A program made the translations under genes and the position numbers. A DNA stretch of 64,000 nucleotides from Oscillospiraceae bacterium. Lineage in GTDB: Bacteria; Bacillota; Clostridia; Oscillospirales; CAG-382. Under the pieces are notes generated by a model. The model ran no database searches and was not told the DNA's origin. It was given only the letters and a program-made list of their open reading frames with translations. How positions within the stretch are numbered: position 1 is the stretch's first letter; every line of letters starts with the position of its first letter. This document shows, piece by piece, positions 1 through 64,000 of this stretch. Location of the stretch: assembly GCA_015064945.1 (NCBI GenBank), contig SVRF01000002.1, positions 10,224 to 74,223 of the forward strand. Reading direction: 5' to 3'.

Positions 1-449
1 CTGCAGGCTGGAAGTTTGCGGAATATGAAATGAAGGGCGTTCCCCTTAGAATAGAGCTTGGCCCCCGTGATATTGAAAACGGTCAGTGCGTGGTTTGTCT
101 GCGTGTTAACGGTGAGAAGATATCCCTGCCCCTTGAAGGTATTGAGGACGCTATTGAACAGAAGCTTAGTGAAGTAACCGAGCTTATGTTTGCAAAAGCC
201 CTTGAAAACAGAGAAAAGAAGACCTACACCTGCCACAGCACCGACGAAATTGTTAAGTGCCTTGAAGAAAACGGTGACGGTTTTGTTAAGGCCATGTGGT
301 GCGGCGACGAGGCTTGTGAGGACGCTGTTAAGGAAAAGACCGGCGTTTGCAGCCGTTGCATCCCCTTCGAGGGTGAAGCTGTGGATACCAAGTGTGTTTG
401 CTGCGGTAAGGAAGCAAAGCACTTGCTTTACTGGGGCAAAGCGTATTAA
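1..449 (+). CDS. proS: Prolyl-tRNA synthetase, C-terminal fragment (5' end lies outside the window)
   Basis: In frame from nt 3: AGWKFAEYEMKGVPLRIELGPRD..., ending in the Cys-rich tail CVCCGKEAKHLLYWGKAY. This is typical of archaeal/Firmicute-type class II ProRS. Confidence 0.85.
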   Translation, partial: AGWKFAEYEMKGVPLRIELGPRDIENGQCVVCLRVNGEKISLPLEGIEDAIEQKLSEVTELMFAKALENREKKTYTCHSTDEIVKCLEENGDGFVKAMWCGDEACEDAVKEKTGVCSRCIPFEGEAVDTKCVCCGKEAKHLLYWGKAY

Positions 450-451
450 AA

Positions 452-535
452 TCCCCATAGCTCGCTTCGCTCGCAAGTGAAGAGGTAGAAGTGAAGAGTG
501 AAAAGGTAAGGAAATTTTTCGGCAAGCCGAAAAAA
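452..535 (+). repeat. Family-2 intergenic repeat, short divergent copy (degenerate head plus T/A-clamped hairpin)
   Basis: CCCCATAGCTCGCTTCGCTCGCAAG starts 3 nt after the proS TAA and resembles the CCCCATTGCTCGCTTTGCTCGCAACGGGG module at rc 926-893. It ends in the hairpin TTTTTCGGC-aa-GCCGAAAAA (515-535). Confidence 0.4.
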
Positions 536-556
536 GTATTTGTATTTGATAAAACC

Positions 557-796
557 TTGTAATTTATCGTAGGGCGGGGGTTTACTCCCACCGAAACGCA
601 ACAAATCATAAAAGCCTAAAATCTACGCATCAACGTAACAAATGGCACCGGTAGGGGGCGGCGCCTCGACGCCCCGAAACACAACATCAAAATATAACGC
701 AACGGCAGGAGATGCACATTTATCGCAAATCCTGCCGTTTCTTCTTTTTATTACGTAACGGCGGGAGTAGAACCCCCGCCCTACGATAAATTACAA
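557..796. repeat. Family-1 REP/BIME-like composite palindromic element, copy A (reverse orientation relative to copies B and E)
   Basis: Terminal inverted repeats of about 37 bp: TTGTAATTTATCGTAGGGCGGGGGTTTACTCCCACCG (557-593) and its reverse complement at 759-796. GTAG hairpins: type 1 at 569-593 and rc 784-759, type 2 at 651-675. Internal hairpin at 702-738. Alignable by eye to 33496-33709 and 55474-55687. Confidence 0.8.
702..738. terminator. Terminator-shaped hairpin carried inside family-1 copy A (A-rich / stem / T-rich)
   Basis: ACGGCAGGA...TCCTGCCGT forms a 9-bp stem. It is preceded by an A-rich tract and followed by TTCTTCTTTTT. It lies between convergent proS and the esterase gene. 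Confidence 0.4.
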
Positions 797-818
797 CGCT
801 TAATATAATACTTCCATA

Positions 819-1000
819 TTTTTTGCGGACAGGTGCCGCAAAAAATACACCTTAGTTTCCGCAAGTGCCGATTTTAATCGGCGCGCATCTACGGGGTCCC
901 CGTTGCGAGCAAAGCGAGCAATGGGGTGTTTCAAGAGCGAACGGAAATGGTGCTTTATTTTCTTTGGGGTCCCCGTCACGAATGAAATGAGTGATGGGGT
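819..1000 (-). repeat. Family-2 intergenic repeat, long copy with two head modules
   Basis: The reverse complement aligns by eye with 35759-35895. Head modules lie at rc 999-966 (CCCCATCAC...GTGACGGGGACCCC) and rc 926-893 (CCCCATTGC...GCAACGGGGACCCC). The tail hairpin is TTTTTTGCGG-acaggtg-CCGCAAAAAA at 819-846. Confidence 0.75.
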
Positions 1001-1002
1001 AA

Positions 1003-1024
1003 TTTTTTCGGCAGATGCCGAAAA
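1003..1024. repeat. T/A-clamped hairpin (TTTTTTCGGCA-ga-TGCCGAAAA)
   Basis: Perfect inverted repeat of the same design as the hairpins at 515-535, 819-846 and 35869-35895. Confidence 0.6.
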
Positions 1025-1053
1025 GCCTTTTTGATTATTGTGTTAAATACTTA

Positions 1054-2334
1054 TTACTGTTTTTTACCCTTCTTTTTGGTGGCAATAATACCAACAACAG
1101 TACCGAGAATTGCGGCAACACCTGCAACTATACCTATCTTTGCAGGAGTGGAAAGACCGCCCTGCTTTTCCTCTGTCTTGTTTTCGGCGGCAGAGCTTTC
1201 CTCGGTGCTTACCTCTTCCTTTACGAAAACAGCGTTGATCTCCGTATCGCCCTCAACCACGCACTCGTAATAAACCGCACCGCTGTCGTCGGTGATAAAC
1301 TCCACTTCTTCCCCGTTAACGAAAAGGCTTTCGGGAATGAAACCTTCGGAGGGCTCGAACTCCACCTTAAACTCGTCACCCTTGCGGAAGCTTTCCACGC
1401 TTTCAAGAAGCTCGTCACCCTCGGTAGTCAGAACCTTTACCTGATAGTTGCGGCAGTCATCAAACAGCCACTGGAGCAGATAGGGGTCTTTAACCTCATC
1501 CATAGCAGGACGCCATGCGTTGTGCCCCTTGCCCGTAAACTCGGTATACTTAACGTCTGCGCCCACGTTCTCCAAGGCGGCAACCATATCACGGGTGCCC
1601 TGAACGGGAACGGATGCATCGTTATCGCTGTGGAAGGTCCAAATTTTAAGGTCCTTTATGGCTTCTGCCTTGGTGGGGTCACCGCTGCCGCAGATGGGGA
1701 AGATGGCATTGAACAGCTCGGGGTGGCGCACCGCCAAATCCCAAGTGCCGTAGCCGCCCATAGATATACCACCAAGCATTACATTGGATTTATCTATGTT
1801 GTCGGCATCCAAGGTCTTTAAAATAAGCTCGTATACTGCATTAAGTTGAGGGGACATAGGCACATCCTCGGCATCGTAAGAGCCTTGCGCCCAAGGACTT
1901 TCCACCCACTGGGCACCCTCGGCACACTGAGGAGCGATTATAACGTAGGGAATATGCCCGAAGGCTTCGATAGCGCTGTCGGAAACCATATAGTTGACCG
2001 TGGCAACCTGGTCGCTTATCTGCTTGATGTTGTCGTTACCTCTGCCGCCGCTTCCGTGAAGGAATACGAACAGCATAGCGCCGTTTTCCTTATCCTCCGC
2101 ATCATAAGCGGGGGAATAATAAATGCGGTAGGGCAGATTTACGCCGTCGGAGCTTTCAAAGGTTTTTGCTTCCATCCTGTCCAGCACCTCGTTAGGAAGG
2201 GCAAAAACAACATTAGAGTAGTCAACAGCGTTGTTTTTAACCGTCTCAGAGCTTTCGGTTGCGGCGGCACTGATGCCTGTAATTACCGCACCTGCAAGTG
2301 CGCCTAAAGCGATAAGCTTAAAAACTGTCTTCAT
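1054..2334 (-). CDS. Secreted alpha/beta-hydrolase (esterase/peptidase type) with a C-terminal membrane anchor
   Basis: Signal peptide MKTVFKLIALGALAGA. HGSGG oxyanion motif, nucleophile elbow GISMGG, then Asp (HSDNDASVP) and His (GKGHNAW). A beta-rich domain is followed by a hydrophobic helix and KKKGKKQ. Confidence 0.7.
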   Translation of the reverse strand: MKTVFKLIALGALAGAVITGISAAATESSETVKNNAVDYSNVVFALPNEVLDRMEAKTFESSDGVNLPYRIYYSPAYDAEDKENGAMLFVFLHGSGGRGNDNIKQISDQVATVNYMVSDSAIEAFGHIPYVIIAPQCAEGAQWVESPWAQGSYDAEDVPMSPQLNAVYELILKTLDADNIDKSNVMLGGISMGGYGTWDLAVRHPELFNAIFPICGSGDPTKAEAIKDLKIWTFHSDNDASVPVQGTRDMVAALENVGADVKYTEFTGKGHNAWRPAMDEVKDPYLLQWLFDDCRNYQVKVLTTEGDELLESVESFRKGDEFKVEFEPSEGFIPESLFVNGEEVEFITDDSGAVYYECVVEGDTEINAVFVKEEVSTEESSAAENKTEEKQGGLSTPAKIGIVAGVAAILGTVVGIIATKKKGKKQ

Positions 2335-2348
2335 AAGAAAAATCCTCC

Positions 2349-5300
2349 TTATAATTCTGCGGGGTCGCCGCAGTCGATGGCTTTGCCTAAAGCAAAGGAA
2401 TATATATATGCTTTTGTAACCTTTTTACCCGTAACTTTTTCAATGTATAAGCGGTACAGCCCCAACTGAACACCGTGGCGTGCCACAAGCAAAGACTCCT
2501 CACCGCTACGCACAGCATCGGACTTGTAATCCACAAGTGTAAAGCCACCCTCGGCGTTTTGGTAGAAGCAGTCGATAACGCCCTGTAACAGCGGCGCATC
2601 CTCGCCCTGCCCTGCAAACAAATGAGAGGGCACACGGGTAGTAAAGCGCTTTTCCCTGTAAAGCCGCGGAGATACCTTCATCTCTGTGTACAAATCGGAC
2701 TTAAAGAACAAAGCTATGGCATCCGTATCCATAAGCGCCCGTTGGTCGGCAGTAACAAAGCCTGCTTGAAGGAGCCTGTCCGCCTCGGCACTTACGTCAA
2801 CCTCTGCCTTCTTAAAGTCCGCAAACTGCATAAACAAATGGTTTGCCGTACCTATAAGTGCGGCGCCGGGTGCCGTAGTTGTACCGAACAGGGGCACTCT
2901 TTCCGTGACTAAGGCTTCCGCACGGGGAACAAGTGCGCCTTTTTCGTCACGCCGCAAAACAGAAGCGGAAAACTTTGCCGCCGCCCGCTGTGCCGCATCG
3001 GGCATAGAGGGTATAACAGGCAAGGGGAGCTCCTCTTCCTCTTTTGCCGTCATAATAAGCCGTGGGATAACTGCTTCCTCCGCCGTAGAAACATCTTTTA
3101 CCTCTGTATTATAAAACATTTCTTTGCCCATTGCAACAGCGGATATAAACAAATCTGCATAAGTGCCCTGTTTTTCTTGAAATATTCGTTCCTCCAAACT
3201 TTGGGAGAAGGATGCGGAGATATAAAGCTTCTCCTCCGCGCGGGTGAAGGCCACGTAAAGTATGCGCATCTCTTCCGCCATACAGCGCCTGTCCTCCGCC
3301 GCAAGCTCTGCACGCCTCAAGAGTGTGTTTATGCAAAGCGCCTCTTTTTGCCGCTTTAGCTTAAGGCTTATGCCGCTTTTGTAATCCACGGTTATGGGAG
3401 CGGCACGGTCAGCTCCCCTCATAGTACTGCCGCAATCCGCCACAAACACCACGGGAAACTCCAAGCCCTTGGAGCCGTGGACCGTCATAAGCTGTACCCC
3501 CTCTGCGGCGGAGCTTTTTTCTGCCGCAGGACTGCTGCCTACATCCGCAAGTCGGCTTAGATAGTCGGTAAACACGCTTACGCCCTTGTAACCCGTGTTT
3601 TCCATACCCATGGCAAGACGATAGAAGGCAAGCAGGTTTGCTTTGTAGCGTTGTTCCTTGCCCTTGGGTGCAAAGGCCATAATATTGCTTTGCTGATACA
3701 CCAGCCACAACAGCTTATGGACAGGCAAGAACAGCGCCTTTGTGCGGTAGGCGGCAATAGTCTGCAAAAAAGCTTTGCATTTTTCGCTAAGTTCAGTACT
3801 GCTGCCTTTTTTAATAAGGGGCTTTGTCTTTGGTTTTCGGTACGCCATAGGATAGGGTCTCAGCCTGAACACCCCACACTTTTGCCTTTCGCCCATTGCG
3901 GCGTGGCGCAGGTCATCAAAGAGGGATACACCGCCGCGGCGTATCTCCAACAGCTCTGCGGCTGTGAAGGCAAAAATAGGGCTTCTGAGCAACGCCGCCA
4001 AGGAGATGTCGTCCGTAGGGTTATCTATAACACGCAAAGCGGAGATAGCAAGAAGCACCTCCGGCTGTTTTAACAGCTCCTCCTTGCCTACTGTAAGGTT
4101 TGTTGGCACGCCGTAGGCGGAAAGTGCGGTTGCGTAACGGCGAAGCGCTGTAGCCTTACGGCACAGCACCGCTATGTCCGAGGGCTTTTTGCCCTCCTTT
4201 ATAAGCTTTATTATCTCACGGACGGTACCCAGAACCTCTGCCCTGTCATCCTCTGCATTTTCGTAAACCTTAAGGCTTACCTTTTCGCCGCCGTCATCGT
4301 TTTTACCGTGGACAAGCGCCTCAGCGCTGTAGTCGGTGCCTGCGGACTCCTTAGTGTAGACCTTGCCGAATAAATAATTACAAAAATCTATAATATTGCC
4401 GTTGCAACGGAAGTTTTCCTTTAACAGCACCTTAAGCCCTGCGCCCTCTCCGTCCTCGCTGTAGCTGTCGCAATAGGAAACGAACAGGTCGGGATAAGCG
4501 TTGCGGAAGCCGTAAATGCTTTGCTTTACATCCCCTACCATAAAGCGCTTGCCGCCGCCGATAAGGGCAAATATCGTATCCTGCAAGGGGCTTATGTCCT
4601 GATACTCGTCAACAAACACCTCTTTGTAAGCGGCGGAGAGCTCCTTGCAAAGGGAGGTTTTAACAAGCCCTTCCTTGGTTTTGGTAACAAGCAAATCTAA
4701 AAAGCATTGCTCGCCGTCGGCAAAATCTATAATCCCACGGCTGCGCTTTTCGGCAGAGTAAGCGTCATCCAGCTTAAGCATAAATCCACAGAGTGCTTGC
4801 AGAACCTGATGGGTCATTTCGTATTCCGCCCTCAGCTCCTCCTCAGTGCGCAGGTAGTCCTTAAGCTTTTTGCGGCGGTCGGTAATATCCGTGTAGATCT
4901 TAACGTATACCTCGCCGCAACCCTTGGGGCGCCTTAATGCGGGACTTGCGGCAACAGCGGCGCAAAACTGACTGTAGCCTGCTTCTGCCCCCTCTGTTAT
5001 GGACAGTATTGCCTCACGAACCTTCTCTGCAAACGCAAACTGCGCCTCGTCTTCTGCCAAATCGCAAAGAGTATCACACCACGCCTTAAGGGGACGGGTC
5101 TCTTCCTTTATACAGTCCTTAACCAATGCCCCGTGAGGAAGAGAGAAAAATTCCGTATAACTGAACGACTCGCTTTCCTTGCCGTAAGCTTTTACGGTCT
5201 CCTCTATCCAATCCCGATAGAAGGGGTAGGCACGCATCTTGCCGTAAAGCTGTACCGCGGCGGAAAGGAGGCCGTCGTCGCTTTTATGACTTGCAAAGTT

Positions 5301-5783
5301 ATCCAACAGCAGATCGGCGGCGGGGTCGTCTTCATCACACATAGCGTTAAGCACCGACTCGGCACTGTCCCAAAGTAAGGCGGCGCACAGCGCCTCGTCC
5401 CCTACGGTGGTGCCGTTAAGCCCCAGCACCGTAGCGTACTGCTTTACATATTGCAGGCAAAAGCTGTCTATTGTGCCGATGTCTGCGGCAGGCAGTGCAT
5501 AAAGCTGACGTAAATACCGCTTGTTACCGCCGTCGGCGGCGCAGAGTGCGTCCAGCCGCCGCGACAGCTTTGCCTTGAGGTCTGCCGCCGCAGAGTTTGT
5601 AAAGGTTGCCACAAGAAAATCCTTTAGCTCTGCACCTTTTTCTATTTTTTCTATAAGCCTGTTGGTAAGCACCGTGGTCTTGCCGCTGCCTGCACCTGCA
5701 GACACAAGCATATCGCCGCCCGTGCTGTATATGGCTTTCGTTTGCGCTTCTGTAAACTTCATATTTGTCGCTCGCTTTCTCAA
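2349..5783 (-). CDS. addA: ATP-dependent helicase/nuclease subunit A (AddA)
   Basis: UvrD-type Walker A AGAGSGKTTVL and the DEYQD motif; 1144 aa; directly downstream of addB. The ORF-track start is TTG, and the ATG at 5762 (MKFTEAQ) is an alternative start. Confidence 0.85.
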   Translation of the reverse strand: MRKRATNMKFTEAQTKAIYSTGGDMLVSAGAGSGKTTVLTNRLIEKIEKGAELKDFLVATFTNSAAADLKAKLSRRLDALCAADGGNKRYLRQLYALPAADIGTIDSFCLQYVKQYATVLGLNGTTVGDEALCAALLWDSAESVLNAMCDEDDPAADLLLDNFASHKSDDGLLSAAVQLYGKMRAYPFYRDWIEETVKAYGKESESFSYTEFFSLPHGALVKDCIKEETRPLKAWCDTLCDLAEDEAQFAFAEKVREAILSITEGAEAGYSQFCAAVAASPALRRPKGCGEVYVKIYTDITDRRKKLKDYLRTEEELRAEYEMTHQVLQALCGFMLKLDDAYSAEKRSRGIIDFADGEQCFLDLLVTKTKEGLVKTSLCKELSAAYKEVFVDEYQDISPLQDTIFALIGGGKRFMVGDVKQSIYGFRNAYPDLFVSYCDSYSEDGEGAGLKVLLKENFRCNGNIIDFCNYLFGKVYTKESAGTDYSAEALVHGKNDDGGEKVSLKVYENAEDDRAEVLGTVREIIKLIKEGKKPSDIAVLCRKATALRRYATALSAYGVPTNLTVGKEELLKQPEVLLAISALRVIDNPTDDISLAALLRSPIFAFTAAELLEIRRGGVSLFDDLRHAAMGERQKCGVFRLRPYPMAYRKPKTKPLIKKGSSTELSEKCKAFLQTIAAYRTKALFLPVHKLLWLVYQQSNIMAFAPKGKEQRYKANLLAFYRLAMGMENTGYKGVSVFTDYLSRLADVGSSPAAEKSSAAEGVQLMTVHGSKGLEFPVVFVADCGSTMRGADRAAPITVDYKSGISLKLKRQKEALCINTLLRRAELAAEDRRCMAEEMRILYVAFTRAEEKLYISASFSQSLEERIFQEKQGTYADLFISAVAMGKEMFYNTEVKDVSTAEEAVIPRLIMTAKEEEELPLPVIPSMPDAAQRAAAKFSASVLRRDEKGALVPRAEALVTERVPLFGTTTAPGAALIGTANHLFMQFADFKKAEVDVSAEADRLLQAGFVTADQRALMDTDAIALFFKSDLYTEMKVSPRLYREKRFTTRVPSHLFAGQGEDAPLLQGVIDCFYQNAEGGFTLVDYKSDAVRSGEESLLVARHGVQLGLYRLYIEKVTGKKVTKAYIYSFALGKAIDCGDPAEL

Positions 5784-5786
5784 AAA

Positions 5787-8700
5787 TCAGCGAAAACGCC
5801 CGGTTTCTCTTTCCTGTCTGCACACCTCGCCGTAAGGACAGTATGTGCAGTCAATTTGCTCTTTTTTAAAGGGGCGCACACCCATATCGCCATCTATAAT
5901 TTTGTCGGCGGTCTCCTTTATATGGCAAAAGACCTTTTCCCTGAAGCAGTCAAAGTCTTCCGCACCGTACGCTCTTGCGCCCACGGCACCCTTTTTGCCA
6001 CGGTCGTCCATAGCGGCAAGGACCGCTCCGTCATCTATAACCACACCCTTTTGGGTGCCCATTTTGCCGTCTTCCGGCAGTTCAAAGCTACGGTACAGCA
6101 CACCTGCAGGCAAGGCGCCCTTACTGTCCGCATCGCAATAGGTGTAAAGATATGAAAGCATCTGTATGCCCTCTCCACGCTCTATCATTGCAGGGGTAAC
6201 GGTCTTTTTACTGCTTTTGTAGTCCACCACACGGACGTATCTTTTGCCGTCCACCACGGCGCTGTCCACACGGTCGATAAAGCCACGGGTCTCCACCCGT
6301 CTGCCCTTGGGGCTTACAAGCACCGTAGGGGCTATACCGCCGTTGCCGATCTCCACCTCAAAGCCCTCCGGCGTGAATTTGCTGTGGCAAAACTCGTCAC
6401 ACAAGCTCTCACACACATAAACGGCAACATTTTTAAGTCGGTCGATGTGCTTAAGCAGTCTTTTGCTTGGCTTTTGAGGGATGACCGCCTTTATGTATTC
6501 CTCGGTTATGGCATCTATCTCCGCCAGCGTTTCCCCACGGTCAGCAGGCACAAAGCTGCCGCTTTCCATACGCTTTGACATATACTCCTCCATAATACGG
6601 TGCATATATGTGCCCGTATCCATAGCGGAAAAGCGTATTTTGCGGTCGTCACGCAGTTTCAGCTCGTAGGCAAGCAGATAGTTAAAACCGCAATTGTTGT
6701 AGCAGTCTATGCGGCTGTAGGAAAGTCTTATGCGCTGTACGCCCTTCTCCTTTACGTATGCATCTGCATCCTGCAAAGGGGGTAAGGTGCTTTCCTTTGT
6801 TCCCAAATGTGCCCTAAGTCTTTCGGCAAGCTTTTGGTTTTTGATGTATGGAAGCTGTTCCTCCGCCGCCTTGGTACAGAACAGATAGTCACGCTCGTCC
6901 TCCCCAAAGAGCCTTACGGGGTTATGGGGGAACATAGCACTAAGGACGGTAAAGGCGGGGGACGGTCTGCCGCCGTCACCGCTTATATAGCTTACGGAAA
7001 GATATTCCGAGGGTGCGGATACGCACACATAGAAGAAAAAGCGCTCTTGGTCTATGGCTTTATCCACAGGGGGAAGCAGTTCTATTCCCTGCTCCTCAAG
7101 CAGGGCGCTTTCTTTGCTGTTAAATATGCCGCTTTTCTTGGGTAGGGAGGGAAACTCACCCTCGTTGACTCCTAAGATAAGCATTGCCCTTATGCCGTCA
7201 CTACGCATAAGTCGTGCGTCACCCACGCTTACCGCATCCGTATAGGAAGGGATAGCACCTATATCGCTGTTTTCCAGCATAGCGGAAACAAGCTGTCCCA
7301 GCTGTTCCACGCTGACGGGCATATCCCCTGCAAGGTCATAAAGCCGCTCTAATATATCAATAGTAACGCCCCACAAGGCGGCGGTCTTTGCACCGCCGTC
7401 GCTGTCGCCCATAGCCGTAAGAGTCTCGGCTGACTTGGCAAGCTTTGCGGCAACGCCGCAGTCCTCCAAATGGGCGTATATCAACTTCACCCCTTTGGCA
7501 ACCGTAAGGCCGGGGGCTCTAAGGGCTTCCACGGTAGGCGCAAGGGATGCGGCAAATGCCGCCTTTGCCTTGTTTATGCGCCTTAGCAAGGCTTCGTCCT
7601 TGGGGTTGAAGCTCTCCCTATAGCCGGAAGGGTTCATAAGCCAAGGAGCTTCCGTAAGCCACGCCTTGCCGTTTATTCGCCAGCTTTCTCCGTAATGCAA
7701 CAGCTCGTCCGCCTGTCTTTCACTAAGTACGGAAAAACTGCTTTTTAGGTACTTTTTTACTGCCCAAAGAGGCGTTTTCTCCGCCGCCATATCCAAAAGC
7801 CCCATTATAAAGGCACCGAGGGGCTTCGTTGCGGCAGAGTCTTTAAGGGCAAAATAGAAGGGTATGCCGTATTTTTCCAACACCGCATCAAGTATTCCGC
7901 TGTAGCTTTGGGGGTGACGGCAGGCTATGGCTATACTGCCGTAATCATAGCCCTTGGCACGCAGAGCATATATCTCCGCCGCCGCACGCAGGGACTCCTC
8001 ATATCGGTCGGCGCAGGCGGCAAGGGAGATGCTTTCCGCAGCTTTGGGATACGGGTCGGCGTTTTGCCATAAATTTGCCTCGGCAAAACGAAGGGCGGCG
8101 TCCTTACTGCGGTAGTTTTCCCTTAAGAAAACGTCGCGCACGGCACCGTGGCACAGCTTTTTTATCTTTTCGGCACAGCTTAACGTGTCGCCGAAGATAC
8201 CGCTTTCGTCCTCGTCTGCCAAAAAGCTTATGTATATATCATCGGAGCTTTCCGCCATCAACTCTATTATCTCATACTGGGTGGGGGTAAAGGTGTAAAT
8301 ACCGTCTATGAACACGCTTATACCTTTAAAAAAGGCTTTATCTTTTAATGCGGCGGCAAGACGGATAAGCCCATCGTTATCATCGGTTTTATCCTTGCCC
8401 AACAGTTGCCCGTACTTTTCGTATATAAGCGCCGTCTCTTTAAGCTTTTGCTTTATACTGCTGTCACTGCCACCCTTTATGTTCTTCTCGGCGGCGGACA
8501 GTGCCACAGGGCTTACCCCAAGGCGTTTTAGGGCGCTTACGGTAGCAACAAGCTCAGCAAGGACTTCTCCACGTGGGGATCTGTAAAGGCTTAGGCTGTC
8601 ACCAAGCTCCCTTGCGGCACGGCTTATAAGCACTGTTTTACCAAGCCCGTCCACGCTTTGGGTAACAAGACCGCCGATGCGGCGGAAGATGTGGTTTGGC

Positions 8701-8894
8701 AGTCTTTCAAAATTCAAGACCTCGGTGCCGAGGGCGGTAGCGCCGCTGTTTTCCAAAAGCAGTTCCGTATCTACGCTTTGCTGTTCGGGCACCAAAAAAA
8801 GACAGTCTGCCCCCGCAGACTGTTTTTCCTTTAAACAAGTTATAAGATATTCGGTTTTGCCGCTGCCTGAGCGTCCAAAAATTCTGTGGAGCAT
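5787..8894 (-). CDS. addB: ATP-dependent helicase/nuclease subunit B (AddB)
   Basis: N-terminal GRSGSGKTEY. The C-terminal nuclease domain ends in the Cys cluster CTYCPYGEVC, typical of the AddB Fe-S domain. Paired with addA. Confidence 0.85.
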   Translation of the reverse strand: MLHRIFGRSGSGKTEYLITCLKEKQSAGADCLFLVPEQQSVDTELLLENSGATALGTEVLNFERLPNHIFRRIGGLVTQSVDGLGKTVLISRAARELGDSLSLYRSPRGEVLAELVATVSALKRLGVSPVALSAAEKNIKGGSDSSIKQKLKETALIYEKYGQLLGKDKTDDNDGLIRLAAALKDKAFFKGISVFIDGIYTFTPTQYEIIELMAESSDDIYISFLADEDESGIFGDTLSCAEKIKKLCHGAVRDVFLRENYRSKDAALRFAEANLWQNADPYPKAAESISLAACADRYEESLRAAAEIYALRAKGYDYGSIAIACRHPQSYSGILDAVLEKYGIPFYFALKDSAATKPLGAFIMGLLDMAAEKTPLWAVKKYLKSSFSVLSERQADELLHYGESWRINGKAWLTEAPWLMNPSGYRESFNPKDEALLRRINKAKAAFAASLAPTVEALRAPGLTVAKGVKLIYAHLEDCGVAAKLAKSAETLTAMGDSDGGAKTAALWGVTIDILERLYDLAGDMPVSVEQLGQLVSAMLENSDIGAIPSYTDAVSVGDARLMRSDGIRAMLILGVNEGEFPSLPKKSGIFNSKESALLEEQGIELLPPVDKAIDQERFFFYVCVSAPSEYLSVSYISGDGGRPSPAFTVLSAMFPHNPVRLFGEDERDYLFCTKAAEEQLPYIKNQKLAERLRAHLGTKESTLPPLQDADAYVKEKGVQRIRLSYSRIDCYNNCGFNYLLAYELKLRDDRKIRFSAMDTGTYMHRIMEEYMSKRMESGSFVPADRGETLAEIDAITEEYIKAVIPQKPSKRLLKHIDRLKNVAVYVCESLCDEFCHSKFTPEGFEVEIGNGGIAPTVLVSPKGRRVETRGFIDRVDSAVVDGKRYVRVVDYKSSKKTVTPAMIERGEGIQMLSYLYTYCDADSKGALPAGVLYRSFELPEDGKMGTQKGVVIDDGAVLAAMDDRGKKGAVGARAYGAEDFDCFREKVFCHIKETADKIIDGDMGVRPFKKEQIDCTYCPYGEVCRQERETGRFR

Positions 8895-8895
8895 T

Positions 8896-9492
8896 TTAAC
8901 CTCCGAATAACAGCTCTAAAAGCTTAAATTTAAACTTATAACGGGGTGCGTTGTTCTTAAACACACGGACAGAGCCATCCCCCAGTCCTGCGGCGCTTAG
9001 CCCTTCTGCCGCCGCACTGCCGCCGCACAGAGGCGGAAACAGCACGCACCACCAATTCTCGCCTTCTCCCGTGCCAAGGACTATCCTGAGAGAGCGATAA
9101 CTGCCTGCTGGCAGGCTTATCTCCCCGTAGTTGCGGACGGGGTACTGCTCTACCCCGTAGCGCAGGCTTGCACGGTAGGGCATATCCTCCTCCGCAAGGA
9201 CACGGTTTGCCACCGCCACCGCCTGTTTTGCGGCGGCAAGGCTGTTTGCTTCCGCATCCTTAAGACTTTGTGCGCCCTCAAACACCCCTGCTTCCAGAAT
9301 AGCGTCGCGCACCTTAAGCTTTACGGCTTGGTCGGCGTCGCTGTTGGAGTTTGCAAGAATGTGCAGTCTTATAAGGCTGTTGTAGACCTGCGCTTCGTCG
9401 CCTATAAGCACAAGGTCGCAAAAAAGCACCAAGACAAGGCACAAAGCAAGGCATAAACATACGGATTTTAAAGTCAGCTTATTTTTTGTCAT
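8896..9492 (-). CDS. spoIIR: Stage II sporulation protein R
   Basis: Signal-anchor N-terminus, then LIRLHILANSNSDADQAVKLKVRDAIL and WWCVLFPPLC, which are characteristic SpoIIR motifs. Confidence 0.8.
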   Translation of the reverse strand: MTKNKLTLKSVCLCLALCLVLVLFCDLVLIGDEAQVYNSLIRLHILANSNSDADQAVKLKVRDAILEAGVFEGAQSLKDAEANSLAAAKQAVAVANRVLAEEDMPYRASLRYGVEQYPVRNYGEISLPAGSYRSLRIVLGTGEGENWWCVLFPPLCGGSAAAEGLSAAGLGDGSVRVFKNNAPRYKFKFKLLELLFGG

Positions 9493-9576
9493 ATCCCACT
9501 GATGCGGGGGTATGTTTTATGTATTTTATCTCCCCGCCCTCCTACATTAAGTAGTTTTGACAGGGTTTTGCCTGTT

Positions 9577-10407
9577 TTATTCAAAAACAACGCTGTGTGC
9601 GGCAATACCGCCTGTTAATTCTGCCCCACGCAAGGCATCCTTTGCATTTTTAAACACGCCGAACACCGTGGGGCCCTTTCCGCTTATGCCGCAAAAAAGC
9701 GCTCCTGCCTTTTTAAGGGCGGCGGTGTTTTGCGCTACGGTTTTGTCAAGCCTTGCGGCTATGGGGTAAAAGCTGTTGCCGCCGTGGGCAAAGGCGTCCT
9801 CCGTCCTGCCCTGTTGCCAAAGGCTTATAAAGACCTCGGCGCCTGTGTAACTGTTACCCTCGCTGTCCAAGGTTTTGTACATTACAGGGGTAGAAAGGCT
9901 TTCTTCACCGAAGCACAGCACCAAGTTCAGCACGTTGTGCTTTGCAGGGACAAGGTCGGAGCCGATACCTGTAGCTATCATACTGCCGCCCGCCACGCAA
10001 AAGGGAACGTCCGCACCTAAAGGGGCGGCGATAGTGCAAAGGGTATCTTTGCTGTAGCCTGTGCCGTACAGCCTGTTCAGCGCACGGAGCACTGCGGCGG
10101 CATCGGCACTGCCGCCGCCAAGGCCTGCACCTTGGGGAATGTGCTTTTCCAAGCGGATAGCCGCACCGCCCCTTATGCCGCTGTAGGCAAAAAATGCACG
10201 TGCCGCCTTGTGGGCAAGGTTGTCCTCACCCTCGGAAAGCTCCTGACCTACACAGCAAAGGCTTATGTCATCCGCTTTTTCCACGGTAACGGTGTCGCCA
10301 AGGCTTATGGTTTGCATAAGACTTATGACGCTGTGATAGCCGTTTTGCAGTTTTTCACCCACCTGCAGGCAAAGGTTAAGCTTGGCATAGGCTGTTTCTG
10401 TAATCAT
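9577..10407 (-). CDS. ispE: 4-diphosphocytidyl-2-C-methyl-D-erythritol kinase
   Basis: AYAKLNLCLQV N-terminus and the GHMP motif IPQGAGLGGGSADAAAVL. The start overlaps the stop of the upstream DUF362 gene (ATGA). Confidence 0.9.
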   Translation of the reverse strand: MITETAYAKLNLCLQVGEKLQNGYHSVISLMQTISLGDTVTVEKADDISLCCVGQELSEGEDNLAHKAARAFFAYSGIRGGAAIRLEKHIPQGAGLGGGSADAAAVLRALNRLYGTGYSKDTLCTIAAPLGADVPFCVAGGSMIATGIGSDLVPAKHNVLNLVLCFGEESLSTPVMYKTLDSEGNSYTGAEVFISLWQQGRTEDAFAHGGNSFYPIAARLDKTVAQNTAALKKAGALFCGISGKGPTVFGVFKNAKDALRGAELTGGIAAHSVVFE

Positions 10408-11537
10408 AATTTAAGTATCCTGTTTGTTTTAATGTAGACCGCCTTAAGGGGGCACAGCTCCTGACAGCAAAAGCAGGCTATGCACTCAGAGCGATGTATA
10501 TGAGGCTTGCCCTTCTTCATCTCTATGGTATGAACGGGGCAATACTCGGCACATTTGCCGCAACCCACGCAAAGCTTTCGGTCGATTTTGGGGCGTGAGC
10601 TGAAAAGCTTTATAAGCCTGCCGCCGCAAACTCTTTGCAAAGCGGCAACCTTGCCACGGGGCTTGCTGTCGGGTAACAGTATATCCCCTATTTTAAGGGC
10701 TTCGTATTCCTCTGCACCAAGGTTGGTCATAGTATAGTCAGCCGCTGTGGGGCAAAGCCCACGGTCTGCCGCATCCGCAAGCTGGGGCACGTCGCTAAGC
10801 CCCAACAGGTCGGCACAGACAAGGTCACAGGCAAAGGCGCTTTTGCTTACGGCAACAAAGCCGAAAGCGCGGGTCTTGCCTGCAGTGGGACCGTTGCCCT
10901 CCATACCCAATATGCCGTCGGCAATGTTAAGCTCCACAGGAAGAGCAAGGTGCAGGTCGTTAAGCATCCGCACAAAATCGTCCGCCTTTGGGAAACGTGC
11001 GTGCAGCTCGAACTTCCTTAGTCCCGGCACCGTACCGAAGGTGTTTTTAGCCGCACCCGAATACAATGTCATGGCGTGGGTCTTTATTTTGCACAGATTT
11101 ATGATAAGCTCTGCCTCTGTTACGGGCTTTATCAGCTCGACGCTTTTTATTGCAGAACCCGACGGAATATCCGCAACAAGGCTTTCTGCAGATGTGCAAA
11201 GGGTTACGGGCAGGTCTGCAAGCGCCTCCGTTACCCCGCAGGCATCAAATTGGGACTTTACAGAGCTGTTGGTATAAGTACCGCCGTGGCTTTCCGCCAC
11301 GCTTACGTCCGCACCTGCCCCAAGCAGCTCCAAACACAGCGCTCTAAGCATTGCGGGGTGGGTGGTTGCCCCTGTATCTATGCCCTTTTTGGTTACAAGG
11401 TTGGGCTTTATAAGGACTTTGCGCCTGCCCTGCAAAAACTTTTCCGCTCCACCGTAGGGCGCAAAAACGGATTTTGCAAGGGCGGTCATAGTATGCTCAC
11501 CGTAATCGGCAGCTTTGTATAGATAAACTTTTTCCAT
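10404..11537 (-). CDS. DUF362-family protein with a C-terminal 2x[4Fe-4S] ferredoxin domain
   Basis: The body is DUF362-like. The C-terminus carries CVGCGKCAEYCP and CIACFCCQELCP ferredoxin motifs. Confidence 0.7.
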   Translation of the reverse strand: MEKVYLYKAADYGEHTMTALAKSVFAPYGGAEKFLQGRRKVLIKPNLVTKKGIDTGATTHPAMLRALCLELLGAGADVSVAESHGGTYTNSSVKSQFDACGVTEALADLPVTLCTSAESLVADIPSGSAIKSVELIKPVTEAELIINLCKIKTHAMTLYSGAAKNTFGTVPGLRKFELHARFPKADDFVRMLNDLHLALPVELNIADGILGMEGNGPTAGKTRAFGFVAVSKSAFACDLVCADLLGLSDVPQLADAADRGLCPTAADYTMTNLGAEEYEALKIGDILLPDSKPRGKVAALQRVCGGRLIKLFSSRPKIDRKLCVGCGKCAEYCPVHTIEMKKGKPHIHRSECIACFCCQELCPLKAVYIKTNRILKL

Positions 11538-11540
11538 AAA

Positions 11541-14500
11541 CTAAAACAACGTAATCTGGTCGGATTCGGGCAGAGAGTCTACCGCACCGTTCTTTTTAAG
11601 CACCTCTACCACGGTTTTGGTAAGGCTTGCTTTGCGCTTTAGCTCCTCAAGAGTAGACGCGCCTTCCTCGTGGATGGCGTGGTAAATGTTTTCCGCCGCC
11701 GTCTCGCCCAGTCCGTTAAGAGAGGAAAGGGGCAAACGTATCTTGCCCTCCTCAGGCACAAAGGCAAAGGCTTTGCTTTTGAACACGTCCACGGGCAAAA
11801 ATTCTATCCCACGTGCTTGCATCTCTATAACCAAGTACAGTATGGAAAGAGTTTCCTCCTCCTTTGCGGTGGGGGAAAGCAGCCCTTCCAGCTCTGTCCT
11901 TGCCTTGTAAGAGCGTTCCTTATTAAGCATAAGCTCTGCGTCAAAGCCCGTTTGCTTTACGGTAAAGTACGCCGCATAAAACTCTAAGGGGCGGTGCACC
12001 TTAAACCAGCCAAGTCGCAGGGCGGCTATCATATACGCCGCCGCGTGGGCTTTGGGGAACATATATTTTATCTTCTTACAGGACTCTATGTACCATTCGG
12101 GCACGGAGGCGGCAAGCATCTCCTCCTCGTATTCGGGCTTAACGCCCTTGCCCTTACGTACATCCTCCATTATCTTAAAGGCGCTTTGGTAGTTAACACC
12201 CTTTTTGATAAGGTACAGCATTATACTGTCACGAGTACCTATTATCTCGGAAATAGTACAAGTACCGTTGTTTATAAGGTCCTCGCCGTTGCCAAGCCAA
12301 ATACCCGTCCCGTGGGAAAGTCCCGATATCTGAAGCAGGTCGGAGAAGCACTTAGGGCGTGCAACCTTAAGCATCTTGCGCACGTAGGGGGTGCCGCACT
12401 CAGGCATACCGTAGGTGCCTGTTTCACTGCCGATGGTCTCGGGGTCGACCCCTATGGACTTGGTAGAGAGGAACAGGTCCATAACCTTGCGGTCGTTCAT
12501 AGGCACGGTGCGCACGTCGATACCTGTGTAGTCCGTAAGCTTTTTATAGATGGTAGGCACGTCGTGACCAAGCATATCCAGCTTAAGGAGGGTGTCGTGC
12601 AGGTATTCAAATGCAAAGTGGGTGGTAACAACGCCGCTGGACTCCTTCTCCGCAGGGTATTGCACCGCCGTAAAGTCGTATATCTCATACTCCTTAGGGA
12701 TAACGACAATACCGCCGGGGTGCTGACCCGTGGTGCGCTTAACGCCTGTACAGCCTGCGGCAAGACGGGATATTTCCGCCTTGGAAAGGTTTTTCTCGTG
12801 CTCTTCCGCATACTTTTTGGCGTAGCCAAAGGCAGTCTTCTCGGCTATGCCCGAAACGGTACCTGCACGGAATATGTTTTCCGCACCGAAAAGCACCTCG
12901 GTGTATTTATGAGATTTACCCTGTATCTCGCCGGAGAAGTTAAGGTCTATATCGGGGGCTTTGTCGCCCTTGAAGCCCAGGAAGGTCTCGAAGGGGATGT
13001 CGTGGCCGTCGTTATGCATTCTTGTGCCGCACTGAGGACAGTCCTTGTCAGGCAAGTCAAAGCCACTGCCCACACTGCCGTCAAGGAAGAAAATGCTGTG
13101 CTTACACTTTGGGCAACGGTAATGGGGCGGGAAGGGGTCAACCTCGGATATACCCGAAAGAGAGGCAACCACGGAAGAACCAACAGACCCACGGGAGCCA
13201 ACCAGATAACCGTTCTCCTCGCTGTTTTTAACAAGCTTAACCGCTATCATATAAAGGGAGGCAAAGCCGTGCTCTACAATAGAGTTAAGCTCTTTTTCCA
13301 AGCGGTCGCTTACAACCTGTGGCAAGGGAGAGCCAAAGCGGTTTTCCGCCTCCTCATAGCACAACCGCTCAAGCTCCTGTGCCGCGCCGGGCAGCTCGGG
13401 GGTGTACTGACCGTCGGGAATAGGCAGTACGGTCTCTATCATATCCGCAATTTTACGGGTGTTTGTTACAACTACGTCAAAGGCGGTTTCTTTACCGAGG
13501 TATGCAAACTCCTCAAGCATCTCGTCGGTGGTGCGCAGGTAAAGTCCCACGTCGCTGTCCGCATCCTTCATCTTCTTTACCCAAAGCATAACCTTGCGGT
13601 AAATCTCGTCCTCGGGGTTGATGAAATGCACGTCGCCCGTGGCGCAAACAAGCTTGTTTTGCTTTGCGCCGATAGCAACGATCTTGCGGTTTATCTCGCA
13701 TAGTGCCGCCTCGTCACGCACCTCGCCTGACCTGATAAGGAAGGCGTTGTTGCAGTTAGGCATTATCTCAAAATAGTCGTAGAAGTCAGCAATTTTAAGC
13801 TGGTCGCCGTACTTTTTACCCTCCAGCACCGCACGGTAAAGTTCGCCGCGCTCGCAGGCGGAGCCGATAATAAGCCCCTCTCTGTGCTGACTGAGCACAG
13901 TTTTGGGGATGCGAGGCACACGGAAAAAGCTGTCCAGATAAGAACTGCTTATAATTTTATACAGGTTTTTAAGCCCCGTTTTGTTTTTAACCAAAATGGA
14001 GATGTGGTAAACGTCCTTTATCTTCTTGGGGTCGGAAGAGCCGCTCATAGCCTCCAGCATCTCACCCACGGTGTAAACGCCCTGCTTTTTAAGCTTTTCC
14101 ACCATACAGGCGAAGATTGCCGCAAGCATCTTGGTGTCGTCGGTGGCACGGTGGTGGTCGAACTCACCAAGATTGTAATACTCTGCCAGCAAGTTAAGCT
14201 TATGGCGGTTTAGTTCTGCATTAACGTAACGGGAAAGTGACACCGTATCCAGATAAGGGTTTTCAAAATTCAGCCCGTCACGGCTTGCAACCTTGCGTAT
14301 AAAGGATATATCGAATGGAGCATTGTGGGCGATAAGCATTCTGTCACCGCAGAAGTCAAGGAAAGCACTTACCGCTTCCTTTTCTGGGGGGGCATCCTTA
14401 ACGGTCTCGTCGCTTATGCCCGTAAGCCGTGTTATCTCCTCGGGAATGGGCATAGCGGGGTTAACAAAGGTCTCAAATTCTTCCGTTACCTGACCGCCCT

Positions 14501-15941
14501 TGTATATTACCGCACCTATCTGGGTAATGCCGCAGGACACGGGGGAAAGCCCCGTGGTCTCTATATCGAAAATTACAAATTCGTCCTCTGCAAGGGACTT
14601 GTTATACGCCTCGGTATAACCGAAGACCGCCCTTGCCGTATCGTCGACCAAGTAGCCCTCCATACCGTAGATGGGCTTAACAGGCGAGGGACCGCCGCGT
14701 TTTTTGGTGGTTGCCGCCATCAGCTCCGGATACGCCTGTGCGTTACCGTGGTCGGTAACGGCTATGGCAGGCATATTCCATTTTTCTGCCAAGGCTATCA
14801 GCGCACCTGTATCACAAAGCGCATCAGATGCGGACATATTGGTGTGCAGATGAAGCTCTACACGGGGCGTGGGATGAGTATCCACACGGTTTATGCGCTT
14901 TATGCGGCATACCGAGCTTGCCTTAAGTATATATTCCTCATCATAGGGGTCAAAGGTGTATTTCCCCTCTACAAGGACGCAGTGTTTGCTTTTTATACCG
15001 CCCAGTGCGCCCTCTATCCCCTCGGATACACGGACTATTACCGAGGAGGACAGGTCGGTTATGTATATTTTGTAATTAACACGGGTACCGTCACGGTTTT
15101 CCTTCTTTTCTACAAGGAAGACCTCACCGCATACCGTCCCCTTGCGCTCCTTTTCCAAGGCTCCTATGGGTATGGGGGCTGCGGCAGTAGGTCTGCCGTA
15201 GACCACCTCTTTGTCACGCAGGTCAAAGCGTATCTTGCCACAGGTGTAAATGCCCTCGTCTCCTTCGGCGTGGGCTTCTTTATCAATGTCGTTGCCGTCA
15301 ACAGAACTGTCCTTGGGGCTTTCCTTGGCTTCCTCTCGCTTTCTTATAAGCTCTGCCTCTGCGGCGGATTTAGCCTGCTGTTTTGCCTGATACTCACGCA
15401 TACGCTCGGCGGCTTCTTTTTCCAAAGCGTCCGCTTCCGCAGACTGAAAAACATATTCCGCATTGCCCGAAAAGCTGACCTTAACGGTACTGCCATCAAA
15501 CTGGGCGGCTATGCACTCCTCAAAAAAACGGTCTGCGCCCACACGGTACAGATAGGAGGGATCAAGCCCACGGCGTAGCTTTACGGTAAGCCTTTCGCCG
15601 CTGAAGGCAAAGTCACAGCCGTCAAAAAAGCCCTTTGCCACCCCTTCACCGTCAAATCGGGAAAAAACAGCAATAAGCCCCCGTGCGTGCTTCTCCTCGA
15701 AAGCTACGCCTGAAAAACGGGGGCGAAAAAGTACATCGTTAAGACCGTACACGGTTCTTATATTAGCCTCAAGTCCGTAGATAAGGTCCTGAGGGATATA
15801 ACAGGAAAAAGTAAGCGCAGCGGTAACTCTGCGCTGTTCTTTGTCTATTTTTACGCTGAAATCGGTAAGATTTTCCAACGCCTTCCCCTCTTTTTCCGTG
15901 GGGGTATAGCGGGAAAACTTGTGCAAAAAGGCTTGCTTCAT
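11541..15941 (-). CDS. polC: DNA polymerase III PolC-type (Gram-positive replicative polymerase with an intrinsic exonuclease)
   Basis: 1466 aa. It has a PHP domain, the DEDD exonuclease insert FVIFDIETTGLS...HNAPFD...HRATDD, and a polymerase core. Confidence 0.95.
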   Translation of the reverse strand: MKQAFLHKFSRYTPTEKEGKALENLTDFSVKIDKEQRRVTAALTFSCYIPQDLIYGLEANIRTVYGLNDVLFRPRFSGVAFEEKHARGLIAVFSRFDGEGVAKGFFDGCDFAFSGERLTVKLRRGLDPSYLYRVGADRFFEECIAAQFDGSTVKVSFSGNAEYVFQSAEADALEKEAAERMREYQAKQQAKSAAEAELIRKREEAKESPKDSSVDGNDIDKEAHAEGDEGIYTCGKIRFDLRDKEVVYGRPTAAAPIPIGALEKERKGTVCGEVFLVEKKENRDGTRVNYKIYITDLSSSVIVRVSEGIEGALGGIKSKHCVLVEGKYTFDPYDEEYILKASSVCRIKRINRVDTHPTPRVELHLHTNMSASDALCDTGALIALAEKWNMPAIAVTDHGNAQAYPELMAATTKKRGGPSPVKPIYGMEGYLVDDTARAVFGYTEAYNKSLAEDEFVIFDIETTGLSPVSCGITQIGAVIYKGGQVTEEFETFVNPAMPIPEEITRLTGISDETVKDAPPEKEAVSAFLDFCGDRMLIAHNAPFDISFIRKVASRDGLNFENPYLDTVSLSRYVNAELNRHKLNLLAEYYNLGEFDHHRATDDTKMLAAIFACMVEKLKKQGVYTVGEMLEAMSGSSDPKKIKDVYHISILVKNKTGLKNLYKIISSSYLDSFFRVPRIPKTVLSQHREGLIIGSACERGELYRAVLEGKKYGDQLKIADFYDYFEIMPNCNNAFLIRSGEVRDEAALCEINRKIVAIGAKQNKLVCATGDVHFINPEDEIYRKVMLWVKKMKDADSDVGLYLRTTDEMLEEFAYLGKETAFDVVVTNTRKIADMIETVLPIPDGQYTPELPGAAQELERLCYEEAENRFGSPLPQVVSDRLEKELNSIVEHGFASLYMIAVKLVKNSEENGYLVGSRGSVGSSVVASLSGISEVDPFPPHYRCPKCKHSIFFLDGSVGSGFDLPDKDCPQCGTRMHNDGHDIPFETFLGFKGDKAPDIDLNFSGEIQGKSHKYTEVLFGAENIFRAGTVSGIAEKTAFGYAKKYAEEHEKNLSKAEISRLAAGCTGVKRTTGQHPGGIVVIPKEYEIYDFTAVQYPAEKESSGVVTTHFAFEYLHDTLLKLDMLGHDVPTIYKKLTDYTGIDVRTVPMNDRKVMDLFLSTKSIGVDPETIGSETGTYGMPECGTPYVRKMLKVARPKCFSDLLQISGLSHGTGIWLGNGEDLINNGTCTISEIIGTRDSIMLYLIKKGVNYQSAFKIMEDVRKGKGVKPEYEEEMLAASVPEWYIESCKKIKYMFPKAHAAAYMIAALRLGWFKVHRPLEFYAAYFTVKQTGFDAELMLNKERSYKARTELEGLLSPTAKEEETLSILYLVIEMQARGIEFLPVDVFKSKAFAFVPEEGKIRLPLSSLNGLGETAAENIYHAIHEEGASTLEELKRKASLTKTVVEVLKKNGAVDSLPESDQITLF

Positions 15942-17003
15942 TTATGTATCTTCCTTTAATAAAACATCCAGCTCTGCAAGTAGCTCTTCTACAATATTTG
16001 CCGTGGGTATTCGGCGGATAACCTGACCCTTGCGGAATATAACCGCCTCGTCACCTGCGCCTGCCGCACCGATATCCGCTTCTCTTGCCTCGCCGGGGCC
16101 GTTGACTACACAGCCCATCAGCGCTACGTTTATATCCCTGTCACAGTGGATGGCGTCAAGACTTGCTTTAAGCTCTTTGGCTTTGGATATAAGGTCAAAG
16201 CTTGTTCTGCCGCAGGTGGGGCAGGATATAAGGTTTATGCCGTGACGAAGACCCAGACTTTTAAGTATAAGCTTTGCCGCCGCAACCTCCTCCTCCACAC
16301 GGTCGGAGAGAGAGACACGCACCGTGTCCCCTATGCCGTCCGCAAGCAGACTGCCTATACCCACTGCGCTTTTTACAAGGGCGCTGTCGCCGGTGCCTGT
16401 TTCCGTCACGCCAAGGTGCAAGGGGTACTCCGTTTGCTCTGCCAGCAGACGGTTTGCGACGATCATATTCCTTACGTTACTGCTTTTAACGGAAAGCACT
16501 ATGTCACCGAAGTCAAAGTTTTCAAGAAGCTTTGCGTTGTCTATGGCGCTTTCCGCAATAGCTTCGGGCGTGGGACCGCCGTATTTTTCCAGCAGTCTTT
16601 TTTCAAGACTGCCGCCGTTTATACCTATGCGGATAGGGATATTCCTTGTTCTGCAGGCGTCTGCCACCTTTTTTATGTTCTCGGCAGAGCCTATATTGCC
16701 CGGATTTATGCGGATTTTGGATACCCCCACCTCTGCCGCAAGAAGTGCAAGACGGTAGTCAAAATGTATATCCGCCACCAATGGCAGGGAGGTACGGGGC
16801 AGAAGATACTCCAGCGTTTCTGCCGCCGCCTTACTGTTGACCGCCATACGCACCACCTGACAGCCGCACTCCTCCAAGGACTTAAGCTGTGCAAGGCACG
16901 CCTCCTTATCCTCGGAGGGGGCGTTAAGCATTGACTGTATACTTATGGGGTTGCCGCCGCCGATGGCAAGCCCACGGGCTACTACGGTTTTAGATCTTCT
17001 CAT
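15942..17003 (-). CDS. ispG: 4-hydroxy-3-methylbut-2-en-1-yl diphosphate synthase
   Basis: GGGNPISIQSM and CPTCGR...GCVVNGPGE, matching the IspG/GcpE Fe-S ligand region. The stop abuts the polC start with no gap. Confidence 0.9.
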   Translation of the reverse strand: MRRSKTVVARGLAIGGGNPISIQSMLNAPSEDKEACLAQLKSLEECGCQVVRMAVNSKAAAETLEYLLPRTSLPLVADIHFDYRLALLAAEVGVSKIRINPGNIGSAENIKKVADACRTRNIPIRIGINGGSLEKRLLEKYGGPTPEAIAESAIDNAKLLENFDFGDIVLSVKSSNVRNMIVANRLLAEQTEYPLHLGVTETGTGDSALVKSAVGIGSLLADGIGDTVRVSLSDRVEEEVAAAKLILKSLGLRHGINLISCPTCGRTSFDLISKAKELKASLDAIHCDRDINVALMGCVVNGPGEAREADIGAAGAGDEAVIFRKGQVIRRIPTANIVEELLAELDVLLKEDT

Positions 17004-17048
17004 CGTTACATCCCTATATTAAAAGCTTTTTTCTGCAATAAAACGGAC

Positions 17049-18809
17049 TTAAAAAGCTACCTTCCAAATATCTTTAAACAAAACGAATACCATAAGCCCC
17101 ATTACCAAAACCCAGCTTATAGCCATAAGCACCTGCTCTACCTTAGCCGGCAGAGGCTTGCGGCGGATACCCTCGATAACGTAAAGCACAAATCTGCCGC
17201 CGTCCAGTACGGGCAAAGGCAAAAGGTTGCACACGCCAAGGCTTAGGGAGATAAGCACCAAAAGGGTAAACAGGTATTCAATACCGCCGCCTGTGTCGGA
17301 GTCCATAACCTCAATAGCGTCACCGACCTGCTCGCCGATGCCCACAGGACCGGAAAGCGCGTCAATGCCGTACTTGCCCTTAAAAGTTTGTATAACGCTG
17401 TCCACCGTCATTGTAAGGGTGGAAACGGGCTGGAACACAGCGTTGTACGCCACGGTGCCGAAGGTCTTTTCCTCCTGCTTGGTGTAAAAATCCACGTAAC
17501 CGCAGGTTATGCCCTGTTGGTTAACGTTGTGGAACACCACGTTCTTAAGGGTCAGCTCCTTGCCGTCTCTTATAACCTTAACATCAGCAGGACCTACACC
17601 CTCGTTGAACACACCGTAGGAAAGGTCAGTATACACACGGCTGCCGTAGGAGCCCACCTTAACGATCTCATCGCCTTCTTTAAGTGCGCCGCTGGCGGCA
17701 AGAGAAAGCTTTGTTAGATCCACGTCATTTAAAACAATGGGGTTTGCTATATAAAAATGCCAGTTGTATTTTACGGTAACCGTGCCGCCCTTGTCCCCAT
17801 ATTGCGCAAAGAACTCCTCAGGGGTCATGGCAGGGTCTATCTCTACCCCGTTAACCTTTAAAAGCTGAGCGTTGTGCTTTATGTCACCAAAGTCTTTCTC
17901 AAAGCTCAGCACTCCGTCCCGGGAGTAAAGAGGAAAGTCTGCAAGGCTTTTGAAGCTGTGCTCTGCATAATCCGGCTCCGTATATATCTTAAACCTGCGC
18001 ACAATGCCCACGGTGTAAGGCTTGGTATAAGCGGTGCAAAGCGCCTCTACCGTGTCATATTCCTTAACGGTTATATCCGTGCCGTCAACGGTATAGATAA
18101 TATCATCCTTTTTAAATTTGCCGCTGTCCTCACTAAGCTTAAACAGCTTTTCTTCCTCGTCATAAACAAGGGGCAGGGCGGAAAGCTTAACATCTCCGTA
18201 CTCCAAGGGGTTGATGATAGTACCGCTGTTGCGACGGATTATAATAAGCTCCTCCGCGTGGGGATGCGCCTTTATAAACTCTGCGGCGTTGCCGTTTGTT
18301 TCTGCAATGTGACCGTCCACGGCATAGATTATATCGTCCTTCTTAAGTCCGCCGCCGTCCTCTGTAACGTAAAGCAGGCTGTGATTGCTTACGGCGTTAA
18401 CGTCAAACTTAGATACGGTAGTACCGTATATCTCTGCCCGAAACAACACGATTATTGCCATTACAATAAGCCCAAGCAGTATATTCATTACAGGACCTGC
18501 CAGCACCACAAGTATCCTTTGCCACACGGGCTTTGTATTAAGGGGCGCTTTGCCTGCATCCTCGGGTGCGCTGCCGTCGTCATCCGATGACTCGCCCACC
18601 ATATCCACATAACCGCCTATGGGAAGCGCACGCAGGGTGAACTTGTTGTACTTGCCCTGCTTTTGGAACACTTTAGGACCCATACCTATGGAGTATTCCC
18701 TTATACCCACGCCGAAGAAGCGGGCAACAAGGTAATGTCCCAGCTCGTGTATGGCGATAAGCACGCCGAATATAAAAAGTGTTAATGCGATGGTTAAAAT
18801 AAGACTCAT
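17049..18809 (-). CDS. rseP: RIP site-2 metalloprotease (M50, RseP/RasP family) with an expanded extracytoplasmic PDZ-like region
   Basis: HELGHY in TM1 and the C-terminal NLLPLPVLDGG motif. 586 aa, with four PDZ-like repeats between the membrane segments. Confidence 0.85.
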   Translation of the reverse strand: MSLILTIALTLFIFGVLIAIHELGHYLVARFFGVGIREYSIGMGPKVFQKQGKYNKFTLRALPIGGYVDMVGESSDDDGSAPEDAGKAPLNTKPVWQRILVVLAGPVMNILLGLIVMAIIVLFRAEIYGTTVSKFDVNAVSNHSLLYVTEDGGGLKKDDIIYAVDGHIAETNGNAAEFIKAHPHAEELIIIRRNSGTIINPLEYGDVKLSALPLVYDEEEKLFKLSEDSGKFKKDDIIYTVDGTDITVKEYDTVEALCTAYTKPYTVGIVRRFKIYTEPDYAEHSFKSLADFPLYSRDGVLSFEKDFGDIKHNAQLLKVNGVEIDPAMTPEEFFAQYGDKGGTVTVKYNWHFYIANPIVLNDVDLTKLSLAASGALKEGDEIVKVGSYGSRVYTDLSYGVFNEGVGPADVKVIRDGKELTLKNVVFHNVNQQGITCGYVDFYTKQEEKTFGTVAYNAVFQPVSTLTMTVDSVIQTFKGKYGIDALSGPVGIGEQVGDAIEVMDSDTGGGIEYLFTLLVLISLSLGVCNLLPLPVLDGGRFVLYVIEGIRRKPLPAKVEQVLMAISWVLVMGLMVFVLFKDIWKVAF

Positions 18810-18830
18810 TCTTTATCTCCAAAAAACGCT

Positions 18831-19952
18831 TTAGCTTATAAGCTCGTATACACGCTGACGTGCCGCTTTGTCTGCGGCTTCGATCTGCTCTATGGTAGGC
18901 TCTGCAACGGAAGTATGCTCCGTCGTGACCTTGCTTACAATGTCCGAAATGCCCGTAAAGGAAAGCTTACCGCCGAGGAACAGCTCCACCGCCACCTCGT
19001 TGGCGCCGTTCATTGCGGCAGGGGTGGTACCGCCCTGCTTTGCCGCATAACGGGCAAGAGGCAGAAGGGGGAACGCCTCTCCATCAGGCGGATAAAAGCT
19101 AAGACCGCCGAGGGTGGCAAAGTCCAGCTCTGCCGTAAGGGAGGGCTGTCTTTCGGGATACGTCAGGGCGTACTGTATGCAAAGGCGCATATCGGGCACT
19201 CCCATCTGTGCGATTACTGCGTTGTCCGCAAACACCGCCATGGAATGTATAATACTTTCCCTATGGATTATTACCTCAATTTTGTCCTCTGATACACCGA
19301 AGAGGTGCATCGCCTCAATTAGCTCCAGCCCCTTGTTCATCATAGTGGCACTGTCGATGGTCACCTTGCTGCCCATGGACCAATTGGGGTGCTTAAGAGC
19401 ATCGGCAGGAGTAACAGACCTTAAAAACTCTTTGCCCTTGCCGAAGAAGGGGCCTCCCGATGCGGTAAGAATAAGCTTTTTGGGTGCGGGCTGACCCTGC
19501 AGGCATTGAAAGATTGCGGAATGCTCGCTATCCACGGGCAAAATGCCGTTTTTTGCCAAGGGCATAACCACACTGCCGCCTGCCACAAGTGTTTCCTTGT
19601 TGGCAAGAGCAAGGGTCTTGTCTGCCTTAAGGCTTTCCACCGTGGGACGAAGGCCTCTTATACCCGTAAGGGCGTTGAGCACCGTGTCGCACTCGGTCTG
19701 CGCACCGAAGGAGTTAAGCACGTCGTCACCCGTTACAACCTGCACCGCCGTATCGCTGAGGGCGGTCTTAAGGGCGCCGTAGTGCTTCTCGCCGATATAC
19801 GCATACTTGGGACTGAAACGGCGGCACTGCTCCTCAAGGAGTTTTACGTTGTTGCCCGCCGCCAAAGCGCCTACCTGTATACCTAAATTTTCTGCAGACT
19901 CTAAGGCCTGCGTGCCGATAGAGCCTGTTGAACCCAAAATACAAAGTTTCAT
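18831..19952 (-). CDS. dxr: 1-deoxy-D-xylulose 5-phosphate reductoisomerase
   Basis: MKLCILGSTGSIGTQ NADPH-binding N-terminus and a Dxr core. I use the ATG at 19952; the longer ORF-track start (20012) would overlap cdsA. Confidence 0.9.
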   Translation of the reverse strand: MKLCILGSTGSIGTQALESAENLGIQVGALAAGNNVKLLEEQCRRFSPKYAYIGEKHYGALKTALSDTAVQVVTGDDVLNSFGAQTECDTVLNALTGIRGLRPTVESLKADKTLALANKETLVAGGSVVMPLAKNGILPVDSEHSAIFQCLQGQPAPKKLILTASGGPFFGKGKEFLRSVTPADALKHPNWSMGSKVTIDSATMMNKGLELIEAMHLFGVSEDKIEVIIHRESIIHSMAVFADNAVIAQMGVPDMRLCIQYALTYPERQPSLTAELDFATLGGLSFYPPDGEAFPLLPLARYAAKQGGTTPAAMNGANEVAVELFLGGKLSFTGISDIVSKVTTEHTSVAEPTIEQIEAADKAARQRVYELIS

Positions 19953-19956
19953 AATA

Positions 19957-20814
19957 CTACACCAATCCGGGGAAGAAATACCTTGCCGCAAAGATAAAAA
20001 GCAAGGTGGCAAGTGACAGGAACATTACGCTGTCAAAACGGTCCATAACGCCGCCGTGACCGGGGAACAGCTTGCCGTAGTCCTTAACGCCGAAGTCACG
20101 CTTAAGGGCGGATGCGCTAAGGTCGCCCAGTTGAGCGATAAGAGAGGCAGGAACAGCAAGTGCCATACGCAACAGATAATTGATGTCACTGCCGAAGGCA
20201 AGGTCCATGACAAGACCGTAAACGGCAAAGCCTACCACTGCACCCACGATACCGCTTACCATACCTGCAACGGTCTTTTTGGGGGAAAGATTGGGGCAAA
20301 GCTTCTTTTTGCCGAAAAGCTTGCCGCCGAAGATTGCAAAGGTGTCGGTCATCCAAGCGGCTATAAGTATAAGCAAATAGTCGTAAACCGCATAGTCACG
20401 CACTTTAACAAAGCTGAAAAAAGCGGCGGCGGCAAAAAACGACATAGCCACCGTTGCCATAAGACGTGACGCCTTAACCTTGCCGAAGGCAAAAACGGAT
20501 ACGCACATAATGTAAAACACATAAATTGAGCACGCTATAAAAATAAGGGTGTAAACATAAGCGTTACGAGGCACCGCCTGAGGAAACATATCCTTTATTC
20601 TTGCGCAAAGTGTCACAACAAAGCAAAAAGCGGCAGAGGGCAGGTTTATGTACCAAAATTTAATGCCGCCAAAGCCTGCACAGCTTGCCAGCTCGTAGCC
20701 TGCCACTGCGGCAAGTATGCCAATAGCGATGGGGAAAACCGCTGTAGACGCAAAATACAGCACGGGGAAAAATATAATAAGGGCAACAATTGCCGTAATT
20801 ACTCTTGTCTTCAT
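19957..20814 (-). CDS. cdsA: Phosphatidate cytidylyltransferase
   Basis: Multi-pass membrane protein with the CDS signature region SALKRDFGVKDYGKLFPGHGGVMDRFDS. The ATG at 20814 is preceded by GAGG; the ORF-track start at 20823 is GTG. Confidence 0.85.
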   Translation of the reverse strand: MKTRVITAIVALIIFFPVLYFASTAVFPIAIGILAAVAGYELASCAGFGGIKFWYINLPSAAFCFVVTLCARIKDMFPQAVPRNAYVYTLIFIACSIYVFYIMCVSVFAFGKVKASRLMATVAMSFFAAAAFFSFVKVRDYAVYDYLLILIAAWMTDTFAIFGGKLFGKKKLCPNLSPKKTVAGMVSGIVGAVVGFAVYGLVMDLAFGSDINYLLRMALAVPASLIAQLGDLSASALKRDFGVKDYGKLFPGHGGVMDRFDSVMFLSLATLLFIFAARYFFPGLV

Positions 20815-20830
20815 AAGAAACACCTCTGTT

Positions 20831-21550
20831 TTATTTTCCGAACCTGCGTTTTCTTCTTCCGAACTCCTCTATAGCCTCATACAGCTTGCCCTCGTCAAAA
20901 TCGGGCCAGAGGGTGTCGGAAAAATAATACTCCGCATAAGCGCTTTGCCACAGCAAAAAGTTGGATATGCGCTTTTCGCCCCCTGTGCGGATAACCAGAT
21001 CGGGGTCGGGCAGGTGGGCGGTATATAGGCGGTCGGAGATAGCCTGCTCCGTAATCTCCGTAACGCCGTCTTTTATCAGCGCCTCTACCGCTTGCTTTAT
21101 CTCGTTCCTGCCGCCGTAGCTAAGAGCGATGCAAAGGGTAAGGCCTGTGTTGTTTTCAAGTTTATTTTGGCTTTCGATAAGAGCTTCCCTGCTTTTTTCG
21201 TCAAAATAAGAAAGGTCGCCCAGTATTCTCAGCTTTATGTTTTTCTTCATCAATTCGGGCACATATTTAATGATATATGCGTGCATTATTTTAAGTATGC
21301 CCTCCACCTCCTCGGCATCTCTTTGCCAATTTTCGGTGGAAAAAGCGTAAACCGTAAGACACTCTATACCAAGGCGGTCGCAAGCGTCCACGGTTTTAAC
21401 AAAGTTCTCACTGCCCACCTTGTGGCCTGCAGTGCGGGGCATGGCACGGCGTGTTGCCCACCTGCCGTTGCCGTCCATAATAATGGCAACGTGACGGGGC
21501 AATACCTTTATATCTGCTTCTTTATTTTTTCTTCTGCCAAACAACGCCAT
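20831..21550 (-). CDS. uppS: Isoprenyl transferase (undecaprenyl diphosphate synthase)
   Basis: HVAIIMDGNGRWA and the RTGGEKRISNFLLWQ motifs. The ATG at 21550 is preceded by GGGGAG; the ORF-track start at 21598 is GTG. Confidence 0.9.
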   Translation of the reverse strand: MALFGRRKNKEADIKVLPRHVAIIMDGNGRWATRRAMPRTAGHKVGSENFVKTVDACDRLGIECLTVYAFSTENWQRDAEEVEGILKIMHAYIIKYVPELMKKNIKLRILGDLSYFDEKSREALIESQNKLENNTGLTLCIALSYGGRNEIKQAVEALIKDGVTEITEQAISDRLYTAHLPDPDLVIRTGGEKRISNFLLWQSAYAEYYFSDTLWPDFDEGKLYEAIEEFGRRKRRFGK

Positions 21551-21614
21551 TTTTATCTCCCCTTCAGTTTTTTGAGGGGTGACGGCTTTTGCCGACACCC
21601 CTACCCTTTTTAAC

Positions 21615-22169
21615 TTAGATTTCCATTATCTCTGCTTTTTTCTTTTCGCTAACCTTATCTACCTCTTTGATATACTTGTCGGTAAGGTCCTGCACTTCTT
21701 TTTCGCTGATCTTCTGTTCGTCCTCGGTCATTTCGCTTGCCTTCTTCATATCTTTGCACTTGTCATTGGCATCTCTGCGGATGTTACGGAGGGCAACCTT
21801 AGCGTCCTCGCCCATATCACGAACCTGCTTGCTAAGCTCTTTTCTGCGCTCCTCGGTAAGTGCGGGGAAAGCAAGGCGAATGCTTTTGCCGTCGCTTTGA
21901 GGGGTGATGCCTATATCGGATGCCTGTATAGCCTTCTCCAAAGCCTTAAGCACAGAGGGATCCCAAGGGGTTATAAGAAGGGTCTTTGGGTCGGGGGTCT
22001 TTACGTCTGCAACCTGATTTACGGGTGTAGGCACGCCGTAATAGGGCACGGAAACCTTGTCAAGCACCTTCGCGCTGGCTCTGCCAACACGGATGCCTGC
22101 CAAATCCTCCTCGTATACGGATATGCTCTTCTTCATTTTCTCTTCAAAAGGCTTGATGTCAAGTTTCAT
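21615..22169 (-). CDS. frr: Ribosome recycling factor
   Basis: 184 aa with a full-length Frr-like sequence (...RIAFPALTEERRKEL..), in the conserved pyrH-frr-uppS position. Confidence 0.95.
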   Translation of the reverse strand: MKLDIKPFEEKMKKSISVYEEDLAGIRVGRASAKVLDKVSVPYYGVPTPVNQVADVKTPDPKTLLITPWDPSVLKALEKAIQASDIGITPQSDGKSIRLAFPALTEERRKELSKQVRDMGEDAKVALRNIRRDANDKCKDMKKASEMTEDEQKISEKEVQDLTDKYIKEVDKVSEKKKAEIMEI

Positions 22170-22219
22170 AAGCTTAAGTTCCTTTCTTACATATATGATT
22201 GTGTATTAATTTTTCCTTT

Positions 22220-22924
22220 TCAAGGATGAACAACGGTGCCCACATCTTCACCCATAAGGGCACGGCGTATGTTATCCGGGTCTTTAAGAGCAAATACCAG
22301 CATACCCATACCGTTTTCCTGACCCATACAGGATGCGGTAGAGTCAACCGCCTTAAGCCCACGCTCGATAACCTCGTCGTAGCTTATGCGGCTGAAGCGC
22401 TTGGCATCAGGGTTTTGCTTAGGATCGCTGTCATAAACACCGTCTATATTCTTGGCGCAAAGAAGCATATCCGCCTCTATCTCCAAAGCTCTGAGCATAG
22501 CGCCCGTATCCGTGGAAAAATAGGGGTTGCCCGTGCCGCAGGCGAAGATAACCGCACTGCCGCCCTCCAGATACTTCTTTGCCAGCTCGGGAGAATAAGG
22601 CTCTGCCAAGCGTTGCACCTGTAAAGGAGAAAGCACGTGAGCATCCAAACCGCATTTAATAAGCGTGTCCTGCACGGCGATGGAGTTTATAAGGGTTGCA
22701 AGCATACCCATACCGTCACTGCGGGAGCGCTCAATATTAATGCCCTGTCTGCCGCGCCAGATATTGCCGCCGCCGATAACTATGGCTATCTGCGCACCCA
22801 GGTCTGCACACTCCTTAACAGCACGGCAAACCTTAGTGGTAAACTCGCCGTCCAAAATGCCGTCGGGAGCGGAAAGCGCCTCGCCTGACAGTTTAAGCAA
22901 CACCCTTTTATACTTTAAGCTCAT
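22220..22924 (-). CDS. pyrH: UMP kinase
   Basis: YKRVLLKLSGEAL N-terminus and an amino-acid-kinase fold; classic position upstream of frr. Confidence 0.95.
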   Translation of the reverse strand: MSLKYKRVLLKLSGEALSAPDGILDGEFTTKVCRAVKECADLGAQIAIVIGGGNIWRGRQGINIERSRSDGMGMLATLINSIAVQDTLIKCGLDAHVLSPLQVQRLAEPYSPELAKKYLEGGSAVIFACGTGNPYFSTDTGAMLRALEIEADMLLCAKNIDGVYDSDPKQNPDAKRFSRISYDEVIERGLKAVDSTASCMGQENGMGMLVFALKDPDNIRRALMGEDVGTVVHP

Positions 22925-22952
22925 TTTGCACCACTCTTTTCTTTATATAAAT

Positions 22953-24365
22953 TTAAACACGTTCCTTTAAAAAATCCTTTAATTGCAAGGGTAAATTATC
23001 GGTCCATCCCAAAAGCTTTGCTGTAAGCCTGCCGATGTAGCAATTTTCTATCTCTGCGGGCTCGTAACGCATTATGTCCTTGTCGAAATACACCGACGCC
23101 AGGTCGTTACCTCTTGCCGTAAGCATCTCCTCGTATAAATCCACAGTGCCGTAGGTATGCAAAAGCTCGTGCATATACAAGGACGGACAGGCAAAATAAT
23201 CACTGTCACCCAAGGGGCTGTAAAACATAACGCAAAACTCGTTAATATACTCGCCCTTCTCTGCAAAATAGCTGTCACAGGGAACGCTGAAGCTTCTGCC
23301 CTGCTTGTTAAAATGAAACATTACGCAGTAGTTGCCCGTAAACCCTTGCGGCAACAGACTTTGGACAAAGACATCGTAACCGCCGTCTTCTGCAAAAACG
23401 GCATTTGCCCAGCTTGCGCCGTTGCTGTAATGAGGCGCCGCAAGGTCAAGCCCCGTATCTTTCCAAATGTAGTCAAAGCTAAGGTCGTTAACACCGTATT
23501 CCTTGCCTTGATTTACGATGTAATCGCCTGCGCGCTCCACCATTGCCATAAGCTCGGCGGCGGCAGAAGCGTCCCACTTTGCATCGCCGTCGTTAACAAA
23601 AAGGTTAACTAAAAGGCAGTTGCCCCTTAGGGTCTTGGCGCTGCCAACGCCCTCGGTATTCACATCGTCCGTAGCCGAGGAAAACGCCGCATCCTCATAT
23701 AAAAACAACAGACTGTCATTAAGACGGTAACCCTCTTCGGTTTCTGCCATTTCAAAGCTGTATATCTGTCCGCCCTTGCTGTACTGAAGCAGGTGAACGC
23801 CCTCTGCCTTCGTGCTCAGATAGCTTACAGCGGCGCCCGCAACATCTGTATCGAAGGATGCGTTGTAGGTACAGCAAAACTCGGTGTCACCCAAATAGTT
23901 TTGCCTGAAGGCGGGGCCGCCTATACGTGGGTAGTGCTCCAGATATTCGGTGGCAATGCCGCTATCTTCGCTGTAAACGGAGAAGAGCAGTTCCTTTAAT
24001 GCGGAAAACTTTTTATACTCGCACTCCCCGCTCAGCGGATAGTACTTGCCGCTTATCTTATAGCCGTAGCTTGCCGTTTCCAAACCCACGGCATAGGGCG
24101 CTAAGGCTTGGTTGGCAAAAATATCTATAACCTTTGCATCCAAAGCAATAAGCTCTGCGGCGGCAGAGCAAAGCTCCGACACGCCATCTTCCGTCACCTC
24201 GTTTTGAGTCTCTTCCTCACTGCTTTCATCCGAGGAGGAAACCAAGCTTAGCTCCGACAATGGTAAAGACGAGCCTTCTTCTATGTCTGAACCCGACGCC
24301 CCGCAAGAGGAAAAGGCAAAGACCAAAGCAAGCAAAAGCGCAAAAAGTCTTATACGCTTGCCCAT
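22953..24365 (-). CDS. Lipoprotein of unknown function with an HExxH motif (putative secreted zinc metallopeptidase)
   Basis: Lipobox MGKRIRLFALLLALVFAFSSCG, using the ATG at 24365. The upstream extension in the ORF track overlaps the preceding gene. Ser/Glu-rich linker, and MHELLHTYG near the C-terminus. Confidence 0.6.
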   Translation of the reverse strand: MGKRIRLFALLLALVFAFSSCGASGSDIEEGSSLPLSELSLVSSSDESSEEETQNEVTEDGVSELCSAAAELIALDAKVIDIFANQALAPYAVGLETASYGYKISGKYYPLSGECEYKKFSALKELLFSVYSEDSGIATEYLEHYPRIGGPAFRQNYLGDTEFCCTYNASFDTDVAGAAVSYLSTKAEGVHLLQYSKGGQIYSFEMAETEEGYRLNDSLLFLYEDAAFSSATDDVNTEGVGSAKTLRGNCLLVNLFVNDGDAKWDASAAAELMAMVERAGDYIVNQGKEYGVNDLSFDYIWKDTGLDLAAPHYSNGASWANAVFAEDGGYDVFVQSLLPQGFTGNYCVMFHFNKQGRSFSVPCDSYFAEKGEYINEFCVMFYSPLGDSDYFACPSLYMHELLHTYGTVDLYEEMLTARGNDLASVYFDKDIMRYEPAEIENCYIGRLTAKLLGWTDNLPLQLKDFLKERV

Positions 24366-24369
24366 AGGC

Positions 24370-25638
24370 CTATTTGACTTTTTTTGCGGCAGACAAACTC
24401 TTTTCAAACTTAAATACAAAATACACCATAGCGGCCAAAGCCAAAAAGCCCATAGCAAGCCACAAGCACCACTTAACGGTCCTGTCAATAACGATATCGT
24501 ACTTTCCGCCAACGGTGGTGGCGATGCTAAACTCTACCTGTACGGTGGTGTCCTGTTTTATGTTTTTTACGGTATAGGTGTAAATGTTGGGGTTAGAGCC
24601 CTGAGTGAGAGAGTCAAGAGCGATATCCGTATTGTTGACCTTAACGCCGGATATCTTATATCCGTCGTTTTGGGTGATATTTATCATAACAGCACCGTTA
24701 AAGCCAACGGTGGAAGCCTTAGGGCTTACCGTGCCGCCCTCACCTGCAGTGCAGGAGAAGGTAAAGCCGCTTGATGAATAATTTTCCGCAACCGCCCACT
24801 GAGCAATATAAGGCTCGTTAAAAGCAAGTGCCTGCTTAAGAGCGCTTGCTTTATCGCCCTCATACTCATAATACTCAAAATTGCTGACAAAATCAGCGCT
24901 GTCTATCTTTGCCTTCAGCGCCCTTGCGTTTTCAAGTGCGGCGCTGTCACCCTTGGGTGCAACCACTCTGAACGCCTTGCCCTTTGCACGCTCTGCCACT
25001 GCAACCGCATCAGCATCGCAATAGCCGCCCACCGCCATAACACGGGTTACGTAGGTGGGATATCTGCAGAAAAAGTCGTACGCGGCGGTAGCGCCTGCAC
25101 CTGTGCCCATAACCACTATGCGATCCTCGAACACAACATTTGTTGCCCTTATTTCGTCAACAAGCTCCTTAACCGTGGACATAACCGTACTTGCGTTGGA
25201 GGTAAACTTGTAATCCTTACCGGTAGCGCTTGTAAAGCTTTGTCCCTTAGGGCATTGGGGAGCAATAACTATATAGCTGTAATCCTTACAGGCATCTTCC
25301 ATATCCGCAGACATAAAATGGCTTAAAAGACTGCCTGCCTGAAGCTGTGCCGTGTTATCGTCACCTTCAGCGCCCTCGTCGTGGAAATAAACAACAACCG
25401 TTGCCTTTACGCTGTCATTCTGAGGATTGTAAGAAGGAGAATTGTATCTGCGATATTTAATATCCATCATATCGCCGGCAAAGCTAAGGTCCTTCGTTTT
25501 TGCTATCATTTGCGCTACCGTTGCGGTAGCGGTATCCTCTGCCGCGGAAGCCGTGGGAACTGCCGCCATAATCATTATAATTACAAACAAAAAGCATATT
25601 ATCTTTTTAAGCACGGTAAACACCAAACCTTTCTGCAT
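24370..25638 (-). CDS. Secreted, C-terminally anchored alpha/beta-hydrolase-like protein lacking the catalytic Ser and His (paralog of 1054-2334)
   Basis: Signal peptide. VVVYFHDEGAEGDDN and YIVIAPQCPKG align with the esterase at 1054-2334, but the nucleophile elbow reads GTGAG. A beta-rich domain plus TM anchor follow. The ATG at 25638 is preceded by AGGGG. Confidence 0.6.
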   Translation of the reverse strand: MQKGLVFTVLKKIICFLFVIIMIMAAVPTASAAEDTATATVAQMIAKTKDLSFAGDMMDIKYRRYNSPSYNPQNDSVKATVVVYFHDEGAEGDDNTAQLQAGSLLSHFMSADMEDACKDYSYIVIAPQCPKGQSFTSATGKDYKFTSNASTVMSTVKELVDEIRATNVVFEDRIVVMGTGAGATAAYDFFCRYPTYVTRVMAVGGYCDADAVAVAERAKGKAFRVVAPKGDSAALENARALKAKIDSADFVSNFEYYEYEGDKASALKQALAFNEPYIAQWAVAENYSSSGFTFSCTAGEGGTVSPKASTVGFNGAVMINITQNDGYKISGVKVNNTDIALDSLTQGSNPNIYTYTVKNIKQDTTVQVEFSIATTVGGKYDIVIDRTVKWCLWLAMGFLALAAMVYFVFKFEKSLSAAKKVK

Positions 25639-25679
25639 ATATAAAGCCCCTAAAGGCACACATATCCTTATAAATATAT

Positions 25680-25707
25680 ATTATATATATTTTACGCTGT
25701 TTGTCAA
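25680..25707 (-). promoter_or_regulatory. Putative sigma-A promoter for the 25638-22953 gene pair
   Basis: On the minus strand: TTGACA (rc 25702-25707), 16-nt spacer, TATAAT (rc 25680-25685). Confidence 0.45.
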
Positions 25708-25719
25708 GCCTTTGCTGTA

Positions 25720-25749
25720 TTGACAAAGAGGGTACTTAGATGTTAAAAT
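25720..25749 (+). promoter_or_regulatory. Putative sigma-A promoter for dut
   Basis: TTGACA (25720-25725), 18-nt spacer, TAAAAT (25744-25749). Because it overlaps the ORF-track ATG at 25740, I prefer the downstream GTG start. Confidence 0.45.
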
Positions 25750-25778
25750 CAACACATAACAGTTTGGAGGTATCAGCC

Positions 25779-26258
25779 GTGGAAAAAGTGGCACGTTTTG
25801 AAAAAATAAGCCTTGACAGATATATAAATGACGCAGGTGCGGAGGCGGCGGAAAGCTATGACGGAATAAAGTTACCCCGCCGTGCGACGGCACATTCCGC
25901 AGGCTATGACTTTTTTGCACCCACGGATGTGTTTTTGCCCGCAGGCGGCAGCGCCGTGGTAAAAACCGGTGTGCGTGCTTTTATGAAGGAGGGCTGGGCT
26001 CTGCTTATCTACCCCAGAAGCGGCTTGGGCTTTAAACTGGGAATACGCCTTGCCAACACGGTGGGCGTTATTGACGGCGACTACTGTTTTTCCGATAACG
26101 AGGGGCATATTATGATAAAGCTGGTCAACGGCGGAGATAGCTCTGTTACCCTAAGCGCAGGCACCGCCGTAGCGCAGGGGATATTCACCCCCTACGGAAT
26201 AACCGAAGACGACTGCGCCACAGCGGCACGCAACGGCGGTTTTGGCAGTACGGATTAG
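25779..26258 (+). CDS. dut: dUTP diphosphatase (trimeric dUTPase family)
   Basis: GYDFFAP, YPRSGLG and GVIDGDY motifs. The GTG at 25779 lies 8 nt after GGAGG; the ORF-track start is 25740. Confidence 0.8.
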   Translation: MEKVARFEKISLDRYINDAGAEAAESYDGIKLPRRATAHSAGYDFFAPTDVFLPAGGSAVVKTGVRAFMKEGWALLIYPRSGLGFKLGIRLANTVGVIDGDYCFSDNEGHIMIKLVNGGDSSVTLSAGTAVAQGIFTPYGITEDDCATAARNGGFGSTD

Positions 26259-26270
26259 GAGTTTTTTGTT

Positions 26271-27083
26271 TTGAGAGAGCAGTTTATATATTCCGATGCC
26301 CCCTTTGGGCATCTTACAAGCCCCACCCTTACGGCGGCAGGGGCAAAGCACCTGTTTACCACCAAGGACGGCGGCGTAAGCACGGGTGTTTACAGCAGTT
26401 TTAACTTTGCCGCAGGCTCGGGAAACCCTGCCGACCCTTGGGAAAACGTGGTGGAAAACCACCGCATTGCGGCGACATATTTAGGTTTTGACACAGGCGA
26501 GGTTTGCCGCAGCTACCAAACCCACAGCAGTACCGTTAAAACCGTGGGTAAGGCAGAGCGCGGCACGGGGCTTACAAAGCCCCCCTTCGACTGCGGCGTA
26601 GACGGCTTGGTATGCTGTGAGGAAGGGGTTTTGCTTTCCGTACGGGGGGCAGACTGCGTTACGGTTTTGCTGTACGACGGAAAAAACCGTGTATGCGGCG
26701 CTTGCCACAGCGGCTGGCGGGGCACGTTGGATAAGATAGCCGCCAAAACCGTAGACGCTATGTGTGCCATAGGTGCTAAGGCGGAGCATATCGTTGCAGC
26801 TATAGGCCCTTCTGCCCGTAGCTGTTGTTACAAGGTGGGCGAGGAGCTTTACGATAATTTTACGGCGGCAGATGCGCAAAACAGCCGTTTTTTCCGCCGA
26901 TGTGAGGATGGGCTGTACCTTGACCTGCAGGGGGCAGTCTGCGCCGCCTTGGGGGAAGCAGGGCTGAGCCATCGGCATATTGCCGACGGGGGCGAATGCA
27001 GTATATGCCGCCCCGACCGCTATTTTTCTCACCGCCGCAGTGGCGTTATGCGTGGGACTATGGCGGCATTTATAGCTTTATAG
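26271..27083 (+). CDS. pgeF: YfiH/PgeF family (DUF152, laccase-domain) protein
   Basis: YQTHSSTV, GADCVTVLLYD, CHSGWRG and C..C....YFSHRR motifs. TTG start 10 nt after AGGAG. Confidence 0.8.
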   Translation: MREQFIYSDAPFGHLTSPTLTAAGAKHLFTTKDGGVSTGVYSSFNFAAGSGNPADPWENVVENHRIAATYLGFDTGEVCRSYQTHSSTVKTVGKAERGTGLTKPPFDCGVDGLVCCEEGVLLSVRGADCVTVLLYDGKNRVCGACHSGWRGTLDKIAAKTVDAMCAIGAKAEHIVAAIGPSARSCCYKVGEELYDNFTAADAQNSRFFRRCEDGLYLDLQGAVCAALGEAGLSHRHIADGGECSICRPDRYFSHRRSGVMRGTMAAFIAL

Positions 27084-27102
27084 AAAAGGAGCGTAGGGTT
27101 TT

Positions 27103-28218
27103 ATGGACGGTGTAAAAATATTTCACATAGCGGACCTGCATCTGGATGCGCCCTTTACGGGGATGAACGCTGCAGAGGCGGCGAGCTGTAAAAACGGGCT
27201 GAGAAGCGCCTTTGCCAAGGCGGTGCTTGCCGCAAAAAACCGTGGAGTACAGCTGTTTTTTATAGCAGGCGACCTGTTTGACGGCGATTTTGTGAGCCCC
27301 GACACCGAAGAGTTTTTGGCAGAAAAATTTGCGTCTTTTCCCGATTGCCGCTTTTTTATAGCGCCCGGCAACCACGACCCCTACACAGCGGGCTCCTTTT
27401 ACGCCAAGGGGCTGTTGCCCTCCAATGTACACGTATTCCGTGACAAGAACCGTGTGGAGCTGGACGATTTGGGCGTGGACGTATACGGCTTTGGCTTCAG
27501 TGGCAAGGAGTGTACGGAAAGTCCCCTTACGGGCTATCCGCCCCTTAGAGAGGACAGGATAAACATACTTGTGTGCCACGGCGACGTAGGTGTGGAAAAC
27601 AGCATCTACGGCCCCATAAAGAAGGAAGAGATAGGGCTGTTGCCCTTTGACTACATAGCCTTGGGGCATATCCACAAGGCAAGCGGGGTGTTGAAGCACA
27701 ACGGAGTACACTACGCCTACAGCGGCTGTATAGAAGGCAGAGGCTTTGACGAGACAGGGGACAAGGGCGGTCTTTACGGCACCGTTGCCAAGGGTGAGGT
27801 ACAGCTTGCCCATTTTTCGCTTTCCATGCGCCGCTACGAAACGGTAGAGGTAGACATAAGCGGTATGGAAAGCCGCCTGCAGGTTACGGACGCCGTGCGT
27901 GAAGCGGTAAAGCCCTACGGGGGTATGCGTGTGCGTGCGGTACTTACGGGCAGACCGAAGACGGCGTTTTTTATCAGTGCCGATATGTTTTCCACAGGTG
28001 GTTCCGACCCTGACTACATAGAGATAAAGGACAAAAGCGTGCCTGCCCTTGACATTAGCGTTATAGAGCAGGAAAACACCCTGCGAGGTGCATTTTTCCG
28101 CCGTATGTCTAAGCGGATAGAAGCGCTTGCAGAGGACGACCCACAGCGTGAAGTGTGTGTTTCCGCCTTAAAGGCAGGGCTTGCCGCCCTTGACGGCAGA
28201 GACCCCACGGAGGTGTAA
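27103..28218 (+). CDS. SbcD/YhaO-like metallophosphoesterase (DNA repair exonuclease family)
   Basis: Calcineurin-like motifs IADLHLD, AGDLFD and PGNHD, plus later GH residues. Adjacent to the Rad50/SbcC-like ATPase. Confidence 0.75.
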   Translation: MDGVKIFHIADLHLDAPFTGMNAAEAASCKNGLRSAFAKAVLAAKNRGVQLFFIAGDLFDGDFVSPDTEEFLAEKFASFPDCRFFIAPGNHDPYTAGSFYAKGLLPSNVHVFRDKNRVELDDLGVDVYGFGFSGKECTESPLTGYPPLREDRINILVCHGDVGVENSIYGPIKKEEIGLLPFDYIALGHIHKASGVLKHNGVHYAYSGCIEGRGFDETGDKGGLYGTVAKGEVQLAHFSLSMRRYETVEVDISGMESRLQVTDAVREAVKPYGGMRVRAVLTGRPKTAFFISADMFSTGGSDPDYIEIKDKSVPALDISVIEQENTLRGAFFRRMSKRIEALAEDDPQREVCVSALKAGLAALDGRDPTEV

Positions 28219-28221
28219 AGG

Positions 28222-30372
28222 GTGAAGAACGATATTAAAATAGAACGTGTGAATATAGCCGCATTCGGCAAGCTTAGCGAAAAGGATATAGAGCTTGACC
28301 CGAAGATAAACCTTATAACTGCGCCCAATGAGGGTGGCAAGACCACTCTTGCGGCGTTTATACGCTTTGCTCTTTACGGCTTTAAGGGCAAAAGCCAAAG
28401 CATAACGGAAAACCCCAAAAAGATGTATATGCCTTGGTCGGGGGCGGCGGCGTCCGGTGCGCTGACCCTTCAGGGTGACAGGCGCATAAGGATAGAGCGC
28501 AGTGTGGTCGGCAACAAAGAGACGGCGCTGTGCACCGATGCCTCCACGGGTGCGCCTCTTTACGAAGGGGATTTTGGTGACGAGCTGTTTGGGGTAGGGC
28601 TTGATATTTTTGAAAAGACCTTGTTTTTATCCACCGCAGAGCCGCCCAAAAGCAAGGATACGGAGCTGGCAGACAGACTGCAAAACCTTGTATTTTCCGC
28701 CGACGAGCAAATAAGCGGAGAGAAGGCGGAAAAGCTGCTTACCAAGCACAAGAACGCTCTTAAGGGCAGGACTGCGGGCAGCGGCAGAATTTGCGCCCTT
28801 GAAACGGACAGTGCAAGACTTGCGGAAAAGCTAAGAACGGAGCGCACGGCAGCAACGGAGCTTACCGTATTGGAAGCCGACGCCGCAAAAACCGCCGAGG
28901 AGATAGTACGCAGGGAAGAAGAAGAGCTGTCTGCCGAAGCGGAGCTTAAAAACTATGAAAAGTACGAGGCACTTTTGCTTCTGGCAGAGCACCGCAGACT
29001 GGCAGAAGAAGCGGCACGAACCGCCAAGGCGGCAGAAAACGGAAGCGTGGGACTTGCGGAGATAGAGCGTCTGCAAGGGCTCAAATCCGCCTTGGACAAG
29101 GCGGAAGACCGCCGAAAGGACAGAGAAGAGGAATACAGCGAGCTTGCCGCCGCAAAGCCCGTAGCCAATACCGAGCCGATGCTTAAGGCGGAGGCGGCTA
29201 AGGCAAAGCGAAGCAAGCTTAAGACCCTTTGTATTATATTGACAGTACTTACGGTGCTTGGACTGGGCGCAACCGCCGCCTGCAAGCTTATAGGGGGCGC
29301 AGTACCGTACTTTAACTATGCAGCCATAACAACGGCGGCCTTTGCAGGGGCGACCCTTGCCGCATTCGGCGCAAGGAACGCCGCCCTCAGCTCCGCAGGC
29401 TTTAAAAACGACGATGAGATAGATACCGCTATAGAGAACGGCAAAAAGCAGGCAGAGGTCTTTAAACTCCACGCCGCACGAACCGCCGATGCCGCCGATG
29501 CCCTTGAAGAAGCTAAAAAAGCGGAAGAAGCGGCACGAAAGGCACTTAAGGAAGGGCTGTCCTTATACAGCGCGGAAACGGAGGACGGGGACACCGCCAT
29601 AAGCGAACTGCTTAAACAGCACATAGCGGCGGAGGCCCTTAAAGCAGAAGCCAAGAGTGCCGCCACCGCCCTTGAGGTCTTTGAGGGCAGACACAGTACA
29701 GAAGCGCTTGCGGCAATGGCAGAGGGTGCGGTAGAGCCCCAAAAGCCTAAGGCGCAGATAGAGATAGAGAAAAAGGCGGCTACCCAGCGCATAGCTATGT
29801 ATAAGGATAAGCTTTCTCAGATAAACCAGCGCATTGCCGCCATAAAGGCGATGGGCTACGACCCCCTCTCCACCGCAGAGGAGCTTTCCTACACTCAAAG
29901 CGAACTGGAGAAGGCAAAAAAGCACTACGAAGCGCTTAACCTTGCCTTGGAGGAGCTTAGTGCGGCAGGCGACGAGATGAAGGCGTCCATATCTCCCCGT
30001 TTGGCAAGCGTGGCAGGCGGTTATTTTGCCACTCTTACGGAGGGCGCACACGTCAGCTTGGAGCTGGACACAAAGCTTTCACTTAACTGTGACAGCGCCT
30101 ACGGACAGAAAAGCGGCGAGCACCTCAGCCGCGGTGCCCGTGACGGAGTATACATCTGCCTGCGTATGGCACTTATTGACCTGCTGTTTGAGGGCAGAAA
30201 GGTGCCCTTTATTTTAGACGATGCATTTGCACACATAGATCCGCCAAGGCTTAAGCGTATGCTAAAACTGCTTTCGGAAAGCGGTCATCAGCTTATAATA
30301 AGCAGTTGCAGCGGCAGAGAGGAAGCGGCACTTAAGGAGCTGGGCTTGGAATACAAGTCCGTTACACTGTAA
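28222..30372 (+). CDS. YhaN/SbcC-like AAA ATPase with a long coiled coil and two central hydrophobic helices
   Basis: Walker A APNEGGKTT. The C-terminus has the signature-like LSRGARD and Walker B FILDDAF. The middle is Ala/Glu/Lys-rich and coiled-coil-like, interrupted by LCIILTVLTVLGLGATAAC and AAITTAAFAGATLAAFG. GTG start after GGAGG. Confidence 0.7.
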   Translation: MKNDIKIERVNIAAFGKLSEKDIELDPKINLITAPNEGGKTTLAAFIRFALYGFKGKSQSITENPKKMYMPWSGAAASGALTLQGDRRIRIERSVVGNKETALCTDASTGAPLYEGDFGDELFGVGLDIFEKTLFLSTAEPPKSKDTELADRLQNLVFSADEQISGEKAEKLLTKHKNALKGRTAGSGRICALETDSARLAEKLRTERTAATELTVLEADAAKTAEEIVRREEEELSAEAELKNYEKYEALLLLAEHRRLAEEAARTAKAAENGSVGLAEIERLQGLKSALDKAEDRRKDREEEYSELAAAKPVANTEPMLKAEAAKAKRSKLKTLCIILTVLTVLGLGATAACKLIGGAVPYFNYAAITTAAFAGATLAAFGARNAALSSAGFKNDDEIDTAIENGKKQAEVFKLHAARTADAADALEEAKKAEEAARKALKEGLSLYSAETEDGDTAISELLKQHIAAEALKAEAKSAATALEVFEGRHSTEALAAMAEGAVEPQKPKAQIEIEKKAATQRIAMYKDKLSQINQRIAAIKAMGYDPLSTAEELSYTQSELEKAKKHYEALNLALEELSAAGDEMKASISPRLASVAGGYFATLTEGAHVSLELDTKLSLNCDSAYGQKSGEHLSRGARDGVYICLRMALIDLLFEGRKVPFILDDAFAHIDPPRLKRMLKLLSESGHQLIISSCSGREEAALKELGLEYKSVTL

Positions 30373-30387
30373 AAAGAGGAAAAAGCG

Positions 30388-32415
30388 ATGGCTGTTAACA
30401 GGGATACACCCCTGCGCTTTATAAAGGGCGTAGGCGAGGCTACGGGCAACAAGCTGGCAAAGCTTGGGCTTGTTACCGCAGGCGACTTAATTGAATTTTT
30501 CCCACGGCGCTACGAGTACAGGGACGAGCTGTACCCTTTGGCAGACGCACCCCTCGGTGAGCCCTGTGCAACGGTGCTTACGGTATGCTCTGCCCCTTCC
30601 TTGCGTTACGGCAACAAAAACATAAGCTACGTTAAGGTCAACGCCTGTGACCAAAGCGGCACCGCCACTCTTACCTTTTTTAATCAACCGTGGATGGAAA
30701 AATCCCTTGTGTCGGGCAGAAAATTCAGGGTTTGGGGTAAGGTGGAGCGCTACGGCTACAGCTTTCAGATCACTTCCCCCGAAATAGAGCCTTACAGCGA
30801 CAGCCTGCCGAAGGTTTTGCCCATATACCCCTTGACCAAGGGAGTAAACCAACAGCTTATACGCCGCTTGGTAAAAACGGTGGAGGAGTGCATAGCAGAG
30901 GAAGAAAGCCCCCTGCCCCCCGAGATAATCGAAAAGCACGCCCTTCTGCCCAGAAGTGAGGCAATACACGCCCTGCATTTTCCCGAAAGCAGGGAGATCG
31001 TGGAGAAAGCCAAACGGAGCTTAGCCTTTGAAGAGCTTATTCTGTTTCAGCTTGCTCTCAGACGTGTCAGGGGCTCGGTTAACCGAGGGCTTGCCACAGC
31101 GATGAGCTATAAGGACACGGGCATAGGCAAATTCTTTACCGCCCTGCCCTTCTCCCTGACAAGCGCCCAGGAGCGTGTGGTAAAGGAGGTCTTTGCGGAC
31201 CTGTGCAAAGAGGTGCCGATGTGCCGAATGGTACAGGGAGACGTAGGTAGCGGCAAGACGGTTATTGCCGCCGCCGCCATGGCATTTGCGGTAAAGAACG
31301 GGCTTCAATGCGCGATGATGGCGCCTACCGAAATTCTTGCAAACCAGCATTTTATAACCCTTGGCAAGCTGTTTGAGGGCTTTGGTATAGAGCTTGCCCT
31401 TCTTACGGGCAGTACAAGCGCCAAGGAGAAGCGGCGCATAAAGGACGGACTTAAGGACGGCAGTATAGCCGCCGTTGTAGGTACAAACGCCATAATCCAA
31501 AAGGATGTGGAGTACCTAAACTTAGGGCTTGTCATAACCGACGAGCAACATCGCTTCGGCGTGCTTCAACGGGCGGCGCTGGCAGATAAATCCACTGGGA
31601 AATGCCCCCATTCCTTAGTTATGTCCGCAACGCCCATCCCCCGCAGTCTGTCACTTATACTGTACGGGGATATGGACATAAGCGTTATAGACAGTCTGCC
31701 TCCCGGCAGGCAGGTGATAGAGACCCGCTGTGTAGGCGAGGAAAAGCGCGCGGCGGTATACGACTTTATAGGCAAGCAGATAGGCAAGGGGCGGCAGGCG
31801 TATATTATCTGCCCCTTGGTAGAGGATAGTGAAGGTACGGCTGACGATAAAAAGAGCGTGGAAAGCTACAATGCGCTGTTTGCCAAGGCTATGCCCAATG
31901 TAAAAGCCCTGTGTCTGCACGGTAGAATGAAGGGTAAGGAAAAAGACGAGGTAATGAGTGCCTTTGAGAAAGGAGACGCCTCGGTGCTTATCTCCACTAC
32001 GGTGGTAGAGGTAGGCGTAAACGTGCCCAACGCCACGGTTATGCTTATTGAAAACGCAGAGTGCTTCGGGCTGTCCCAACTGCATCAACTGCGAGGAAGA
32101 GTGGGCAGAGGAAGTCATAAATCCTTTTGCATAATGCTTACCGATAAGGCAAGCGAAAGGCTTGAGGTGCTATGCCGGACCAACGACGGCTTTAAGATAG
32201 CAGAGGCAGACCTTGCCGCCAGAGGTCCGGGGGACTTTTTCGGCGCACGTCAAAGCGGCGACGCACGGTTTATACACGCCACCGCCGCAGATATACCGCT
32301 TATAGAAACCACAAGAAACCTTGCAGCCGGTCTTGAAAAGCACCCCTCTCCCGTACTGGAGGAGGCCGTGCGCCGCTATCTGGGTGGACTTGGCAGTGAA
32401 AATATATTCAACTGA
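30388..32415 (+). CDS. recG: ATP-dependent DNA helicase RecG
   Basis: N-terminal wedge/OB region. Helicase motifs GDVGSGKT and DEQHRFG, and a C-terminal TRG-like region. Confidence 0.9.
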   Translation: MAVNRDTPLRFIKGVGEATGNKLAKLGLVTAGDLIEFFPRRYEYRDELYPLADAPLGEPCATVLTVCSAPSLRYGNKNISYVKVNACDQSGTATLTFFNQPWMEKSLVSGRKFRVWGKVERYGYSFQITSPEIEPYSDSLPKVLPIYPLTKGVNQQLIRRLVKTVEECIAEEESPLPPEIIEKHALLPRSEAIHALHFPESREIVEKAKRSLAFEELILFQLALRRVRGSVNRGLATAMSYKDTGIGKFFTALPFSLTSAQERVVKEVFADLCKEVPMCRMVQGDVGSGKTVIAAAAMAFAVKNGLQCAMMAPTEILANQHFITLGKLFEGFGIELALLTGSTSAKEKRRIKDGLKDGSIAAVVGTNAIIQKDVEYLNLGLVITDEQHRFGVLQRAALADKSTGKCPHSLVMSATPIPRSLSLILYGDMDISVIDSLPPGRQVIETRCVGEEKRAAVYDFIGKQIGKGRQAYIICPLVEDSEGTADDKKSVESYNALFAKAMPNVKALCLHGRMKGKEKDEVMSAFEKGDASVLISTTVVEVGVNVPNATVMLIENAECFGLSQLHQLRGRVGRGSHKSFCIMLTDKASERLEVLCRTNDGFKIAEADLAARGPGDFFGARQSGDARFIHATAADIPLIETTRNLAAGLEKHPSPVLEEAVRRYLGGLGSENIFN

Positions 32416-32425
32416 GAGAACAAAG

Positions 32426-33394
32426 ATGGAAATAAACGGACTTAAACTTAAAAACGGGCTTATGCTTGCCCCTATGGCAGGGGTAACGGACAGGGCGTTC
32501 AGAACCCTGTGTGCCGAATTTGGGGCAGAATACTGCGTAACGGAGATGATATCCGCAAAAGCGGTATGCTTCGGCGACAAGAAGACCGCCGCCCTTGCAC
32601 GTCCCGAAGAGGGCGAGCAGGTGGCGATACAGATCTTCGGAAGCGAGCCTTATTATATGGCAAAGGCGGCATCGGAGCTTTTGAAGTACGCCCCCATAGC
32701 CATAGACATAAATATGGGCTGTCCCGTGCCGAAATGCGTTAAAAGCGGTGAGGGCAGTGCCCTTATGAAAAACCCCGAGCTTTGCGGCAGAATAGTGGCA
32801 GAGGTAAAAGCGGCAGTAAACGTGCCCGTAGGCGTAAAAATGCGCACAGGCTTTGACGACGCCCACAAAAACGCTCTTGAGGTAGCAAAACGTGTGGAGG
32901 AGGCAGGTGCGGCTTATGTGTGTCTTCACGGCAGGACAAGGACACAAATGTACTCCGGCACCGCAGAGCGTGATACTCTTAAGGCTGTAAAAGAGGCGCT
33001 TACCATACCCGTAATAGGTAACGGCGACATAAAATGCGGTGAGGACGCCCTTAGTATGTTTGCGGAAACGGGCTGTGATGCGGTAGCGGTAGGCAGAGGA
33101 GCAATGGGCAAGCCTTGGCTGTTTGCAGAGCTTGCCGCCGCCATAGAGGGCAGGGCCTACACGCCACCCACGGCAGAGGAAAAGTGCGCCGCCGTGGTAA
33201 AGCATATAAAAAGCACGGTGGCAAACAAGGGCGCACAGGTGGCAATCCCCGAGCTTAGGAAGCACCTTGCCTGGTACTCCAAGGGGCTGTATGGCTCAGC
33301 GGCTTTGCGCAACCGTGTAACAAGCGTCTGTACGGAAAAGGAAGCCCTTGCCGTAGCGGAAGCTATGTTCTTCCCACCCACGGCAGAGGAATAA
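32426..33394 (+). CDS. dus: tRNA-dihydrouridine synthase
   Basis: LAPMAGVTDRAFR, DINMGCP (catalytic Cys) and an FMN TIM-barrel pattern. I use the ATG at 32426 (MEINGLKL). Confidence 0.85.
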   Translation: MEINGLKLKNGLMLAPMAGVTDRAFRTLCAEFGAEYCVTEMISAKAVCFGDKKTAALARPEEGEQVAIQIFGSEPYYMAKAASELLKYAPIAIDINMGCPVPKCVKSGEGSALMKNPELCGRIVAEVKAAVNVPVGVKMRTGFDDAHKNALEVAKRVEEAGAAYVCLHGRTRTQMYSGTAERDTLKAVKEALTIPVIGNGDIKCGEDALSMFAETGCDAVAVGRGAMGKPWLFAELAAAIEGRAYTPPTAEEKCAAVVKHIKSTVANKGAQVAIPELRKHLAWYSKGLYGSAALRNRVTSVCTEKEALAVAEAMFFPPTAEE

Positions 33395-33410
33395 GCGCAT
33401 CAATTACCTT

Positions 33411-33709
33411 GTAGGGGGCGTAATCCTCTGACGCCCCGAAGCGTGGCGCATATAAAAAAGCGCAACATCTTTATAAATAACGTTATAACCACAACGTAGG
33501 GCGGGGGTTTTACTCCCGCCGAAAGGATACAAAAAGAATAAACGGCAGGGATTGCGGTGATGCATCTCCTGCCGTGTTGTTTTATATCGTCTTTTTTCCT
33601 CGGGTCGTCGAAGGCGCCGACCCCTACCGCTGCAATTTGTTGCGTTTGTGCGTAGATTTTAGGTTTTGTTTTTCCGTTGCGTTTCGGCGGCAGTAAACCG
33701 CCGCCCTAC
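33411..33709. repeat. Family-1 REP/BIME-like composite element, locus B
   Basis: GTAG hairpins: type 2 at 33411-33437, type 1 at 33496-33520, type 2 at rc 33627-33602, type 1 at rc 33709-33685. Internal terminator-shaped hairpin at 33542-33575. Lies between convergent dus and the response regulator gene. Confidence 0.8.
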
Positions 33710-33735
33710 GGACAAACCTTAAAGCGGTCTGAGAC

Positions 33736-34422
33736 TTATCCTTCGATAAGCTCAAACTTATACCCTACGCCCCAAACGGTCTTAAGCGCCCATTTGTCGC
33801 TGGCGCCGTCCAACTTTTCACGCAGGCGCTTAACGTGCACGTCCACGGTGCGGCTGTCGCCGAGGTAATCAAAGCTCCACACCTTGTCAAGCAGTTGGTC
33901 ACGGGTGAACACCCTGTTGTAATTGGATGCAAGGAAATACAAAAGCTCCAGCTCCTTGGGAGGCAGGCTTATGGGTCTGCCCTTAATGCGAAGCTCGTAG
34001 CGTTGCAAAGAGATTTCTATATTATCAAACCTTACCATCTCTCCGTCGCTTGACTCGTGCTTTGTATAACGTCTGAGCACCGCTTTAATGCGTGCAAAAA
34101 CCTCTTTCATATCAAGAGGCTTAACCATATAGTCGTCTGCGCCCAGCTCCAAGCCCAAAACCTTGTCTATGATATCTCCCTTGGCAGTTATCATAATGAT
34201 GGGCTTATTGGAATGCTCCCTTATCTCACGGCAAACCTGCCAGCCGTCCTTTTTAGGCAACATAACATCAAGAAGTACCATATCCGGCTCGTAACTGCGG
34301 AAGGCAGAAACACCCTCTGCACCGTCATTAGCCACCTTTACCTCATATCCCTCGTTTTCCAAATACATACGAAGCAGGGTACACAGATCGTTATCGTCAT
34401 CTATTATCAAAACTTTTGTCAT
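33736..34422 (-). CDS. OmpR-family response regulator (receiver plus winged helix), with no adjacent histidine kinase
   Basis: MTKVLIIDDD..DVMLP..K receiver residues. C-terminal winged helix TVDVHVKRLREKL. ATG at 34422; the ORF-track start at 34434 is TTG. Confidence 0.85.
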   Translation of the reverse strand: MTKVLIIDDDNDLCTLLRMYLENEGYEVKVANDGAEGVSAFRSYEPDMVLLDVMLPKKDGWQVCREIREHSNKPIIMITAKGDIIDKVLGLELGADDYMVKPLDMKEVFARIKAVLRRYTKHESSDGEMVRFDNIEISLQRYELRIKGRPISLPPKELELLYFLASNYNRVFTRDQLLDKVWSFDYLGDSRTVDVHVKRLREKLDGASDKWALKTVWGVGYKFELIEG

Positions 34423-34493
34423 TGCCACGTCCAACCTTTTAAGAATTCATTAAAAAACCACACAATTATTAACAATTTGTGTTTGACATTTGT

Positions 34494-34522
34494 ATTATAA
34501 TTGCTTTTTATTAAAAAGTCAA
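34494..34522 (-). promoter_or_regulatory. Putative sigma-A promoter for the response regulator gene
   Basis: On the minus strand: TTGACT (rc 34517-34522), 17-nt spacer, TATAAT (rc 34494-34499). Confidence 0.55.
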
Positions 34523-34542
34523 CAACAAATTTAATAATTTGT

Positions 34543-34567
34543 CAATAGTTAACATCGTTAACTATTG
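34543..34567. promoter_or_regulatory. Perfect 11-bp inverted repeat between the divergent response regulator and ychF promoters
   Basis: CAATAGTTAAC-atc-GTTAACTATTG, followed by seven T on the plus strand. Confidence 0.5.
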
Positions 34568-34583
34568 TTTTTTTAAAAGCTTC

Positions 34584-34612
34584 TTGCAAAAATCGCTTTT
34601 GTCTGTTATTAT
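34584..34612 (+). promoter_or_regulatory. Putative sigma-A promoter for ychF
   Basis: TTGCAA (34584-34589), 17-nt spacer, TATTAT (34607-34612). Confidence 0.4.
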
Positions 34613-34659
34613 AATGGAGATAGAGATATTACCTTATAAAAAGGATGTGTGTTTGGTTT

Positions 34660-35754
<1,095 letters not shown>

Positions 35755-35758
35755 AATT

Positions 35759-35895
35759 CCCCATCACTCACATTCGTTCGTGACGGGGACCCCGAAAGGT
35801 GCAAAGCACCATTTCCGTTCACTCGCGTCTTCGCGCCACTTCGTAGCACTCGCGGAAACTAATGTGTATTTTCTGCGGCGCCTGTCCGCAAAAAA
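35759..35895 (+). repeat. Family-2 intergenic repeat, reference copy
   Basis: The head hairpin CCCCATCAC (35759-35767) / GTGACGGGG (35780-35788) is followed by ACCCC and starts 4 nt after the ychF TAA. The body aligns to rc 1000-846. The tail hairpin is TTTTcTGCGG-cgcctgt-CCGCAAAAAA (35869-35895). Confidence 0.75.
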
Positions 35896-35940
35896 TACAG
35901 AATTTTAGTTTTGGTTACAATTACAATGAAATCAAACTTA

Positions 35941-35970
35941 GGGTGAAGGCTTCCGCCTTCACCCTTTTTT
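35941..35970 (+). terminator. Rho-independent terminator downstream of ychF
   Basis: Perfect 10-bp stem GGGTGAAGGC-ttcc-GCCTTCACCC followed by TTTTTT. Confidence 0.8.
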
Positions 35971-36057
35971 ACAACTTTTGTCGCAAAAAAGTGCTTTTCA
36001 TCCGTATAATAGGTGTAAGGTACCTTAGACAAAAGGCAGAAAGGAGGAGGGCTTAGC

Positions 36058-36609
36058 TTGTGCAACGAAAGAGAACAAAGCAGTGAGGAGCTTTACGAGC
36101 GTTTCAGAGGCGGTGACAAAGAAGCGTTCGAGGAACTTGTAACTGAACACAGGCAGGGGCTTACGCTGTTTATCCACCGCTATGTTAACGATATGGACAC
36201 GGCAGAGGACATAGCCGAGGACGTTTTTGTAAAGCTGCTTGTAAAGAAGCCGCCCTATAAAGGCAACGCCTCCTTTAAGACTTGGCTTTTTACCGTTGGT
36301 AAAAACCTAAGCCTTGACCTGCTTAGAAAGCGGCGCAGGTACACCCCCACGGAAGAGGAACCGCAAACAGCCCCCACGGCGGTAGAGGACGTCTTTTTTG
36401 AAAGCGAAAGAAAGCGTGCTCTGTACCGTGCCCTTAACGCCCTTCCAAAGGAGGAGCGTTTGCTGATGCAACTTATATACCTTGAAGATTTAAGCTATGA
36501 CCACGCAGAGAAGATACTTGGCGTTTCTAAAAAGAAGCTGTACGCCCTGTCGCGCAAGGCAAAGGAAACGCTAAAGGAAGAACTTATTAAGGAGGGAACA
36601 GAACTGTGA
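36058..36609 (+). CDS. ECF-type sigma-70 family RNA polymerase sigma factor
   Basis: Region 2 (DIAEDVFVKLL) and a region 4 HTH (LSYDHAEKILGVSKKKLYALSRKAKETL). 183 aa, TTG start. Confidence 0.8.
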   Translation: MCNEREQSSEELYERFRGGDKEAFEELVTEHRQGLTLFIHRYVNDMDTAEDIAEDVFVKLLVKKPPYKGNASFKTWLFTVGKNLSLDLLRKRRRYTPTEEEPQTAPTAVEDVFFESERKRALYRALNALPKEERLLMQLIYLEDLSYDHAEKILGVSKKKLYALSRKAKETLKEELIKEGTEL

Positions 36610-37625
36610 AAGACCAAAAGCAGTTTATGGAAAACATCTACACAAAAAAAGAAAACCGTGACAGAAGCATAAGAAAACGCATAATTGCGGCAAGCAGCGG
36701 AACGCTTGCGCTGGCGTTGGTGGTAACGGCGGTGGCTCTTGCCCCCGAAAGGACAGGTAACAGCCCCAAGCCCCAGACAAACGGCCCCATCATCCCCACC
36801 CATCAATACGACGGTGCCCTTGCGGGCGACAGCACTGAAATTTCAGAGCCCGAAAAAGAGCCTCTTGACTTTTTGTCCGAGGACGAGGAGCTTATGGAGT
36901 ATATCCAATCTCCGGGCACCGTAGCCCTTACCGCCCCCATTGACAAGGGCGAGCTTGAGGAGTTTATTAAGGAAAAAGAAGAAAGTGACGGCAAGATCCG
37001 CGTTGTAAACACTTACGGGATACTACCGCTTTCGGAAGTGAGCTACGGCGGCAAAGCGTTTACCGAAATTTTTGAGGTAGGCCCCTACGGTTACCGTTTT
37101 AAGGACGATAACCACCCCGCATATAACAGATATATCGACGCTTTTGTGGCATGGCGCGGCTCTGACGACTGTCACAAAATATATAAAGAGCTTGGCGAAA
37201 AAGCACTCGGCGGCGACAGCTACGCCGAAAAGCTTATAATGATGGAGACAAAGGATATGTTTTACGAGCTGGTGTGGAGCAAGGAGCAAAGCGAAGCAGA
37301 GCTTGAAGCCCTTGAAGCCGAGATCGAGGAGTACCACGAAATTTGGGCGGTATATAACGAGAAAGCCGAGGAGGTTTTGCGCACCGAACTTAAGGATGAC
37401 CTTGAAAAGCTTGTATCCGACGGCGTAGGGCTATGTTGTACCACCTTGAACGGAGAAACGGTGCTTGTAGGCGTAGTTACCGCAGAGCAATGTGAACAGA
37501 TGAACGAATTTCTTGAAAGCAGCTCTTTGGTATGCCGCCTTATTTATTTAAACCCCTCATCTTTTCAAGTTAACGACGACGGCGAAAGCGTAACAATAGT
37601 AACCGTCACAAGCGAAGCAAAGTAA
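36606..37625 (+). CDS. Single-pass membrane protein, putative cognate anti-sigma factor
   Basis: The GTG start overlaps the sigma-factor stop (GTGA). It has a short basic N-terminus, the TM segment IIAASSGTLALALVVTAVALA and an acidic extracytoplasmic domain. No zinc-binding anti-sigma motif is visible. Confidence 0.45.
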   Translation: MKDQKQFMENIYTKKENRDRSIRKRIIAASSGTLALALVVTAVALAPERTGNSPKPQTNGPIIPTHQYDGALAGDSTEISEPEKEPLDFLSEDEELMEYIQSPGTVALTAPIDKGELEEFIKEKEESDGKIRVVNTYGILPLSEVSYGGKAFTEIFEVGPYGYRFKDDNHPAYNRYIDAFVAWRGSDDCHKIYKELGEKALGGDSYAEKLIMMETKDMFYELVWSKEQSEAELEALEAEIEEYHEIWAVYNEKAEEVLRTELKDDLEKLVSDGVGLCCTTLNGETVLVGVVTAEQCEQMNEFLESSSLVCRLIYLNPSSFQVNDDGESVTIVTVTSEAK

Positions 37626-37628
37626 CAC

Positions 37629-37693
37629 CCCCATCACTCGCTACGTTCGTGACGGGGACCCCGAGAGAATAAAAGTACCATTTTTGTTCGCTT
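37629..37693 (+). repeat. Family-2 intergenic repeat, truncated copy (head plus part of the body)
   Basis: CCCCATCAC (37629-37637) / GTGACGGGG (37649-37657) plus ACCCC starts 3 nt after the TAA at 37623-37625. The following ~30 nt align with 35794-35825. Confidence 0.7.
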
Positions 37694-37755
37694 TGTTCGT
37701 AGCGCGGGGCCGACAACAAGCAAAGAGGCAGTCTTTAATGGCTGTCTTTTGCTTG

Positions 37756-37784
37756 TTGACAAGGCTTTTGCATCGTGGTATAAT
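37756..37784 (+). promoter_or_regulatory. Near-consensus sigma-A promoter for the lipoprotein genes
   Basis: TTGACA (37756-37761), 17-nt spacer ending in TGg (extended -10), TATAAT (37779-37784). Confidence 0.6.
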
Positions 37785-37836
37785 GATTTATAGCGTGCAG
37801 AGCCAAAACAAAACGGCAAGCCGAAAGGAGCGCATT

Positions 37837-39012
37837 ATGAAAAGACTTATATATTTGCTTATCGCCATAAGCTTGATTATTTTCCTTGCCGCCTGCGGCA
37901 AAGAGGAAGCGCAAAACAGCAGCGAGCAAAGCGCCGAAGGCGTGACAAGTATCGAAAGCGTCGAAGAAACAAGTGAAGAAAGCATCGTAATTGAAGAAAC
38001 CGAAGAGGAAAGCCTCTCCTACGGGGGAACAAGCGATGAAAGCGAACCGCCACGTGAAGAAGAGCCGCCCTACGTACAAAGATACGGCTACAAGCCCCGC
38101 AGTCTTTACGATATGTTCACCTACGTAGATGATATGTGGATAAGCGCAGATGGGGAAACCTACGAGTTCGTCCGCATAAGCGAACAAGAAAAGACAGAGT
38201 TCAGTATTGACACCGTGTGGAAGCTGACCGCACCCGAAAGCTTCTTTACAGGCGGCAGGGACTATGCCCTTTGCAACCAAAGCAACGTTTTTGATTTATT
38301 TTATGCGCTGACTACCCTTGAAAGCACCAAGGTGCTTGTAAAAGAGCCCACGGAGGACGACATTGCCGAGTACGGCTTGGACGAGCCCTACCGCAGCTAC
38401 GGCTGGAATATATACGGCAGCAGAACCATCACCGTCCACATGACAGAGCCTGACGCAAACGGCGACTTTTACATATACGGCAAAGAAGGCGTGTGGGGCG
38501 GCGGTGCGCACTGCGCTTATTATGATGAAGAAACCTTCGGCATAGGCGCGCTTAACGCGGAGGATTTTCCGTATATATCGTATTCCGAGTTTGCTTTTGC
38601 CGATGACAGAGTGATAATAAACGGCGGCAGAGATTATATGGAAAAGATCGTCATAGAGCTTGACGGGGAAACCCACACCGTTGTTTTCCCCAAAAAAGAA
38701 CTAAGCTCTGACACCCCCACCACTTTTGACGGCAACGTGGTTGTATACCCCAACGACTATTATCTGTGTAATTTCATCACAAACATACGCATCCGCAGCC
38801 TGTATAGAGGAACCCCGCCCGAAAAGGCAGAGCTTAGCCTGACCGTAAACCACGACGGCACCGTAACAAAGCTGGACTTTTACCACTTGGATGGGGAATA
38901 CACCTATTGCAAGGTTAACGGCGAAAGCGATTACTGTGTGGATGACGAACGGTATAACGAGCTGGTTGAGGGAATACAAATCCTTGCCCGCGGCGAAATA
39001 ATACCCGACTGA
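37837..39012 (+). CDS. Lipoprotein, DUF4340-like (paralog 1)
   Basis: Lipobox MKRLIYLLIAISLIIFLAACG after AAAGGAG, then an acidic linker. WKLTAPE...YGLDEPYRSY resembles the DUF4340 pattern as I recall it. Confidence 0.6.
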   Translation: MKRLIYLLIAISLIIFLAACGKEEAQNSSEQSAEGVTSIESVEETSEESIVIEETEEESLSYGGTSDESEPPREEEPPYVQRYGYKPRSLYDMFTYVDDMWISADGETYEFVRISEQEKTEFSIDTVWKLTAPESFFTGGRDYALCNQSNVFDLFYALTTLESTKVLVKEPTEDDIAEYGLDEPYRSYGWNIYGSRTITVHMTEPDANGDFYIYGKEGVWGGGAHCAYYDEETFGIGALNAEDFPYISYSEFAFADDRVIINGGRDYMEKIVIELDGETHTVVFPKKELSSDTPTTFDGNVVVYPNDYYLCNFITNIRIRSLYRGTPPEKAELSLTVNHDGTVTKLDFYHLDGEYTYCKVNGESDYCVDDERYNELVEGIQILARGEIIPD

Positions 39013-39044
39013 GTTAAAGGAACACAAACCGAAAGGAGCTCGTT

Positions 39045-40628
39045 ATGAAAAAGCTTATATATTTACTTATTGCCATAAGCCTGCTTGCCACATTTACCGC
39101 CTGCGGCAAAGAGGAAGCGCAAAACAGCAGCGAGCAAAGCACGGGAACAAAAACAGAAAACGCAACAAACGAGGAAAGCTTGTACTCCGAGGAAACGGAT
39201 GAGGAGAGCGAAAGCGTAGAGGAAACGGACGAGGAAAGCTTGTACTCCGAGGAGACGAGCAAAGAAAGCGCCGTAGCGGAAGAGAAGCTTGTGTTTGGCA
39301 AGCAGACCCTGTATGACGCAGACGTGGTGCTTTCCGTTAAAATCACAAACACACACGGCGAATCAAAACTTAATAGGTCCGTTTATGAACAGTTCAACAC
39401 AAAAAAAGCTACCTACATAAAAAGCTTTTATGATTTTGTCTGCCGTCCCTTTGCTATCGGCACGGTGGAAAACCCCAAAGAGCTTAGCTACTATGGGCTT
39501 GACGGTGAAGGACAGGCAACGGTAAAAACAAGCGCAGTTCACAAAGACTGTTATTTGCGGATAGGCAACAGCGTTGAAGGCGCTTATTACTTTGCCCTTC
39601 TTGGAAAGAAGAGCGACAGCAGTTCGGAAATAACCTACGGTGACACGGTTTATATATTGGGCGATATTGTGAGCTGTGCCTTTGAGGAGCCTTTGTATTT
39701 TGCCACGGAATACTACGGTCAAGGCAACATGCGCGTTCATTTTTACTATACGGAGATAGACTGGTTTAAGATTACGACCGAGGACGAAAGCTATGAGTTT
39801 TACCCCATAAGCGACAGCGAAAAGGGCGAGTTTGGCGTTAACAGCAAATGGAAGCTTACCGCGCCCGAAAGACTTTTCAGAGACGGCAAAAGCTATGAAA
39901 ACGCAAATGACGCCAATGTGTGTCAGATGCTTTACTCCATCTGCAACCTTAGGTGCGACAATATTGTGGTGAAGGAGCCTAAAGACGAGGATATTGCCCG
40001 CTACGGGCTGGACAAGCCTTACCGTAGCTACTCCTACCGAACTATGGGCGATATCCACACCGTGTATATGACCAAGCCCGACGAAGAAGGCAAATATTAC
40101 GTTTACGCCAAGGAGGATTACAGTGAAGGCTGTTGCTACGGCACCGAAGTGTCCTCCATAGGCGTTATGGAAAAGCCCTTTGAGTTTATGGAATACACGG
40201 ACTACAACCTTGTGATTGATACCCTGTTTTTAAAGCCGCTTTCTGAGGTAAAAAGCATTATGATAAACTCGGAGGACGGAGAACACACCATAGACATAAG
40301 CGATATGACTGACAGCGGTTATCCCATTGCCACCTTAGACGGCGAAACGCCTGATTTATTATCCTACAACTTGCTATCATACTATGGCGCTTTGGGTATG
40401 ATAAATATCGAATTCCAATACAGAGAGATGCCGCCCGAATCAGGTGATATGAGGATTGTGCTGGAGTGCCAGGACGAAACGCTCTCTTACACCTTTTACG
40501 TTTTGAACAGCGAAAAAGTACATTGCAAAGTAAACGGCGATGAGGATTATCTTATATCCCGTGACGCTTACGATAGGGTTGTAAAAAGCTACAAGTTTTT
40601 GCTGGCAAACGAGCGAATGCCCGAATAG
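39045..40628 (+). CDS. Lipoprotein, DUF4340-like (paralog 2, longer)
   Basis: Lipobox MKKLIYLLIAISLLATFTACG, then an acidic repeat linker. WKLTAPE...YGLDKPYRSY matches paralog 1. Confidence 0.6.
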   Translation: MKKLIYLLIAISLLATFTACGKEEAQNSSEQSTGTKTENATNEESLYSEETDEESESVEETDEESLYSEETSKESAVAEEKLVFGKQTLYDADVVLSVKITNTHGESKLNRSVYEQFNTKKATYIKSFYDFVCRPFAIGTVENPKELSYYGLDGEGQATVKTSAVHKDCYLRIGNSVEGAYYFALLGKKSDSSSEITYGDTVYILGDIVSCAFEEPLYFATEYYGQGNMRVHFYYTEIDWFKITTEDESYEFYPISDSEKGEFGVNSKWKLTAPERLFRDGKSYENANDANVCQMLYSICNLRCDNIVVKEPKDEDIARYGLDKPYRSYSYRTMGDIHTVYMTKPDEEGKYYVYAKEDYSEGCCYGTEVSSIGVMEKPFEFMEYTDYNLVIDTLFLKPLSEVKSIMINSEDGEHTIDISDMTDSGYPIATLDGETPDLLSYNLLSYYGALGMINIEFQYREMPPESGDMRIVLECQDETLSYTFYVLNSEKVHCKVNGDEDYLISRDAYDRVVKSYKFLLANERMPE

Positions 40629-40720
40629 TCGGAAGAATTTTTTGGGGCAAGTTCAAAAACTTTGCCCCCTTATTCTTGCAAAAAAACTTATATTTTTTAA
40701 AAAAATACTTAAAATAGGTA

Positions 40721-40749
40721 TTGACAAAGACGACAAAGTCTGCTATACT
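40721..40749 (+). promoter_or_regulatory. Putative sigma-A promoter of the tRNA pair
   Basis: TTGACA (40721-40726), 17-nt spacer, TATACT (40744-40749), preceded by an A/T-rich UP-like tract. Confidence 0.6.
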
Positions 40750-40776
40750 AACGGGGCGGTCGGGGATTTGCCCATG

Positions 40777-40852
40777 GCGGAATAGCTCAGTTGGCTAGAG
40801 CATCCGGTTCATACCCGGCAGGTCGTTGGTTCAAATCCGACTTCCGCTACCA
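40777..40852 (+). tRNA. tRNA with a CAU anticodon (elongator Met type; Ile2/lysidine identity not excluded)
   Basis: Manual cloverleaf: acceptor GGCGGAA/TTCCGCT, D arm GCTC..GAGC, anticodon loop TTCATAC, T arm GTTGG-TTCAAAT-CCGAC, encoded CCA. Confidence 0.85.
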
Positions 40853-40869
40853 ATAAATCCCTGTCCCAT

Positions 40870-40944
40870 GGCCCGTTGGTCAAGCGGTTAAGACACCGCC
40901 CTTTCACGGCGGTAACAGGAGTTCGATTCTCCTACGGGTCACCA
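40870..40944 (+). tRNA. tRNA-Glu (UUC)
   Basis: Acceptor GGCCCGT/ACGGGTC, anticodon stem CCGCC/GGCGG with loop CTTTCAC, T loop TTCGATT, encoded CCA. It closely resembles Bacillus-type tRNA-Glu. Confidence 0.9.
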
Positions 40945-40948
40945 AAAA

Positions 40949-40974
40949 CCCTCCGAGTTTTTCGGAGGGTTTTT
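40949..40974 (+). terminator. Rho-independent terminator after the tRNA pair
   Basis: CCCTCCGA-gtttt-TCGGAGGG followed by TTTTT. Confidence 0.8.
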
Positions 40975-41067
40975 ACTTTTTCACTATTCATTATTCACTT
41001 TTCACTTTTCGCTGATTAGCAGAGGGATTTTTTGAAAGCAAAAAGCTACTTTTGTTTTCTGCACCTC

Positions 41068-41096
41068 TTGACAAAGCTTGCTCTTTATGATATCAT
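41068..41096 (+). promoter_or_regulatory. Putative sigma-A promoter of the SPFH-RHH operon
   Basis: TTGACA (41068-41073), 17-nt spacer, TATCAT (41091-41096). Confidence 0.55.
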
Positions 41097-41111
41097 ATCG
41101 ATATCATAAAG
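41083..41111. promoter_or_regulatory. Perfect 12-bp inverted repeat (candidate operator) overlapping the -10 element
   Basis: CTTTATGATATC-atatc-GATATCATAAAG. Confidence 0.6.
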
Positions 41112-41127
41112 AAAGCGAGTGGATTAT

Positions 41128-42135
41128 ATGAACGAAAAAGCTACAGAAAAAGTATTGACTAACAAAAAGCACGGTATGAGAGTGCTTTTGCTTACCCTGT
41201 TTTTGTATCTTGCCGCAACGGGTATGGTAATTGCAGGCGTATTGCTTGAGCTGTTGCCCCTTACCGTGGTTGGTATAGTATACCTTGCCCTTGGTTGGCT
41301 GGTATTGCCCGGCCTTAAGGTTTTAAAGCCTCAGGAAGCCCTTGTGCTTACCCTTTTCGGTAAATACATAGGCACCATTAAGGATGCAGGCTTCTACTGG
41401 GTAAACCCCTTCTGCACCGCAGTTAACCCTGCCGCATCCACCAAGCTTAACCAAAGCGGCGATGTTTCTACCCCCAAGCCCACCTCCACACTTAACGGCC
41501 AGCAGATAGAGATAGGTGTGAGCAAAAAGGTGTCTCTTAAGATAATGACGCTCTCCAACAACAAGCAGAAGATTAACGACTGTCTGGGCAACCCTGTGGA
41601 GATAGGTATTGCCGTTACTTGGCGTGTTGTGGATACGGCAAAGGCTGTATTCAACGTGGACAACTACAAGGAATACCTCTCCCTTCAATGCGACAGTGCA
41701 CTGCGCAATATAGTACGCCTTTATCCTTACGATGTCTCCCCTAATGTGGATACCACAGGCGACGGCATAGCAGACGAGGGCAGCTTGCGTGGCAGCAGTG
41801 AGGTTGTTGCGGCACGTATCCGTGACGAGATACAGGCACGTGTTGAGGAAGCAGGCCTTGAGATAGTGGAAGCACGCATAACCTACCTTGCCTATGCGCC
41901 CGAGATTGCGGCTGTAATGCTTCAGCGTCAGCAGGCATCTGCTATTGTTGACGCCCGCAAGCTTATTGTGGACGGTGCCGTTGGTATGGTAGAGATGGCA
42001 CTTGAAAGTCTTAGCAGCAAGGGCGTTGTTGACCTTGACGAAGAGCGCAAGGCGGCAATGGTATCTAACCTGCTTGTTGTTCTTTGCGGTAACAAAGACG
42101 CACAGCCCGTTGTTAACAGCGGCAGTCTGTATTAA
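41128..42135 (+). CDS. SPFH/Band 7 (stomatin/prohibitin-like) membrane protein
   Basis: N-terminal TM hairpin, then LKVLKPQEALVLTLFGKY..., an SPFH-like core and an Ala/Gln-rich C-terminal helix region. ATG at 41128; the ORF-track GTG is at 41119. Confidence 0.8.
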   Translation: MNEKATEKVLTNKKHGMRVLLLTLFLYLAATGMVIAGVLLELLPLTVVGIVYLALGWLVLPGLKVLKPQEALVLTLFGKYIGTIKDAGFYWVNPFCTAVNPAASTKLNQSGDVSTPKPTSTLNGQQIEIGVSKKVSLKIMTLSNNKQKINDCLGNPVEIGIAVTWRVVDTAKAVFNVDNYKEYLSLQCDSALRNIVRLYPYDVSPNVDTTGDGIADEGSLRGSSEVVAARIRDEIQARVEEAGLEIVEARITYLAYAPEIAAVMLQRQQASAIVDARKLIVDGAVGMVEMALESLSSKGVVDLDEERKAAMVSNLLVVLCGNKDAQPVVNSGSLY

Positions 42136-42141
42136 TGTCCT

Positions 42142-42345
42142 ATGGAAGAAAAGACAAAAAAGCAAATCCCCCTGCGCCTTTCCCCGAAGCTGTATAACGC
42201 TGTTGCCGCTTGGGCGGAGGACGATTTTCGCTCGGTCAACGGGCAGATAGAGTATTTGCTTTCGGAATGCGTAAAGCAACGGAAGAAGAACGGCAAATAC
42301 GTGGGCGAGGATATCGATGCGCCCTTAGATATAAATATTGAATAA
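42142..42345 (+). CDS. Small ribbon-helix-helix (Arc/MetJ/CopG-like) DNA-binding protein
   Basis: 67 aa. KKQIPLRLSPKLYNAVAAWAEDDFRSVNGQIEYLLSE fits the beta-strand/helix/helix Arc-like pattern. It starts 6 nt after the SPFH stop. Confidence 0.6.
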   Translation: MEEKTKKQIPLRLSPKLYNAVAAWAEDDFRSVNGQIEYLLSECVKQRKKNGKYVGEDIDAPLDINIE

Positions 42346-42360
42346 ATCGCACCGACAAAA

Positions 42361-42391
42361 AACTGCTCACACGCTTTAAGTGTGAGCAGTT
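42361..42391. terminator. Bidirectional rho-independent terminator between the RHH gene and mscS
   Basis: 12-bp perfect stem AACTGCTCACAC-gctttaa-GTGTGAGCAGTT, flanked by an A-tract upstream and a T-tract downstream. Confidence 0.75.
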
Positions 42392-42399
42392 CATTTTTG

Positions 42400-43209
42400 C
42401 TATTTCTGAATATGTACGTCAAGCTGAGGATAAGGAATTTCTATGCCCTTATAATCAAAGGCTTTCTTTACGTTTTCCATAACGTCCATATAAACGGTCC
42501 AATAGTCCTCGTTTTTACACCAAGCTCTTACAGTGTATTCCAAGCCGCTTTCGGAATGCTTGGTAAGTCTTATAAAGGGTTCGGGGTCCTTAAGCACCTT
42601 GCTGTGGGACTTAACCACAACGGAGATAACCTCTTTAACCTCATCCACGTCGTTCTTGTAGGAAGCATTGAAGGTCATATCCACACGACGCAGGGGCTCT
42701 GCCGAGTAGTTCTTTATTACAGAGTTGGTAAGTGTGCCGTTGGGAACGGTAATGCGCTTGTTATCCAAGGTCAAAATTACGGTATAAACCACGGATATCT
42801 CTGCGACGGTACCTGCTTCGCCTGCGGCTTCGATATAGTCGCCAACCTTAAAGGGCTTGAACAGCAGTATCATAATACCGCCTGCAAAGTTGCTTAATGC
42901 ACCCTGCAGTGCCAAGCCGATGGCAACACCGAGGGATGCCAGCACCGTAAGGAATGACGTAGTGGGAATTCCCAATATCATTGCCAAGGTTATAAACAAC
43001 AGGGTATACAGTGCGATACCGCTGAAGTTGCCCAGGAAAGAACGCAAGCTTACGTCCAGCTTATCAAGCTTAGGGGAGCTTTTGATAAACTTTTTAACCA
43101 TTTTAATAAGCTTTGTGCCCACAACCAGAACAACGATCGCCACAAGCAGCTTTATGCCGAAAGACGTGGCAAGCTGCACCAGATAATTTAAAACGCTTTG
43201 AAAGTCCAT
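42400..43209 (-). CDS. mscS: Small-conductance mechanosensitive channel (MscS family)
   Basis: Three N-terminal TM helices, then FKVGDYIEAAGEAGTVAEISVVYTVILTLDNKRITVPNG, the MscS beta-domain signature region. Confidence 0.85.
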   Translation of the reverse strand: MDFQSVLNYLVQLATSFGIKLLVAIVVLVVGTKLIKMVKKFIKSSPKLDKLDVSLRSFLGNFSGIALYTLLFITLAMILGIPTTSFLTVLASLGVAIGLALQGALSNFAGGIMILLFKPFKVGDYIEAAGEAGTVAEISVVYTVILTLDNKRITVPNGTLTNSVIKNYSAEPLRRVDMTFNASYKNDVDEVKEVISVVVKSHSKVLKDPEPFIRLTKHSESGLEYTVRAWCKNEDYWTVYMDVMENVKKAFDYKGIEIPYPQLDVHIQK

Positions 43210-43223
43210 TTTTGTTTCCTCCT

Positions 43224-45116
43224 TTAAAGTTCTCCGTTCAAAATACGTTTCTTTGTATTTTCGCTATCCGTTACGTATAGCTTATACCAAGTAATAAAGC
43301 ACAGTATCGCCCAAATGTGGTGGTACCAATCGCCCTTGCCGTCACGGTGCTTATCAAGAAGCTTTATTGCCTCTGCACTGTTTATGTAGTCGGTGGCGGT
43401 ACTGTTTTCTATAATCTCCTTAGCCCAAGCGTACAACTCGTCCTTAAGCCATACGCGCACAGGCACGGGGTAGCCCAGCTTGGGGCGTACTACGGTCTGA
43501 GGGTTAAGCAGGTCGCGGAAGGTATCACGCAGGATAAACTTAGTGGTGCCGTCCTTAAGCTTTTCGCCGTCGCAAAGCTCGGCGGCGGCGGCAAAGACCT
43601 CTTTGTCAAGGAAGGGCACACGTGCCTCCAAGGAGTTTGCCATACTAAGCCTGTCACCCTTTACCAAAATGTCGGATGGCAACCAAGTGCAAAGGTCGCA
43701 GTGTTGCATCCTTAAAAGCTCGCTGTAGCCGTAGTCCTTCGCCTCTTTATAGATCTCGGCAGTGCGGTTTGTATAGTGCACGTCTTTGTCGTAAGGCAGG
43801 TACAGACCCTTTTTTTCCTTTTCGCTGAACACAAAGGAGTTGCCCACAAAGCGCTCCTCCAAAGGCACGCAACCGCGGTAAATAAGGTTTTTACCCTTAA
43901 CGCCGTCGGGTAACAGCTTGGAAAGCCCGTAAAGCCCACGCTTTACAAAAGAAGGAAGGCGCCTGATGGAAGCGGAAGAGCGGGAGGTATCGTAAATGCG
44001 GTAGCCTGCAAAAAGCTCGTCACTGCCCTCGCCCGACAGCACCACCTTAACATGACGCGCCGCCTCACGGCTGATAAGATAAATGGCAATGACCGAAGGG
44101 TCTGCCACAGGCCCATCCAAGTGATATATTGTTTTTTCGTAGTTATCGGTAAAATCTTTAAGACTGCACTGCAGCTTTATGTGGTCGATATCCAAATGAG
44201 AGGATATCTCTGCGGCGTCGGCTATCTCGTTATACGCCCCTACCTCAAAGCCCACGGTAAACGCTTTTATGCCCGGCTGTAGCTTTGCGGCAACGGCGGT
44301 TATAACTGCGCTGTCTATACCGCTGGAAAGAAAGCTGCCAAGGGGCACGTCGCTTAGCATGTGATGTGCGACAGAGCTTTCCACCGCATCTCTGAGCTTT
44401 ACCTGCTTTGCCTTGTAGCCCACGTTCATATTAGGCTTAAAAACGGGGCGGTAGTAAGACTTTATCTCTGCCTTTCCGTCCTTTATAAACATATAACTGC
44501 CCTTGGGCAGGATATTGATGTCACCCGTTACGGTATCCGGCTCGGTTACGTACTGGAATGTAAGGTAGTGCTGAGCCATGGTTTTATCCACGGAAAAGCC
44601 CTTGTAGTCCCCGTCAAACAGGTACGCCTTAAGCTCGCTGGAGAAAACGATGCCATCGCTGGCGTTTCTGTAATAAAGGGGCTTGATGCCGAAGGGGTCA
44701 CGGCCTGCCATAAGGGTCTTATCCACGTTGTCGTAAATAAGGAAAGCATACATCCCTCTAAGCTTTTCGATAAAAGAAGGGCCGTAAAGGGCGTAAAGGC
44801 GAAGCATTACCTCCACCTCGCTGTTGCCGTCAAAGGCTTCACCCGCCGCCTTCAGCTCGTCCTTAAGCTCTAAATAATTATACACCTCGCCGTTATAGAC
44901 TATGCTGTAGCGGCCGCTTTTTTCCGTATAGGGCTGGGCACCGCCTGCAAGGTCGATAATAGAAAGCCGCCTGAAGCCGAAAGCAACCCTATCGGCGGTA
45001 AAGATGCCGTCGTCATCGGGCCCACGGTGGCGTATTGCGTGGGACATTTCCGTTACACAGCGGATATCCTCCTCTGTAAGCACGGTGTATTTATATATAC
45101 CGGCAAAGCCGCACAT
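43224..45116 (-). CDS. asnB: Asparagine synthase (glutamine-hydrolysing)
   Basis: N-terminal nucleophile MCGFAG, PP-loop SSGIDSAV, 630 aa. Confidence 0.9.
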   Translation of the reverse strand: MCGFAGIYKYTVLTEEDIRCVTEMSHAIRHRGPDDDGIFTADRVAFGFRRLSIIDLAGGAQPYTEKSGRYSIVYNGEVYNYLELKDELKAAGEAFDGNSEVEVMLRLYALYGPSFIEKLRGMYAFLIYDNVDKTLMAGRDPFGIKPLYYRNASDGIVFSSELKAYLFDGDYKGFSVDKTMAQHYLTFQYVTEPDTVTGDINILPKGSYMFIKDGKAEIKSYYRPVFKPNMNVGYKAKQVKLRDAVESSVAHHMLSDVPLGSFLSSGIDSAVITAVAAKLQPGIKAFTVGFEVGAYNEIADAAEISSHLDIDHIKLQCSLKDFTDNYEKTIYHLDGPVADPSVIAIYLISREAARHVKVVLSGEGSDELFAGYRIYDTSRSSASIRRLPSFVKRGLYGLSKLLPDGVKGKNLIYRGCVPLEERFVGNSFVFSEKEKKGLYLPYDKDVHYTNRTAEIYKEAKDYGYSELLRMQHCDLCTWLPSDILVKGDRLSMANSLEARVPFLDKEVFAAAAELCDGEKLKDGTTKFILRDTFRDLLNPQTVVRPKLGYPVPVRVWLKDELYAWAKEIIENSTATDYINSAEAIKLLDKHRDGKGDWYHHIWAILCFITWYKLYVTDSENTKKRILNGEL

Positions 45117-45136
45117 AAGCTTTTACCTCCAAAGTT

Positions 45137-46372
45137 TTAATGTGTTTTTCTTCTAAGCTTTATCTCGTCATTAATTGCAGAGCAGGTCCATATCGAAAAG
45201 CCTGCCCAAGCAACAAAGCACAGCACCTTTATACCGTGAAGCAAACTGTTATCCGTTACGGCGTGGGCAACGGAAAGCGCCGCATAAAGGGCAAGGAATA
45301 TGTGTTGACGCAAAAGCTCGTTTCTTATATCCACGTTCATACTTTTTAAAACGCATCTTTTCAGCACCACTGCCGTATTTACGGCAACACAAAGGGTAGC
45401 TGCGGGTATTACGGCTTCACCTACGGAAAGCCACCAAGCCGAAGTAAGCAGATGTCCCAGAACGAACTGCACGGCGGCAAAAGCGGCGTAGGGTATAAGC
45501 CCGTAAAGCCCCACACCCAAGCGGTGGGCGCATATACCCAAGATCACCGTGCCCACCCAAGCGGGAAGTATAAGCTTGTGGTGCAATGCCACATCATCAT
45601 AGATACGTAAATTGGTAAAGAATACACAGGCTAAAACCAAAAGCACAAGCACGCCCTTAAGGCGTATAAAAAGCTCCTCATAAGGGGTGTCGCCCACATA
45701 CTCGCCATAGCGTTTTTCTACGGAGGCTTTGAAAAGCCCGTCCTTTTTTACGCCTCCCATAAAAGAAAGATTTTCCTTAAGCCACCAGCCGCCTGCAATA
45801 AGACTTACAAGTCCGCAAATAACCAAGGCGTAGTTTTTGTAAAGCTTAAGTCTGCCCAAGGTAATGGTTGAAAAATTATCGGGGTCCGCATCTATAGCCA
45901 CCTCAAGCAGTGCCGCCAGCTCCGGCAGGACGGTAGCCGCCGTGTGCACTATGGCAAATACAATACCCACGGTGCGCATAGCGTCTATCTTGCCAAGTAC
46001 GTTTTCGCTTTCCGACCGTTGGGCAAGATAGGTAAGCCCGCTGTAGAAGGAAACGAAAAAGCTGATAAGCAAAAACATTTCCAAAAGGCCGAAAACCGTA
46101 ACTGCGGTCAGCATATCGCTGTTGTTCATACTGAAGGTGGAGAACATAAAGACAAAGCGCAAAGCCCCCACCCCTGCGGCATAGTACAAAAGCCTTAGGG
46201 CGTTTTCTATGCGGTACTCCAGCGCACTTATCTCCTTCAAAGATATAGCAAGAAACAGAAAGCCCACAGCGTTGGGGAGCACATCCACAAGCTTTACGGT
46301 AGGCTCAAACAAAAACAGACACCCAAGTATAAACCACGGGCCGTAAAACCTTCTAAGCTTCATTACCCTCAT
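45137..46372 (-). CDS. Polytopic membrane protein of unknown function
   Basis: About 10 hydrophobic segments and no motif I recognise. The alternative ATG at 46363 has a better RBS. It overlaps the upstream gene by 11-20 nt. Confidence 0.55.
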   Translation of the reverse strand: MRVMKLRRFYGPWFILGCLFLFEPTVKLVDVLPNAVGFLFLAISLKEISALEYRIENALRLLYYAAGVGALRFVFMFSTFSMNNSDMLTAVTVFGLLEMFLLISFFVSFYSGLTYLAQRSESENVLGKIDAMRTVGIVFAIVHTAATVLPELAALLEVAIDADPDNFSTITLGRLKLYKNYALVICGLVSLIAGGWWLKENLSFMGGVKKDGLFKASVEKRYGEYVGDTPYEELFIRLKGVLVLLVLACVFFTNLRIYDDVALHHKLILPAWVGTVILGICAHRLGVGLYGLIPYAAFAAVQFVLGHLLTSAWWLSVGEAVIPAATLCVAVNTAVVLKRCVLKSMNVDIRNELLRQHIFLALYAALSVAHAVTDNSLLHGIKVLCFVAWAGFSIWTCSAINDEIKLRRKTH

Positions 46373-46973
46373 CCTTATTTCGTTTTTTAAGCATCTTTTT
46401 CCGTACTAATTGCTCGGTCTCCTGCTTTATGATCTCCGCCTCCATTTTAGCACGGTGCTTGGTGGTGATGGTGGTAAAGCAGGTAAAAAGCAACCAAGCG
46501 TTAAGGAACAAAACCACGTACAGACCTACCATAACCACCACCTCGAAACCGGAGCGGGAGAAGGACTCCCCCACCTTTACCGCCATATAAAGGGCGGTCA
46601 GGTATGCGGTTATACGGGCACGCATTGCAAAAGTGACAGCTCCGCCCTCTGCGGCGATACGTGCGGTGCTGTTGCCGTGGGCAAGGGAAAGCACCGAAGC
46701 GATTACAGCTAAGGCAACGCCCTTAACAGCCAAAAGGGGTTGGGGTATAGCCCCAAGTCCCAAAACGGACTGCACAGTGTTATACAAGTCAAAAAGGGCG
46801 AAAGGAACGGCGACTGCTGCGCATATTGCGGCAAGTTTGTAGCCCCGATACGCCTTAAGCTCGGAGGATACGCCAAAGAAGCCCATGCTTATCAAAGCAT
46901 AGCCAAGTACGTTAAGCCCCAAATGCTCCAGCATTAAAAGCATATATCCAAATGCGCAAAGACCAAAGCCCAT
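46353..46973 (-). CDS. Polytopic membrane protein of unknown function with a charged C-terminal tail
   Basis: About 5-6 hydrophobic segments, then KHRAKMEAEIIKQETEQLVRKKMLKKRNKDEGNEA. It starts 19 nt after the secA stop. Confidence 0.55.
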   Translation of the reverse strand: MGFGLCAFGYMLLMLEHLGLNVLGYALISMGFFGVSSELKAYRGYKLAAICAAVAVPFALFDLYNTVQSVLGLGAIPQPLLAVKGVALAVIASVLSLAHGNSTARIAAEGGAVTFAMRARITAYLTALYMAVKVGESFSRSGFEVVVMVGLYVVLFLNAWLLFTCFTTITTKHRAKMEAEIIKQETEQLVRKKMLKKRNKDEGNEA

Positions 46974-46991
46974 AGCCCTAATGTTCCTTTC

Positions 46992-49742
46992 TTACTCCTT
47001 GCTGTCGGTATTGCCCATACAGCATTTCTTAAACTTTTTACCGCTTCCGCAGGGGCAGGGGTCGTTAGGACCCACCTTTTGCTCCTTGGTTTTAACAACG
47101 GTGCGCTTGATAACAGGCTTTTCGCCGTTGGATACGGCGTTGCCCTTAAGCACCTCTTTTCTTTCCATAGGTGCCGCCTTGGGACGTACGGAAAGCAGTT
47201 TGCGTACGGTAGTCTCTCTTATATCCGCAATCATACGGTCAAACATATCGCCGCCTTCAAGACGGTACTCGGTTATAGGGTTCTTCTGAGCATAGCTAAG
47301 CAGGCCTATACCGTCCTTAAGGTCATCCATCGCATCTATATGAAGCATCCAATTGCGGTCAACGCTTTCAAGCAGAACGACCCTCTCCACCTCACGGAAG
47401 ATATCGGGGGTAAACAGCTCTTCCTGGGCGGCGTATCTCTCCTTGGTGCGTTCTACCAAAAAGTCACGCAGGTCCTCACGGGTAAGTGCACCCAGCTCCT
47501 CTGCGCTGTAGCGGAAGTCCTCCTCGGTACAAATCAGACCCATAAGCTCCTGACGCAAAGCGTCAAAGTTCCACTCATCGGCAATATCGCCCTGAATATG
47601 CTTGTAAACGGCGCTGTCAACAAAGTCGCCGAACATATCGGTAATGGTTTCCCTAAGGTTCTTGCCGTCCAAAACGGAACGGCGCTGTTTATAAATAACC
47701 TCACGGTGCTGGTTCATAACATCGTCATACTCCAGCACGTGCTTACGGCGTTCAAAGTTGTTACCCTCAAGACGCATCTGTGCGTTTTCGATAGAGCCGG
47801 AGAGTATACGGGCGTCGATGGGCGTATCCTCGCCCACACCAAGCCTTTGTACCAGATTGAACACACGCTCTGCACCGAAAAGGCGCATAAGGTCGTCCTG
47901 CAAGGACAGGAAGAAACGGCTTTCACCGGGGTCGCCCTGTCTGCCCGCACGGCCGCGGAGCTGGTTGTCTATACGGCGGCTTTCGTGACGTTCCGTACCG
48001 AGGATAAACAGACCGCCTGCTTCTCTAACCTTCTCCGCCTCTGCCTTGGTAACCTGCTCTGCTTCGGCGTTATACTGTGCGTATTTCTCTCTTATCTCAA
48101 TTATTTCTTCATCATCGGTAGACGCAAAGCCCGTCGCTTCAAAAATCTTTGCATCGTCATAGCCCTCTTTTCTGAGGCGCTCCTTGGCGATATAGTCGGC
48201 GTTACCGCCCAGCATAATGTCAGTACCTCTGCCCGCCATATTGGTGGAGATGGTAACGGCACCGTACTTGCCCGCCTGAGCAACTATCTCTGCCTCTTTA
48301 TCGTGGTACTTGGCGTTAAGCACGGTATGGGGTATGCCCGTCTTGGAAAGAAGCTTGGAAAGCATTTCGCTCTTTTCAACGGAAACGGTGCCCACAAGCA
48401 CGGGCTGACCCTTTGCGTGACAAGCGGCTATCTGGTCAAGTATAGCCTTGTACTTGCCGTTTAAGGTAGTGTAAACCGCATCGTTGTGGTCTTTGCGTAT
48501 CATGGGCTTGTTGGTGGGGATTTCCACCACGTCAAGCTTATATATGGAACGGAACTCCTCTTCCTCGGTAAGTGCCGTACCCGTCATACCCGAAAGCTTG
48601 CCGTAAAGGCGGAAGAAGTTCTGGAAGGTGATAGTTGCCATGGTCTTGTTTTCACGCTCTATCTTAACGCCTTCCTTAGCCTCCAGCGCCTGATGCAAGC
48701 CGTTGGAGTAACGTCTGCCGTGCATAACACGGCCCGTAAAGCTGTCAATAATAAGCACTTGACCGTCACGAACAAGATAATCCACGTCACGCTGCATTAC
48801 GCCGCGGGCACGGATAGCGTTGTTAAGGTGGTGCATAAGGGCGTTGTTCTCGGGGTCGCCTATGTTTTCCACGCCGAAGTGCGCCTCTGCCTTGCGGAGA
48901 CCGTCACCGGTAAGCACGGCGGTGCGTGCCTTTTCGTCAACGATATAGTCAGCACCCTCCACGTGCTCCTGATCTTCCTTTGCGTCTATCTCCTTTATGC
49001 GCTTAACTCTCAGCTTGCGCACAAACTCGTCTGCTTTTTCGTAAAGAGGGTCGCTGGCGGCACCTGCGCCGGATATGATAAGGGGTGTTCTCGCCTCGTC
49101 TATCAATATAGAGTCCACCTCGTCCACTATGGCAAAGGCGTGCCCGCGCTGTACGGTACGCTCCTTATAAACAGCCATATTATCACGAAGATAGTCAAAG
49201 CCCAGCTCGTTATTGGTACCGTAGGTAATGTCGGCATTATATGCCGCCTGACGCTCTGCCGTTTTAAGGCCGTTAACTATAAGACCTACCGAAAGCCCCA
49301 TAAAGCGGAAGATGCTGCCCATCCACTCACTGTCACGCTTTGCCAAATAGTCGTTAACGGTAACTATATGCACGCCCTTGCCGTTAAGGGCGTTAAGGTA
49401 TGCGGGCAGGGTTGCCATAAGGGTCTTACCTTCACCCGTCTTCATCTCTGCAATTCTGCCCTGATGTATAACGATACCGCCTATAAGCTGTACCCTGTAG
49501 TGGCGTTTGCCAAGCACACGGTCAGACGCCTCACGCACGGCGGCAAAGGCATCGGGCAGTATATCGTCAAGGGTCTCGCCTTTGGCAAGTCTATCCTTAA
49601 GCACCTGTGTCTGTGCGGTAAGGGTGCTGTCATCCATCGCCTTATATTTATCTGCAAGGGACTCTATTTTATCAACCAACGGCATTATTTTTTTAACCTG
49701 ACGCTGGCTGTATGTTCCGAAAATCTTAGTAACCAAGGACAT
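46992..49742 (-). CDS. secA: Preprotein translocase ATPase SecA
   Basis: 916 aa. DEAD-like motor motifs (MKTGEGKT, DEVDSILIDEARTPLIISG) and the C-terminal zinc motif CPCGSGKKFKKCC. Confidence 0.97.
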   Translation of the reverse strand: MSLVTKIFGTYSQRQVKKIMPLVDKIESLADKYKAMDDSTLTAQTQVLKDRLAKGETLDDILPDAFAAVREASDRVLGKRHYRVQLIGGIVIHQGRIAEMKTGEGKTLMATLPAYLNALNGKGVHIVTVNDYLAKRDSEWMGSIFRFMGLSVGLIVNGLKTAERQAAYNADITYGTNNELGFDYLRDNMAVYKERTVQRGHAFAIVDEVDSILIDEARTPLIISGAGAASDPLYEKADEFVRKLRVKRIKEIDAKEDQEHVEGADYIVDEKARTAVLTGDGLRKAEAHFGVENIGDPENNALMHHLNNAIRARGVMQRDVDYLVRDGQVLIIDSFTGRVMHGRRYSNGLHQALEAKEGVKIERENKTMATITFQNFFRLYGKLSGMTGTALTEEEEFRSIYKLDVVEIPTNKPMIRKDHNDAVYTTLNGKYKAILDQIAACHAKGQPVLVGTVSVEKSEMLSKLLSKTGIPHTVLNAKYHDKEAEIVAQAGKYGAVTISTNMAGRGTDIMLGGNADYIAKERLRKEGYDDAKIFEATGFASTDDEEIIEIREKYAQYNAEAEQVTKAEAEKVREAGGLFILGTERHESRRIDNQLRGRAGRQGDPGESRFFLSLQDDLMRLFGAERVFNLVQRLGVGEDTPIDARILSGSIENAQMRLEGNNFERRKHVLEYDDVMNQHREVIYKQRRSVLDGKNLRETITDMFGDFVDSAVYKHIQGDIADEWNFDALRQELMGLICTEEDFRYSAEELGALTREDLRDFLVERTKERYAAQEELFTPDIFREVERVVLLESVDRNWMLHIDAMDDLKDGIGLLSYAQKNPITEYRLEGGDMFDRMIADIRETTVRKLLSVRPKAAPMERKEVLKGNAVSNGEKPVIKRTVVKTKEQKVGPNDPCPCGSGKKFKKCCMGNTDSKE

Positions 49743-49820
49743 AGTTAGCCCTCCCCTTATAATTAATCAGTTTATTATACTATAAAATTTTCCAAATTGA
49801 AAGTGTTTTGCAAAAAATAT

Positions 49821-49849
49821 TTGCACAAAACGAAAAAAAGCGTTATAAT
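49821..49849 (+). promoter_or_regulatory. Putative sigma-A promoter of the trmL-mnmE-mnmG-rsmG operon
   Basis: TTGCAC (49821-49826), 17-nt spacer, TATAAT (49844-49849). Confidence 0.55.
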
Positions 49850-49890
49850 GTAATCTGTGTATATTTGCGATAATATTGAGAGGCATAGAT

Positions 49891-50412
49891 ATGAAAAAGA
49901 TAAACGTGGTTTTGCTTGAGCCGGAGATACCCCAAAACACAGGCAACATAGCCCGTACCTGCGCCGCTACCGACAGCGCACTGCACCTTATACGCCCCTT
50001 GGGCTTTGATGTGGACGACAAGCACCTGAAGCGTGCAGGGCTTGACTATTGGCAGTACTTGGACTTGCACTTCTACGACGGCTGGGCGGATTTTATAGAC
50101 AAGCACGGAGATAAGGAGCTTTACTTTTTCTCCACCAAGGCGCGCCGCTGTTATGCGGAAGCAGAATACGGCGACGAGGTGTTTCTTATATTCGGCAAGG
50201 AGACCGCAGGTATACCCGAGGAGATACTTAAGACCCACGAGGAAAGCTGTGTGCGCATCCCCATGTACGGCGACTTGCGCAGTCTTAACCTCTCCAACAG
50301 TGCGGCAATAGCCGTATACGAGGTGCTTAGGCAAAAGGGCTTTGAGGGACTTAACAGAGCAGGCAAGCTTTTCCCCGCAGAGGTGGATATTAACGGCGAG
50401 GTGGTATTTTGA
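49891..50412 (+). CDS. trmL: tRNA (cytidine/uridine-2'-O-)-methyltransferase, SpoU/TrmL family
   Basis: MKKINVVLLEPEIPQNTGNIARTCAAT and the LNLSNSAAIAVYE knot motif. ATG at 49891. Confidence 0.85.
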   Translation: MKKINVVLLEPEIPQNTGNIARTCAATDSALHLIRPLGFDVDDKHLKRAGLDYWQYLDLHFYDGWADFIDKHGDKELYFFSTKARRCYAEAEYGDEVFLIFGKETAGIPEEILKTHEESCVRIPMYGDLRSLNLSNSAAIAVYEVLRQKGFEGLNRAGKLFPAEVDINGEVVF

Positions 50413-51758
50413 GAACTATAAGCGCAATAGGAACGCCCCATGGCGTAGGTGCGGTATCTATGATACGGCTTACGGGCGACGATGTGTTTGCGGTAGTGGA
50501 AAAGGTTTTTTGCGCCAAAAGCAAGAACACATCTCCGCGCACCGCAATATACGGCAATTTTAAGGACGAGCGCGGATTTTTTGACGACGGTATTGTAATT
50601 CTTTACCCTGCACCTGCCTCTTATACAGGGGAGGATATGGCAGAGCTGATGTGCCACGGCGGCGTGCTTGCCACCACCAGACTGCTTAGCGCAACCCTCT
50701 CAGCAGGGGCGGCAATGGCAAGCGCAGGGGAGTTTACCCGACGCGCCTTTATAAACGGCAAGCTTAGTCTTTCACAGGCAGAGGCAGTAGGTCTGCTTAT
50801 AGAGGCAAAGACGGACAGTTGCCTTGACATAGGCATAAAGCACCTTGGGGGCGCACTTACCAAAAGCATAAATCAGTGCAGCGACAGACTGCTTGCTATG
50901 GCATCATCAATGTACGCCTATATAGATTACCCCGAGGAGGACCTGACCGACCTTAGCCCCGATGAGCTTAAGGTGGGGCTTGAAGAAGTCCTTGCAAAGC
51001 TTGACAGGCTTAAAAGCAGCTACCGCTACGGAAAAGCCATAACCGAAGGCGTGAAGTGCGCCATAGTGGGCTGTCCCAACACGGGCAAAAGCTCGGTTTT
51101 GAATATGCTTGCAGGTGAGGAGCGTGCCATCGTTACCTCCATAGCGGGCACAACCCGTGACGTGGTGACGGAGACGGTGCGTCTGGGCGACGTGCTGCTT
51201 AAGCTTTCCGACACGGCAGGGCTTAGGGAAGGCGGCGGCGAGATAGAGCGAATAGGCATAAAACGCAGTATAGAAAGCCTTAAAAGTGCAGAGCTGGTGC
51301 TTGCGGTATTTGACGGCTCTAAGCCCCAAAGCGAGGGCGACAACAGCGTTATAGAGTATATAGAGCAGGCGGGCAAGACCGCCGTTACCGTAGGTATAAT
51401 AAACAAGTCCGATAAGGGCAAAGCCCACAGCTACACCCTACCCTTCAGACAGATAAGCCTTTCCGCCAAAAACGGCGATGGTATGGAAGCCCTTGAAGCG
51501 GCAGTAAACCAGCTTTACAGCAGCGGAATTGAGCGTGACGCAGGGGAGACCGTAACCAACGCCCGTCAGCACGCCGCAGTGTGCCGCGCGGCGGAAAGCG
51601 TAAGCGCCGCCATAGCCGCCCTTGAGGCAGGCTACACCCAGGACGTGGCAGGACTTGACATAGAGGACGCCATAGCCGCTCTCGGCGAGCTGGACGGCAA
51701 GCGTGTAAACGAAGATATAGTTAACGAGATATTCTCCCGCTTTTGCGTGGGTAAATAA
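50409..51758 (+). CDS. mnmE: tRNA modification GTPase MnmE
   Basis: G domain GCPNTGKSS...DTAGLRE and the C-terminal FCVGK. The TTG start overlaps the trmL stop. Confidence 0.95.
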   Translation: MRTISAIGTPHGVGAVSMIRLTGDDVFAVVEKVFCAKSKNTSPRTAIYGNFKDERGFFDDGIVILYPAPASYTGEDMAELMCHGGVLATTRLLSATLSAGAAMASAGEFTRRAFINGKLSLSQAEAVGLLIEAKTDSCLDIGIKHLGGALTKSINQCSDRLLAMASSMYAYIDYPEEDLTDLSPDELKVGLEEVLAKLDRLKSSYRYGKAITEGVKCAIVGCPNTGKSSVLNMLAGEERAIVTSIAGTTRDVVTETVRLGDVLLKLSDTAGLREGGGEIERIGIKRSIESLKSAELVLAVFDGSKPQSEGDNSVIEYIEQAGKTAVTVGIINKSDKGKAHSYTLPFRQISLSAKNGDGMEALEAAVNQLYSSGIERDAGETVTNARQHAAVCRAAESVSAAIAALEAGYTQDVAGLDIEDAIAALGELDGKRVNEDIVNEIFSRFCVGK

Positions 51759-51770
51759 GGAGCAACAAAT

Positions 51771-53651
51771 ATGATTACATATAATGCCGAAGCTCTTGAG
51801 GTAGCGGTAATAGGCGCAGGGCACGCAGGTATAGAAGCCGCCCTTGCCGCCGCACGCTTGGGACACAAGACGGCAATCTTCACCCTATCCCTTGACCTTG
51901 TGGGCAATATGCCCTGTAACCCTTCCATAGGCGGCACGGGCAAGGGACACCTGGTATACGAGATCAACGCACTCGGCGGTGAGATGGGCAAGGCGGCGGA
52001 CAAAGTAATGCTTCAAAGCCGTATGCTTAATCTCAGCAAAGGGCCTGCGGTGCACAGCCTGCGTATGCAGTCCGACCGCCGCAGGTATCAGGACAATATG
52101 AAGCAGACCCTTGAAAACACGCCTAACCTTAAAGTGATACAGGCGGAGGTTACGGAGGTAAGAGCCGAGGACGGCAAGGTTACGGGGGTTGTGACCGCAT
52201 TCGGTGCGGTGTACCCTGCGGCGGCGGTTATAATCGCCACGGGCACCTCTCTGGGCGGCAGGATAATAGTTGGAGAGCACGCTTACGACTCCGGCCCCGA
52301 CAACACCAAGGCGGCGGTATCCCTCTCCGACTCACTGCGAGCAATCGGTGTACCTCTGCGCCGCTTTAAGACGGGCACCCCTGCACGTATACACAAGGAC
52401 AGCATAGATTTTTCCGTACTGGAGGAGCAAAAGGGTGACGAGCCACCCACATACTTCTCGGTAGAGGGTGAAAAAAGCGCAGGGGGCTACTCCTGTCATA
52501 TAACCTACACCAACGGGGAGACCCACAAGATAATCCGTGACAACCTGCACCGAAGCCCCCTTTTCGGCGGTATGATTTCGGGCGTGGGTCCACGCTACTG
52601 CCCCAGCATAGAGGACAAGGTGGTACGCTTTGCGGATAAGGAGCGCCACCAGATATTTATAGAGCCCATGGGCGAAAACACCAAGGAGATGTACCTTCAG
52701 GGACTTTCCTCCTCCTTGCCGGAGGAGGTACAGCTTCAGCTTGTGCACAGCATCAAGGGGCTTGAGAAAGCGGAATTTATGCGCACCGCCTACGCCATAG
52801 AGTACGACTGTACCGACCCTACGGAGCTTAAGGCAAGCCTTGAGTTTAAGAAGATAGAAGGGCTTTTCGGCGCAGGGCAGTTTAACGGCAGCAGCGGCTA
52901 CGAGGAGGCGGCGGCACAGGGGCTTATTGCAGGCATCAACGCCGCACTTAAGCTTGAAGGCAGAGAGCCCCTTATTCTCAGCCGTGGAGAAAGCTATATA
53001 GGCACACTTATTGACGATTTGGTAACCAAGGGCACCAACGAGCCCTACCGTATGATGACCTCCAGAAGCGAGTACCGTCTGCTTCTAAGACAGGATAACG
53101 CCGAGGACAGGCTTATAGAAAAAGGCAGAGCCGTAGGCTTGGTAGGCGACGGGCAGTACAACCGCTACCTTGCGGACAAGGCGGCGATAGAAGCGGAGAT
53201 AGAGCGTCTTAAGAGCGAATCTCTGCCCAAGACGGAAGGGCTGGACGAGCTGCTAACGTCGGCAGGCTTTCCGCTTACGGTTGGCGGCATCCGCAAAGGG
53301 GAGTTGCTTAAGCGTCCCGGCATAACCATAGCGGACATATACCGTCTGGAGGGTAACGAAAACCCACCCGAAAGACGTATCGCCATGCGTGTGGAAACGG
53401 AGATACGCTACGCAGGCTACATCGAAAAGCAAAGACGTGAGGTAGAAAAGCTTGCAGGTCTTGAAAGCAAAAGACTGCCCCCGGATATAGATTACAGCAA
53501 AATAAAGGGCATCCGCATAGAGGCGGCGCAAAAGCTTGAAAAGCTACGCCCCGAAAGCATAGGCCACGCCGCGCGAATATCGGGCATAAGCCCTGCGGAT
53601 ATAAGCGTGTTGCTTATCTACCTATCCCAAGGAGGAGGTAAGAAGGAATGA
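51771..53651 (+). CDS. mnmG: tRNA uridine 5-carboxymethylaminomethyl modification enzyme MnmG
   Basis: FAD motif VIGAGHAGIEAA. 626 aa with a GidA-like sequence throughout. Confidence 0.95.
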   Translation: MITYNAEALEVAVIGAGHAGIEAALAAARLGHKTAIFTLSLDLVGNMPCNPSIGGTGKGHLVYEINALGGEMGKAADKVMLQSRMLNLSKGPAVHSLRMQSDRRRYQDNMKQTLENTPNLKVIQAEVTEVRAEDGKVTGVVTAFGAVYPAAAVIIATGTSLGGRIIVGEHAYDSGPDNTKAAVSLSDSLRAIGVPLRRFKTGTPARIHKDSIDFSVLEEQKGDEPPTYFSVEGEKSAGGYSCHITYTNGETHKIIRDNLHRSPLFGGMISGVGPRYCPSIEDKVVRFADKERHQIFIEPMGENTKEMYLQGLSSSLPEEVQLQLVHSIKGLEKAEFMRTAYAIEYDCTDPTELKASLEFKKIEGLFGAGQFNGSSGYEEAAAQGLIAGINAALKLEGREPLILSRGESYIGTLIDDLVTKGTNEPYRMMTSRSEYRLLLRQDNAEDRLIEKGRAVGLVGDGQYNRYLADKAAIEAEIERLKSESLPKTEGLDELLTSAGFPLTVGGIRKGELLKRPGITIADIYRLEGNENPPERRIAMRVETEIRYAGYIEKQRREVEKLAGLESKRLPPDIDYSKIKGIRIEAAQKLEKLRPESIGHAARISGISPADISVLLIYLSQGGGKKE

Positions 53652-54343
53652 GCCTTAAGGAGCTTACAAAGACCTATGCCCCTATGGAGCTTGATGAGAT
53701 ATGTCTTAACAAACTTGAGGTCATAGGCACAAGACTGCAAAGCGAAAACAAAAAATACAACCTGACAGCCCTTACCGCCGACGAGGATATAGCAATACTG
53801 CATTTTGCGGACTGCCTGCAGCTTGTTAAAAACGTGGATTTTGCAGGCAAGACCGTGGTGGACGTTGGTTGCGGCGGCGGTTTTCCATCCCTTGTAATAG
53901 GGGCGGCAGAGCCGAGCGCCAAGGTGCACGCCCTTGACAGCACCGCCAAAAAGTTAGGCTTTGTGGCAGAGACCGCAACCCTTGCAGGTATGGACAATAT
54001 AAGCACCTTGGTGGGCAGAGCGGAAGAGCTTGTTGCCGACAGGCGTGAAAGCTTTGATATAGCCGTATCCCGTGGGGTGTCCCGCCTTAACATACTTGCA
54101 GAGCTGTGCCTGCCCTACGTAAAGGTAGGCGGTCTGTTTGCGGCAATGAAGGGCGCCGGCGGCGAGTCAGAGGCGGCAGAGGCAGAAAAGGGCATCGCCC
54201 GCCTTGGAGGCAAGCTTAAGGCGATAATCCCTGCGCCTGTAAAGGGCGGCGAGGACCATTGCGTTGTGGTAATAGAAAAACTGCGACCCACACCCAAGGA
54301 GTACCCCCGTCAGTACAACAAAATAAAAAAGAACCCCATGTAA
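53648..54343 (+). CDS. rsmG: 16S rRNA (guanine527-N7)-methyltransferase
   Basis: SAM motif VVDVGCGGGFPS. ATGA overlap with mnmG, in the classic gidA-gidB order. Confidence 0.9.
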   Translation: MSLKELTKTYAPMELDEICLNKLEVIGTRLQSENKKYNLTALTADEDIAILHFADCLQLVKNVDFAGKTVVDVGCGGGFPSLVIGAAEPSAKVHALDSTAKKLGFVAETATLAGMDNISTLVGRAEELVADRRESFDIAVSRGVSRLNILAELCLPYVKVGGLFAAMKGAGGESEAAEAEKGIARLGGKLKAIIPAPVKGGEDHCVVVIEKLRPTPKEYPRQYNKIKKNPM

Positions 54344-54356
54344 AGAGGTACATAAC

Positions 54357-55202
54357 GTGGCAAACAAGGCCTATCTTGAAATAACGAATATATGCAACCT
54401 GCGCTGTGGCTTCTGCCACGGTACAAGGCGTGCGCCCGCTTTTATTACAGAAGCGCAGTTTACCCTTGCCGCAAGCCGTTTGCGCCCCTTTTGCGACTAT
54501 TTGTATTTTCATTTGATGGGCGAGCCGCTGTTGCACCCACAGCTTAGCCGATTTTTTGATATTGCGGCAGTCCTCGGCTTTAAGGTGATAATAACCACCA
54601 ACGGCACCCTGCTTGCAGAAAAGAAGGACGTGCTTCTTAGTGCAAGATCCTTGCACAAGGTCAGCGTATCCCTCCACGCCTATGAGTCGAACACTCTTCC
54701 CTACCCCTTGGAGGAGTATTTGGAAAAGGTGTTTGATTTTTGTGATACGGCATCGGAAAAGGGCATAATATCCGTTATGCGGTTGTGGAATATCGGCGGC
54801 AAGGAAGCACTGAACGAGCAGATTGTGAAGGAGATTCAGCACCGTTTCGGCGGCGAATGGGAAAAGCGCTTCAGCGGTCAGCGCATAAGAGAGCGGTTGT
54901 ATTTGGAATGGGGCGAGCTGTTTGAGTGGCCCGACCTGTCACTGCCCGTAGTTGGCAACCGCCACGGCTGTTACGGTCTGCGTGACCAGATAGGCGTGCT
55001 GTGTGACGGCACCGTGGTGCCCTGTTGTCTGGATGCAGAGGGCTCAGCGGCGCTGGGCAACCTCTTTACGCAGGAGCTTGACGAAATATTGGCGTCCCCA
55101 AAAGCGGTGGCCATAAAAGAGGGCTTCAAAAAGCGCAAAATAACCGAGCCGCTGTGTATGCGTTGCGGTTTTGCCCACTCTAAATTCAGCCTCTCGCTTT
55201 AA
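54357..55202 (+). CDS. Small radical SAM protein with a C-terminal SPASM/twitch-like Cys domain
   Basis: CNLRCGFC (CX3CX2C) near the N-terminus. The C-terminus has GCYG..VLCDGTVVPCC...PLCMRCGF. 281 aa, GTG start. Confidence 0.75.
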   Translation: MANKAYLEITNICNLRCGFCHGTRRAPAFITEAQFTLAASRLRPFCDYLYFHLMGEPLLHPQLSRFFDIAAVLGFKVIITTNGTLLAEKKDVLLSARSLHKVSVSLHAYESNTLPYPLEEYLEKVFDFCDTASEKGIISVMRLWNIGGKEALNEQIVKEIQHRFGGEWEKRFSGQRIRERLYLEWGELFEWPDLSLPVVGNRHGCYGLRDQIGVLCDGTVVPCCLDAEGSAALGNLFTQELDEILASPKAVAIKEGFKKRKITEPLCMRCGFAHSKFSLSL

Positions 55203-55228
55203 AACCATCGCATTTACCGCAGGTAAAT

Positions 55229-55289
55229 ATATCGCGCCCACGGGCATATCGCGCCGCAGGTATATCGCGCGGCGAAGCCGCATATCGCC
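55229..55289. repeat. Four degenerate tandem repeats with the core ATATCGCGC
   Basis: Cores at 55229, 55246, 55262 and 55282, giving spacings of 17, 16 and 20 nt. Confidence 0.6.
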
Positions 55290-55300
55290 AACAACCTGCC

Positions 55301-55897
55301 CAAAGATAAAAGGCGGCAGTCACGCATAAGCGTATTATTTACAACGTAGGGCAAACCTCAACATTTCATGTTAACGGCTCAAGATCTACGGTAGGGGTCG
55401 GCGCCCTCGACGACCCGTAACGCAACGCAAAGATAAAAGGCAACTGTTCACGCATAAACGTAAAAAACATAACGTAGGGCGGCGGTTTACTGCCGCCGTT
55501 ACCTTACAACAAGAACAAACGACAGGATTTGTGTATGCCACATCTCCTGCCGTTTTGTTTTATATTGCCGTTTTACCTCGGGTCGTCGAAGGCGCCGACC
55601 CCTACCGGTGCTATTTGTTGCGTTTTTGCGTAGAAACAGGGTTTTGTGTTATTGTCACGCTTCGGCGGGAGTAAACCCCCGCCCTACGACAATGCGCAAG
55701 GTTTTATGTAAAACCTTAAGGTCTGCGGTAGGGGTCGGCGCCCTCGACGACCCGAAGCGTATCATAAATACAAACCATAACATTTTTATAAATAAACATT
55801 GCAATTACAACGTAGGGCGGCGGTTTACTGCCGCCGTTACCTTACAACAAGAACAAACGACAGGATTTGTGACGTCACATCTCCTGCCGTTTTGTTT
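55301..55897. repeat. Family-1 REP/BIME-like elements, locus E (one full unit plus partial tandem units)
   Basis: GTAG hairpins: truncated at 55346; type 2 at 55391-55416, rc 55605-55579 and 55728-55753; type 1 at 55474-55498, rc 55687-55663 and 55812-55836. Internal hairpins at 55519-55553 and 55857-55890. Direct repeats of CAAAGATAAAAGGC...ACGCATAA at 55301 and 55428. Confidence 0.8.
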
Positions 55898-55931
55898 TTC
55901 ATTATTATAGGCATCGGCGTTAGGCTTTACC

Positions 55932-57674
55932 CTACTTCAAGCTGTATTTTTCGCTGTACTGCTTATACTGCATATCAAAGTCGCCGCCGCTTTTGGCACT
56001 GCGAAGCGTTTCGTGGATGTTCATGTGGTTTTGCGCTATCTCCAGCACACAGCCTGCCACGTTGGAGCAATGGTCGGAGGTACGCTCCAAAGCCGCAAGC
56101 ATATCCGTCCACACAAAGCCCACGTCAATGGTACATTTCTCCTGCTGAAGTCGCTGTATATGGCGGCTGCGCAGGGTCTCCTTAAGCTTGTCAATAACCT
56201 GCTCCAATGGCTCTACGGTTGTTGCCGCCTCCAGATCGTTGTTGATAAAGGCGTCAAGAGTTTTATCAAGTATCTCCTCAACGGCGGAGAAAAGCACCTC
56301 AAGCTCTGCCTTTGCGTCATCACTGAAGCTTTGACCCTTGTCACGTATCTCCTCTGCAGAGCAAACTATCTCTACTGCGTGGTCTGAAACACGCTCAAAG
56401 TCGCCGATTATCTTAAGCAGCTTTGCCGCCTCGGCACTGTCGCTGCCGCTTATGCGGCGGGTGCTTAATTTAACAAGGTACGTACCCAAAATATCCTCGT
56501 AATGGTCGGTTCTGTCCTCCTTCTCACGCACCTTTTGCGCAAGCTCCGCATTATAGTCCCGCGCAACGGAAAGACTTTGCTTAAGTGCGTGCACGGCAAC
56601 GGTTGCCATGTCGGAAGCGATGGTGTGGCAACGCTGAAGCGCCATGGGAGGTGTGGCAAGCAAACGCTCGTCCAAAAGCTCCACCGTGTCGGGTGCTTTG
56701 CCGTCGGGCACAAGACGTATAACAAGCTTTTCCAAAAGGCCTGCCATAGGGAACAGGATAACCGTACACAGCAAATTGAATATGGAGTGCACCACCGCTA
56801 TGCCGAATGCCGTAGCGTTTTCGCCCAGTATTGAAGGGCTAAGAGTAGCTTTAACTATCCAAAACGCAGCGAGCAGTATAATTGTACCGATAATGTTAAA
56901 GCTTAAATGCACAAAAGCTGTACGCTTTGCATTTTTGTTGGCACCAACAGAGGAAAGCATTGCCGTAACGCAGGTGCCTATATTTTGACCCATTATGATG
57001 GGAACCGCCGCACCGTAGCTTACACCGCCGGTAAGCGCCAGTGTTTGCAAAATACCCACGGAGGCGGAGGAGGACTGAATAATACCCGTAAGCACGGCAC
57101 CTGCCAGCACGCCGAGAATGGGGTTGGAAAACAGCACAAACAACTGCTGGAAGGCAGGCACATCTGCCAAGCCCTTAACCGCACCGGACATTATGTCCAT
57201 ACCGTACATAAGGGTAGCGAAGCCCAAAAGGATACTGCCCGTATCACGCTTTTTGCCGCCCTCGTTGGAAAGGAAATACAAAAGTCCAATAACAGCAAGT
57301 ATAGGTGTAAAAGAGCTGGGCTTAAACAGCTGTATCACCACATTGCCGCTTTCTATGCCGGTAAGGCTAAGTATCCAAGCGGTAACGGTGGTGCCGATAT
57401 TTGCGCCCATAATAACGTTTATCGCCTGCTTAAGGCTCATAATACCGCTGTTAACAAAGCCTACGACCATAACCGTGGTAGCGGAAGAGCTTTGAATTAC
57501 CGCAGTAACCCCAAGGCCCGTAAGCAGACCTGCAATGCGGTTGGTGGTAAGCTTACCCAAAAGCTCACGCAGTTTGTGACCTGCGCGGCGCTCCAAGGCT
57601 TGTCCCATAACATTCATACCAAAAAGGAACAGCGCAAGTCCGCCTATCATTTCCAGTACATCAAAAAGGTCCAT
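55932..57674 (-). CDS. Na/Pi cotransporter family protein with a C-terminal PhoU-like domain
   Basis: Two internal Na/Pi-cotransporter repeats (GANIGTT.TA / GQNIGTCVTA) and a helical PhoU-like C-terminus. Confidence 0.85.
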   Translation of the reverse strand: MDLFDVLEMIGGLALFLFGMNVMGQALERRAGHKLRELLGKLTTNRIAGLLTGLGVTAVIQSSSATTVMVVGFVNSGIMSLKQAINVIMGANIGTTVTAWILSLTGIESGNVVIQLFKPSSFTPILAVIGLLYFLSNEGGKKRDTGSILLGFATLMYGMDIMSGAVKGLADVPAFQQLFVLFSNPILGVLAGAVLTGIIQSSSASVGILQTLALTGGVSYGAAVPIIMGQNIGTCVTAMLSSVGANKNAKRTAFVHLSFNIIGTIILLAAFWIVKATLSPSILGENATAFGIAVVHSIFNLLCTVILFPMAGLLEKLVIRLVPDGKAPDTVELLDERLLATPPMALQRCHTIASDMATVAVHALKQSLSVARDYNAELAQKVREKEDRTDHYEDILGTYLVKLSTRRISGSDSAEAAKLLKIIGDFERVSDHAVEIVCSAEEIRDKGQSFSDDAKAELEVLFSAVEEILDKTLDAFINNDLEAATTVEPLEQVIDKLKETLRSRHIQRLQQEKCTIDVGFVWTDMLAALERTSDHCSNVAGCVLEIAQNHMNIHETLRSAKSGGDFDMQYKQYSEKYSLK

Positions 57675-57843
57675 ATAATCACTCCTTATCCAAGTTACAC
57701 ATTACAACAAAATTATTACATATATGTTAATACACGGCAAATATTCGTAAAAACACGACAAAAAAACACAAAGGCGGCATTCTCCTGAAAAACTTTGCTC
57801 GTGCAGATTTGTAATTATTACGGAAGGATTTATGTAAAAGCTA

Positions 57844-57872
57844 TTGTATTTCATAGGATTTTGAGGTATACT
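57844..57872 (+). promoter_or_regulatory. Putative sigma-A promoter for htrA
   Basis: TTGTAT (57844-57849), 17-nt spacer, TATACT (57867-57872). This implies a 5' UTR of about 120 nt. Confidence 0.5.
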
Positions 57873-57994
57873 ATATGGGAATTTTGGTTATTTTAAGCAC
57901 ATTTTAATTTTATTTACAGTTTTATTTAAGACAGCGCATATATTATTTAGCCATAACCTGTACGGTCTTATTTAATGAAAGTGAGCGATCTGCA

Positions 57995-59494
57995 ATGTAC
58001 GAGAAAGACGAAAACTTAAACAAAGAACAAACCGGCACAAACGAAGAAACAAAGGCTGTTTTTAATACAGCACCCGAGGAAGCCCACAGTGCGGAGCAGG
58101 GAAAAGAAGACTTTATCCTTCCGCCCCAAGGCAGATATACCTGCTATTCCGACGGCAGCAGTAAAAACATCAGTGCGGCAAGCCGACCTATGTATTCTCC
58201 TAACGGTGCGCCCTACGGCTATGCCCACAGCACTACCGCCCCAAAACCCCAAAAATCCATACTGGGCGTAGTCCTTGCCTCTGTAGGCATCACCTTGCTT
58301 ATATGCGCCTTGGTATGGGGCGTTGTTGTTTACGGACCGAAGCTTTTAAGCGCTGACAAAAACAGCACGAACGGCGGAGAAGAAAGTGCTGTAGCAGCCC
58401 AAAGCGGTGTCGAGAAACTTAACGGTGCCGATTACGAGTCAATACCCGAGATCGTTACCATAAACCCTACGCCGGAGGAAGGCTATGACAGCTTGGTGGA
58501 TCTTTATAACAAATGCGCACCCAGCTGTGTAACCATAAAAAGCACGGTGGAGTATAACAACGGCTTTTACACGCAAGAAGGTGTAAGCCTCGGCAGCGGC
58601 TTTGTTATTGAGGGCAAGGACCCCAAGACCGAAAAAACAGGCTTTTACATCATCACCAACCACCACGTTATTGAGGATGCAAAGAGCATAGACGTTAAGT
58701 TTTACGACGACAGCACCTATACTGCTACCCTTATCGGCTCTGATGAAATGACGGATATTGCTGTTTTGTCCATAGAAAAGACCGATCTTGTACCCCTGCA
58801 GTTTGGAGACAGCGACAGCCTTATGGTGGGACAGTGGGTCGTTGCCATAGGCACCCCCTCTGATGAGGAGTTTGCGGGTACTATGTCCTACGGCATAATC
58901 TCAGGCGTTAACAGAGATCTACAGATAACCAACAGCTACGGCTCGGTTGTTAAGACTATGACGGTTATACAGACCACCGCCACCCTTAATCCCGGCAACA
59001 GCGGCGGCCCCCTTATAGATATGTCAGGTCAGGTCGTGGGCATAAACGCAATGAAGCTTTCCGAAAGCTATGAGAGCATGGGCTTTGCTCTGCCTGCCTC
59101 CTCTGCAAAAAATATCATCAACAGTCTTATCGCCTTCGGAGAGGTCGTTGACAGAACAGACAGCTTTGTTGTGGGCTCTGCAAAGCTTGGCATTACGGGC
59201 GCTACCGTTTCCGATGATATAAAGGACGACTACAGACTTGGCGAGGACTGTCCCGACGGTGTGCTTGTAACCAACGTAAGCCGCGGCACCGCAGTATATG
59301 AAGCAGGGCTCAGCATCTACGACGTTATTACCGAGTTTGACGGCAAGGAGATAAAGACCATCGAGGAGCTGCAAGCCGCAATAAAAGAAGCAGGCGCAGG
59401 CAAAAAGGTAGTTCTTAAGTTCTACCGTCCCGGCAGACTTAAAGAAGAAGGCGATTACCACACCATCTCCTTTGTTTTGGACTACGCAAATTAA
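57995..59494 (+). CDS. htrA: HtrA/DegP-family serine protease (S1C) with a PDZ domain, membrane-anchored
   Basis: N-terminal cytoplasmic region and the TM segment ILGVVLASVGITLLICALVWGVVVYG. Catalytic triad context TNHHVI / DIAVL / GNSGGPL, and a C-terminal PDZ domain. Confidence 0.85.
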   Translation: MYEKDENLNKEQTGTNEETKAVFNTAPEEAHSAEQGKEDFILPPQGRYTCYSDGSSKNISAASRPMYSPNGAPYGYAHSTTAPKPQKSILGVVLASVGITLLICALVWGVVVYGPKLLSADKNSTNGGEESAVAAQSGVEKLNGADYESIPEIVTINPTPEEGYDSLVDLYNKCAPSCVTIKSTVEYNNGFYTQEGVSLGSGFVIEGKDPKTEKTGFYIITNHHVIEDAKSIDVKFYDDSTYTATLIGSDEMTDIAVLSIEKTDLVPLQFGDSDSLMVGQWVVAIGTPSDEEFAGTMSYGIISGVNRDLQITNSYGSVVKTMTVIQTTATLNPGNSGGPLIDMSGQVVGINAMKLSESYESMGFALPASSAKNIINSLIAFGEVVDRTDSFVVGSAKLGITGATVSDDIKDDYRLGEDCPDGVLVTNVSRGTAVYEAGLSIYDVITEFDGKEIKTIEELQAAIKEAGAGKKVVLKFYRPGRLKEEGDYHTISFVLDYAN

Positions 59495-59521
59495 AATATA
59501 AAAGGGACGTGGTTTTTAGTT

Positions 59522-60634
59522 ATGAAGGCTATCGTTATACCCGATAAATTTAAAGGCACAATGGACGCCCGTACAGCAGGCGAAGCAATAAGAAAAGGCA
59601 TAATTTCGGTTATGCCTTTTTGCTCTGTTTTAAGGCTTACCGCCGCAGACGGCGGTGACGGAACGGCAGATGCTTACATAGACAACGCAGGCGGCGAAAA
59701 GCGCTTTGTTACCGTAACGGGTCCCAACGGTCAGCCCGTGCACACCTATTTTGCAAAGCTTAGCGACGGCACTGCGGTAATAGAAATGGCGAAAGCAAGC
59801 GGACTTGCCGTAGCCGAGGAGGGCAGTACGCCTCTGCATACCACCACCTACGGCACGGGCGAGCTTATAAGGGCGGCGCTGGACGAGGGATGCCGCAAGC
59901 TTATCATAGGCATCGGCGGCAGCGCCACCAACGACGGCGGCGTGGGTATGGCGGCGGCTCTCGGCGGCAGGTTTCTGGACGCAGAGGGCAAGTCTATAGA
60001 GCTTACGGGCGGCGGACTTACAAGTCTTAACACCATGGACCTTGGCGGTCTGGACGAACGCATTAAAGAAAGCGAAATACTTGTTGCCTGTGACGTGGAT
60101 AACCCCCTTTGCGGCAAAGACGGGGCGGCAGAGACCTTCTCCCGTCAGAAGGGCGCAGACGAAGAAGCGGTAAAGGAGCTGGACAAGGGTCTGCTTATAC
60201 TTTCCCGGGTGGCTAAGCGTTGCGGAGCAGGCGATATGCTGAGTCTTAAGGGCGGCGGTGCCGCAGGCGGTTTGGGCGCAGGGCTTGCGGTATTCCTCGG
60301 CGGTAAGCTTGTGGAAGGTGCGCCGTTGCTTTTGGAGGCTTGCGGCTTTGAAAAGCACGCACGTGATGCAGACTTTATCATAACGGGCGAGGGCAGCTTG
60401 GATGCCCAAAGCCTGCACGGAAAACTGCCTGCCGCAGTGGCAGAGCGTGCCGCAGGCAAAAAGGTTGCGGTTATAGGCGGCAGGGTGTTGCTTAACGAAG
60501 AGGAAGCGAAAAACGCAGGCTTCTTCTGCGTAGAAGAAGCAAGTCCCAAGGGACTTAGTATGGACGAAATAAAGCTGCGTTGTGAAAAAGATCTGGAAGA
60601 TGCCGCCGCAAGGGTGGCAAGGAGGTTTATGTGA
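59522..60634 (+). CDS. glxK: Glycerate kinase
   Basis: MKAIVIPDKFKGTM N-terminus and a full-length glycerate kinase-like sequence (GIGGSATNDGGVGM). Confidence 0.85.
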   Translation: MKAIVIPDKFKGTMDARTAGEAIRKGIISVMPFCSVLRLTAADGGDGTADAYIDNAGGEKRFVTVTGPNGQPVHTYFAKLSDGTAVIEMAKASGLAVAEEGSTPLHTTTYGTGELIRAALDEGCRKLIIGIGGSATNDGGVGMAAALGGRFLDAEGKSIELTGGGLTSLNTMDLGGLDERIKESEILVACDVDNPLCGKDGAAETFSRQKGADEEAVKELDKGLLILSRVAKRCGAGDMLSLKGGGAAGGLGAGLAVFLGGKLVEGAPLLLEACGFEKHARDADFIITGEGSLDAQSLHGKLPAAVAERAAGKKVAVIGGRVLLNEEEAKNAGFFCVEEASPKGLSMDEIKLRCEKDLEDAAARVARRFM

Positions 60635-61830
60635 GAATAAGCCAAATTACGGAAACAATAAAAAGGGGCGGTTACGACACCGCCTTCAAAGCATTATATG
60701 CAGATGCCGGCAACGGCAGAAAAAGAGCGGTCGCCCTGTGTGAGGATTTTGCAGAGCGTTTCGGTGATTTGGAAGACGCCGCTTTGTTTTCCGCACCGGG
60801 CAGGATGGAGATCATAGGCAACCACACCGATCACAACGGCGGTCAGGCAGTGGGTGCGGCAATAGACAGGGATATTTTGGCGATAGCCGCCCCCGTTGAC
60901 GGTATAGTCAATATATACGAGGGCGAGGTTCTTACCGAAGCCAAGCTTGATGAAGCAGCGGAAAAAGGCAGCTCTGCCGCATTGGCGGCAGGTATGGCAC
61001 GTCGCTTCGGCGGCGGCTTTTGCGCCTGTACGGACAGCCGCATCCCCATAGGAAAGGGGCTCTCCTCCTCGGCGGCGTTTGCCCTTTTGTGCGGCAAGAT
61101 AGCGGACAGCTTTTACGGCAATGGCGCAACGGAGATGGAGCTTGCCTTGGCGGCAAAGCTTACGGAAAACGAAGATTTCGGCAAAAAATGCGGTCTGCTT
61201 GACCAGATAAGCTGTGCCTTCGGCGGTACGGTGCATATAGATTTCAGCTCCCCCATCCCCACCGTAAGCCCCGTTGCGTACAATGTGGGCGATATGGGCA
61301 TATTCCTTGTGGATACAGGGGTAAGCCACGCAGGAGCGGACAGTAAATACGGACAGATAGCGGAGGATATGGAGTGTGCCGCCGCATATTTCGGTGCATC
61401 CCGACTTGGCGAGGTATCCACCGAGTTGTTTGCGGAAAAGAAGGAGAGAATGCGCCTTAAGCTTGGTGACAGGGTCTACAGACGCGCCCTGCATTTCTTT
61501 GACGAGAACAAGCGTGTGAGCTTCTTCTGCCGCCGTGCGGCGCTGGGTCAGCTGCCCGTTTGCCTATACGCCGTTAACGGAAGCGGCATTTCTTCACGCA
61601 CTAACCTGTGCAACGTTCACACCGAAGCTAACGAAGCTACCGAAGCACTTAAGGACATAGCGGCGGCTATACGTATACACGGCGGCGGCTTTGGCGGCAG
61701 TATACAATGCTACGTACCCAAGGAAAAGACGGCACAGTTTACCGAAAAGATGGAAGAGCTTTTCGGCAAGGGCTGTGTTATCCCTGCCAATATAAGAGCC
61801 GCAGGCGTCTGCAAGCTTGACCATGAATAA
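60631..61830 (+). CDS. GHMP kinase, galactokinase-like with a variant substrate motif
   Basis: APGRMEIIGNHTDHNGG, where galactokinase has GRVNLIGEHTDYNGG. GHMP motif PIGKGLSSSAA and a later GGGFGG. The GTG start overlaps the glxK stop. Confidence 0.7.
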   Translation: MRISQITETIKRGGYDTAFKALYADAGNGRKRAVALCEDFAERFGDLEDAALFSAPGRMEIIGNHTDHNGGQAVGAAIDRDILAIAAPVDGIVNIYEGEVLTEAKLDEAAEKGSSAALAAGMARRFGGGFCACTDSRIPIGKGLSSSAAFALLCGKIADSFYGNGATEMELALAAKLTENEDFGKKCGLLDQISCAFGGTVHIDFSSPIPTVSPVAYNVGDMGIFLVDTGVSHAGADSKYGQIAEDMECAAAYFGASRLGEVSTELFAEKKERMRLKLGDRVYRRALHFFDENKRVSFFCRRAALGQLPVCLYAVNGSGISSRTNLCNVHTEANEATEALKDIAAAIRIHGGGFGGSIQCYVPKEKTAQFTEKMEELFGKGCVIPANIRAAGVCKLDHE

Positions 61831-62629
61831 GCTTAAAGCATACACCCTGTTTTCCTCCTCCAAGGGGAACAGTACATATATCAGCTACGGGAAGGACAGC
61901 TTTTTGATAGACGCAGGCGCTTCTATGAAGGGTATTTCCGCAGCGGTGGAGTCGCTGGGCGGCAGTCTTAAAGCCCTGCGTGGGATTTTTGTCAGCCACG
62001 AGCACGACGACCACACCAAAGGGCTTAAGGTCATTGCCAAAAACTGCGGTCTGCCCATCTATACCGACCCCAAGTGTATGAATATCATAAGTATGCACGC
62101 ACCGGAGACGGAGGAGTGGCTTGTACCCACCCTTGCCGGTGACGTGGTACATATAGGCGACATAAAGGTGACGGTCTACCCCACCCCCCACGACAGCGTG
62201 CGCAGCTTTTGCTACCGCATAGAGACGGCAGGGGGCACCCTTGGCTACGCCACGGACATAGGTCATATCAGTGACGAGGTGCAGGACGCCGTCTTCGGCT
62301 GTGACAGCGTGCTTATAGAGTCCAATTACGACCCCTATCTTTTGGAAAACGGCCCTTATCCTCAGTTTTTAAAGGAACGTATAGGCGGTAACAGGGGGCA
62401 TCTTTCCAACACCGCCTGCGCCTGTATTGCGCCGGTGCTTGCCCGTTGCGGCACACGCAGTATATGCCTTGCCCACCTCAGCGAAAACAACAACACCCCA
62501 CGCCTTGCCTTTGACGCCACCAAGGAACGGCTGAACGAATACGGCGTAAAGCTGTGCGGCGAGACATTTGCAGGGGATCTGCGATTGCAGGTGGCAGGGG
62601 TTGCAAAGATAACGGAGATAACCTTATAA
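61823..62629 (+). CDS. MBL-fold metallo-hydrolase (YycJ-like)
   Basis: SHEHDDHTKG metal motif. The ATG at 61823 overlaps the GHMP kinase stop (ATGAATAA). Confidence 0.75.
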   Translation: MNKLKAYTLFSSSKGNSTYISYGKDSFLIDAGASMKGISAAVESLGGSLKALRGIFVSHEHDDHTKGLKVIAKNCGLPIYTDPKCMNIISMHAPETEEWLVPTLAGDVVHIGDIKVTVYPTPHDSVRSFCYRIETAGGTLGYATDIGHISDEVQDAVFGCDSVLIESNYDPYLLENGPYPQFLKERIGGNRGHLSNTACACIAPVLARCGTRSICLAHLSENNNTPRLAFDATKERLNEYGVKLCGETFAGDLRLQVAGVAKITEITL

Positions 62630-62652
62630 CCAATTAAAACTTTATAACAAAT

Positions 62653-62687
62653 ACGGTAGGAGTTGTGAATGTCACAACTCCTACCGT
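62653..62687. terminator. Bidirectional rho-independent terminator (16-bp perfect stem)
   Basis: ACGGTAGGAGTTGTGA-atg-TCACAACTCCTACCGT, flanked by an A-rich tract upstream and TAATTTTTAT downstream. It lies between the convergent MBL and ABC permease genes. Confidence 0.8.
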
Positions 62688-62748
62688 TAATTTTTATGTT
62701 ATGGCGCAGAACCGCCTGCTCTGTTTTTTGCCACTTCGCCTTTGCTTT

Positions 62749-63501
62749 TTAAAGCTCGGTCTTTCTGCTGAAAAACAATCCCGCACCGAGGAACGCCGCA
62801 ATATACAGCGGTGATGCCACGAATGCCCTTGTCAAGATCTCCGTATCCACAGGTAAATAGGTAAGGTTGCCGATGAAGATAGGGTACCAAAACTCGGACA
62901 AAAGCGTATCCTCGTTATCCAAAACAAGGTCTGCCAACGACAGCACCAAACTGCCCAATGCGGGAGTTACGATATAAGCGGCGATGGACCTGCCGTTTTT
63001 GCGAAGCAGAAAAGCCAAGAAGAATGCCGCCGCCGTCTCTGCCATCACGGCAAGGTACTGGGCGCCCATAATGGCGAAAAGTCTGCCGTATGCCTCGCCT
63101 ACCTCGAAAAACACAGTCCCCATACAAAAAGCAAACAGCACGCAAAGAACAAACATAACGCTTACGGAAGTCCCTACGGATATTGCCTTTGCAAAGAAAA
63201 CCTGTACACGGGTATAACCCTTTGATATGATGTTCTTTACGGTCTGCTGTTCGAAATCCTCGCAAACAAAAAGCACGGCAAATATACCCGCTATAAGAGT
63301 AAAGGAGGTGCTGTAAACCGCCTCAAGCATAGCGTCCGTCCCCGAAGCGCTTAAATACACAAAAGCAAGGGGATCCTCCTTTAACACCAGCTTGGTGCTT
63401 ATCAATGTAAGTATCTGCTCTATAAAAATTATGGCGGTGCAAATATAAAAGCTTTTTCTTCTTTTAAGCTTGTAAAACTCCAGCTTTAACAAATCCTTCA
63501 T
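62749..63501 (-). CDS. ABC-2 type transporter permease
   Basis: 250 aa with about 6 hydrophobic segments. It starts 1 nt after the stop of the ATPase gene. Confidence 0.6.
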   Translation of the reverse strand: MKDLLKLEFYKLKRRKSFYICTAIIFIEQILTLISTKLVLKEDPLAFVYLSASGTDAMLEAVYSTSFTLIAGIFAVLFVCEDFEQQTVKNIISKGYTRVQVFFAKAISVGTSVSVMFVLCVLFAFCMGTVFFEVGEAYGRLFAIMGAQYLAVMAETAAAFFLAFLLRKNGRSIAAYIVTPALGSLVLSLADLVLDNEDTLLSEFWYPIFIGNLTYLPVDTEILTRAFVASPLYIAAFLGAGLFFSRKTEL

Positions 63502-63502
63502 A

Positions 63503-64000
63503 CTATCTGCCCATCCTTTCTATAAAGAACTGCTCCAGGGCAAGGCTTTCGTTTTTCAGCTCGTAGACCCTGACGCCGCCGCTTGCAAGGAGCAAATTAA
63601 GCTCTGACAGGTCGTAAACAGGAGAGGTTATCCGTACAAAGCCGTTTTGCGGCTCTGCTTTCATCAGCGGGTACTTCTCACCGATAAGCCTTATTGCCTC
63701 TTCCACATTGTCTACCGCAACCTTTATAGAGGTGCCGCACTTTTCAGCTATCTCCCCTGCAGAAAGCTCCTCGGTGAGATAGCCGCAGTTCATTATGCCG
63801 TAGGTGGTGGCTATCTTGCCAAGCTCGTCAATAAGGTGGCTGGATATAAGCACAGTTACCCCTTCAGCGGCAAGCTTTACGATAATATCACGTACGTCCT
63901 TTATCCCTTCCGGGTCAAGACCGTTGACAGGCTCGTCAAGTATAAGCAGCTCGGGCTTGCCAAGGAGCGCTATGGCAATGCCAAGTCTTTGGCGCATACC
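63503..64000 (-). CDS. ABC transporter ATP-binding protein (N-terminal part lies outside the window)
   Basis: The Q-rich signature tail ..MRQRLGIAIAL, Walker B LLILDEP, D-loop and H-loop SSH. The reading frame stays open to the window edge. Confidence 0.8.
   Translation of the reverse strand, partial: GMRQRLGIAIALLGKPELLILDEPVNGLDPEGIKDVRDIIVKLAAEGVTVLISSHLIDELGKIATTYGIMNCGYLTEELSAGEIAEKCGTSIKVAVDNVEEAIRLIGEKYPLMKAEPQNGFVRITSPVYDLSELNLLLASGGVRVYELKNESLALEQFFIERMGR

Follow-up and report, generated by a model that had tools for sequence, protein, structure and literature searches.

Nearly all work on REP elements and their RAYT transposases concerns Proteobacteria; surveys have also included Cyanobacteria and Bacteroidetes. 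In the key REP/RAYT literature that was searched, REP elements were not reported from Firmicutes or Clostridia. Regarding the enzymes, Clostridia have a good representation of the IS200-type subclass 1.1 (PMC6006769) and also possess group 1 RAYTs (PMC5581495). In-frame REPs inside the tnpA-REP gene itself are a feature of TnpA-REP subclass 2.4 (Bertels group 4), which was reported from Cyanobacteria, Bacteroidetes and "various phyla" (Quentin et al. 2018, PMC6006769). Transposase genes that contain REPs are already known from RAYT-REP systems outside Proteobacteria (PMC6006769).

The window analysed here, a 64-kb stretch of clostridial DNA, contains three intergenic loci, called A, B and E from left to right, that are rich in short GTAG-tagged hairpins. 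With a probability of roughly 0.78, these loci are BIME-like arrays of two REP classes belonging to a RAYT (TnpA-REP-like Y1 HUH) system of gut Oscillospirales-type Clostridia. A preliminary description of the window had already proposed a REP/BIME (REPIN) identity, and this proposal is supported by the GTAG foot, the inverted pairs, the arrays and the presence in sister genomes of RAYT genes bearing the same hairpins.

Two hairpin classes and a recurring unit

Seven type-1 (T1) and six type-2 (T2) GTAG hairpins were found in the window, all at the three loci, which represents a density of 13 REPs per 64 kb; the coordinates first given for both sets proved exact. The T1 search pattern GTAGGGCGGSGGTTTACTSCCGCC matched at 569+, 33709-, 55474+, 55687- and 55812+, and loop variants were observed at 784- (TTCTA) and 33496+ (TTTTA). 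Pattern search and a covariance model together recovered all seven, the model, run with filters off, giving these same copies 50-52 bits and the next-best match 14 bits. The T2 pattern GTAGGGGKCG..CGMCCC matched at 651+, 33411+, 33627-, 55391+, 55605- and 55728+. In 100 shuffles of the sequence, 0 matches were obtained for either pattern.

T1 is composed of a 5' GTAG and an 8-bp GC-rich stem with an invariant G.T pair, and T2 of a 5' GTAG, a 6-bp stem, a 1x1 internal loop, 2 bp and a tetraloop. The GTAG at the foot of the stem is invariant in 15/15 aligned T1 and 26/26 aligned T2 copies, and stem pairing reaches 99.8% in T1 (138 distinct copies) and 98.9% in T2. The features are listed below in window coordinates.

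450..556, minus strand: module X, an extension of unit A, with hairpin TTTTTCGGCAAGCCGAAAAA at 515-534 and a TTCACT-rich stretch; ~85% like L125 4985-5100 (by eye); terminator-like on both strands
569..592, plus strand: type-1 REP with the G.T pair and 1 mismatch (CCCACC), 50.2 bits
651..675, plus strand: type-2 REP, G:C variant (T2b), pattern match
700..740, minus strand: terminator-like module of unit A; minus-strand fold of 695-760, -22.8 kcal/mol, z -4.4
760..784, minus strand: type-1 REP, loop TTCTA, 49.9 bits; same loop variant in L038 and L125
33411..33437, plus strand: type-2 REP, G:C stem with an unrelated loop, pattern match
33496..33520, plus strand: type-1 REP, loop TTTTA, 51.1 bits
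33535..33583, plus strand: bidirectional terminator-like module, -24.3 kcal/mol, z -5.0
33602..33627, minus strand: type-2 REP, T:A stem, loop CCTTC; same sequence as the reverse copy inside the gene of RAYT P0140
33686..33709, minus strand: type-1 REP, C:G variant, pattern and covariance model
55346..55352, plus strand: truncated type-1 relic GTAGGGC, a rearrangement breakpoint
55391..55416, plus strand: type-2 REP, T:A stem, loop CCCTC; same sequence as the forward copy inside the gene of RAYT P0140
55474..55497, plus strand: type-1 REP, C:G variant, pattern and covariance model
55512..55561, plus strand: bidirectional terminator-like module; plus strand -19.8 kcal/mol, z -4.5; minus strand -23.8 kcal/mol, z -5.8
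55580..55605, minus strand: type-2 REP, pattern match
55664..55687, minus strand: type-1 REP, G:C variant, 51.7 bits
55728..55753, plus strand: type-2 REP in the second copy of a 338-nt direct duplication, pattern match
55812..55835, plus strand: type-1 REP in the second copy of the 338-nt duplication, pattern match
55849..55899, plus strand: bidirectional terminator-like module, -20.9 kcal/mol, z -5.2; 33 nt away from where the Na/Pi cotransporter gene stops

The recurring unit is an inverted T1 pair, that is a long-spacer REPIN, enclosing a bidirectional terminator-like hairpin and one T2 REP, in the order T1 forward, terminator-like hairpin, T2 reverse, T1 reverse. As had been proposed, a unit of ~220 nt is common to the three loci and aligns over its entire length, copy A being the reverse complement of B and E (matches of 99 nt at 84%, 62 nt at 84% and 63 nt at 81%). 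In the window, the T1f...T1r and T2f...T2r pair distances are 214-216 nt, and the T1 dimer spacer of the window's lineage measures ~165 nt and carries extra modules. Every unit also has a conserved terminator-like hairpin of 45-50 nt with A-tract and T-tract. Locus E, with its 338-nt direct duplication, comprises an array of 7 REPs. Unit A reaches left to ~450, and the L125 segment resembling its module X (4985-5100) comes after the T1 reverse copy of the array found there beside a RAYT gene. All 13 copies lie between convergent genes, as first noticed: the 3' end of proS and an S9/alpha-beta hydrolase gene at locus A, dus and an OmpR-type response regulator gene at locus B, and a radical SAM/SPASM gene and a Na/Pi cotransporter-PhoU gene at locus E.

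The central module, assessed by folding (kcal/mol, z), was not called at loci B and E by a simple terminator scan, whose limits are too narrow for its loop and upper stem. Its strong folding on both strands (z -4.4 to -5.8), with A-tract and T-tract, would fit the alternative of a host-selected bidirectional terminator or mRNA-stabilising cassette, copied by recombination between convergent pairs, in which the GTAG hairpins would be accessory RNA and no transposase would act. The convergent setting of all three loci agrees with such a cassette, the central module is the only terminator-like structure at locus B, and with the invariant G.T pair the GTAG strand is the one that folds more readily. 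Against it, a single array can hold T1 and T2 in either orientation, the two classes lack the terminator module at 116/118 other loci listed, they are found in frame inside RAYT genes as well as flanking them, and the module itself escapes the simple scan. A cassette of this kind is therefore judged unlikely as a full account; it is compatible with a secondary, domesticated role and leaves the origin unexplained.

The compensatory changes described at the outset (G:C to C:G in T1, T:A to G:C in T2) were confirmed. The broader statement that structure and not sequence is conserved holds for T2, in which covariation is clean, and only weakly for T1, in which the stem is nearly invariant across the 138 distinct copies. 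The variable T2 pair is T:A in 15 copies, G:C in 8 and mismatched in 0, with a search pattern that permitted mismatches, and the copy at 33411 keeps the same stem around a different loop, as reported before. For T1, covariation is real but sparse because the stem sequence is almost invariant, and this extends across genera, which is unusual beside REPs that are normally lineage-specific. In addition, two hairpins inside a gene of L114 share another stem, GGGGAGGGG/CCCCTCCCC. Judged from these sequences, the hairpin is under DNA-level selection. Compensatory changes and a G.U pair would also be compatible with RNA structure, so that the hairpins might instead belong to structured non-coding RNA genes of a family not described before. 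This is very unlikely given that no Rfam family was matched at the gathering threshold nor even at E <= 1, that promoter matches (1 weak at locus E, 0 at B, 1 at A) did not exceed those of shuffled sequence, and that copies run in either orientation, can be tandemly repeated and also lie inside coding sequence.

RAYT-like genes in related genomes

No RAYT gene was found in the 64 kb, in line with the preliminary description, which had suggested looking for a Y1 gene flanked by these hairpins; such genes were identified in L015, L125 and L038. In L015, a Faecousia MAG, a RAYT-like Y1 (HUH) ORF of 170 aa matches NCBIfam REP_Tyr_transpos (E 1e-14), and a Pfam search gave no match for it at E <= 0.01. 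One T1 lies upstream of this ORF and two follow directly downstream of its stop codon; at least 4 inverted copies are also present, and one T1 is contained in frame, read as VGRGFTPA. ORF and hairpins form a REPtron for T1.

L125 and L038, the closest relatives of the window (~92-95% identical), possess a RAYT paralog of 176 aa (REP_Tyr_transpos, 66 bits). In the L125 gene (4001-4531, P0121), a forward T2 (VGVGAHDDP) and a reverse T2 (DGSSRAPTPT) are placed in frame around the HUH motif, 209 nt from one to the other, and an array composed of T2f, T2f, T1f, terminator, T2r and T1r lies directly 3' of the gene. L038 also has T2 hairpins on both sides of HUH and a 3' array T2f-T1f-terminator-T2r, T1r being present only in L125. 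By sequence and gene order, gene and array form a REPtron arrangement. Sister-genome RAYT-like genes thus contain the same hairpins in frame, and a proteobacterial-style REP-RAYT system is therefore likely in Oscillospirales-type Firmicutes.

Across the RAYT-like proteins, NCBIfam REP_Tyr_transpos scores of 54-66 bits (E 1e-14 to 2e-18) were obtained. These proteins stay below the curated cut-offs, with 54-66 against 80 bits for NF047646 and 18-21 against 23 for PF01797 (Y1_Tnp), and a few homologs have a precomputed PF01797 match. Since the NCBIfam and Pfam matches are clear but sub-threshold, the proteins are assigned to a divergent RAYT subfamily. The top Foldseek match of the AF2 model (pLDDT 81) was 4er8_A (E 2e-7), followed by IS200/IS608 TnpA structures (2vjv, 2xm3, 2ec2; E 1e-5 to 1e-4). 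The proteins share the HUH motif MP[DTN]HIH and the catalytic-Tyr motif YI[YDE][EGN]NP, and some homologs are named RayT by JGI.

Inside the genes, the forward REP precedes the HUH strand and the reverse REP (AGASPRPT / DGSSRAPTPT) directly follows it. The inverted pair occupies fixed, homologous positions in two paralogous RAYT subfamilies; the first hairpin is absent from some homologs, and 2-3 tandem in-frame copies are present in others. Many RAYT genes of the family, such as P0095 and P0140, have no room for flanking REPs, and the chromosomal context of P0095 is conserved in 23 contigs. In parallel, metagenomes in which the window strain is present at 7-14x also contain L038-type RAYT contigs at 8.5-17x, which are 93-96% identical and in which the stop codon is read as GAA. 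From these depths, the population to which the window belongs probably has a RAYT of its own.

The in-gene T2f-T2r distance of L125 is close to the 214-216 nt observed outside genes, and the units were also considered as pseudogene relics, i.e. decayed internal RAYT gene fragments derived from the segment between the in-gene hairpins. This candidate was rejected as hardly credible: in-gene and extragenic copies, once aligned, are similar only in the hairpins, and the HUH-coding spacer has left no trace. The idea that the unit is a MITE of a conventional (DDE) insertion sequence, with the 26-41-nt inverted type-1 ends as TIRs, is just as implausible, for although the bounding inverted repeats extend past the hairpin at the ends of copy A (41 nt at 88%), no direct target-site duplication flanks the units at the three loci, the supposed TIRs are palindromes with a GTAG tag, found also as single copies, as tandem copies and within RAYT genes, and a Y1 HUH protein is the sole enzyme found in association with them.

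Spread of the hairpins and proposed role of the RAYT

A search for further copies had been suggested, and T1 was found in at least 118 stretches from many Faecousia, Acutalibacteraceae and Oscillospiraceae MAGs, which represent many species. Among the matches listed, copies outside the window mostly form close inverted (REPIN-like) pairs. The T1 covariance model gave 196 matches in 100 loci beyond the window, and about half of these loci, counted by reading the list, have an inverted partner 44-51 nt away; the copies sampled in L001, L005, L032 and L054 are intergenic. Metagenome hairpin bins reach 350-1900x, and hairpin depth is 50-200 times single-copy depth, a figure that is community-wide and not per genome. 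A few T1 and T2 copies were also observed in viral contigs, and no RAYT was found in the viral contigs carrying them.

The orthologous site between the radical-SAM and Na/Pi genes measures 374 nt in L147, 730 nt in the window and ~2.2 kb in L071, where it includes two cargo genes, and comparison of the three places breakpoints inside hairpins. For instance, the truncated relic at 55346 corresponds to an intact type-1 REP in L071 and to GTAGGAC in L147. The RAYT-metC site likewise differs in length, with 573 nt in L125 vs 397 nt in L038. In contigs with an identical radical-SAM or response-regulator protein, the intergenic region is identical or the contig ends inside the repeats, assemblies breaking at arrays, and locus B is unchanged in all strains with an identical response regulator. 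A metagenome scan with the Dus protein returned only relatives of at most 48% identity and yielded no site comparison. Among the contigs and relatives compared, array-size differences were seen and no clean filled-versus-empty site.

In the REP-RAYT system proposed here, the RAYT would bind GTAG hairpins formed in single-stranded DNA, such as the lagging-strand template, and would cut and rejoin at them, so that REP units would be spread, duplicated and rearranged. Arrays would persist between convergent genes because insertions would be harmless there, and transcripts arriving from either side may be terminated at the terminator module.

A further, more tentative hypothesis is that the transposase ORF of this clostridial RAYT family obligatorily carries its own substrate, namely the inverted in-frame REP pair flanking the HUH codons at two fixed positions, which would co-vary with the REPs found outside genes in that genome and act as master copy or cis-regulatory site. 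This is regarded as possible rather than probable. T1-type genes (such as P0095 and P0001) would go with T1 REPs and T2-type genes (such as P0121) with T2 REPs, and the amino-acid pair V/D would change to G/A together with the change of the stem pair from T:A to G:C; in RAYT P0129, the G:C variant of T2 is found in frame as VGGGALDAP. If so, the in-gene pair could serve self-binding, self-limitation or the seeding of new REPINs, and the cognate REP could be read directly from the RAYT protein sequence. With more than 1,000 RAYT homologs per subfamily that have the REP written into the protein, the family offers a natural data set for REP-RAYT co-evolution.

More generally, the REP-RAYT design, with GTAG hairpin, inverted pairs, BIME-like arrays and cognate Y1 enzyme, would now extend to abundant uncultured gut Oscillospirales. 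The repeats have consequences for these bacteria and their study, such as broken metagenome assemblies and structural variation between close strains, and they probably supply terminators.

Comparison with known systems

The E. coli REP/BIME and TnpA-REP system (RayT, yafM; 4ER8) shares with the present arrays a GTAG at the foot of an imperfect GC-rich hairpin, two REP classes per array in alternating orientations (Y and Z in E. coli), extragenic arrays downstream of genes and, in the sister genomes, a REPtron in which a cognate Y1 HUH gene adjoins the same REPs. In structure and in sequence alike, 4ER8 is what the clostridial protein matches best, although this protein is only ~23% identical to it, falls below the curated family cut-offs and has FQ in place of the WQ motif. 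In addition, the host here is a gut bacterium from a clostridial lineage of Gram-positive type, the ORF itself contains REPs, the arrays hold a dedicated terminator-like module and the REP sequence is common to several genera.

Pseudomonas REPINs with their group 2/3 RAYTs (Bertels & Rainey 2011, PMC3116915) likewise have the inverted REP dimer as replicating unit and the RAYT gene in a conserved chromosomal context; the counterparts here are the T1 pairs of other MAGs, 44-51 nt apart, and P0095. In contrast to the Pseudomonas elements, the dimer spacer in the window's lineage is ~165 nt long with extra modules, and the clostridial REP sequence is common to several genera whereas Pseudomonas REPINs are vertically inherited and lineage-specific. 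This suggests either horizontal spread or strong constraint.

IS200/IS605 TnpA, with its miniature derivatives, has the same HUH-Y1 fold and belongs to a family that recognises single-stranded DNA hairpins. Yet the clostridial family profile is far closer to TnpA-REP (4er8_A, E 9e-9) than to IS200-type TnpA (E 0.85), the Y motif is Y---NP (class 2) and not Y---Q, and the clostridial system is without tnpB and with the GTAG tag.

Finally, subclass 2.4 (PMC6006769) resembles the clostridial genes in its frame-preserving REPs between the HuH strand and the next helix, in the motifs xH[IFV]H and YIxxNP and in short proteins without a C-terminal domain. Compared by motifs, its NH[IFV]H, WQ and YIxNNP (PMC6006769) are similar here except for FQ instead of WQ. 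The clostridial genes differ in having a second in-gene REP upstream of HuH, and therefore an inverted pair around the catalytic motif.

Hairpin classes and unit structure in the window

The intergenic repeats form a real family, and the preliminary description interpreted them correctly as REP/BIME (REPIN) elements, a kind mobilised by RAYTs, the TnpA-REP-like Y1 HUH transposases. Reading through the three loci together with pattern searches bore out all of its coordinates, and the convergent gene pairs that it had placed around the loci were found at each of them.

Repeat loci and the convergent genes that flank them
Locus A, 557-796: proS 3' end and S9/alpha-beta hydrolase
Locus B, 33411-33709: dus and OmpR-type response regulator
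Locus E, 55301-55897: radical SAM/SPASM protein and Na/Pi cotransporter-PhoU protein

Every REP in the window is intergenic. Type 1 (T1) consists of GTAG and GGCGG[G/C]GG, the loop TTTA, then CT[C/G]CCGCC; type 2 (T2) consists of GTAG and GGG[T/G]CG, a loop, then CG[A/C]CCC. The strict T1 pattern gave five copies, to which two loop variants are added, and the T2 pattern search gave six, while shuffled sequence had no match to either pattern.

Hairpin copies in the window
569, forward, T1
784, reverse, T1 variant with loop TTCTA
33496, forward, T1 variant with loop TTTTA
33709, reverse, T1
55474, forward, T1
55687, reverse, T1
55812, forward, T1
651, forward, T2
33411, forward, T2
33627, reverse, T2
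55391, forward, T2
55605, reverse, T2
55728, forward, T2

A covariance model from T1 copies, run across the whole window with filters off, returned exactly seven matches at 50-52 bits, the next best reaching 14 bits. The T1 hairpin folds into an 8-bp stem that, on the GTAG strand, includes a G.U/G.T pair; in the complementary strand this position is an A.C mismatch, and the fold is weaker (-12.9 vs -16.4 kcal/mol). Across 138 distinct copies this stem is 99.8% paired and nearly invariant, the G.U pair is kept in all 138, and the only stem changes are three from G:C to C:G and two from G:C to A:U. The compensatory change proposed earlier for T1 is real but is one of very few. In T2 the proposed compensatory pair is well borne out: it is U:A in 15 of 23 distinct copies, G:C in 8 and mismatched in none, under a search pattern that would have accepted mismatches there.

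The repeat unit is modular. In the orientation of B and E it comprises T1 forward, about 20 nt, a hairpin of 45-50 nt, about 20 nt, T2 reverse, about 57 nt and T1 reverse. As had been described by eye, it can be aligned end to end in a four-way alignment, and copy A is inverted relative to B and E (reverse-complementary arms detected by the repeat finder: 99, 62 and 63 nt at 81-84%). The central hairpin, with an A-rich tract 5' and TTTTGTTTT 3', forms a stable fold on either strand (-20 to -24 kcal/mol, z -4.4 to -5.8) and so resembles an intrinsic terminator that works in both directions; a simple consensus terminator scan did not call it. An additional T2 forward copy stands upstream of the unit in B and E. 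Locus E starts with a truncated T1 (GTAGGGC, 55346) and is a 338-nt direct duplication, with the order T2 forward-T1 forward-terminator, T2 reverse-T1 reverse, T2 forward-T1 forward-terminator. Unit A runs on leftward to the proS stop codon through a module "X" (450-556), which also follows a T1 reverse copy in a related genome (L125).

Other repeats are also present in the window. A second, unrelated intergenic family (812-999, 35773-35902, 37629-37705) has CCCCATCACTC..CGTTCGTGACGGGGACCCCGA.. together with a TTTTTTGCGGACAGGTGCCGCAAAAAA hairpin; its copies lie directly past stop codons at three places, one reverse copy adjoining unit A. Immediately 3' of the radical SAM gene, at 55225-55300, the motif (T)ATATCGC(G/C) occurs four times at spacings of about 17-20 nt; these copies are conserved in the related stretch L071, L147 is without one of them, and the only Rfam match nearby is a weak one to Gut-1 (19 bits, E 0.48). 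Finally, two neighbouring paralogous genes carry acidic 60-nt internal repeats (37955-39270), and their near-identical 5' ends (37817-37932 and 39025-39140) encode lipoprotein-like signal peptides.

Transposases associated with the hairpins

A predicted Y1 transposase flanked by the same hairpins, as a REP-RAYT system implies, was found in related genomes. In a Faecousia MAG (L015), a 170-aa ORF lies amid T1 copies: one is upstream, two come directly past its stop codon, and inverted loop variants add at least four more. A further T1 is in frame within it (GTA GGG CGG GGG TTT ACT CCC GCC, translated VGRGFTPA). The ORF matches NCBIfam REP_Tyr_transpos at E 1.3e-14 and 54 bits, under the 80-bit cut-off, and among PDB structures it is best matched by 4ER8, the REP-associated tyrosine transposase of E. 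coli. Its homologs number at least 1,392, and the names given to some of them are transposase [Oscillospiraceae] or 'REP element-mobilizing transposase RayT'. Their consensus reads LSxVGRGLAPA, then the HUH motif (MPTHIHAII), with AGASPRPT just past it; the two outer peptides result when GTAGGGCGGGGGCTTGCCCCCGCC and its reverse complement, which ends in CCCTAC, are translated in frame (DNA from L126).

Another genome, MAG JAZMNZ01 (L125), encodes the T2-type protein P0121, followed by T2 forward, T2 forward, T1 forward, terminator, T2 reverse, T1 reverse and module X, which is a REPtron arrangement, that is, a RAYT gene with adjoining REPs. P0121 is intact and 96% identical to a second RAYT paralog in L038, from MAG JAZSIW01. 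In this paralog T2 is in frame on either side of MPDHIHIII, forward as VGVGAHDDP and reverse as DGSSRAPTPT, and directly behind the gene comes T2-T1-terminator-T2 reverse, the modules of the window unit without the final T1 reverse. Its Y motif contains a TAA stop (522-524; YIY*NP), where the JAZMNZ01 ortholog has GAA. The in-gene hairpins of another homolog (P0140) are identical to window T2 forward (loop CCCTC) and T2 reverse (loop CCTTC). The T2-type family has at least 1,107 homologs and scores 57-66 bits against REP_Tyr_transpos and 18-21 bits against Pfam Y1_Tnp. A profile of both subfamilies matched 4er8_A at E 9e-9 vs IS200-type transposases at E 0.85. The AlphaFold model of P0121 (pLDDT 81) has 4er8_A as its top Foldseek match (E 2e-7, TMq 0.55), followed by IS200/IS608/ISDra2 transposases; its low-confidence region is exactly the REP-encoded DGSSRAP loop.

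Sequence comparison points to selection on the DNA hairpin rather than on the encoded peptide in RAYT genes. In P0129 an in-frame T2 G:C variant reads VGGGALDAP instead of VGVGALDDP, so that a change in a single base pair alters two amino acids, and in the L114 RAYT both in-gene hairpins have a different stem (GGGGAGGGG/CCCCTCCCC). Some homologs are without the first hairpin (P0004, P0044, P0050, P0111, P0113) and others have two or three tandem in-frame copies (P0123, P0208, P0240, P0129, P0073).

Spread and variation of the arrays

A scan of representative genomes found the T1 pattern in at least 118 stretches from many different MAG species. Among the matches listed, these are labelled Faecousia, Acutalibacteraceae, Oscillospiraceae, Candidatus Flemingiibacterium, Avispirillum, 'Eubacteriales' and 'Clostridia', and most come from ruminant and other animal gut samples. 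The T1 model detected 196 copies in the first 100 of these loci, and by reading of the table about half of the 100 hold a second copy in the opposite orientation at a distance of 44-51 nt. This is the REPIN arrangement, as in L001 and L054 (forward loop TTTACT; reverse CTTGCT or a near variant). Among the 118 T1 loci listed, T2 (8/118) and the terminator module (2/118) are far more restricted, and MAG JAZSIW01 is the source of all loci that have both. One of its contigs, L071, shares synteny with locus E and has a flank about 95% identical by eye, so this MAG is a close relative of the window.

Adjoining the L001 REPIN (2703-2720) is a further GTAG-hairpin class (GTAGGGGCGACCATTGGTC...), so these genomes hold more REP classes than the two of the window. 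At an Acutalibacteraceae T1-pattern locus, a DHIH-type RAYT pattern (L020, 5540-5557) lies about 5 kb from a T1 copy. Among IMG/VR contigs (L153/L154; L159, L162, L164), a 17-kb predicted viral contig has five type-1 REPs and a 68-kb one five type-2 REPs (25-nt, short-loop). A RAYT-like HUH pattern is absent from the REP-bearing IMG/VR contigs, which could be prophage or host DNA, or phages invaded by REPs.

The orthologous site between the radical SAM and Na/Pi genes exists in three forms.

Forms of the radical-SAM to Na/Pi site
L147: 374 nt, one T2-T1-terminator unit
Window: 730 nt
L071: about 2.2 kb, two genes between REP modules

The two products of the L071 cassette (927-2383) are a zinc-ribbon/TM protein of 363 aa and an XRE-type HTH regulator of 123 aa; at the junction of the cassette a T2 hairpin is cut mid-way. 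The RAYT-metC site also differs, with 573 nt in L125 vs 397 nt in L038. Strains with identical flanking proteins had no site variation, and neither they nor L147, the window and L071 provided a clean empty site.

On the model of E. coli TnpA-REP and IS200/IS605, and given the similarity to 4ER8, the RAYT would recognise GTAG plus hairpin on single-stranded DNA. Following the same models, it may cut and rejoin DNA at the hairpin, which could lead to dispersal, tandem growth and deletions with breakpoints in hairpins. That the arrays lie between convergent genes and include a terminator module suggests that the host tolerates them, or even benefits from them, as bidirectional terminators.

As noted earlier, the window itself has no RAYT: a degenerate HUH pattern with up to two mismatches had no match in the 64 kb. 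The window strain is present at 7-14x in four faecal metagenomes, in which contigs spanning an L038-type RAYT (93-96% identical to L038, 8.5-17x) match a neighbouring single-copy gene in depth and divergence. As these contigs also have GAA at the position of the L038 stop, an intact ortholog in the population of the window strain is probable but not proven. In the same metagenomes depth rises to 350-1900x in hairpin bins and to 50-130x in lineage-specific terminator and linker bins. Contigs that stop inside hairpins or are joined there number in the hundreds, and assemblies of the array region are typically broken inside the array.

Comparison with known REP systems

Earlier work has described GTAG-tagged REPs, REPINs, BIMEs and REPtrons in detail (PMC3733652, PMC3116915, PMC6006769). 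In-frame REP insertions between HuH and Y are known from subclass 2.4 tnpA-REP genes (Quentin et al. 2018, PMC6006769), so hairpins of this in-gene kind have a precedent. In Clostridia, IS200-type subclass 1.1 is well represented (PMC6006769) and group 1 RAYTs are known (Bertels et al., PMC5581495); the REP/RAYT literature examined contains no report of REP elements in Firmicutes or Clostridia. What appears to be new is the host clade of the REP/RAYT system, the fixed inverted hairpin pair around HUH in two paralogous subfamilies that each have their own REP class, the composite REP unit that includes a terminator, and one REP sequence common to several genera.
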